Assembly: GCA_951406725.2 (NCBI GenBank)
Contig: OX597814.1
Location: 71,858,001 to 71,922,000 of the forward strand
DNA length: 64,000 bases
Direction of reading: 5' to 3'
DNA from: Octopus vulgaris
Taxonomy: Eukaryota
Both the position numbers and the translations under genes were made by a program. Below are positions 1-64,000 of the stretch, piece after piece (within the stretch, counting starts at the first letter, position 1; every line of letters begins with the position of its first letter). The notes beneath the pieces were generated by a model that made no database searches, had not been told where the DNA came from, and saw only the letters and a list, made by a program, of their open reading frames with translations.

Positions 1-4672
<4,672 letters not shown>

Positions 4673-4763
4673 ATTGATTGATTGATTGATTGATTCTAGT
4701 TTCAGCTTATGAGCTGTGGCCATGCTGGGGCACCGCCATTTGGTGTTGCTACTTGGTTTCACT

Positions 4764-7700
4764 TCATGGAGGCTTTCTAGCAGCTGCTATTTGGTGCATG
4801 AGAGAGTTCGATGCAGCTGCCCTCATCTGCCCCTCCTGCCGTGAAGTTGGTTCATCTGGGACACCTGACAGGAAGAGATCCAGCTTCATTTTAAAGACAT
4901 CTGTATCCACCCCATGCAGGTCTCTCAGGTTCTTCGGGAGGATATTGAAGAGCTGTGGGCCTCGGAAGCCCAGGCTATCACAGTATCTTGTCCTACATCT
5001 TGATGGCAGGTTTGGAGTCCTAGGCACCACGCAGTGGCGCCCAGTTCTGGCATTTGCGTAACTCTCGATGCCAAAGTTCAGGACACTTCCCTCCAGGATC
5101 TTCCAGATGTATATTATGGCATATCTTTCCCGCCTACGCTCCAGGGAATATAATTTTAATCTCTTGAGTCTTTCCCAGTAGCTTACATTCTGCATAGAGG
5201 CTATCTTCTTTGTGTAGCTTCGTTGGATCGCCTCAAGTTCTGTGATCAACTTGACACTGGATGGTGACCATAGCTGAGAGCAATAGTCAAAGTGGCTTAG
5301 GACAAGTGTCTTCCAGAGGACCATCATGGTTTCTTGTTCTCTTGTTCTAAAGGTTCTAAGAATCCATCCAGCCAGCCGTCTACATTTCATTGTCAGTTTA
5401 GCAACATGTACATGAAAGGTCGCGTCATCACTCATGTGAATACCCAGGTCACGCACTGATTGTGCCTCTGGGATTGCAATCCCTCCGGGTCCAGTGTATT
5501 CATTGGGTATTGCATTCAGTTTTGCATGCTGATAGTATAAAGCTTGAAACTTTCCAGCATTGAACTGCATGCTATTCTTTTCAGCCCACTTGTATATTTC
5601 GTCCAGCTCACATTGCAGGTGTTTAGTGTCCTCAGGGTTCTGTATTGCCTGTGAAACTTTTGTATCATCTGCATAACTTGTGATCGTGGCTCTCTGCGTG
5701 GCTGAGGGCATGTCTGAGAGGGCCATTATGAACAGTAGTGGTCCCAGAACAGTGCCCTGCGGAACACCGCTCACTATTTGTGTGTTAATGGAGGTGGCCC
5801 CATTGGCTACTACCACCTGACTTCTATCCTTCAGAAAGTCATGAAGCCATTCTCCCAGTTTTCCAACTATGTTGAGATCACGCAGTTTGTGACATATCAT
5901 TCCATGATCGACTTTATCAAAGGCCTTTGCAAAGTCGAGATATATCACTTCCACATTTGAGTGGTTGAGCAGCCGTTTCAGCACCCAGTCATAGTGTTGT
6001 AGGAGCTGAGTTAAACAGCTTCTCCCTGGTCGGAAACCATGTTGGGTGTCGGGCAGCAAGTCATTCTCTTCAAGGAAGGTGATCAGCTTCCTTCTGACTA
6101 TTCGTTCCATGACCTTGCTGATGTGTGAGGTCAGAGAGATAGGTCTATAGTTCTTGGCTTCCGCTCTGCTACCTCCTTTATGAATGGGGCATATTTTACC
6201 TTCCTTCAGTTTTCCTGGAAGTTTGCCAGCTGCAAGGAAGCTCTGAAAGAGGAACTGCAGTGGTCTTGCTAGGACTCTCTTACATGCTTTTAGGAGGATT
6301 GCCGGGAATCCATCGGGGCCAGTAGCTGAGTCTGTTTTCATTTCATCTATAGCCTTGGTTACATCGTCTTCCTTTATATCGATGTAATCTATCGTCGCCG
6401 CCTCTGATTTTATATCTGCAGTGGTAAAAAAGTCAGTTGGATTGGTGATTTGGAGATGCCCAAGGGGTGGAGTGAAAACACTCTTGAATTGCTCATTCAG
6501 TATTTCACTTACCCTCATTGGTTTTCCTGTAAGTGTGCCATCCTTTTCGAGGAGTGGCCCTATTCTACAGTGCACTGTAGCTGTTTCTTTGGCATACCTG
6601 TAGAAAGCTCTGGGGTTAGATTTTATGTTTTCTATAGCCCAGGCTTCTTTGTCTGCTCTTTCTTTTTCATGGGAGAGTTGCAGACATTTTTCGATTTCCA
6701 ACAGTTTTATTTTTAGGCGGGACTTTTCACTGCTTTCAATCTGTTTGTTTAGGCGATTTGAAAATTTCGTACGCCGTCTCATTAAAATTTTCCTCTCTCT
6801 GGGGATTTTGTTCTTGTGTACAGTGGCCTTTCTCTCTGGGACACATTTGTAGCATATGGCTTGCATTACAGACATGAATTGTTGAAGTTTCACGTCGATG
6901 TCTGGCGAGGAGAGACATTCAGGCCAGTTTTGTTTGAGGATCTCTTTCTCAATTTGTTTCCAGTTTGCCTTATGGTAGTTCAAGCTGGAAAGATTTTGAG
7001 GGTTTCTTGTAGGCTGCATGTCCGTGCTCTCTTTTGGCCCGTACATGGTCAGCTCTACCATGTTGTGATCCGAGAGTAGTGTCGGTGTCACTTTCACATT
7101 ATGGATGAGATCCATGTCATTTGTGAAGCAGAGATCCAGTGTGTTACCTGCCCTGGTTGGTTGGAGTATTACCTGCTCCATGTACAGGGTGTTGATGAGG
7201 TTCAGGAGGGACCTCGCCTGTCCTCGTTCACATCTTGTCATTCCTGGGAGAGAAAGGCCCTCGGGCCATCTGACATTGGGCAGATTGAAGTCTCCCATAA
7301 GAAGCACACCTATGTGTTGTTCTAATGTGGTTAGAATTTCTTCTATTTTTATAAGGCAGTCTTCGAACTTGCCCACATGGCTTGGGGCATCTGGAGGGCG
7401 ATATGTAGCACACACAACTACATCAAGTTGCCTAATATGTACAATTAGTGTGTCACACACCGAGTTTGAGTATGACAAGAGGACCTGGGGTGTGAGGTCC
7501 TCACGGATGTACATAGCAACACCTCCATGACTCCTTTCTTTCCTGTCGGTCCGTAGTACAGCATACTGTGGTATGTGTAACTCCGCATCTGCTATGTCTG
7601 GTTTCAGGTGCGTTTCTGTAAGTGCTATGCATAAGGCTTGATTGCATGCAACAAAGTCTCTCAGGAACGGGATCTTTGTCCTGTTACTGAGTGTTTGCAG

Positions 7701-7871
7701 TCCTCTGATGTTCAGTAGGAGTATCGAGGTGAGGTGTACGTTGTTGTTGCCGGCGGTGTCCATCCTGTGTCTGTTTGCTGTGGTGGTCTGGTATATAGTG
7801 GGTAGTCCCACCTGCGGGCTTGGGTTTGATGAAGCCAGGTCAGCTGCTGTACGATCTTTTGTGCCATGCAC
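4764..7871 (-). CDS. LINE ORF2 (APE endonuclease-reverse transcriptase), intact; first ATG at 7763
   Basis: [76 protein letters not shown]. Confidence 0.93.
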
Positions 7872-8127
7872 AAAAAAGATTGTTGCTCAGCAGCTGCTCT
7901 TTCGACAACATCATGTTGGCTGTTTGTGGCGCGCACAACATCTGCGTACCTCCGCTTTGGGGCAGGTGGTGCGTAGTCCATCCCTTTTCTTTGTGTTGAT
8001 GGTTTGTCCATCTGCCTCGTGTCTCTGTGGCAGGGTCCCCGATGTGCAAAGCGGCAGCCTGCACCTTCCTTTCCGTGCCAGCAGGAACCTCTCAGGTAGA
8101 ACATACACACCCGTGTGCGCTGTTTGG
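7712..8127 (-). CDS. LINE ORF1 C-terminal remnant with CCCH zinc finger
   Basis: [22 protein letters not shown] (C-x7-C-x8-C-x3-H); homologous to 17448-18056. Confidence 0.75.
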
Positions 8128-10737
<2,610 letters not shown>

Positions 10738-12431
10738 AACTTAGCACTTCCACTATTATTAATTTTTTAACTCCCTTCTTTAACTAACTATACCTGTGGT
10801 CTTCTATAATTCCAAAGTATACAACTTATAAATTTATAATTTTATAATTTTTATAGCTACATTTGTATAATAATAATAGATGTGTCGAGTATTATTTGTT
10901 TCTTGTTTTTGTATGTGGGTTTTTGTTTGTTTTTTAAGGTAAATGTAATATGACAGGAAATAACATATTCATTTTGGTATTTGCCTTGTAATATGTGATT
11001 TTTGAAGTTTTCTAATATTGCATAGTATATTGCATAGTATATATGTATATCTTGGTTAGATACCTAGCTCTAGATAATGTAATGTTATTGTATAATATGT
11101 AATATAGGAGAGCCTTTTATGGGTTTGGTGTGTTTAGGTTGAGAATATAGGTTTTTTGTATGTGTTTATTTGGAAGGTTTTTATTGTATATTTGGTCTTT
11201 CTTTGTACTCACCTTAATTTGTATCTTATGCTATTTACTAATAAACCTTTTTCATTTTTTCATTTTTTTCATTTTTTCATTTACATACATTTGGCTTTAT
11301 AAATATTACCAGCCTTATATATTTAGTTTATATCTATAGTCCTCTGGATCTGTACTTTAAATTATCCTTCCATACATATTTACCTTTAACAATATAACAT
11401 ATATATTCACTTTATTTATTTTTTATTTTATTGTATTGTTATCAATCTCTGCATTTAGTCTTCTAATTATTTATTTATTTGCCTATTTAAGTGTGGATGT
11501 TTACATACATATCAAGTCATCTAATTTGTTATCTATTTATTTTTTACTTATTTACTTATACTAGGGTAGTTTTATACATACATATCTATCATTTATTTTT
11601 ATTTAAATTTTAATAATATATGTATACATATATACTGGTTTGTACTTATAATATGTGTATAACCGTATTTATTCCTTCGTGTTTATTCCTTCTTATTTAT
11701 TTTATCGCATTTTATCTTAAGTATTTATAATATAAATTTTTTAAAAATTTCTGTGATGTTCTCATAAGCGTTTACATTAGTACTTCCCCTTCTATTTTTT
11801 AATACCTAAACTGGTATATTATGGCATTAAATTTATTAAGTAAATATGTGATTTATTTATAATACATAAATTAATATATATTTTATATTTTTTATTTTAT
11901 ATTTTAGCGTACTTGGAATCATAACAAACTTACGATAAATCTAACAACCGTATGTTTACTATGCAACAAACCGGTGTTATAAATTTTAAGTTACCCATGA
12001 AATAATTATCTGACTTAGTAACATACTGATATTTAAAAATATATTTATATCTAAATTAAATATTTTATGAAAGGCATGGATGGTTCTTTTTCGTTATTTG
12101 AAGCACAGTTATAATTTTGTAGGACTAAATGGTAGCATAGTTGCTTCCCTTTTTGTTTATCTATGTGCTAGTTGTTGCTTGTGATTATGTATGCGTATAA
12201 GTGTATGTATATACATATAACTATGTGTGTATGTGCGATTGATCTGTAGATGCGTGTGTGAATATTGGCGTTCCTTGACTAACCAACCGTATAATTTTCT
12301 TTTGTGATTTAAATTTCAAACCAATAGCCAATCGAATTAATCTAAATTTTCTTTACCTAGTGGTCAGCATTTCTAAACTCATAGTTATTTCGTTCTTGAA
12401 AGGATGGACTTTGTGCAAACTTAACTGTATC

Positions 12432-12477
<46 letters not shown>

Positions 12478-12830
12478 ATTAATAGTAATTTTTATTAACT
12501 TTTATAGCTTTAGAATTTTATGAACTGAACCATGGTTTTAATTATTATTTTTCATCTCCCTATGTGTTAGGTTTTTTTTTTTTTAAAAAAAATATTAGCC
12601 AAATATGTATAATATCGGTACTTATTAATATTAATATTAATATATACACTGATATATATTTTGTTTTATTTTGTTCTGTTTACCTTCCTTTATTGTACCA
12701 ATGTGTATTATATTATATAAGTGTAGCATTATGATGTATAAGTTTTTATATTTTACATTTTTATATTTTTATATTTATATGTATATGATTATATAATATT
12801 TTTCACAATTATAACAAATTTAATTTAATT

Positions 12831-12938
12831 CTCTGAAGAGGCCGTGGGGCATCCTTGTTAATGCCTCATTTATACCTGCCTTTATGGCTTATAGGTTAAA
12901 TGAGGTATGACTGCCCTCACTGCCGAAACAGCTGTCAG
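12831..12938 (+). ncRNA. Type-I hammerhead ribozyme with extended stem II
   Basis: CTGAAGA (12833-39), ggc..gcc closing an 85-nt stem II, GAAA (12925-28), palindromic ACAGCTGT stem III, GUC triplet (cut after 12936). Stem I is weak. Confidence 0.8.
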
Positions 12939-13129
12939 TTTTGATTAATTGCATATTATATTTGAAATTTTTTACTTATATCTCTTTATCTTTTTACTAT
13001 TAATGTATATCTCTTTTTGTATAATGCCTCTACTCATATGTAATGGTGTATTAAAGTATTGATTGGGTATCATCGGATAGTTGATGTTTTATTGATTTAA
13101 GTATGTTTCTCCATTCTCTAATTTTGTAG

Positions 13130-14426
<1,297 letters not shown>

Positions 14427-14505
14427 TCTTTACTCTTTACTCTTTTACTTGTTTCAGCCATCCGGCTGAGGCCATGCTGGGGCACCGCCCTTGTTGCTAC
14501 CCTCT

Positions 14506-17500
14506 CTAAGTCCAGTTTGCCGTGGCTGGCCACTGATCTAAGAGAGAGTTTGTAGCTGCTGCCCTTAGGTTACCTTCGTACCTTGCAGTGGGTTCATCTG
14601 GGATCCCGGAAAGCAGCTTGTCTAGATGTTTTTTGAAAATGTCCACATCCGCATCATGTAGATCTCTTAGTTTTCTTGGCAGTTTGTTGAAAAGCTGAGG
14701 GCCCCTGAACCCCAGGCTATTACAGTATCTGCTCCTTACCCTGGATGTGGAAGACGGGACCTTTGGCACCACACAGTGACGTCCTGTACGGGGATTGGAA
14801 CAGCTCTCAATTCCAAAATTTGGTGCTAGTCCCTCCAGGATTTTCCATATGTATATCACTGCATATCTCTCTCGTCTTCGTTCCAAGGAGTACAAATTGA
14901 GTTCCCTAAGCCTCTCCCAATAGTTCTTTTCTTTCATGGTGGAAATCCTCTTGGTGAAATGTCTTTGGATTGTCTCAAGCTCTGTGGTTAGTTTGACACT
15001 ATGCGGTGACCACAGTTGGGAGCAGTAGTCCAGGCGGCTTAGGACAAATGTCCTCCATAGTGTCAACATGGTCTCGCAGTCTCTTGTCCGGAATGTCCTC
15101 AGGATCCAGCCAGTGAGTCGTCTGCACATTGTCGCCACCTTCGCGATGTGTGAAGAAAAAGATGCATCGTCACTCATGTCTATCCCCAGGTCCCGTATTG
15201 ATTTCGATACTGGGATTTCGATCCCTCCTGGACCAGTATAGTTGTGTTGTAATGTATATGTGTTTACAGCTTGATATTGTAAGGCTTGAAATTTACCAGC
15301 ATTAAATTGCATGTTGTTGTCTTCAGCCCATTTGTATATGGCATCCAGATCTTGTTGTAAAAGGTCAGCATCAGCTGGGTTTTTGATTGCCTGTGCTACC
15401 TTTGTGTCATCAGCATAGCTAGTGAGGGATGTTGTTTGTGCTACCAAGGGCATGTCAGAGAGCGCCACCAAAAACAGCAAGGGTCCCAAGACTGTGCCCT
15501 GTGGCACCCCGCTTGCTATTGGTGTCTTTCCCGAGAGGGCTCCATTGGCTGCAACCATCTGGCTTCTGTCCTTCAGGAAGTCATGTATCCACTCACCTAC
15601 TTTTCCTGTTATGCCGAGTCTGAGTAATTTGTGACATATCACTCCGTGGTCGACTTTGTCAAAGGCCTTCGCAAAGTCGAGATATACCACATCCACCTGT
15701 GAGCGATCCAGTAGTTGTTTCAGTACCCAGTCGTAGTGTTGTAACAGCTGCGTAAGGCAGCTTCTTCCTGGGCGAAAGCCATGCTGTGTGTCAGTGAGAC
15801 GGTTAGTTTCTTCGAGGAACGTGATCAGTTTTTTTCTGATGATTCGTTCCATGACCTTACTTATGTGTGACGTCAGGGAGACTGGCCTGTAGTTTTTGGC
15901 CTCTGCTCTACTCCCTCCTTTGTGGATAGGGCATATGGTGCCTTCTTTTAGCGCCCTGGGCAGTTTACCGTTAGCCAAGGAACCACTGAAGAGCTTCTTC
16001 AGTGGTCCCGCTAGGGCATGCCTGCATGTTTTTAGGAGGACTGCTGGGAATCCATCTGGTCCAGCAGCTGAGTTTATTCTCATTTCTTCTATGGCAGATA
16101 TTACATCCCTCTCTGTTATGTCTATGTGGTCGATGGTTGTTGTTTGGTTTTGGAGTGTTGTGGCATCAAAGAAAACTTCTGGGTTTGTGATTTGCATGTG
16201 CCCCAGAGGGGATGTGAACACACTTTTATACTGTTCCTTTAGTATTTCACTTATCCCTTGGGGGTCCTCAGTTAGAGAGCCCTTTTTATCAAAGAGTGGG
16301 CCAATCTTGCAGTGTACCGAGGTGGTTTCTTTCGCAAATTTAAAGAAGGCTTTAGGGTTTGTTTTAATATTCTCTATGGCCCTGGCTTCTCTCTCTGCCC
16401 TCTCCTTCTCATAGGAAAGTTTGAGTGCAGTTTCCGTTTCAAAAAGTTTCAGGTGGAGTCCCTCATTGTTTCTCTGCCGTGCATTCAGTTGCTTCGAGAG
16501 CTTAGCTCTTCGCCTCATAAGTATTTTCCTGTCTCTGGGAATAACGTTCCTATGCCCGCTGGCTTTTTTCTCCGGGACAAACTTATGGCATATGTTCTGT
16601 ATTGTTGTCATGAAATGTTGGAAATGTGTGTTGGTGTCTTGTGTGGTGATGAAGTCACTCCAGTCATGTTTTCGGATCTCTTCGTTGATCTTCTTCCAGT
16701 TTGCCTTATGGAAGTTTAGACTGGATAGGCCTGTGGTATTTTCTAATGGCTGCGTCTCAACTAACTCTCTCATACCATATATCATTACCTCTACTAAGTT
16801 GTGATCTGAGAGAATTGTTGGTGTTACCATTATGTTGTGGATGAGCATCGGGTTGCTTGTGAAACAGAGGTCCAAGACATTCTCACCTCTTGTTGGCCAA
16901 AGCACTGCTTGTTCCATGAAAAACTTGCGTGTGAGAGCCAACAAGGACTCTGTCTGTCTCTGTTCAAGTGATGTCATTCCAGGGAGGAGATGGCCATCTG
17001 GCCATTTGACTTTCGGAAGGTTAAAATCTCCCAGCAGTAGAATGGTGTTACCCTGGTCCAGTTTGTCCAGGACTTCTTCTATTCTTCTGAGGCTATCTTC
17101 AAACACTCCTTCATGACTAGGGGTGTCTGGTGGCCGATATGTGACACATATTACTATTTTCGGTTGTTTCATGTGTACTATCAGTGTGTCACAGACTGAG
17201 TTTGAGTGTGTCAACAGTACTATGGGTGTGACATCTTCACGGACGTACAGGGCAACCCCACCATGAGTTCTTTCCTTCCTGTCTGACCGAAAAACAGTAT
17301 ACTTTGGTATGTGTATTTCTGCATCTGCTATACTGCTTGACAGGTGCGTTTCAGTCAGCGCTATGCATATAGCATGATTGCTTGTGCTTAAGTCCCTAAG
17401 GTAAGGAATTTTACTCATATTAGTGGGTTTCACCAGACCTCTGACATTCAGCAGAAGCACTGGTGAGATATTTGGGGTGTCAATAAAGGCTGTCGGTGTG

Positions 17501-17529
17501 GCACCTGGGCTGGTGTCAGCGGTGGCCAC
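14506..17529 (-). CDS. LINE ORF2 (APE-RT), intact; no ATG before the first APE motif
   Basis: Same motif set as 4764-7871; the called start is GTG. Confidence 0.92.
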
Positions 17530-18056
17530 CCTGGGTCCCTTGATTGTGGTGGTCTTGAGTGCTGTTGTGAGTGCCCCTGGCTCTGAAGACGATGTATCCA
17601 GGCCAGTTGTCCCACAATTTTCTCTGCTATTTCCACAAAATTTCTTTGTTCTGCTGCCGCCGTCTGCATTTCCTCTGCAAATGTGCGCCTTCTCCTTGTT
17701 GGGGCATTACGCACTATGTCTGCATATTTCTGGGGCAGCTTGTATTTGTTCTGGTTTTGGTTTCGGTCTTGGTTTTGGTTAAGGCATTTTGGTCGAGTGG
17801 GTTTGATGCAATTTGCATAGGGCCTGGGATGAGCGAACCTGCATCCTTCCCCTGTTTCTCCATGCCAGCAGGTTCCATTCCGGAAGAATTTGCATGTTAT
17901 CTGGGTTTTCTTGTCCCCAGTTCCTCTCTGTTTTTTCTTCCTCCGTTGGACGGTTGTCCACTGGTTCCTTTCTGCATAGGTATTTTCATCCGGGTGGTTA
18001 TTTTCCGTTTCCCCATCGCCGCCTATCTGTTGTTTGCCCTGCTTGCCTTCTTCGAC
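17448..18056 (-). CDS. LINE ORF1 C-terminal part: basic RRKKK stretch and CCCH zinc finger
   Basis: WTTVQRRKKKQR; CKFFRNGTCWHGETGEGCRFAH; YADIVR matches YADVVR of subfamily A. Confidence 0.78.
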   Translation of the reverse strand, partial: VEEGKQGKQQIGGDGETENNHPDENTYAERNQWTTVQRRKKKQRGTGDKKTQITCKFFRNGTCWHGETGEGCRFAHPRPYANCIKPTRPKCLNQNQDRNQNQNKYKLPQKYADIVRNAPTRRRRTFAEEMQTAAAEQRNFVEIAEKIVGQLAWIHRLQSQGHSQQHSRPPQSRDPGWPPLTPAQVPHRQPLLTPQISHQCFC

Positions 18057-18223
18057 ATATATATATATATATATATGTCCTGTACTCACGTATATATATT
18101 TATATATGCATGTATATATACATGTAGATGTACATACATATATATGTATTTATGCATATATTTTATTTATTACACTATTGTATGACTGAGCGCCCTCGCA
18201 TCGTTTCATTTCCTCCAAGTAAG

Positions 18224-18287
<64 letters not shown>

Positions 18288-18292
<5 letters not shown>

Positions 18293-18393
18293 GTGGTTTT
18301 GTCTCTAATTTAATATAATATAATATTTTACTATAAAATTGGATTCAATCCTAAATCTGATTTTTTCCCAAATTTGGATTTATTCCCTAATAT

Positions 18394-18457
<64 letters not shown>

Positions 18458-18926
18458 ATAATAATAATAAATATTAGGGAATAAATCCAAATTTACAGGG
18501 AAAAATCAGATTTAGGATTGAATCCAATTTTATAGTAAAATATTATATTATATTAAATTAGAGACAAAACCACTATTATGCAAATCAAACAAAGAAAGAC
18601 TTAAGCCAATACATAAAATAATTTATATAAATTCAAATTTAACAATTATAAATAACCACTATGATCGTTTCGTGTCAGCACATCTTTGAGACATTCTTCA
18701 GGTGGTTTCAAAACCTTCTTGCCGAGTTTTAAAGTTCATAGTTTAAAACTCGGCAAGAAGGTTTTGAAACCACCTGAAGAATGTCTCAAAGATGTGCTGA
18801 CACGAAACGATCGTAGTGGTTATTTATAATTGTTAAATTTTAATTTATATAAATTATTTTATGTATTGGCTTAAGTCTTTCTTTGTTTGATTTGCATAAT
18901 AGTGGTTTTGTCTCTAATTTAATTTA

Positions 18927-18934
<8 letters not shown>
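18288..18934. repeat. Compound inverted repeat of a Penelope-type terminus carrying a hammerhead
   Basis: Arms ~18541-18733 and ~18742-18934 are near-perfect reverse complements; 18288-18408 is an inverted copy of ~18455-18578. Confidence 0.85.
18768..18821 (+). ncRNA. Minimal type-I hammerhead ribozyme
   Basis: aaccac-CTGAAGA-a tgtc..gaca c-GAAA-cgatcg-TA-gtggtt; palindromic stem III ACGATCGT; cut after 18815. Confidence 0.85.
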
Positions 18935-18983
<49 letters not shown>

Positions 18984-18984
<1 letters not shown>

Positions 18985-19763
18985 TGTATATGTAAAAAAA
19001 CACAAACTGGGACATGAACGCAAAACATTTAGAAGACGATACAAAAAAACGGACAGGACATTCGAAGCCTTCGATCTTCAGTCAAGAACTGGATCATCTT
19101 CACAATTTCGGCTGATTAATCTTGAGATTGCTCCGACCTGGCCAGCCCCAAAGGAAAATCTAAGCCAAGCGCATTAGATTCCTTAGAAGAAAGCCTCGAA
19201 TGTATACAAAACAAGGACGGGAACGAATAATACAAAAATACGTAAAAATAATGATAAGACGAATAAGAATACGAAAATACGTAAAAACAATAATGATAAT
19301 AATAATAACAAAAACAGGACATTACAGACAGGCGTCTTTTCGACAGGACGGGTGAACTTGAGCTGGCGCATTGAAAAAATGCCTTGAGGCGAAGAGAGAA
19401 ATTAGTTTGTCTAGCCTAGACGGCCGTTGACCGCGAAAAGGCAGGACAGCAGTCCAAAGTTAGTCATGTGTGAGGAGAAGAGAGGGGAGAAAAGAGGGAC
19501 AGAGGAAGAGAGAAAAACGGAACAACGAACAAAGGAGGAGGAGAAGAGAGAGAGAGAGAGAAAGAGACAGGTCAAAGTAGAGTGCAAAGTGTGAAAGGCA
19601 GAGAAATGTAGGAGAGGGGAGAGAGAGACAGTGTTATAGAGTCGTACCATGTTTTAGAGAAAAATGCCCCACATACAAGATCAAAAGGGGTACGGACGCC
19701 ACCATATAATATGTATATGTAAAAAAACACAAACTGGGACAAGAACGCAAAACATTTAGAAGA

Positions 19764-19768
<5 letters not shown>
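18984..19768 (-). mobile_element. Non-coding 727-bp unit with ~58-bp terminal direct repeat (pLTR/retrozyme-like)
   Basis: atgtatatgtaaaaaaacacaaactgggaca..gaagacgata at 18984 and again at 19711; TA-rich flanks; hammerhead-like motifs at 19075-19131. Confidence 0.6.
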
Positions 19769-19794
<26 letters not shown>

Positions 19795-19797
<3 letters not shown>

Positions 19798-21395
19798 CCA
19801 AAGATAAACCCCTATACTTGGCTTTTGTGAACTTGGAGAAGCCTTTGACAGAGTCCACCAATCCCTTATCTGGTGGGCAAAGTGGAAACTGGAGATCGAT
19901 GAATAAGGGCTGTACATGCCCTGTACAGAGATGCTATTAGTAAGGTTAGGGTTGGCAATGAGTATAGTGAAGAATTCCAGGTAGAAGTAGGAGTCCACCA
20001 TGGATCAGCCCTCAGCTCCCTCTTAATCATCATAGTCCTCCAAGTAATAACAGAGGAATTCAAGACAGGTTGCCGCTGGGGGCTCCTCTATGCTGATGAC
20101 CTGGCCCTCATAGCAGAATCACTACCAGAACTAGAGAAGAAATTTCAGGTGTGGAAGCAAGGTTTAGAATCAAAGAGTCTTAGAGTCAATGTTGCAAAGA
20201 CCAAAGTTCTACTAAGGAGGAAGGCAAACACATCACACACCCCTTCAGGTAGGTGGTCCTGCTGGATCTGTAGAAGATGTGTAGGTAGAAACACCATAAG
20301 ATGTACCAGTGTAAGCTATAAGCACATAAGAGGTGCAACAACATCGAAGAAATATTAACTGGGAAAATAGCTTTCCTGTGCAGCAGATACACAAGGGTCA
20401 ATAAACACCACAGATGCTCAGAAAACAGATTGTATCACATACCAGAGGGAGGAACCAGAAGTAGTCGAGAGCTTCCACTACCAAGGGTGACCAAGTTTGT
20501 AGTGGAGGGTGGATGCTTAGAGAATGTTACCACTAGAATAAGAATAGCCTGGGCTAAGTTCAGAAAGCTTCTACCTCTACTGGTAATAAAGGGCCTCTCG
20601 CTCAGAGTGAAAGATTGTATGATGCATGTGTGTCAACTGTCATGCTTCACGGCAGTGAAACATGGGCCAAGACTGCTGAAAACATGCAAAGCTCGAAAGA
20701 CATTAGCTAGCATGATGTACTGGATGTATAATGTCAGTGTGCATACACAACAGAGTGTAAGCACCCTGAGATAAATATTGGACATAAAAAGCATTAAATG
20801 TGGCATGAAAGAGAGACGTTTGCATTTGTATCGTCATGTACTACAGATAGATAAGGAGATCTGTGTGAAGATGTGCCACTCCCAAAAAGTTGAAGGAATC
20901 CTAGGTAGAGGGAGACCCAGGAAGACATGGGATGAGGAGGTGAAGCATGACCTTTAAACGTTGGGCCTCACAGACGTAATGGCGAAAGACCGAGACCTCT
21001 GAAGATATGTTGTGTCTCAGAAGATTAGGCAAATAAAGTGAGTTCACATCTGTAACCTACACCAGTGTCACATAACCAGACCACCCAAAAAGTACCTTTG
21101 GATTGTAAGGTGACATGCCGAGCTTGAGGAGATCTATTGATTTTGATCTACATCAAAATCAAAATCAAATCAAATCAAATCAAATCAAATCAAATCACAA
21201 AAAGCACCATTCCAGGCCCCTCCAGCCTGTGTCGGTGGCATGTAAATAAGCATCTACTAGAGTGGTTGGTGGTAGAAAGGGCATCCAGCAGTAGAAACAC
21301 TGCCAGATCAAAGTGGAGCCTGGAGCAGCCTTCTAGCTTCCCAGAGCCCAATAAAAGCATCCAACCCATGCCAGCATGGAAAACAGACGTTAAAC
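19795..21395 (+). mobile_element. Decayed RTE LINE, 3' half plus 3' UTR
   Basis: VNLEKPLT/GVHHGS/LYADDL remnants; 3' UTR ends ccaacccatgccagcatggaaaacagacgttaa. Confidence 0.88.
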
Positions 21396-23153
21396 TATGT
21401 TTATGTATACATATAAATATATATATATACATATTTATATATATGTAATATATATGTATAGCAGAGATACCCAGCGTTGCCCATGTTACATGCAATTGAA
21501 GAATTAGACTTTTCTGTTATATTTTCTGTAATGAACTGGAATACCTATGATTCAAATTTCATCAACATTGCAGATGAGACTTATTTCCCTCTTTACACAC
21601 CCTAAAAAATTGTAATCATGATACATATATCCCATACTACTGATTTTTATGCGCAGATTCCAAAATTCCAGTCTTATAGAACCTGTTAAAAGGATATAGC
21701 TCCTGAAAAATGGAGGTCATGGAGCTCTAAAATGTGGGAGTTAAGTGGGTGTCTTAATATCAACCACAGAAGTTGAGAATCTTTTTAACTTGGGTCTTAT
21801 ATGTATTGTTTGAATTTCTTTGAAATAGGAAATATATGTATGTTCACTGGGTTTGTAAAAGAGAGCAAAGCTACAGGAAACCAAAAGACAAATGATCACA
21901 ATAAGCAGTCAGCTACTGTACCCTAGTTGTTACCACTCCCAATGTAGGATTCCTCGCCATCCAGGTGACAGCCACAGCCATAAAATGCATTATGGATCTA
22001 TAGCAATTGGAAGAATGTGACCCAACTGAAATAAACTTTAACAACTGTGCGACGTGAGGGCTAATGAGAAATGAAAGTGTCACCTCTGGAGTTTGCAAAT
22101 GACCACCATACTGATACGTAACTGGACAGAATAAATTTACAACCTATAAATGTCTTTGAATAACCAGTCACTCATCTCGGAAGGCCTTGAAATCAATGTT
22201 ACCATCTGGGGACTATGTGTCACCCAGTGATAATAAAAAGCCTGAAAGGAGGTCTGCAACCAAATAACTTTACTCAACACTTTGCAACTGAATCAGTGGA
22301 GGCAAAGATGCCTCTCATTTACTTGACAATTTATGCACCACATTGCAGAAATCACAATCTAAGTATATCTCAAAGCAAACTCTTACACTGTTGTACCATT
22401 GAATTACAAATAATGCTCATCTTTTATGCTTGGGTGGCCCTACAGCTTCCAAGAATACAACTGTATTTGTCTTTACTTAGATAAATTGTGGGTGTTAAGT
22501 CCCCATGAAGGGGTCTTTCTAAGAAGATGAAATTTTATAAATATTACTTCATTTGTGTCTAATATCTATGGTTAAAATTTCATCAACAACAAAAATATGA
22601 ATTGCCATGGGGGTTATGGCCCTTATACATAGAATATAATTTCCAAATTTCGTAAAAATCCATTCATTACTTTTGACCTAGTTTTGGGTCATTAAAAAAA
22701 TGACTAAAATTTGGGAGTTACGCCCCCCCCCCCCCTCCCCCATTTGGGTGTCTTAGAATTCTCACGAGAAGTGGAAACTTTGAGAAAACTTCTTGATGTG
22801 TGTCAATTTCATCAACATCGAAAATTTATGAATTTTAATGGGGGTTCTGTCCCCTTTAAGTCATCTGAAATTCAAACCAAACATATTGTGTTATACCTGC
22901 CCTTATGCATTGAATCTAAGTTCCAAATATCATAAGGATCCATTCAGAATTTTTGGTCCACGAAATTGTATGAAACATACAGCATTACCCTTCTACCTAG
23001 GCTTGGATTTTGTGCTCGAAATTTCATTAGGATCAGTGCAGCAGTTTTCGAATGTATAAAGTAACACACAAACACATATAAAGACATTAACTTTGATATA
23101 ATAGATATGAATATGCACATATACATACATGTATGTGTGTGTGTGTGCGTATC

Positions 23154-23193
<40 letters not shown>

Positions 23194-23295
23194 GTATATA
23201 TATGTGTGTGTATATATATATATATATACACACACACATCTTTTGTGTATGTGTGTGTGTGTATATATACACACACACACACATACACACACACA

Positions 23296-23337
<42 letters not shown>

Positions 23338-23579
23338 ATAAATTGATAGAGACACTGCCTAGTGCTTTTTTTATGTTGATAAGCCTAGTACTTATTCTAT
23401 CAGTTTCTTCTTGTCAAACCAGTACTTTATGGGGGATTAAATAAATGAATAGCAGTTGTGAAGCAGTGATGAGGGCGAAACACAGAGACAAAGACACACA
23501 CATACATTTACATATATACATACATATATATACGATTGATTTCTTTCAGTTTCTCTCTACGAAATCCATATATATATAT

Positions 23580-25169
23580 AGAAATTAGTACCAATGATAA
23601 GGATATAATCTTCCATGCTAGAAAGACATTACTTTTCAGTGAGAATGCAAAGTGGGTAAAAAACACCGACACGGAGGGCGCTTTCGATGTGAGCATGGGT
23701 TCATATGATGGGGCAGGCATCTGTGATCTAATTGGACTCTTTCTCCTAGATACCTTCAGTAAGACATTCCCTAACGTACATTTCGCCATCTACAAAGATG
23801 ATGCCCTCGCCTTAACAGCTAATACAAATGGACCAACACAAGATCGTTTTAGGAAGGATATTATCCAGTTAATGAAACACTTCGGACTTAGTATAACTAT
23901 AGACACTAACCTGACGGTTGTCAATTTCTTAGACGTTTCCTTAGATCTTAATAATAATATTTATAAGCCTTATAGGAAGCCCAATGATAGACTAAGTTAT
24001 ATTAATGTAGGTTCATGCCATCCCCCTATAGTATTCAAAAATTTAGTTAAAAATATTAGTAAGAGGATTTCTAGCCTCTCATCTAATGAGGACATCTTCA
24101 ATAGCGTTGCCCCAGTTTATAATAAAGCTTTAAAAGATAGTGGTTTTAGTGAAAAAATAAAATATACACCTATCACCAGCCCAACAATAAGGAAAAGGAA
24201 TAATAGAAATAGGAAGGTCATCTGGTTTACGCCCCTTACTCACCCGAGGTGGCCTTCAATATAGGTAAATATTTCCTAGCACTGATAGATAGACATTTTC
24301 CAGTTAACCATGCTTATAGGAAACTCTTCAATAGACACAATTTAAAAATTAGTTTTAGTTCAACTACCAATTTTAAAAACATAATCAATCATAACATACA
24401 AAAAACACAAGAAGAAAACAGCTGTTCATGCAGGAATAAAGAATTGTGCCCGCTAAATGGAGCTTGCATGTCCAAGACCATCATATATGAAGCTACCGTA
24501 AACTCTATAACCACTAAAGACACCGTTTTGACGAAGAAATACGTGGGCCTGACAGAGGGTAATTTCAAGGCCAGGTTCAATAACCACACTTTGAGCTTTA
24601 GGCACTGGAACAAAAGAAAAGCGACACAATTATCCAATCATATTTGGTCTTTAAGAGATAAAGGTGTCGATTATAACATACAATGGAAGATTTTGGCCAG
24701 ATGTAAGCCCTATACTAACGGCAGCGGAAGGTGCGGTTTATGCGACATGGAGAGATGGCTTATCTGGAAAAGCAGCTTAGACCCTACCACATGTCTAAAT
24801 ACAAGGACAGAACTTTTCGGATCATGCCCACATGTGACTAAATTTCTGTTACGTTTTTGGTCCCCTAAAGAAAACGGATAGAACATGCTTTCTGTGTTAT
24901 GTCCCAAGAAGATTTTATATATTTTTATATATTTTTATATATTTTTATGTATTTTTATATAATTTTTATGACGAAAAATGCGAGCGATGTATAAGTACGC
25001 AGGCAAAGCAGAGTTATAACAGAGTAATTTCCCTTCATTTTTAACGGTATTTTTTCATAACGTTTTCAAATAGCCAGATAACCGAAGAGATGGTGTTGTG
25101 GATTTCCACTTCGGCATCTGAAACTCAGAGTTTTATCTTGACTACCGAGTAATGTAACATATTGTATAG

Positions 25170-25170
<1 letters not shown>
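23580..25170 (+). mobile_element. Penelope-like element (second family), 5'-truncated, frameshift near 24240
   Basis: FDVSMGSYDGA, YKDD, VNFLDV, YRKPN; CSC..CPLNGAC, IIYEATV..KYVGLTEG GIY-YIG; HHR at the 3' end. Confidence 0.9.
25076..25138 (+). ncRNA. Type-I hammerhead, CCGAAGA core variant, stem II register imperfect
   Basis: agataa-CCGAAGA-gatg..catc t-GAAA-ctc a gag-TT-ttatct. Confidence 0.65.
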
Positions 25171-25234
<64 letters not shown>

Positions 25235-25420
25235 CATATATATATATATTTATGTGTGTGTGTGTATGTGCGTGTGCGTGTGTGTGCATATACACACAAA
25301 TATGTGTGTGTATATATATATATGTATAGTATATATAAATTAGAGAAAAAACACTATTATGCAATTCATACAATGATAGACATAAACCAAATCATAAAGA
25401 AAAAAATAATATATTATAAA

Positions 25421-25844
25421 ACATATAACTAGATCACAAAAAGTACAAAAACGAATAAACTATATAATAAGTAAAAAAAACTACATACATTTCATGGCTA
25501 TAATTTAAAATTCGAATTACAATTAAATTTAATCGAAAAGGTTTTTTACATGATAAATGTCCTATTGTTTAAGTTTCAAATTTAGTTAATGGAGTTTCTT
25601 CTAAAAGAACAATCATGATTTTAATTCTTTAAGAAATATTGTTTAATTCTATTTATTTATTTAACTATTATTGTTATTATTGTTGACCTGAGGAGTCACT
25701 ATACTTTTAAATTGAATTGTTTTTTGATTAGATTTAAATTTAATTGTAATTCGAATTGAAATTATAGCCATGAAACCTGCATAGTCTTTTTACTTGTTAT
25801 ATATTGTTTATTCATTTTTGTACTTTCTGTGATCTAGTTATATG
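25421..25844. repeat. Old inverted repeat of a Penelope-type terminus with degenerate hammerhead (25685-25786, +)
   Basis: 25421-25531 vs 25733-25844 are reverse complements; gac-CTGAGGA..GAAAcctgcaTA-gtc. Confidence 0.6.
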
Positions 25845-26980
25845 TGTTACGAGGTGGGGGGGACCTCCGATTCGAACTGTTACAGAATCCCTCAGACAGG
25901 TCCATTCGATGCAGCGAATAAGCTACGGAAACTCGGAGAGGAGAGGAGAGACAACAACAACAGCAGCAGCAGCAATCAGGAATATCCCACTTCTGACACC
26001 AATTGTTACGAGGGGGGACCTCCGATTTGAACTGTTACGGAATCCCTCACACCCAGGCCCGTTCGATGCAGCGAATGTTTTCGCCACGGAAACTCGTCGG
26101 AGAGGAGAGGAGAGGAGAGATAGATACAACAACCGCCACAGCAGCACAGAGGCAATCGAGAGAGACACAAAGAGGCAAGGCACAACTGGCTTACATTTAA
26201 CAACTAGTTTATATGACAATCAATTCTTACAACATCAAATACATATCAGGTACATTTAAAAGAGGACATGCACGTAACAACTCAATACATCATACAGGTA
26301 TACCACAGATCAAAGCATTTAAACATGCAAGTAACATTATAACTGCCTGGTAACAACACATCAAGGTCAATACATCAGCATTTCAAAGGTACACGTCCGA
26401 AGACAAAGTTCTATTTCAAAACACATCAACAAGTCATATACAGTTCAAAGGACATTACAGGCCTAACAGTTCAATGTTCATTATACAATGTTCAAATCAC
26501 AACACTGTACACAATGTCTTTACACAATTCACAATGTTCATTAAATTCCTTTTTACTGTCTCATTTCTTTTCACTGTTCAATACATCAATTCTTTTTCCT
26601 TCTTTTTCTTCACATATCAATACACAATTCACATACCTTAATTCCTAATTAGAATAGCCAGTGTCCCATATTGTAGTTCCTCTCTCTCAGTACTGCTAGC
26701 TCCAACTTGCCAAACTCTTGCCCCGAATTCCCAAATCCTCACTCCTAAAATTCCAACTGCTCGCTTTGATGACCGAAATCCGACTGTCCCTCTATCCCTA
26801 CCCTCAATCTGTCTCTTAGCACTTATACTCTCTCTATCCCGCCTGGTCCTACGTCCCTATCTCTATCAGTGCTGCTGCTGTCATTCTCTCATGACAGCTC
26901 TCAGATCCCTTACTCTGTCTTTCCACTGCTAATATTCTCTCTATCTTCACTGTCACTAGATTCTTCCTTACTCTATCTTC
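25845..26980 (-). mobile_element. LTR-retrotransposon remnant: LTR end, PBS and a duplicated LTR 3' part
   Basis: Minus strand reads ..cgtaaCA-at-TGGTGTCAGAAGTGGGAT; 25845-25950 duplicates 26004-26120. The right boundary is uncertain. Confidence 0.6.
25984..26001 (-). promoter_or_regulatory. Primer-binding site, complementary to a tRNA-Leu 3' end
   Basis: TGGTGTCAGAAGTGGGAT two nt after the LTR-terminal CA. Confidence 0.7.
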
Positions 26981-27518
26981 CGTGTGTGGTTTCCACTTCA
27001 TCGGGGAATTATCTCCCTTTGCAGGATAGAGGACGCCGTGATGGTGTCAAGCCTATCTGGCGACGTTGATGTTCGCCTGGGGCTAAATGCAACAGTAACA
27101 CCCCCACCACCCTGCCCTGTCCCTAGCCATATTCAGATGGCTTTAGTCCCTTGTGTTATGGAGCAGTTACTGTCTATATCTCATTTAGAGAATTATTATT
27201 GCTGTCGAACAGATTTTCGAAATCAGCAAATGTATTTTGCTTGAAAATCTATATAAATATCCTGCAGAGTGAGGTGTTCGTCGAGGAAGCGGTTGCCTAC
27301 CATACGTTGATAATAGGCAAACACCTTGTAACCTAGGTCCGTGTGTGGTTTCCGCTTCATCGGGGAATTATCTCCCTTTGCAGGATAGAGGACGCCGTGA
27401 TGGTGTCAAGCCTATCTGGCGACGTTGATGTTCGCCTGGGGCTAAATGCAACAGTAACACCCCCACCACCCTGCCCTGTCCCTAGCCATATTCAGATGGC
27501 TTTAGTCCCTTGTGTTAT
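26981..27518 (+). mobile_element. Retrozyme-like tandem array, 1.5 copies of a 359-bp unit; degenerate HHR at 27300-27348
   Basis: Unit repeats at 26981 and 27340; homologous to 59714-60954; catacg-TTGATAA..GTAA-cctagg-TC-cgtgtg. Confidence 0.85.
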
Positions 27519-29087
<1,569 letters not shown>

Positions 29088-29088
29088 T

Positions 29089-31953
29089 ATGATTTGATTT
29101 TGATTTGATTTTTCCAGTTTCAGCTAATGAGCTGTGGCCATGCTGGGGCACCGCCATTTGGTTTGCTACACGATTTTACCTCACGGATGCTTTTTAGCAA
29201 ACGCCATCTGATGCATGAGAGAGTTCAATGCAGCTGCCCTCATCTGCACCTCCGGCCGTGAAGTTGGTTCATCCGGGACACCTGACAGGAAGAGATCCAG
29301 TCCTACTTTAAAGACATCCGCATCTACACCATGCAGGTCCCTCAGGTTCTTCGGGAGGATATTGAACAGCGGTGGGCCTCTGAAGCCCAGGCTATCACAA
29401 TATCTTGTCCTACATCTTGATGGCAAATTTGGAGTCCTTGGTACTACGCAGTGGCGCCCGGTTCTGGCATTTGTGCGACTCTTGATGCCAAAGTCTGGGA
29501 CAAGTCCTTCCAGGATCTTCCAGCTATATATTATGGCATATCTTTCTCGCCTACACTCCAGGGAATAGAGCTTTAATCTCTTGAGTCTTTCCCAGTAGGT
29601 CATATGCTGCACAGAGGCTATCTTCTTCGTGTAGCTTCGTTGGATCGCCTCAAGTTCTGTGATCAACTTGACACTGGATGGTGACAATAGCTGAGAGCAA
29701 TAGTCAAAGTGGCTTAGGACAAGTGTCTTCCAGAGGATCATCATGGTTTCTTGTTCTCTTGTTCTAAAGGTTCTAAGAATCCATCCAGCCAGCCGTCTAC
29801 ATTTCATTGTCAGTTTAGCAACATGTACATGAAAGGTCGCGTCATCACTCATGTGAATACCCAGGTCACGCACTGATTGTGCCTCCGGGATTGCAATCCC
29901 TCCGGGTCCAGTGTATTCATTGGGTATTGCATTCAGTTTTGCATGCTGATAGTGTAAAGCTTGAAACTTTTCAGCATTGAACTGCATGCTATTCTTTTCA
30001 GCCCACTTGTATATTTCGTCCAGCTCACATTGCAGGTGCTTAGTGTCTTCAGGGTTCTGTATTGTCTGTGAGACTTTTGTATCATCTGCATAACTTGTGA
30101 TCGTGGCTCTCTGCGTGGCTGAGGGCATGTCCGAGAGGGCCATTATGAACAGTAGTGGTCCCAAAACAGTGCCCTGCGGAACACCGCTCACCACCTGCGT
30201 GCCAATGGAAGCGGCCCCATTGGCTGCCACCACCTGACTTCTATTCCTCAGAAAGCCACGAAGCCATTTTCCCAATCTTCCAACTATGCTAAGATCACGC
30301 AGCCTGTGACACATCACTCCATGATCGACTTTATCAAAGGCCCCCGCAAAGTCGAGATATATCACTTCCACATTTGAGTGGTTGAGCAGTTGTTTCAGCA
30401 CCCAGTCATAGTGTTGTAGGAGCTGAGTTAAGCAGCTTCTTCCTGGTCGGAAACCATGTTGGGTGTCAGGCAGCAAGTCATTTTCTTCAAGGAAGGTGAT
30501 TAGTTTCCTTCTGACTATTCGTTCCATGACCTTGCTGATGTGTGAGGTCAGAGAGATAGGTCTGTAGTTCTTGGCCTCCGCTCTGCCACCTCCCCCACGA
30601 ATAGGGCATATTTTACCTTCCTTCAGTTTTCTTGGAAGTTTGCCAGCTGCAAGGAAGCTCTGAAAGAGGAACTGCAGTGGTCTTGCTAGGACTCTCTTAC
30701 ATACTTTTAGGAGGATTGCCGGGAATCCATCGGGGCCAATAGCTGAGTCTGTTTTCATTTCATCTATAGCCTTTATTACATCGTCTTCCTTTATATCGAT
30801 GTAATTTATCGTCGCCGCCTCTGATTTTATATTTGCAGTGGTAAAGAAGTCAGTTGGATTGCTGATTTGGAAATGCCCAAGGGGTGGAGTGAAAACACTC
30901 TTGATTTGCTCATTCAGTATTTCACTTACCCTCATTGGTTTTCCTGTGAGTGTGCTATCCTTTTCAAGGAGTGGCCCTATCCTACAGTGCACCGTAGCTG
31001 TTTCTTTGGCATACCTGTAGAAAGCTCTGGGGTTAGTTTTTATGTTGTCTATAGCCCAGGCTTCTTTGTCTGCTCTTTCCTTTTCATGGGAGAGTTGCAG
31101 ACATTTTTCAATTTCCAACAGTTTTATTTTCAGGCGGGACTTTTCACTGCTTTCAATTTGTTTGTTTAGGCGATTTGAAATTTTTGTACGCCGTCTCATT
31201 AGAATTTTCCTCTCTCTGGGGATTTTGTTCTTGTGTACAGTGGCCTTTCTCTCTGGGACACATTTGTAGCATATGGCTTGCATTACAGACATGAATTGTT
31301 GAAGTTTCATGTCGATGGCCGGCGAGGAGAGACATTCAGGCCAGTTTTGTTTGAGGATCTCTTTCTCAATTTGTTTCCAGTTTGCCTTATTGAAGTTCAA
31401 GCTGGAAAGATTCTGAGAGTTTCTTGTAGGCTGCATGTCCGTGCTCTCTTTTGGCCCGTACATGGTCAGCTCTACCATGTTGTGATCCGAGAGTAGTGTC
31501 GGTGCCACTTTCACATTATGGATGAGATCCATATTATTTGTGAAGCAGAGATCCAGTGTGTTACCTGCCCTGGTTGGTTGGAGTATTACTTGCTCCATGT
31601 ACAGTGTTGATGAGGTTCAGGAGGGACCTCGCCTGTCCTCGTTCACATCTTGTCATTCCTGGGAGAGAAAGGCCCTCAGGCTATCTGACATTGGGTAGAT
31701 TGAAGTCTCCCATGAGAAGTACACTTATGTGTTGTTCTAATGTGATTAGAACTTCTTTTATTTTTATAAGGCAGTCTTGAAACTTGCCTACATGGCTTGG
31801 GGCATCTGGAGGGCGATATGTAGCACACACAACTACATCAAGTTGCCTTATGTGTACAATTAGTGTGTCACACACCGAGTTTGAGTATGACAAAAGGACC
31901 TGGGGTGTGAGGTCCTCACGGATGTACATAGCAACTCCTCCATGACTCCTTTC
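29089..31953 (-). mobile_element. CR1-group LINE subfamily A copy, 5'-truncated, frameshift near 31603, clustered A>G substitutions
   Basis: ORFs 29181..31598 and 31681..31929 are highly similar to 4764-7871; (AAATC)n tail. Confidence 0.92.
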
Positions 31954-31955
31954 TC

Positions 31956-32577
31956 TTATTTACTCTTATTATATTACTAATTGGAATTTTTACTCCCTTA
32001 CGACAACCCATAGTTTCTATCTCTAAGGACCTATCTTTGGAATGCGCATAGTAAAATTTTGAAGGGAAAATTTACGAATTCAATCGTCTATATAGGTTTA
32101 GGCTATGCTCACTTTCTTCCACTATTTCGATGTCGCCTGGTCGGGAAGTGGAGGTACGTAGCATTTGATAAATCTATTTTAGTGGAGTTTTACGCTGATG
32201 AAAGACATGAAATATATATTTTATTATATTTCTAATCTAGAATCGCATTCGTAAATGACCGTTAGACTTTGTTTTCATTATTTATTCCTTCTGTTTTGCA
32301 TATGTGGATTACAGGGATATGTCGTATGTGGAGTCTCATTTGTAGAAAATAGAAATAAACAGTCTCTGACTGCTATTTCTAATTTTTTCAGTATGCGGCT
32401 AAGCAAACTGTTGCCTGCCTCTTTTATTTATATACGATATATATATATACTGAACTTTATAGAAGTTCCTACCGTTAATGGTTATATTTACATGCCAAAA
32501 TCTACCAGTAAATAATTGTTTTTTTTGGTTTTTTTAAACCATCAAAGATATTATTTACTCTTATTATATTACTAATT
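31956..32577 (+). mobile_element. Non-coding 595-bp unit with 27-bp terminal direct repeat and degenerate HHR (32189-32255)
   Basis: ttatttactcttattatattactaatt at 31956 and 32551; tttacg-CTGATGA..GAATcgcaTT-cgtaaa. Confidence 0.6.
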
Positions 32578-32771
32578 ATAAATATATATGTATAGATATA
32601 TATAAATATAAATATATAGAGATATATATAAATATATATATAGATATATATATAAATATATATATAGATATATATATATATAAATATATATATAGATATA
32701 TATATATATAAATATACTAGCAGAGATACCCGGCCTTGCTTGGATTTAAAATGGCATAGATTTTTATTGTG

Positions 32772-33050
32772 TTACTTGTTTCAGTCATATGACTGCGGCC
32801 ATACTGGAGCACCACTGTCGGTCAAAGAAATCAACCACAGGATTTATTCTTTGTAAGCCTAGTACTCATTCTGTCAGTGTCTTTAACCAGAACACTAAGT
32901 TATACGAATGTAAACACATCAACATCATTTGTCAAGCAATGGTCAGGGTACAAACACAAGACATGCACACACATATACATATATATGACAGTCTTCTTTC
33001 AGTTTCCAAGTAAGAAATCCACTCACAAGGTTTTGTTCAGCCTGAGGCTA
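32772..33050 (-). mobile_element. Decayed SINE family 1 copy
   Basis: cttgtttcagtcatatgactgcggccatactggagcacc tail; similar to 44958-45400. Confidence 0.8.
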
Positions 33051-33055
33051 TAATA

Positions 33056-33124
<69 letters not shown>

Positions 33125-33544
33125 TAGCTGACATACCCAGTAATTCACGGGAAAGCGGGCTTATCCCTTGATTCCATTCTATTAATTGTTTCGTTAATCC
33201 AGTAGCAACAATACAAAGTATGTAGCCCTTAAAATAGTTTTCATGTATTTATTGAGAATACCAGACTGTCTTACAAAGGATCTTGTTTTTAAGAATTCCC
33301 AATAAGTTATGAATACCCAAATTGTGCAGGAGGAAATACTGATAAGCTATGCATACTAAAATCGTGAAAAATGTTACGTAATTACGAAAATGGTGTTTGT
33401 TTGAAATATAAATTAAAAATTACTGCTTTTGATTTTGGTAAATACACTTTAGTATGAGAATCTTGAAATTCATATATGCCTCCTTGGTAATTCTTCTGTA
33501 GCAATCCATAATAATTATGTATAAAATTCATTATATTGTCATGA

Positions 33545-33900
33545 ATAACGTAGTTTACCAATGTGACATCCGCACAAACAACCAGACGAAATCATAAATA
33601 GGTGCAACTAAGAACCAAATGATTCTCAGATATAATACGTATCTATCCAGCTTCAGAAATAGGAATAAAGCAAACTCAACAGGGCTTAGTGCATACATTT
33701 GGGAACTTAAGGATAAAAAAATAGATTTTAGCTTAAACTGGCATATACTCACAAAAACAACTTCCTACAACACTGCAAATAGACACTGCAATCTCTGCCT
33801 ATCAGAACGCCTAGCTATACTTACCGCTAAGCAAACCCTCTCAACAAGAAATTTGAGAATGACATTTTTTGTCTTCACGTGGGCCTTTATATATTTTCAA
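33545..33900 (+). pseudogene. Penelope GIY-YIG endonuclease fragment
   Basis: VVYQC..IGAT, STGLSAYIWELK, CNLCLSE. Confidence 0.8.
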
Positions 33901-34716
33901 AATACCAGTAGAAAAGCCTCTCTTGTCTTCATGCAACCCTCTATGCCTTCATAATTCTAAACTAAAATACCAATCTATATAAGTCTAATTAACAAAGTAA
34001 CAAATGAAACACACGAATAGTCACCCTGCAAACCCACTCGCCCCAAACATTCCATAAAATACACTTTGTAAATACATAGGGTCCCACCTAGCATTAAGAA
34101 CTTCTTAAACCCTAGCAATGAGACAATCATTAGCCATAACATATTTTCAAACCACCCAATATTTGGTATGAGTTAGCTCCCTTTTCACCCTGCTAGAGTT
34201 ACCTCCCTTCACTTACACTGCCGGTATCAGTAACTGTACAATGGAATATACACTTGCAACAAAATGTGCTTAATTAACGAGGAAACCCGCACCTAAACAA
34301 TTCTCACCCCGCCGTAATTACCCAACGAAACTAACCAAGCAAACCTCTACCCAGCAAATTTACCAGAGCAAGAACAAAAATTTAATGCAAGAATTACTGC
34401 TTTGTTTACATTACCGTCACATATGTATCAATTATTTTCACATCTTAACCGATGCATTTATCTATATTCGCATTCTGAAGAGATTTATTTAAACCAGTAG
34501 ATCTTTCTTTACCTTTTCGCCTATAGATTTAAAAAATAATTTTTTCTAACTAGACACTTTCAAACTTCGGACGCTGGTAGAATGTGTCATATAAAACATC
34601 TTTTACTCTGAAACTTACTTTTACGAAGTTATTTCATGTTAAAGTCGTCCTATTTCGGTAATTTCAACCAATCAATGACATGTATTCTGCTCAATAAAAT
34701 TACTGCTGTTGTTTAG

Positions 34717-35850
34717 AGACTTTAATGGGCATGTCAGGTGGGAATCGGATATCTTCACTGGGGCACACTATGGCCATGGTATTGGCACCCGAAACGATGA
34801 GGAAACCAGGCTACTGGAGTTCTGCATGTAACCTTTTAATCTGCAACACTAACTTCAGGAAGCCAGACAGCCACCTTATAACCTATCAATCAGGGGATTC
34901 TGCAATCCCGATTGATTTCATCCTCACCAGACAGTGGGACACAGGGTTACTCTTAAATACAAAGACCCTCCCAGGTGAAGAATGTGCCCCCCAGCATAGT
35001 CTAGTCATTAGTGACTTTAGGCTCGAGGTCAGGATATCAAGAAGCAGACAAATCCAAAATAGAAGGATTTGGAAGCTAAAGAACCCTTCACATGGTCAGA
35101 AATTTAGGGACATACTCAGCAAGAAATTTGAGGAGAGGGACGAGTAGCTACAGACATCGGACATAGCAGCTTGCTGAGTGCCACAGATCAAGTCTGTGGA
35201 TGGTGAAAAGTCTCTTCCAGACCTAGAGTTACGTGGTAGTGGAATAGTACAGTAGACAAAGCCATTAAAGCAAAGAAACAGGTCTGAAAAGCCTGGAAGG
35301 GTAGGGGTAGCATGGAACTGTATCAGGTAGCCAAAAGGGAGGCTGGGCAGCAGGTATACATAGCCAAGAGCGAAACAAAAGAAGTTTGCCAATGTCCAGC
35401 AATGTGAGGACCAAAGAGCTAAAGTATTTCGGATTGCAAGACAGTGTGTGAGAGAAAATTGTGATGTCACAGGAGAGAAATGTGTGCGAATGGATGATGG
35501 TACACTTGCTTTTAATGATTCTCAAAAGAAAGAGGCTTGGAGAAGCCATTATGAAAGGCTGCTGAATGTGGAGAATGAATGGGAGGAGGAAAGCCTGCCA
35601 AATGTTGACCCAGTAGAAGACCAGCTATCCGAATAGACAGCTCCCTAGCAGATAAAGCAATTAAGGGTATGAAGCCAGGAAAAGCCCCAGGCCCATCTGC
35701 AATCAGTGCGGAGATGCTTAAAACATCTGATTGTGTGGGCTATAGCCTAGTCACCCGCAATGTAACCCAGGTAGTTCATGATGGAGTCATACCCAACGAC
35801 TGGTGTAGCAGCACCATAGTCAACTGCTACAAAAGTAAAGATGAGGCAAT
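34717..35850 (+). mobile_element. Decayed RTE LINE internal fragment
   Basis: CNTNFRKP, TYQSG, IDFILTR, KAPGPS, PNDWCSS; close to the 1-2708 subfamily. Confidence 0.88.
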
Positions 35851-35903
35851 ACAAATTTAAGTGTGCGTGCATACGTACGTACGTACATATGTATGTATGT
35901 ATG

Positions 35904-35956
<53 letters not shown>

Positions 35957-36552
35957 ATATATACATATATATATATATATTATGTCAGGCCACTTTCGAG
36001 TGCTACTGGTAACATGTAACCCAGTACAACCTGTTGCATGGTCGGGTCGTCGGCAACTAAACTGGCAACCTCAGCAAGCTTGCTTGGTGAGGAGGGTACT
36101 TACTGGACACCCCGTGGGATGAAAAACAAAACCCATCAAAGGGCGGAGGAACTCTTGACAGTCAACGGCCATACAATAAATGACTTAAGGCTGTATCATG
36201 CGCGGGGACATAGAAATAATCGGACTGAATACCCGATCGCATGGTTAAACCATTGGGAGTGAAGGACTCCTAGCCTTTATTAGGGCATCCTTCTAGGAGA
36301 AGATAACTCAAGTAACTGGGATAACTCCAACATAAAACCTGCGGCTCAGTGGTTACCAATGATGTTGATTTGTTCTTCTTTTCGGATTATGGCTGCTGTT
36401 GCTTAGTGAGTGGAATTGACTCAGTGCACAGCCTTTCCTCACTTTAAAAAAATATCTTCTTGCACAGGCATTGCACGATAACAACATTGATTAAGCTTCG
36501 TGCAATGGCCATACTCAATAACGAGGGGGCAGCCACCATATATATACATATG

Positions 36553-36631
<79 letters not shown>

Positions 36632-36636
36632 ATATA

Positions 36637-36860
36637 TTTCTTTACTACCCACAAGGGGCTAAACACAGAGGGGACAAACAAGGACAAACGGATTAAGTCG
36701 ATTACATCGACTCCAGTGTGTAACTGGTACTTAATTTATCGACCCTGAAAGGATGAAAGGCAAAGTCGACTTTTGGCGTAATTTGAACATAGAACGTAAC
36801 GGCAGACGAAATACGGCTACACATTTCGCCCGATGTGCCAACATTTCTGCCAGCACGCCG
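36637..36860 (-). mobile_element. SINE family 2 copy
   Basis: Reverse complement of 45438-45663. Confidence 0.82.
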
Positions 36861-36861
36861 C

Positions 36862-37344
36862 ATTTTGAAAAAGGAAAGAACAAATATTGGGAGATAATTA
36901 ATAAGAAAACAATCAGGATAAAATATAGTCTAACTCATAATCTGGCCACCATCATATCCTCAATTAACAATAAAAAGCTTGATAATTTCTATCTAAATAG
37001 AAAAAATAATTTAGGTAACACGGGCCGACCAATGCCTTGTGAGTGGATTTGGTAGACGGAAACTGAAAGAAGCCTGTCGTATATATGTGTATATATATAT
37101 ATATATATGTGTGTGTCTGTGTATGTCCCCCTAGCATTGCTTGACAACCGATGCTGGTGTGTTTACGTCCCCGTCACTTAGCGGTTCGGCAAAAGAGACC
37201 GATAGAATAAGTACTGGGCTTACAAAGAATAAGTCCCGGGGTCGATTTGCTCGACTAAAGGCGGTGCTCCAGCATGGCCGCAGTCAAATGACTGAAACAA
37301 GTAAAAGCGTAAAAGCGTAAGCGTATGTCTAACAATAGCACAAG

Positions 37345-37375
<31 letters not shown>

Positions 37376-37868
37376 CAAAATGACAATACAACGAGTAATA
37401 ATAACATAGACAATAATAATATAATTAATAATGATAACACAAGTGTAATTGTAGGATAAGAGAAAATTGTGTGTTCAATAATGACTGCATTAGGAAGGAG
37501 GTGGTATATCAATTAGGAAGGAGGTAAGTACACAATACAACAAGAAAGTCTATATCGGGTCTACGAAGAATAATTTGAAACAAAGACTTAATTATAAAAG
37601 ATATACTTTTAAGAATAGAAATAAGAGTAATTCTACAGGGTTAAGTACATATATATGGGAACTTAAGGATAAAAAAATAAATTATAATTTACAATGGAAA
37701 ATACTTATATCTGCACCTGCGCATAATAATAAAAATAGAAAATGTTCATTATGCATTAATGAAATTTTCTTTCTAATTAGGGCTAATCTACCAATCATTA
37801 ACAATTTTAAGGAACGAAATGTAACATATCTTCATAAAATTGGGTATACTTTCTCCAGATATAAATAG
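36862..37868 (+). pseudogene. Penelope fragment (same family as 8572-13129) interrupted by a SINE
   Basis: YSLTHNLATIISSINNKKLD; CNC..CVF; KVYIGST; STGLSTYIWELK; CSLCINE. Confidence 0.82.
37021..37322 (+). mobile_element. SINE family 1, 5'-truncated
   Basis: Matches 45076-45400. Confidence 0.88.
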
Positions 37869-37988
37869 TACTTATTATAAACTACCCTTTAAAATACATA
37901 CAAATGGTTATCTGGTTATAATGAACATTTTTACTTTAATATGAAATAATTGCTAAGCATTCCATCCAGCTTGCTAACGATTCCGCTA

Positions 37989-38101
37989 GTTCACCTGCCC
38001 TGATTTTTCAGCTCACCTGTCCTGATGTTTCAGCTCACCTGCCCTGATGTTTCAGCTCACCTGCCCTGATGTTTTAGCTCACCTGCCTTGATGTTCCAGC
38101 T
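37989..38101. repeat. 22-bp minisatellite x5 (cagctcacctgccctgatgttt) next to a SINE-2 head remnant
   Basis: Direct reading; adjacent gctaacgattccgctagttcacc is the reversed SINE head. Confidence 0.85.
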
Positions 38102-38862
38102 GGCAAAGTAATGATTCTGCCTGCAGCTCAAAAATCCAGCTTGCAAGTTTGACAAATGCCCCACTGGAAGAACAAGCATGTCTGATAGCACATACACCGT
38201 AGCCATGGTCATCATTATTTGTTGAGGTGTAGAGTTCGTATTTGGGGTTTCAGTTAATACAAATTCACATGTGGTCTCTGGTCACATGCATGCACACTTT
38301 GGGATAGTGTGATCTATAGCAGCATCTTGCTGTTGATTGTTGACCATTTCAGAAGATAGAGCAGATGTAACAAAGTATTTGATTTGCGGCTCTAACATTT
38401 GTACTAATCCACCGCTTATAAACCATCTTTAGAAGTGAATAAAGAAGCCTCTGTGATCACTTGGCCAATTAAGAATAGCAGTCAAAATTTCTTCAGAAGA
38501 AATGATAAATGGCTGGAGAATAAGAATACATCTTTTCAGATGAGTAGACAATCATCCTCAAAACTGTTCTGTAAGGGTATTCTTGAGTTTTTCTCTTTAC
38601 TTAAGAGAACAATAGGATGTTTACACATCACCAGGTGTCCTCAGAGCTAAGGTTCTCAAATAAATAACTTTAGATTTATATTTACTACCTAATTAAGTAT
38701 GTGTGCAGGCTTGGCTGTGTAGTTAAGAAGTTTGCTTTGAGATCACATGATTAAAGATTCAGATCCACTGAGTAGACGCTAATGCCTTGGTGTTCTGTAC
38801 TATAGCTACAGGTTGGCTAATATCTTGTGGTTGAAATTGGTAGACTGTCATTAAAGAGGCAT

Positions 38863-38902
<40 letters not shown>

Positions 38903-38944
38903 TATATATATATAGATTTATAGATAGATTTTTATATGTGTATA

Positions 38945-39344
38945 GGCGCAGGAGTGGCTGTGTGGTAAGTAGCTTGTTTACCAACCACATGGTTCCGGGT
39001 TCAGTCCCACTGTGTGGCACCTTGGGCAAGTGTCTTCTACTATAGCCTTGTCCCGACCAAAGCCTTGTGAATGGATTTGGTAGACGGAAACTGAAAGAAG
39101 CCCGTCGTATATATGTATATATATGTGTGTGTGTGTTTGTGTGTCTGTGTTTGTACTCCTAGCATTGCTTGACAACCGATGCTGATGTGTTTATGTCCCC
39201 GTTACGTAGTGGTTCGGCAAAAGAGACCGATAGAATAAGTACTGGGCTTACAAAAAAATAAGTCCCGGGGTCGAGTTGCTCGATTAAAGGCAGTGCTCCA
39301 GCATGGCAACAGTCAAATGACTGAAACAAGTACAAGAGTAAAGA
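38945..39344 (+). mobile_element. SINE family 1, full length (tRNA head, internal microsatellite, LINE-derived tail)
   Basis: A box tggctgtgtgg, B box ggttcagtccc, tail gactgaaacaagtacaagagtaaagag into (TA)n. Confidence 0.9.
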
Positions 39345-39361
39345 GTATATATATATATATA

Positions 39362-41250
39362 TGCAAAGAGAGAGGTTTGGAGACGCCACTATGAAAGGTT
39401 GCTGAATAAAGAAAATGAATGGGATAAAGAGAGTCTGCCGCATGTCGACCAAACAGAGGGACCAACTATCCGAATTGACAGTTCCTTGGTAGTTAAGGCA
39501 ATTAGAAGCATGAAGACAGGGAAAGCCCCAGGCCCATCAGGAATTACTGCAGAGATGCTCAAAATATCTGGTAGTGTCGGCTATAGCCTAGTCACTCATA
39601 TAGTTAACCAGGTGATACACGAAGGAGTCATACCCAATGACTGGTGTAGCAGCATAATAGTCAACTGCTACAAAGGTAAAGGTGACGCCCTAGATACAAA
39701 TAATTACAGAGGTATCAAGCTGTTGGATCAGGTAATGAAGATTACGGAGAGAGTCATAGCCCAACTGATTAGGGAGAGAGTTAGCTTGGATGAAATGCAG
39801 TTTGGTTTCATGCCAAGGAAAAGCACCACTGATGCCATATTTCTGGTAAGGCAGCTGCAGGAGAAATATCTAGCCAAAGATAAGCCCCTGTAGCTGGCTT
39901 TCGTTGACATGGAGAAAGCCTTCGAAAGGGTCCCCCGATCCCTTATCTGGTGGTCAATGAGGAAACTAGTGATAGATGATTGGTTAGTGCAAGCCATGTA
40001 CAGGGATGCTCTCAGCAAGGTGAGGGTTAGCAATGAGTACACTGAAGAATTCAGGGTAGACGTAGGGGTCCACCAGGGTTCAGTCCTCAGCCCCATCCTA
40101 TTTATCATAGTCCTCCAGGCAATAACGGAGGAATTCAAGACAGGATGCCCCTGGGAGCTCCTCTACACTGTTGACCTTGCTCTAATTTCTGAGTCACTAT
40201 CAGAACTGGAGGAGAAGTTTCAGGTGTGGAAGCAAGGATTAGAATCGAAGGGCCTTAGAGTCAATCTAGCTAAAACCAAAGTCCTAATAAGTAGGAAGGT
40301 AGACAAGTCACAAACGCCTTCAGGTAGATGGCCTTCCTTGATCTGTAGAAAAGGTGTAGGTAGAAACTCTATAAGATGCACCAAGTGTAAGCTATGGATA
40401 CATAAGAGGTGCAGCAACGTCAAGGGAAGGCTAACTAGGAAGATAGTCTTTGTATGTGGCAGATGCTCAGGAGCAATAAACGCTGAAGATGCACAGAGAG
40501 CAACTTCTGCCACATTCCAGGGAGAAAAACTAAAAATAGTTGATAGCTTCCGTTACATAAGTGACCAAGTCAGTAGCGGGGGCGGGTGTGTTGAAAGTGT
40601 AACTGCTAGAGTAAAAATAGCCTGGGCAAAGTTCAGAGAGCTCTTACCTCTGCTAGGGACAAAAAGCCTCTCGCTCAGAGTAAAAAGCAGACTGTATGAC
40701 GCATGTGTACGAACAGCCATGCTACATGGCAGTGAAACATGGGCCGTGACTGCTGAGAATATGCGTAAGCTCGCAAGAAATGAAGCCAGTATGCTCCGAT
40801 GGATGTGCAATGTCAGTGTTCATACTCAACAGAGTGTAAGTACCTTGAGAGAGAAGTTGGACCTAAGAAGCATCAGTTGTAGCATGCAAGATAGACGTTT
40901 GCGCTGGTATGGTCATGTGGCGAGAATGGATGAAGATAGTTGTGTGAAAAAGTTCCACACCCTAGCGGTTGAGGGAACCTGTGGAAGAGGTAGACCCAGG
41001 AAAACCTGGGATGAGGTGGTGAAGCGCGACCTTTGACCTTTAGGTCTCACCGAGGAAATGACTAGAGACCGAGACCTTTGGAAGTATGCTGTGCGTGAGA
41101 AGACCCGGCAGGACAAGTGAGACCATAACCCATGGCCTCAGTCCACTTATGCATACCTTTCCTTCTTGGGACACAAAACTCTACTTGTGAAGACCTGTTG
41201 AGGCAAACCAAAATCGATCAACATCAATGGAAATTGTAGCCGGTGGCACA
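39362..41250 (+). mobile_element. RTE LINE 3' part with premature stop
   Basis: ORFs 39399..39893 and 39909..41036: RT, PHD-like finger, RLRWYGHV, GRGRPRKTW. Confidence 0.92.
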
Positions 41251-41277
41251 TAAAAGAATCATCCGAACGTGGCCGTA

Positions 41278-41322
<45 letters not shown>

Positions 41323-42285
41323 ATGTGTGTGTGTGTGTGTATATATGTGCATGTATATATATTTTAGGTAGGACTGTATATATATGTATTGTGACATTCT
41401 GTGGGAATATATAAATACATGTGTATACATGTATATTTATGTATATGTGAGTGGGTATATACGTATATATCTGTATATTTCAATGGATATATGTTTATGG
41501 TATGTGATGTATGTATATTTGTTTACGTATGCATAGGTATGTATATATATATATATGTATACATAACGTGTATATAAAATATGATCGGAGTTTTATAAAA
41601 TTATTAAATTTTGTAAATATTTATTCATGTCTTAACTTACAATTGTATTGATTATTGTAAGAACTCTTTGTTTACGATTAATATCTAAAAGTTAATTTAA
41701 AGATATACATTGTAAATACGAGTGATTAACACGGTTTATTTACTTATTAATTAGATCCTCTATTAACTAACAGTAAATGAAGCGTAGAAATTCAAATGTG
41801 CTAGCCAATTAGAAATAACTTATGATTTAAAATAATCGTTCCCTAACTCCCAATAATTTTGAAATTCTAAAATATTAATATAATATATAGCATAGATATT
41901 ATAGCTCATCTATCATACATAATCAAATGATTTATTATTTGAAAAAAAAATTTTGTGGAATTATTCTATGATACTATATTAATTCGTTGGATAAAAATAC
42001 AAATATAAGTATAATTTTAACATCAACTTTGATGAAAAGAAAAAAAATCCTCATTTCAATATTACACATGAACTTGTATGTATTAAGAACTATATACTGA
42101 AAACCTTAGTCTAACTGTATGTTTTTTAAATATTTATATACATATATATTTGTATACATATATATATATATCTCTTATGATAAAAGGCAGATTTTCTCTG
42201 CCTCCCACATAGTTTGTTTTTAATACAATTGTACAATATAGAATTTCTTCAATTGGAATTTACCTATGATTTTTCAAAGTAGATT

Positions 42286-42672
42286 CATCATCATCATCAT
42301 TGTTCGACCGTGGTCGAGACAATGGAATTTACCATGCTACGCCAGACTTCACGGTCCATCATGGCATTATGGAGGTCCTGTTGCTGGATGCCTGTATCCC
42401 TGGTGATTACATCAGGGTAGGAGAGTGTGTGCCCTCTGGTATTGCGAGTAGATGGCTTCCAGAGGAGAAGAGTAGAAATTACTTCTTTTTCAGCTCTACA
42501 ACAATGTCCAGCAAACTGGACTCTCCTACCTTTCACAAGAGATGACACAGGTGGTAGTTTCCCATATATTTGCATTTTGGTTGGATGGCGCTTCCACAAG
42601 AGATTTTGAACTCTCATAAGGAGGCGAGTGTAGGTTCCATCCAACCGCCTCTCAAGCTTCTTTGATAACGTC
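42286..42672 (-). mobile_element. 3' end of a different RTE-group LINE with (GAT)n tail
   Basis: DGTYTRLLMRV..RRVQFAGHCCR..LLLWKP..DREVWR; tail follows the stop. Confidence 0.75.
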
Positions 42673-43085
42673 CAGAAGTAGATTCAATTGGGTCATGGCA
42701 TATACATTTTTTTCAATTTCACCCCCAATTCAGCAAAAATTCAAGAAAACTCAATATTTTACGATTTGCCTCTCTCATTTCAAATGCTTTACTCCTGCTA
42801 TTATCACACTTTCTCCTACAGATCACACATTCTGCTACTTTCTCTTATTAATGCTTAAACCAATCCTCAAAAAAAAAAGGAAACAGACATCTGTCGCTAA
42901 CTTTTGGTAGTATTCATTGGTGAGCGTACTTCAGTCGTCAATTGTTGAAAGAAAGAAATTGTAAGCTAAGAAGGTGTGTGTGTGCATGCATGCGTGTGTG
43001 TGTGAGTGTTTGTGTGTGTGTTAGGAAGTGAAGGATAAAAATATGGCAAGAAGTGGACAGATGTACATATATACATGTACATACA

Positions 43086-43116
<31 letters not shown>

Positions 43117-43118
43117 TA

Positions 43119-43508
43119 TCTCTCTCTATATAAAGCTGAAGTTGTCTGTGTGCGGCAGGTTTGGCAGCCTTCAACTATCACTATCTCCTCCGAGACCCTG
43201 CATCGCAAGTTGACCAAAATTGAGAGTATGATAGAAGAAGGGTTGCTCTTCCTTCTGTAGAAGATAAAATTCAAATCGGACCATGTTAACACCAAAAATT
43301 ATTTACATCAAAAAGGTGCTTTTTTCTATGAAAATCCCTATTTTTTACGAGTTTTTCACTGCTGTGTTGCCACTTTTCAGTGTATTTGAACCAGAAAAAT
43401 GTTCACTTGAAGAGAATAACAAGCTACATAATGCAAAATTTTTACTTTTCAAAAATTCCAATTCCAGCGGGTTGAAATAAACCCGAGCAACGCCGGGCGA
43501 TACTGCTA

Positions 43509-43509
<1 letters not shown>
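43119..43509 (+). mobile_element. Non-autonomous Helitron
   Basis: A|TC 5' end; 3' hairpin cccgagcaacgccggg then CTAG|T. Related 3' ends near 21459(-), 32717(-), 33124(-) and 51929(+). Confidence 0.72.
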
Positions 43510-43546
<37 letters not shown>

Positions 43547-43551
<5 letters not shown>

Positions 43552-43632
43552 ATAAAGGGCTTAGTAAAATAAATTACTTTGCCACATACGTATGTGGCAA
43601 AGTAATTTATTTTACTAAACCCTTTATAAAAT
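43547..43632. repeat. 86-bp near-perfect palindrome (fold-back insertion in (TA)n)
   Basis: Centre ccacatac|gtatgtgg; one mismatch. Confidence 0.92.
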
Positions 43633-43725
43633 GTAATATTTTGAATTCACCTTAAATGGTCCCTTTACATACTGAATACTTGGTGAAATTGATTAATAAT
43701 TAATTAATTTTACCCTCAATTGTTG

Positions 43726-43772
<47 letters not shown>

Positions 43773-44180
43773 TTGTATGGAATGTGGATTGTTTATCTTG
43801 TATCGTAATATTTGATATATTATAATCTATTATAATACGTATGTATTGTTAAGTGAAGATTACTATAAATATAATAATATTGTTATCATTGATAAACATA
43901 ATAATAATAATTGATTATTGTTTATGTGGTCATGAGCATAGACGTGTTTATATGTTCCAGTATATGTATATATATATATATATATATGACGAATGGTATA
44001 TTTACTTGGACCTATTGTTTAATTGTGTTTATTTATGTATTTTTACACTTGTGAAAGTATATACACTCTGCTTATATATGTATATGTATAAGTCTATATG
44101 GATATTTGTTCATATTTTTATGTATATTAAATTATAAGTGTATCCTGTTTCATGTATTAATATTTTTTAAGTTCTTTATA

Positions 44181-44312
44181 ATCTCTAACGAGGCCTATAG
44201 TTATATATAAGTACCCTATTTTTAAATGCCTACAACTTCAATATAATTGACAACTATAGGCAATAAAAATAAAAGTAACTACTTTTAACCATAGGCTGAA
44301 CCAGCCGTAAGG
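44181..44312 (+). ncRNA. Degenerate long-stem-II hammerhead relic
   Basis: ct-CTAACGA-ggcctat..ataggct-GAAC-cagccg-TA-ag; same architecture as 12831-12938. Confidence 0.5.
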
Positions 44313-44503
44313 AGTGATTTTAATGATTTCAATAATTTATATTATGATTTTTACAATTTCTATTCTTAACTTATATGTATTGAATTATGAGATATATATG
44401 TATGCTATTAAGGTTCTCATTTTGTTAAATGAATAAATATTTCAACATTCTAATATCCGAAAGTTGATGAACAAACTAAATTGTTTCTCCATTTTCTTAT
44501 TTG

Positions 44504-44554
<51 letters not shown>

Positions 44555-44556
44555 TA

Positions 44557-44718
44557 CTTTATTTAATAGCAGCAGAAATTCAACAAAACCTGTTACTCGG
44601 AGTTTCACGTTTCCGTTCGTTGGATAGTTTTGTTAGGGGTAACAAAACTGTCTGACGAACGGGAACGTGAAACTCCGAGTAACAGGTTTTGTTGAATTTC
44701 TGCTGCTTTTAAATAAAG
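44557..44718. repeat. Fold-back inverted repeat carrying a hammerhead
   Basis: Arms of ~79 bp around the loop gggg (44636-39). Confidence 0.9.
44648..44685 (+). ncRNA. Minimal type-I hammerhead ribozyme
   Basis: ctgt-CTGACGA-acg ggaa cgt-GAAA-ctc c gag-TA-acag. Confidence 0.85.
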
Positions 44719-44787
44719 CATATTACTCTACCCCTGGTATTTGAGTACTCTTTTTCCACCTTGTTTTACATTTATGTATTTACTCCG

Positions 44788-44861
<74 letters not shown>

Positions 44862-44868
44862 ATGTATG

Positions 44869-44899
<31 letters not shown>

Positions 44900-44957
44900 A
44901 CAATCTTACACATTCATAGATTTATAGACACATATATATATATATATATATATGTAT

Positions 44958-45136
44958 AAGTGGCTGTGTGGTAAGTAGGAGTGGCTGTGTGGTAAGTAGC
45001 TTGCTAACCAACCACATGGTTCCGGGTTCAGTCCCACTGCGTGGCATCTTCGGCAAATGTCTTCTGCTATAGCCCCGGGCCGACCAATGCCTTGTGAGTG
45101 GATTTGGTAGACGGAAACTGAAAGAAGCCTGTCGTA

Positions 45137-45179
<43 letters not shown>

Positions 45180-45398
45180 GTGTGTATGTGTTTGTGTGTC
45201 TGTGTTTGTCCATCTAGCATTGCTTGATAACCGATGCTGGTGTGTTTACGTCCCCCGTCACTTAGCGGTTCGGCAAAAGAGACCGATAGAATAAGTACTG
45301 GGCTTACAAAGAATAAGTCCCGGGGTCGATTTGCTCGACTAAAGGCGGTGCTCCAGCATGGCCACAGTCGAATGACTGAAACAAGTAAAAGAGTAAAA

Positions 45399-45400
<2 letters not shown>
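44958..45400 (+). mobile_element. SINE family 1, full length with duplicated 5' head
   Basis: agtggctgtgtggtaagtag twice; B box; LINE-like tail. Confidence 0.9.
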
Positions 45401-45437
<37 letters not shown>

Positions 45438-45438
<1 letters not shown>

Positions 45439-45663
45439 GGCGAGCTGGCAGAAACATTAGCACGCCGGGCGAAATGCTTTGTGGTATTTTGTCTACCGTT
45501 ACGTTCTGAGTTCAAATTCCGCCGAGGTCGGCTTTGCCTTTCATCCTTTCGGGGTCGATAAATTAAGTACCAGTTACACACTGGGGGTCGATGGAATCGA
45601 CTTAATCGCTTTGTCTGTCCTTGTTTGTCCCCTCTGTGTTTCGCCCCTTGTGGGTAGTAAAGA
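45438..45663 (+). mobile_element. SINE family 2 (tRNA-like head, conserved central domain)
   Basis: ggcgagctggcagaa..gagttcaaattcc (B box); gcctttcatcctttcggggtcgataaattaagtaccag core. Confidence 0.82.
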
Positions 45664-49185
<3,522 letters not shown>

Positions 49186-50101
49186 AAGTGGGCTGAAAAG
49201 AATAGCATGGAGTTCAATGCTGGAAAGTTTCAAGCTTTATACTATCAGCATGCAAAACTGAATGCAATACCCAATGAATACACTGGACCCGGAGGGATTG
49301 CAATCCCAGAGGCACAATCAGTGCGTGACCTGGGTATTCACATGAGTGATGACGCGACCTTTCATGTACATGTTGCTAAACTGACAATGAAATGTAGACG
49401 GCTGGCTGGATGGATTCTTAGAACCTTTAGAACAAGAGAACAAGAAACCATGATGGTCCTCTGGAAGACACTTGTCCTAAGCCACTTTGACTATTGCTCT
49501 CAGCTATGGTCACCATCCAGTGTCAAGTTGATCACAGAACTTGAGGCGATCCAACGAAGCTACACAAAGAAGATAGCCTCTATGCAGAATGTAAGCTACT
49601 GGGAAAGACTCAAGAGATTAAAATTATATTCCCTGGAGCGTAGGCGGGAAAGATATGCCATAATATACATCTGGAAGATCCTGGAGGGAAGTGTCCTGAA
49701 CTTTGGCATCGAGAGTTACGCAAATGCCAGAACTGGGCGCCACTGCGTGGTGCCTAGGACTCCAAACCTGCCATCAAGATGTAGGACAAGATTCTGTGAT
49801 AGCCTGGGCTTCCGAGGCCCACAGCTCTTCAATATCCTCCCGAAGAACCTGAGAGACCTGCATGGGGTGGATACAGATGTCTTTAAAATGGAGCTGGATC
49901 TCTTCCTGTCAGGTGTCCCAGATGAACCAACTTCACGGCAGGAGGGGCAGATGAGGGCAGCTGCATCGAACTCTCTCATGCACCAAATAGCAGTTGCTAG
50001 AAAGCCTCCATGAAGTGAAACCAAGTAGCAACACCAAATGGCGGTGCCCCAGCATGGCCACAGCTCATAAGCTGAAACTAGAATCAATCAATCAATCAAT
50101 C
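49186..50101 (+). mobile_element. CR1-group LINE subfamily A, 3' 0.9-kb fragment, almost identical to 4670-5591
   Basis: ORF 49207..50013 differs at only 4 residues; same (AATC)n tail; (TA)n both sides. Confidence 0.95.
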
Positions 50102-50106
50102 ATATA

Positions 50107-50184
<78 letters not shown>

Positions 50185-50185
50185 C

Positions 50186-50431
50186 ATATCATCATCATCA
50201 TCATCATCGTTTAACGTCCGTTTTCCGCGCTAGCACGGGTTGGACGGTTTCGACCGGGGTCTGGGGAGCTAGGGACTGCCCCAGGCTCCAGTCTAGTCTG
50301 GCAGTGTTTCTACAGCTGGATGCCCTTCCTAACGCCAACCACTCCGCGAGTGTAGTGGGTGTTTTTTACGTGCCACCTGCACAGGTGCCAGAGGGGTCTG
50401 GCATCGGCCACGTTCGGATGGTGCTTTTTAT
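50186..50431 (-). mobile_element. RTE 3'-UTR fragment or RTE-derived SINE with (GAT)n tail
   Basis: Matches the RTE 3' UTRs at 21220-21395 and 57430-57610. Confidence 0.8.
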
Positions 50432-50896
50432 GTGGGGGGGCAGAAATATAGGGGAGCACCAGTGGGGAGGGGTGGTTCAGAGAAATGATGACAGGTTCTA
50501 GGCAAGTAGAACGTAGGATATCAAGAGAGGGGTAATGCATGGTGAAATAGCGTATTGAAGAGGGGGGTTCCAAGAGTAGACACCTATAATGGTGTTGGGA
50601 GAAGCGACATCCGGTATAGATGGAGCAAAAATATAGAGATATCCGGTATTGGTGGTGGGGGTGGGCAAGGGCGGGTGCACCGGGAATATGACGGGCTGGC
50701 TTAAAAATGCTCTTAGCAAAGGAAGAGGGGGGATGGCAGACAACGTAAAAGAGGGAGAGAGAGAAGGGAAATAGTGGAACCCCGCGAAAATGGGCCGCCA
50801 TTGAAAAAAACCCCTGTATGGAGAAATAATATGCAATACGAGGCGAAGCTGAAAATAGTAATAATAATAATAATAATAATAATATTAATAATATAC

Positions 50897-50963
<67 letters not shown>

Positions 50964-50970
50964 TATATAC

Positions 50971-51085
<115 letters not shown>

Positions 51086-51102
51086 TATATATATATATAT
51101 AT

Positions 51103-51234
51103 ATTTATTTTATAGAAGGAGCTTCTACAGGACTAGAACTGTTTCATTCAAAAGAAATCATCAGGAAGCTTCCTGATGATTTCTTTTGAATGAAACAGTT
51201 CTAGTCCTGTAGAAGCTCCTTCTATAAAATAAAT
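51103..51234. repeat. 132-bp perfect palindrome with a hammerhead on each strand
   Basis: Centre ggaag|cttcc at 51168/51169. Confidence 0.93.
51167..51217 (+). ncRNA. Type-I hammerhead ribozyme
   Basis: agcttc-CTGATGA-t ttc tttt gaa t-GAAA-cag ttctagtc ctg-TA-gaagct. Confidence 0.82.
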
Positions 51235-51298
51235 TAATTTACTCTGCTATGTATTGAGTACCTTATTTACTGTGGTTAACCCCGACTCAACCCGGGAC

Positions 51299-51339
<41 letters not shown>

Positions 51340-53343
51340 AATCACATATAAATTTGACATGGGTGATTCTTTCTCGTCATGGGATTCACAGTCAAACAGC
51401 TGGGTGGAATTGCGCGAAAAATTACACAAATGTGTAGAATGATCCAGTGGTATTGCTGAGCTTTTGTATTTTTTCATAGCTCCCATGGTTACCGAGATAA
51501 TCTACTATAATAATACTCTTGTGTTTATCAATGAGAAAGGAAGGGTGAGAGATGAATAAGGAAGGAAGTGGTGATGTCATACTTGGTAGTAGGATGATGA
51601 AAACTGTACACTGAAAAAATAAATCAAACGGCAATTCAACTCTGTGTGATATATGTGAGTGTATGTAAAAGGGTGTGCATGTGTGCAATGAAAGTGGGAT
51701 GGTTCATCCTTTTTCACTTAGTATTTGGGTTTATTTTTTGATTTGGTTGAATCATGGTTGTTTTTTTTTTTTTTTGTTGGTCAGTTATTTTTAGCGCTTT
51801 GACAGAAAAAAGTCATTCTAAAATTGTTTTTTAGCGTAAGCATGCCCAAACAAGTCGAATTTTTATACTGAACGGGTTTTACAGCCATATCATCCAAACC
51901 GACTGGGTGAAATCGGGATTAGCTGCTAGTGTATTATATACAAATATGTACTCAAATTAACATACAAATATGGGTATACATAGTCTTATAAACATACATC
52001 AGTACATGCACAAACACATCCACTCATAAAATCATATATTCTTTTATATGTTTCAGCCTTCAAGCTTCAGCCATGCTGGGGTACCGCCATAAATATATAC
52101 ATACACATATACATATATTATTGAAATTAACACCTAATTGATTTATTTTACTCCATGCCATTGGCTGATTTTAGCTGTTTTTCTTAACTCAAATTCAAAC
52201 TTTAGTATTGTAGATGGGGGTAGCTCAAAGTCTAAGACATGACATTTTGAAAAGCATACCACTTGCAAGTTATTTGCTAGAACATTTTGCATGTTTTCAA
52301 AAAACTTCTTGTGATTCTTCAAGGGCCTGTTGAGTATTGCAGCTCATTTTATCTATGGCTATTATATTTTCTTTATATCAATGTAACCAATGATTGCCAC
52401 TTTTCTATGCAATTCGTTTTATTGATAACTTCAGCGGTGCATCAAAACTGAATAATTAACAAGAGGAAAGACAACTAGTTGGCAAATAGTAATCCAAGAT
52501 TTAACAAAGTACATTAAAACAATCAGATTCATAAACTAAAAGATAAGCATTCACTACAAATATCAAGAAAAGAATTTTATACCCCAATATTCATCTAAAA
52601 CCATTACAATCACTAAAAATGGTAACAGGGTTTATAATTACTATTTCTCTTAACACATCTACAACATAACAATATTGAGTAGCTTTTTTCTTTAGGACCA
52701 GAAAATAGTTCAGTACTTGACATTCATTAGCACTCTCTCTCTCTCTGTCTCTCTCTCTCTCTCTCCAAAACTCAATTGAGGTCTGCAAAGGAGTATATTT
52801 CCCACATCTTGAAAGATACCATTCCTACACATGCATATATCTTCAAATTCACTAAATATTGGTTTACCCAACTGATTTACAAGTTGTACACCAAAATATT
52901 GGCCAAGAGCCATGCCCTCTTCATTCTGCCTTGCTATCTCCATCCAAGCCGAACCAATTCACTCATCTCTCCTCTTTCCATCCTCCATAATGTGTCTGCT
53001 ACCATCCCCAGATTCCACACTTACCGCAAAACCCAATCTTTTCTTTCCAGAAGGAACATTCTGAAATCCCCTCCCTGTTCATGTTTTCCTTATAGTCTGT
53101 GACCTGCACTCATTCAAGAAACATCAACCAAATTCATCAAACCTTTGAAATGAAAGTACATATTCAAAGAGAAGGAAGCCAGAAGATAAAAAGAATTATA
53201 ATTAAGTGAAGCAACAATTTTATAACTTACAGATATAACAGAGCAATTGCTAAAATGTTTCAAAAAATTCCTGACAATTTCCTGTGAAGGTTAAAAATCA
53301 TCCATTTGTAAACAAATATATATCAGAAGTTTTAAATACTTGC

Positions 53344-53527
53344 CACTTCTCTTTTGACATTTGTCTTCTTTGACACACCATAAGCACTTTTCATTGTGGA
53401 CAACATTTCGTAAAGAGGTATTAAAAAGAACTGGTCCCTGCCCCTGAATAAGGCAATCTCCACAGGACTGCAGCAAATCACACACACTACCACAATGATG
53501 GATTGGATCATTATCCACACAAAGCTT
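53344..53527 (-). CDS. Probable host exon encoding a PSI domain (MEGF8/attractin-like); GC-AG donor
   Basis: Polypyrimidine tract + cag acceptor; KLCVDNDPIHHCGSVCDLLQSCGDCLI..CLWCVKEDKCQKRS; donor TG|gcaagt. Similarity to MEGF8 is recalled, not searched. Confidence 0.6.
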
Positions 53528-53984
53528 CTGTTAACAGATATAAAAAAAGGTAAGTCAATATTACAAAATATAAGTATAAAAATAGTAAATATAACCTGCT
53601 TTCTTAAGAGGAATGAATTAAAAATAACATAAAATATTTAAATTTTATCTCCACAAAAGAATGCAGACAAGGATATTAGACTGAAGAGTTCAATCAAACA
53701 TGTAACATAAACACTGTTAAGAAAAAGAGGTGAAATGTTATGAACAGTCATTATTTTGACAATGTAAAAAACTTCTCATCAAAGCCCAAATCCTATATAT
53801 CAATGCCAAAATCCTATTCCCAGCTCTTTAGTATGTTATCTTTTTATCTCCAACTCTACTTAATGTTTTTATTTCTTCTGGTTTTATTAGTTTTGTTACT
53901 TTATTCTAGTTTTGCTAAATATTTTCTTTTCAGGTACATGAAGCCACTGTCCCGAATGTGAGTTTTCTTTTCAGATAAATAAAG

Positions 53985-56900
53985 CCAATGTCCCCCGTCC
54001 CAGGGTCTCACGGCCCACACCTCCCGCACGCTCAGAGTTGGCACTCTCAACATTGGCACACTAAAAGGGAGGTCTAGTGAGATTGTTGAGATGTTTGAAC
54101 GAAGATGTGTTGATATGTGCTGCATCCAAGAAGTAAGGTGGAGAGGAGGTTCTGTTAGGTTCCTCAAACGCAGGTACAAGATTTTCTGGGCGGGGAACAC
54201 TAATGGAGTCGGGGGCGTTGGTATACTTCTCGCTGAAAAATGGGTAGATAAGGTGACTGAGGTAGTCAGAGTATGCGACAGAATACTCAAGATTAGATTA
54301 CTGCCCCATCATGGGTTCGCAACCATTATCTCAGCCTATGCCCCTCAGCCAGGGCTACCTGATGGACAGAAAGACCAATTCTATGACACCCTACTGCAGA
54401 CTACTTTGTTGATGAATGAAAGGGACCTTCTCTTTGTGGCTGGTGACTTCAATTGACATGTTGGACAACATACAGGGGGGTTCCATGGCATACATGGATG
54501 CTACGGCTATGGTTCCCACGAGAAGGGAACCAGGCTGCTGCAGTGCCATGATGCAAATGATCTTATGGTTTGCAATACTAACTTCAAGAAACCTACCAGT
54601 CACCTAGTCACCTACCGATCAGGACAACATACTAGCCAAATTTACTACATCCTTGCCAGAAAAAAGGAAAGATGGCTGCTTATAAATGCCAAAACCTTCC
54701 CAGGCAAAGAATGTACCCCACAACATAGATTGGTAGGTATGTGACTTTAGGATCAGGACTGAATGGACGCCCAGAAGACAACCAACATGGAAAAGAAGGG
54801 TCTCGAAGCTAAAAGATCCTGCAAATGAATAGAGATTTAGAGACATATTACTCAAAGCCTATGACAAGATAGAAGAGGATATAGCTTCACATAGTGTAGA
54901 AGACAATTGGAGGTTTCTACGGGACAACCTGCTGAGAGCCACTGACCAGATCTGTGATGGTGCAAAGTCCCTTCTCAACCCAAAATAACATGCTGATGGA
55001 ACAATGTTGGTGACAGGGCTATTAGACAAAAGAGACAGGCTTGGAAGGACTGGAAGAACGGTGGTAGCAGGAAATCGTATCAGACTGCCAGAAGAGAAGC
55101 TAGGAGACAGGTTTACTTAGTCAGAGTGGAAGCAGACAAGAAAAAATTTGCCAATGTTCTGCGCCATGAGGATCAAAGACTTGCGGTATTTCATGTTGCA
55201 AGACAGTGTGTGAGAGAGAATCGAGATGTTGTAGGAGAGAAATGTGTCCGCATGGATGATAGTTCTCTTGCACTAAATGGAGCTACAAAGAGAGAGGTTT
55301 AGAGATGCCACTATGAAAGGTTGCTGAATAAAGAAAATGAATGGGAGAAAGAGAGTCTGCGGAATGTCGACCAAACAAAGGCACCAGCTATCCGAGTTGA
55401 CAGTTCCTTGGTGAATAATTACAAGTATGAAGACAGGGAAAGCCCCAGGCCCATCAGGAATTACTGCAGAGATGCTCAAAATATCTGGTAGTGTCGGCTA
55501 TAGCCTAGTCACCCATATAGTTAACCAGGTGATACACGAAGGAGTCATACCCAATGACTGGTGTAGCAGCATAATAGTCAACTGCTACAAAGGTAAAGGT
55601 GATGCTCTAGATACAAATAATTACAGAGGTATCAAGCTGTTGGATCAGGTAATGAAGGTCATGGAGAGGGTCATAGCCCAGCTAATTAGCGAGAGAGTCA
55701 GTTTGGATGACATGCACTTTGGTTTCGTGCCAGGGAAAAGCACCACTGATGCTATATTTCTGGTAAGACAGCTGCAGGAGAAATACCTAGCCAAAGATAG
55801 GACCCTGTACCTCGCTTTCGTTGACATGGAGAAAGCCTTTGATAGGGTTCCCCAATCCCTTATCTGGTAGTCAATGAGTAAACTAGGGATAGAAGATTGG
55901 TTAGTGCAAGCCATGTACAGGGATGCTGTCAGCAAGGTGAAGGTTAGCAACAAGTACACTGAAGAATTCAGGGTAGACGTAGGGGTCCACCAAGGTTCAG
56001 TCCTCAGCCCTCTCCTATTTATCATAGTCCTCCAGGCAATAACGGAGGAATTCAAGACAGGATGCCCCTGGGAGCTTCTATATGCTGATGACCTTGCTCT
56101 AATTGCTGAGTCACTATCAGAACTAGAGAAGTTTCAAGTGTGGAAACAAGGATTAGAATCGAAGGGCCTTAGAGTCAACCTAGCTAAAACCAAAATCCTA
56201 ATCAGTAGTAAGGCAGGCAAACCACAAATCCCTTCAGGTAGATAGCCCTACTCAATATGTAGTAGAGGTGCAGGTAGAAACTTTATAAGATGTACCCAGT
56301 GTAAGCTATGGACACATAAGAGGTGCAGTAATATCAAAGGAAGGCTAACTGGGAAGATAGCTTTTGTATGTGGCAGATGCTCGGGTGCAATAAACACTGA
56401 AAATGCGCAGAGGACAACTCCCACCACATTTCAGGGAGAAAAACTAGAAGCAGTTGATAGCTTCCGTTACCTAGGTGACCAAATCAGTAGCGGGGAAGGG
56501 TGCTCTGAAAGTGTAGCAGCTAGTATAAGAATAGCTTGGGCAAAGTTCAGAACACCTTACCCCTGATAGTGACAAAGTGCCTCTCGCTCAGAATAACAGG
56601 CATACTGTATGACGCATGTGTAAGAACAGCCATGCTACATGGCAGTGAAACATGGGCCGTGACTGCTGAGGACATGTATGCTCCAATGGATGTGTTATGT
56701 CAGTGTGCATACTCGACAGAGTGCAAGTATCTTGAGAGAAAAGTTGGACCTAAGAAGCATCAGATGTGGTGTGCAAGAGAGACAACTGCGCTGGTATGGA
56801 CATGTAGCGAGAATGGATGAGGATTGCTGTGTGAAAAAGTGCCACACCCTAGCGGTTAAGAGGTAGACCCAGAAAGACCTGGGATGAAGTGGTGAAGCAC

Positions 56901-57608
56901 GACCTTCAAACTTTAGGCCTCACCAAGGAAATGACTAGTGACCAAGACCTTTGCTTGAGAAGATCTGGCAAGCCAAATGAGACCATAACCTCGTGGCCTA
57001 TGCCAGGGGCATAACCAGCCCACTTGTATATACCTTTCCCTTCTTTCGACACTAAACTCTGCTTGCGAAGACCTGTTGAGGCAAGTGAAATCAAAATCAA
57101 AATCAAAGTGAAATTCGATGAGGGCCATGAGCACCATACGAGCGTGATCATTGACAGAGCAGCTAATCGGCTTCAATGCCAGTGGAGTGATAACAGCTCC
57201 ATCCAGGCAGGATCACTGCCGGAGCAGCTGTCCGGCTTCCATGCCGGTGGCACGTAAAAAGCACCATTTGAGCGTGATCGTTACCAGCGTCACCTTACTG
57301 GCACATGAACAAAACATTCGAGCAGAGTCATTGCCAGTGCCGCTGGACTGACTCCTGTGTGGGTGGCACATAAAAAAGCACCATTTTGAGTGCAGCCATT
57401 GCTAGTACAGCCAGACTGGCCCTTGTCTCGGTGGCACGTAAAAGAACCCACTACACTCGCAGAGTGGTTGGCATTAGGAAGGGCATCCAGCTGTACAAAC
57501 TCTGCCAGATCAGATTGGAGCCTGGTGCAGCCATCTAGTTCGCCAGTCCTCAGTCAAATCGTCTAACCCATGCTAGCATGGAAAGCGGACATTTAATGAT
57601 GATGATGT

Positions 57609-57610
<2 letters not shown>
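53985..57610 (+). mobile_element. Near full-length decayed RTE LINE with repetitive 3' UTR and (GAT)n tail
   Basis: LRVGTLNIGTL, CIQEVRW, SAYAPQ, YADD, RWYGHV; repeated ggcacgtaaaaagcacc modules in the 3' UTR. Confidence 0.92.
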
Positions 57611-57644
<34 letters not shown>

Positions 57645-57654
57645 ACATATTTTT

Positions 57655-58979
57655 TTTTCTCTAGTTTCAGCTCAGAGATGCGGCTATGCTGATGCACCGC
57701 TGTTTTGTGCTTCACTGTTATTGTGAAGAACCTCGTCTAATATGTGGCACTTGGTGAAGAATGGAGTTTGATATAGCTACTCTCATTTGCACCTCTTGCC
57801 GTGAGGTAGGTTCATCTGGGACTCTCAACAGGAAGAGGTCCAGATTTGATTTAAAAACCGCTACATCTAGTTTGTGCAAGTTCCTCAGACACTTTGGGAG
57901 AATATTAAAAAGCTGTGGGCCCTTGAAACCCAGGCTGTTGCAGAAGCTGGTCCTGAAGCATGATGGCATTGCTGGGATCTTTGGCACTATGCAGTGTCAT
58001 CCCGTTCTAGCATTGGTGTGGCTTACAATGCCAAAGTTTGGCACAATTCCTTCCAGGATCTTCCAGACATATATTACTGCATACCTCTCCCGTCTTCTCT
58101 CCAGGGAGTAGAGTCTTAGCTGTTTCAACCTTTCCCAGTAGCTGAGCTGTTGCAAAGAGACGATCTTCTTTGTGAATCTTCTCTGGATTGCTCCAAGGTC
58201 CGCTGTTAATTTTACACTGGTGGGTGACCATAGCTGTGAGCAGTAATCCAGGCGGCTGAGAACAAATGTCCGACAGAGGACCATCATGGTTTCCTTATCT
58301 CTGGTTCTGAATGTTCTTAGGACCCACTCAGCCAGTCGTCTGCACTTTGTCGCCATCCTGGTAATGTGCACTTGGAAAGAGGTATCATCACTCATGTCGA
58401 TACACAGGTCCATCACAGACTTAGGCTCTGGGATTGAAATTCCCTGTGAACCGGTGTATCCAGTAAGTTTAATATTCAGTTTTGGATGCGAGTAGCGCAG
58501 GGCCTGGAATTTTTCAGCATTAAACTGCATATAATTATCCTCAGCTCATCTGTAGATTGAGTCCAACTCCTGCTGCAGGTGTACAACATCGCTGGGGTTC
58601 TGTATATTCTGTGAAACTTTCGTATCATATGCATAGCTTGCCAGAGTGGCTATCCGGGCATTTGAGGGCATATCTGAGAGGGCCATTATAAAAAGCAGTG
58701 GTCCCAAGACAGTGCCTTGTGGAACACCGCTCACTATTTGTGTGTTTATAGAGGTGGCTCCATTTGCCACTAGTGCCTGACTCCTATCTTTCAGGAAGTC
58801 AAGTAACCACATTCCAAGTTTCCAGCTATGCTGAGGTCACGCAGTTTGTGGTATATCATACCATGATCCACCATGTCAAAAGCTTTTGCAAAATCAAGGT
58901 AAATTACGTCCACATTTCATTTGCTGAGTATCTGCCTCAACATCGAGTCATAATGTAGTAAGAGCTGGGTCAGGCAACT

Positions 58980-58981
<2 letters not shown>
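57655..58981 (-). mobile_element. Decayed CR1-group LINE (third subfamily), 3' part
   Basis: [27 protein letters not shown]; same 3' motif. Confidence 0.88.
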
Positions 58982-59037
<56 letters not shown>

Positions 59038-59562
59038 CATATATACATATATATATATATTTACATATATACATATATATATATATATATTTACATATAT
59101 ATATTTACATATATACATATATATATATATATACATATATATATTTACATATATACATATATATATATATATATTTACATATATATATTTACATATATAC
59201 ATATATATATATATATATTTACATATATATATTTACATATATACATATATATATATATATATTTACATATATATATTTACATATATACATATATATATTT
59301 ACATATATACATATATATATTTACATATATACATATATATATTTACATATATACATATATATATATATATTTACATATATACATATATATATTTACATAT
59401 ATACATATATACATATATATATACATATATACATATATATATTTACATATATACATATATACATATATATATATATATTTACATATATACATATATATAT
59501 ATATATATTTACATATATACATATATATATATATATATTTACATATATACATATATATTTAC

Positions 59563-59716
<154 letters not shown>

Positions 59717-59881
59717 CATAAGGGACTAAAGCCATCTGAATATGGCTAGGGACAGGGCAGGGTGGTGGGGGTGTTACTGTTGCATTTAGCCCCAGGCGAA
59801 CATCGACGTCACCAGAAAGGCTCGACACCGTCACGGTGCCCTAAACCTGCAAAGGGAGGTAATTCCCCGATGAAGCGGAAA

Positions 59882-59931
59882 CCACACACGGACCATGGTT
59901 TCAAGGTGTATTGCCTATCATCGGCGTGTGG
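59882..59931 (-). ncRNA. Type-I hammerhead (CCGAUGA core)
   Basis: Reverse complement of 60692-60741. Confidence 0.8.
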
Positions 59932-60241
59932 TAGGCCTCCGCTTCCTCGACGAATTCTCACTCTGCAGGATTTTCTTATATAGATTTTCAAGCAAAATAC
60001 ATTTGCTGATTTCGAAAATCTGTTCGAAAGCAATAATAATTCTCTAAAAGGGATACAGACAGTAACTGCTCGATAACATAAGGGACTAAAGCCATCTGAA
60101 TATGGCTAGGGACAGGGCAGGGTGGTGGAGGTGTTACTGTTGCATTTAGCCCCAGGCGAACATCGACGTCACCAGAAAGGCTCGACACCGTCACGGTGCC
60201 CTAAACCTGCAAAGGGAGGTAATTCCCCGATGAAGCGGAAA

Positions 60242-60291
60242 CCACACACGGACCATGGTTTCAAGGTGTATTGCCTATCATCGGCGTGTGG
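60242..60291 (-). ncRNA. Type-I hammerhead (CCGAUGA core)
   Basis: Reverse complement of 60692-60741. Confidence 0.8.
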
Positions 60292-60691
60292 TAGGCCTCC
60301 GCTTCCTCGACGAATTCTCGCTCTGCAGGATTTTCTTATATAGATTTTCAAGCAAAATACATTTGCTGATTTCGAAAATCTGTTCGAAAGCAATAATAAT
60401 TCTCTAAAAGGGATATAGACAGTAACTGCTCGATAACATAAGGGACTAAAGCCATCTGAATATGGCTAGGGACAGGGCAGGGTGGTGGGGGTGTTACTGT
60501 TGCATTTAGCCCCAGGCGAACATCGACGTCACCAGAAAGGCTTGACACCATCACGGCGTCCTCTATCCTGCAAAGGGAGATAATTATTATTGCTTTCGAA
60601 CAGATTTTCGAAATCAGCAAATGTATTTTGCTTGAAAATCTATATAAGAAAATCCTGCAGAGTGAGAATTCGTCGAGGAAGCGGAGGCCTA

Positions 60692-60741
60692 CCACACGCC
60701 GATGATAGGCAATACACCTTGAAACCATGGTCCGTGTGTGG
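60692..60741 (+). ncRNA. Type-I hammerhead (CCGAUGA core, palindromic stem III)
   Basis: cacacg-CCGATGA-t agg caataca cct t-GAAA-ccatgg-TC-cgtgtg; cut after 60732. Confidence 0.82.
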
Positions 60742-60952
60742 TTTCCGCTTCATCGGGGAATTACCTCCCTTTGCAGGTTTAGGGCACCGTGACGGTGTCG
60801 AGCCTTTCTGGTGACGTCGATGTTCGCCTGGGGCTAAATGCAACAGTAACACCCCCACCACCCTGCCCTGTCCCTAGCCATATTCAGATGGCTTTAGTCC
60901 CTTATGTTATCGAGCAGTTACTGTCTATATCCCTTTTAGAGAATTATTATTG

Positions 60953-61059
<107 letters not shown>

Positions 61060-61089
61060 TATATATACATATATATATATTTACATATA

Positions 61090-61125
<36 letters not shown>

Positions 61126-61219
61126 CATATATATATATTTATATATATACATATATATATATATATTTACATATATATATATTTATATATATACATATAT
61201 ATATATATATTTACATATA

Positions 61220-61306
<87 letters not shown>

Positions 61307-61394
61307 CATATATATATATATACTGACATATATACATATATATATATATTGACATATATATATATTTTATTTTACTTTATTTTTTTATTTTATT

Positions 61395-64000
61395 TAGTTT
61401 CAGCTCACAAGCTGTGGCCATGCTGGGGCACCGCCATTTGGTGTTGCTACATGATTTTACTTCACGAAAGCTTTTTAGCAAATGCCATCTGGTGCATGAG
61501 AGAGTTTGATGCAGCTGCCCTCATCTGCACCTCCTGCCGTGAAGTTGGTTCATCTGGGACACCTGACAAGAAGAGATCCAGTTTCATTTTAAAGACAACT
61601 GCATCCACCCCATGCAGGTCTCTTAGGTTCTTCGGGAGGATATTGAAGAGCTGTGGGCCTCTGAAGCCCAGGCTATCACAGTATCTTGTCCTGTATCTTG
61701 ATGGCAAATTTGGAGTCCTTGGCACTATGCAGTGGCGCCCAGTTCTGGCATTTGTGTAACTCTTGATGCCAAAGTTTGGGACAAGTCCTTCTAGGATCTT
61801 CCAGATGTATATTATGGCATATCTTTCTCGCCTACGCTCTAAGGAATAGAGTCTCAATCGCTTGAGTCTTTCCCAATAGCTTATATGCTGCACAGAGGCT
61901 ATCTTCTTCGTCTAGCTTCGTTGGATCGCCTCAAGTTCTGTGATTAACTTGACACTTGATGGTGACCATGGCTGAGAGCAATAGTCAAAGTGGCTTAGGT
62001 CTAGTGCCCTCCAGAGGACCATCATGGTTTCCTGGTCTCTTGTTCTAAAGCTTCTAAGAATCCATCCGGTCAGCCGCCTACATTTCATTGCCAATTTAGC
62101 AACATGCACATGAAAAGTTGCATCATCACTCATGTGAATACCCAGGTCTCGCACTGATTGTGCCTCTGGGATTGCAATGCCTCCAGGTCCAGTGTATTTA
62201 TTGGGTATTGCATTTAGTTTTGCATGCTGATAGTATAAAGCTTGAAACTTTTCAGCATTGAACTGCATGCTATTCTTTTCAGCCGACTTGTATATTTTGT
62301 CCAGCTCAGATTGCAGGTGCTTAGTGTTTTCAGGGTTCTGTATTGCCTGTGAAACTTTTGTATCATCTGCATAACTTGTGATTGTGGCTCTCTGTGTGGC
62401 TGAGGGCATGTCTGAGAGGGCCATTATGAGCAGCAGTGGTTCCAAAACAGTGCCTTGCGGAACACTGCTCACTATTTGCGTGTTAATGGAAGTGGCCCCA
62501 TTGGCTACTACCACCTGACTTCTATCCTTCAGAAAGTCATGAAGCCATTCTCCCAATTTTCCAACTATGCCAAGATCACACAGTTTGTGACATATCATAC
62601 CATGATCGACTTTATCAAAGGCCTTTGCAAAGCCGAGATATATCACTTCCACATTTGAGTGGTTGATCAGTCGTTTCAGCACCCAGTCACAGTGTTAAGC
62701 AGCTTCTTCCTGGTCGGAAACCATGCTGGGTGTCAGGCAGCAAGTCATTTTCTTCAAGGAAGGTGATTAGTTTCCTTCTGACTATTCGTTCCATGACCTT
62801 GCTGATGTGTGAGGTTAGAGAGATAGGTCTGTACTTCTTGGCCTCTGCTCTGCTACCTCCTTTATGAATAGGGCACATTTTACCTTCCTTCAGTTTTCTT
62901 GGAAGTTTGCCAGTTGCAAGGAAGCTCTGAAAGAGGAACTGCAGTGGTCTTGCTAGGACTCTCTTACATACTTTTAGAAAGATTGCTGGGAATCCATCAG
63001 GGCCAGTAGCTGAGTTTGTTTTCATTTCATCAATAGCCTTTATTACATCGTCTTCCTTTATATCGATGTAATCAATCATCGCTGCCTCTGATTTTATATC
63101 TACAGTGGTAAAGAAGTCAGTTGGAGTGCTGACTTGAAAATGCCCTAGGGGTGGAGTGAAAATACTCTTGAATTATTCAGTTAGTATTTCACTTACCTTC
63201 ATTGGATTTCCTGTGAGTGTGCCATCCTTTTAAAGGAGTGGCCCTATCCTACAGTGCACCATAGCTGTTTCTTTGGTATACCTGTAGAAAGCTCTGGGGT
63301 TAGATTTTATGTTGTCTATAGCCCAGGCTTCTTTGTCTGCTCTTCCTTTTTCATGGGTGAGTTGCAGACATTTTTCAATTTCCAACAGTTTTATTTTCAG
63401 GTGGGACTTTTCACTGCTTTCAATTTGTTTGTTTAGGCGATTTGAAACTTTTGTACGCCGTTTCATTAGAATTTTCCTCTCTCTGGGGATTTTGTTCTTG
63501 TGTACAGTGGCCTTTCTCTCTGGGACACATTTGTAGTATGTAGCTTGAATTACAGACGTCGATGTCTGGCGAGGAGAGACATTAAGGCCAGTTTTGTTTG
63601 AGGATCTCTTTCTCAATTTGTTTCCAGTTTGCCTTATGAAAGTTCAAGCTGGAAAGATTCTGAGAGTTTCTTGTAGGCTGCATGTCCATGCTTTCCATTG
63701 GCCCGTACATGGTCAGCTCTACCATGTTGTGATCCGAGAGTAGTGTCGGCGTCACTTTCTCATTATGGATGAGATCCATATTATTTGTGAAGCAGAGATC
63801 CAGTATGTTACCTGCCCTGGTTGGTTGGAGTATTAATTGTTCCATGTACAGGGTGTTGATGAGATTCAGGAGGGACCTTGCCTGTCCTCGTTCACATCGT
63901 GTCATTCTTGGGAGAGAAAGGCCCTCAGGCCATCTGACATTGGGTAGATTGAAGTCTCCCATGAGAAGTACACTTATGTGTTGTTCTAATGTGATTAGAA
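61395..64000 (-). mobile_element. Decayed CR1-group LINE subfamily A, continues beyond the window
   Basis: Five broken ORFs (61462-63962) collinear with 4764-7871. Confidence 0.93.

Follow-up and report, generated by a model that had tools for sequence, protein, structure and literature searches.

The locus described here raises the question of whether the ends of a short repeat array record the cleavage of its RNA template by a ribozyme. In a 64-kb stretch of octopus DNA (the window, to which all positions refer), 1.5 head-to-tail units of a 359-360 bp repeat carrying a predicted hammerhead occupy positions 26981-27518 (Table 1). The original prediction was that the template had been a self-cleaved RNA, that reverse transcription had been primed from nicked (TA)n at a preferred UAU site, and that the reverse transcriptase (RT) had run off at the cleaved 5' end. 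When other insertions of the same family were compared, the fixed feature was found to be a pair of 3' ends. The repeat is probably a non-LTR retrozyme that ends at two points 44 nt apart and was written into (TA)n by a Penelope-like RT priming one RNA twice.

Table 1. Coordinates of the focal copy, its flanks and the 60-kb copy in the window.
Feature	Position	Strand	Remarks
LTR remnant, 5' end short by 151-169 bp	26002..26981	-	matches a repeat family with 602 candidates
3-nt microhomology TCC, common to LTR and repeat	26979..26981	+	straddles the predicted cut position
Repeat unit 1	26981..27339	+	359 bp, 45% GC, no frame above 88 codons; position 1 is the first base 3' of the predicted cut
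Short inverted repeat (52-68 within the unit)	27032..27048	+	beside the 5'-end peak (41-60)
44-nt 'tail' from start site A (179) to start site B (223), internal copy	27160..27203	+	
Predicted long hairpin prolonging stem I	27259..27386	+	unit positions ~283-330 with 1-45; z = -6.7 (about -7)
Sole complete type I hammerhead of the focal copy	27301..27345	+	predicted cut between 27339 and 27340
Partial unit 2, unit positions 1-179, terminating at start site A	27340..27518	+	
(TA)n target tract	27516..29090	.	~1.5 kb
A arm of the 60-kb insertion	59713..60585	-	2.4 units; from unit position 27 (5' end) to 179 (3' end)
B arm of the 60-kb insertion	60578..60954	+	from unit position 207 (5' end) to 223 (3' end)

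Units of the family were found to be 359-360 bp long with 45-47% GC and a longest stop-to-stop frame of 98 codons, in arrays that reach at least 10 units, and no open reading frame (ORF) for an RT and GIY-YIG nuclease was present inside the repeat unit. The focal element is likely a protein-free non-LTR retrozyme, and a Penelope-like element probably provides its mobility. Its second unit differs from the first at a single base.

The hammerhead and its cut position, on which the original prediction was built, were again predicted in the focal repeat. Stem I is formed by 27301-27306 and 27340-27345, the core is UUGAUAA (U3-A8) with a U-U at the base of stem II, stem III is a palindromic hexamer, and GUAA replaces GAAA (A13U), a change private to this copy (1 of 369 units). 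Among the 369 units the core was CCGAUGA in 177, CCGACGA in 64, UUGAUGA in about 50 and UUGAUAA in about 35; GAAA was almost invariant, and core, GAAA, palindromic stem III and UC were found in nearly all. The core of the main subtype carries C4 for U4 (U4C). Three different palindromes make up the stem III hexamer across the two subtypes and a 350-bp sister family, and in predicted dimer folds the palindromes pair between units. U3-A8 core covariation and dimeric folding are described, in the accessible text, for Penelope-associated minimal hammerheads (PMC4209133). The predicted hairpin that prolongs stem I has a stem of 45 bp.

The sister family aligned to Rfam Hammerhead_HH9 (E = 6e-7, short of the gathering score), and in this alignment the cut falls at the same GUC/C. 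A scan of the 64-kb window with Rfam gave nothing at the gathering threshold, and neither window subtype matched an Rfam hammerhead at E up to 10. Two consecutive complete hammerheads, which mark an active copy in the accessible text of Li et al. (2026), were absent in the focal copy, which has one motif only; the A arm of the 60-kb copy contains two. The single complete motif with A13U lowers the predicted activity of the focal copy, not its family membership. The sister family itself (L274:1556-1905 and L259-L288; 4,843 candidates) has a canonical stem II and the third palindrome, and further relatives lie at L327:5783-6017, L307:20-300 and L331:1-460. In two runs labelled as other organisms (X15 and X16), the C-core subtype was present at 90-95% likeness, and the retrozyme family may extend to related species.

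At the 5' end of the focal copy, homology starts within the interval 26979-26981, which spans the predicted cut and has as its last base the one just 3' of GUC, as originally reported. The ambiguity with the flank is 3 nt (TCC) and not the 2 nt ('tc') given originally. TCC was kept in nine of 11 other LTR copies, which diverge afterwards, so that the focal break can lie anywhere from -2 to +2, cut included. The same junction was present in a contig of another study (83 nt of flank followed by repeat) and is therefore not an assembly artefact; since that contig, further in, bears the other subtype's letters and is possibly an assembly mosaic, the junction alone is relied on. The adjoining LTR remnant, also reported originally, is real. 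Between it and the LTR terminus, 151-169 bp are missing (measured on six of nine homologues), and this piece was not found in a search of the rest of the 64-kb window. Next to the remnant lies what we take to be a primer-binding-site-like motif (25984-26003). Beyond the LTR end and this motif, the LTR end recurs as a copy of 135 bp (25839-26003), which suggests an internally deleted element.

The focal junction is thus a 3-nt microhomology join with flank deletion. The copy is single-armed, its one arm (the A arm) ending at unit position 179 in (TA)n; it would have retained the A arm only, and microhomology joining to the neighbouring LTR would have cost at least 150 bp. Because of this join and the loss of LTR sequence, the focal 5' end is probably a trace of repair or deletion and likely matches the cut by chance.

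The 60-kb copy in the same window is 91% identical to the focal copy. Its A and B arms meet head-to-head through an 8-nt overlap, and both of its 5' ends (27 and 207) lie away from the predicted cut; the original description mentions neither the B arm nor these ends. As originally stated, its end point in (TA)n is that of the focal copy, both being at unit position 179 (59713 and 27518, respectively), and this common 3' end is far beyond chance. On the far side of both retrozyme-bearing (TA)n tracts lies the end of what is presumably one LINE family, judged by eye (29090-29400 and 61365-61700). In the A arm of the 60-kb copy, the 45 nt that lie innermost (60541-60585) carry the letters of the 27-kb subtype and the remainder those of the other subtype; the change may reflect a source array of mixed subtypes or template switching.

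The family was sampled across the 2.8-Gb genome, in which the exact 26-mer 3' of the cut occurs in at least 1,455 units. The first set of 240 loci gave 190 segments, namely 126 two-armed, 52 single and 12 complex or cut off, the last of which were dropped. Left out of its 5' ends were the focal copy, the 30 best-match loci, whose arms are length-biased, and any arm lacking an A or B end; 260 arms (258 events) remained. The replicate consisted of 87 loci chosen by minor 3' junctions, less 11 overlaps with the first set and five complex loci, and gave 122 arms (119 events) after exclusions. Loci entered the samples through one of their 3' ends or through their place on the first contigs, so that neither the partner arm nor the 5' ends were selected for; old, diverged copies are under-represented. 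Simple two-armed insertions made up 126 of the 190 first-set loci and 55 of the 76 replicate loci. Among the 52 single arms, a search for common 5' flanks gave one duplicated pair only. Unrelated sequence of 40-320 bp lies between the arms in some insertions (segments at L188, L173 and L234), consistent with capture during joining.

Exact 3' junctions were found genome-wide 750 times at position 223 (site B), 527 times at 179 (site A), 67 times at 219 and 22 times at 176. One A end was paired with one B end in 119 of 126 two-armed insertions of the first set and 51 of 55 of the replicate (170 of 181). No A+A or B+B pair was present among the 181, the other 11 having one end outside both classes. 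The sister family has the same two 3' ends, at homologous A and B. The 3' flank was (TA)n in 277 of 304 cases; repeats of 12-17 nt flank six of 17 sites that are not pure TA, several of them AT-rich and hence weak, and target duplications of approximately 10-13 nt were seen at a few such sites.

Of the predicted priming from nicked (TA)n at a preferred UAU, the insertion into (TA)n is upheld and the preference is not: two sites are used, and the homology of the commoner one, B, to (TA)n amounts to only 1 nt. The unit contains 12 TAT triplets, most of them unused as ends. Complementarity therefore does not choose the 3' end sites, and priming by UAU complementarity alone was rejected. On sequence grounds, the paired fixed 3' ends are the signature of a Penelope 'tail' and not a simple UAU preference. 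In vitro, the boundaries of the Penelope-like tail are two internal RT start sites, according to the accessible text of PMC11167929.

No such fixed point was found for the 5' ends. Those within 2 nt of the cut numbered three of 258 in the first set (3.3 expected) and zero of 119 in the replicate (1.4 expected), together three of 377 (4.7 expected). In the genome-wide mismatch pattern, four true breaks were counted at the cut compared to 12 at control position 88 (p = 0.21), after two of six cut matches had been dropped as TG insertions and with two of 13 control matches belonging to one duplicated locus; the capture rate of this pattern was 36-47%, as estimated from base composition. A sharp 5'-end peak at the cut is ruled out by the two samples and the genome-wide patterns, and run-off exactly at the cleaved 5' end does not hold as a rule. 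The coincidence of the focal 5' end with the cut is probably not beyond chance; as other copies start elsewhere, the focal start at the predicted cut is probably coincidental. A start at the cut is no family rule and is not citable as evidence of cleavage.

That the focal junction itself arose when an RT ran off the end of a self-cleaved RNA is unlikely. Its -2 to +2 interval includes the cut and three other arms start at position 2, but the junction shows microhomology and flank deletion, the counts at the cut are no higher than expected or than at the control site, and among the 52 short two-armed insertions no arm comes nearer than 14 nt to the cut. Moreover, in the accessible text of PMC11167929, ribozyme mutants of a Penelope-like element were just as proficient at insertion, and none of the reads had its end at the cut.

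Over a wider interval the 5' ends were found to be unevenly spread. Stops per base at risk were 2.98-fold (p = 6e-7) and 3.17-fold (p = 7e-4) more frequent at positions 1-60 than at 300-359 in the first set and the replicate, respectively, with a locus bootstrap range of 1.9-5.2, and the excess recurred in later passes (23/6360 compared to 8/5319, p = 0.03). The original prediction had proposed a histogram of breakpoints as its check. This histogram is non-uniform, with 3' ends fixed at two sites and 5' stops approximately threefold denser 3' of the cut, but it has no peak at the cut. The density step, like the best step position of 1-2 in the first set, is in the direction that run-off predicts; in the replicate the best step was at 15-23, so its position is unstable. 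A weaker form of the cleaved-template idea survives, in which templates that were cut and then trimmed could be the source of the threefold excess.

Cleavage may also have played no part in templating. An RT on uncut or circular RNA would then stall at the base of the long hairpin, the leading RT would block the trailing one, and the arms would join at the palindrome at 52-68. This is a substantial possibility, though it falls somewhat short of an even chance. In both sets the stops peak at 41-60, where the long stem has its base and next to the short inverted repeat; the stem is predicted with z about -7, and the excess in later passes also fits stalling. In addition, pairs in which only the A arm stops 3' of the cut are rarer than those in which only the B arm does, and the main in vitro substrate was unprocessed RNA (PMC11167929, accessible text). 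Against stalling, a hazard model based on pairing of the 3' arm was no better than a flat one and a 1-45 box fitted poorly. Boxes over 1-60 or 1-120 (AIC 641-642) fitted better than decay from the cut (650), and with the pairing model no better than flat, neither barrier model is clean.

The two arms of an insertion were found to be coupled in their letters and in their stops. Among long pairs, 62 of 64 had the same subtype in both arms, and 33 of 83 rare A-arm variants recurred in their own B arm (1.35 expected). Both arms stopped 3' of the cut in 52 of the 170 pairs, the A arm only in seven and the B arm only in 21; the coupling was strongest at thresholds of +10 to -30, and coupling recurred in the replicate (20 of 21, p = 3e-7). 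The median offset between arms was 10.5 nt in the 52 short pairs compared to 222 nt in the rest, and arms that crossed the cut were loosely coupled (rho 0.23), a pattern that a shared template end explains more simply than stalling does. The A arm reached further in 105 pairs and the B arm in 57, as expected if B trails A. These findings point to one RNA primed twice as the simplest reading of the common rare variants and joint stops.

A pair of RNAs with one source locus could also account for the shared variants, as could arm-to-arm gene conversion. It is rather unlikely that the arms were copied from two RNAs on an asymmetric enzyme dimer, their likeness being due to one dominant source locus or to later gene conversion. 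The 50 of 83 rare variants that are unshared, the two of 64 long pairs that differ in subtype and the 60-kb A arm, which ends in a piece of the other subtype, are in keeping with two RNAs. Unshared variants are nevertheless expected from 1-3% change after insertion, and two RNAs by themselves explain neither the strict A+B pairing nor the coupling of stops.

Neither arm was nested in the other in 57 of the 170 pairs (38 with a margin of at least 30 nt), which excludes simple snap-back copying of the first cDNA. This bears on an account in the accessible text of PMC3846280 and PMC8557442, in which self-priming by fold-back on an antisense template produces the inverted arm, the tail being trimmed later by the nuclease. 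Such a fold-back would account for the shared variants and for near-symmetric junctions, arm stops lying within 10 nt of each other in 18 of 119 pairs (4.2 expected). It is quite improbable here, given the non-nested pairs and the direct demonstration, for one element, of RT initiation at both tail boundaries (PMC11167929, accessible text); fold-back with a longer antisense RNA that is trimmed afterwards may apply.

With twin priming of one RNA as the preferred reading, the steps would be as follows. A GIY-YIG nuclease would nick both (TA)n strands about 10-13 nt apart, and a single RNA would be primed by one nick at A (179) and by the second at B (223). The two cDNAs would extend toward the RNA 5' end and then join head-to-head through short inverted repeats, with the ribozyme hairpin acting as a barrier. 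The barrier might be the cleaved RNA end together with trimming, or it might be stalling at the 45-bp stem, and for either the chance is appreciable without reaching one half. More tentatively still, twin priming of a single sense RNA at two internal start sites may be what makes one-tailed, head-to-head Penelope-like insertions in general, with approximately 30% of retrozyme insertions coming from ribozyme-cut linear RNA and the rest from circles or multimers.

A candidate for the enzyme is present in the same genome. A young family with an RT plus a GIY-YIG domain at the C terminus in a 781-aa frame (16 of 150 rows) carries a hammerhead-like motif with a UUGAUAA core (U3-A8) approximately 95 nt before its end, and has arms with and without a tail at one locus (L321). 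Its CxxxxCxxC linker fits the description of Neptune/Nematis in the accessible text of PMC8557442. At L319:430-5672 this family was seen with a separate upstream 359-aa frame and 456-bp pLTRs. At L196 (G000:C2:87783862 onward, positions 406-903), a two-armed insertion has an A arm (end at 175) that runs, with no TA in between, into the final 270 bp of the 781-aa family, followed by (TA)n. This fusion is possibly a template switch between two RNAs, but it is one of 190 segments and could be two insertions.

No contiguous pLTR match to the retrozyme was found in 46 GIY-YIG loci drawn from 6136 candidates, and the 781-aa family is for this reason a candidate partner only. Three other loci were considered as autonomous partners and rejected. 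The match at L327, the best (74% to the sister family), is a separate (TA)n insertion 600 bp beyond the Penelope-like element and not its pLTR, and those at L331 and L307 are unlinked to any ORF. A second Penelope-like family lies in (TA)n at L327:2001-5180, two-armed and head-to-head with a tail of approximately 30 nt on one arm. Contigs of 390 nt (unit plus 30) were present in four of seven runs, which are only presumed to be RNA; a circle and a tandem DNA array give the same loop, contigs do not show RNA ends, and none of the runs containing the repeat is recorded as RNA.

How inverted one-tailed Penelope-like insertions form, and what the hammerhead does in transposition, are stated to be open in the accessible text of PMC8557442 and PMC11167929. 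The octopus family offers hundreds of short, young insertions with both arms readable, in which the strict pairing of A with B, the rare variants in common and the coupling of stops speak for a single RNA primed twice, a reading that is testable in the existing in vitro system. If twin priming and partly ribozyme-cut templates were both true, the genome would record ribozyme activity in the germ line and would directly test the unresolved step of Penelope transposition. A search of the openly accessible literature gave no genome-wide count of A+B pairing, of arm coupling or of 5' stops around the cut.

Compared to the non-LTR retrozymes of animals, in the accessible text of Cervera and de la Pena (2020, PMC7229834) and Li et al. 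(2026, bioRxiv 10.64898/2026.07.22.740005), the octopus repeat is alike in its head-to-tail, non-coding units of 350-360 bp with less than 50% GC, in the single type I hammerhead of every unit, whose stem III is short and palindromic, and in its co-occurrence with Penelope-like elements; the U-U at the base of stem II is shared with axolotl HHR_Amex2. It differs in that its insertions are mostly short, head-to-head and two-armed with fixed paired ends, its ribozyme being a predicted one, and the accessible published text on animal retrozymes contains no breakpoint analysis. With the endonuclease-bearing Penelope-like elements (PMC8557442 and PMC3846280, accessible text) it shares the inverted 5'-truncated arm, the short extension at one end only, the microsatellite target, a target duplication of approximately 10 bp and microhomology at the 5' junctions. 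In contrast to them it has no ORF, its tail is 44 nt compared to 30-40 nt, and it had no pLTR match to the autonomous elements examined.

An experimental parallel in the text available is Poseidon PAc of Anolis in vitro (PMC11167929), whose tail likewise lies between two neighbouring internal RT start sites; it also has an AT-rich target cut on both strands, little homology between primer and template, and no ends at the ribozyme cut. In the accessible part of that study no strand difference in start site is reported and pairing is unaddressed, whereas in the octopus repeat an A end is strictly paired with a B end and the arms are coupled. The minimal hammerheads associated with Penelope (PMC4209133, accessible text) have the same U3-A8 core covariation and a palindromic stem III suited to dimeric folding, but the main octopus subtype has C4 instead of U4 and its hammerhead is a predicted one. 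The retrozyme class and the Penelope insertion shape are both known, and by comparison of its sequence the octopus family is an added non-LTR retrozyme.
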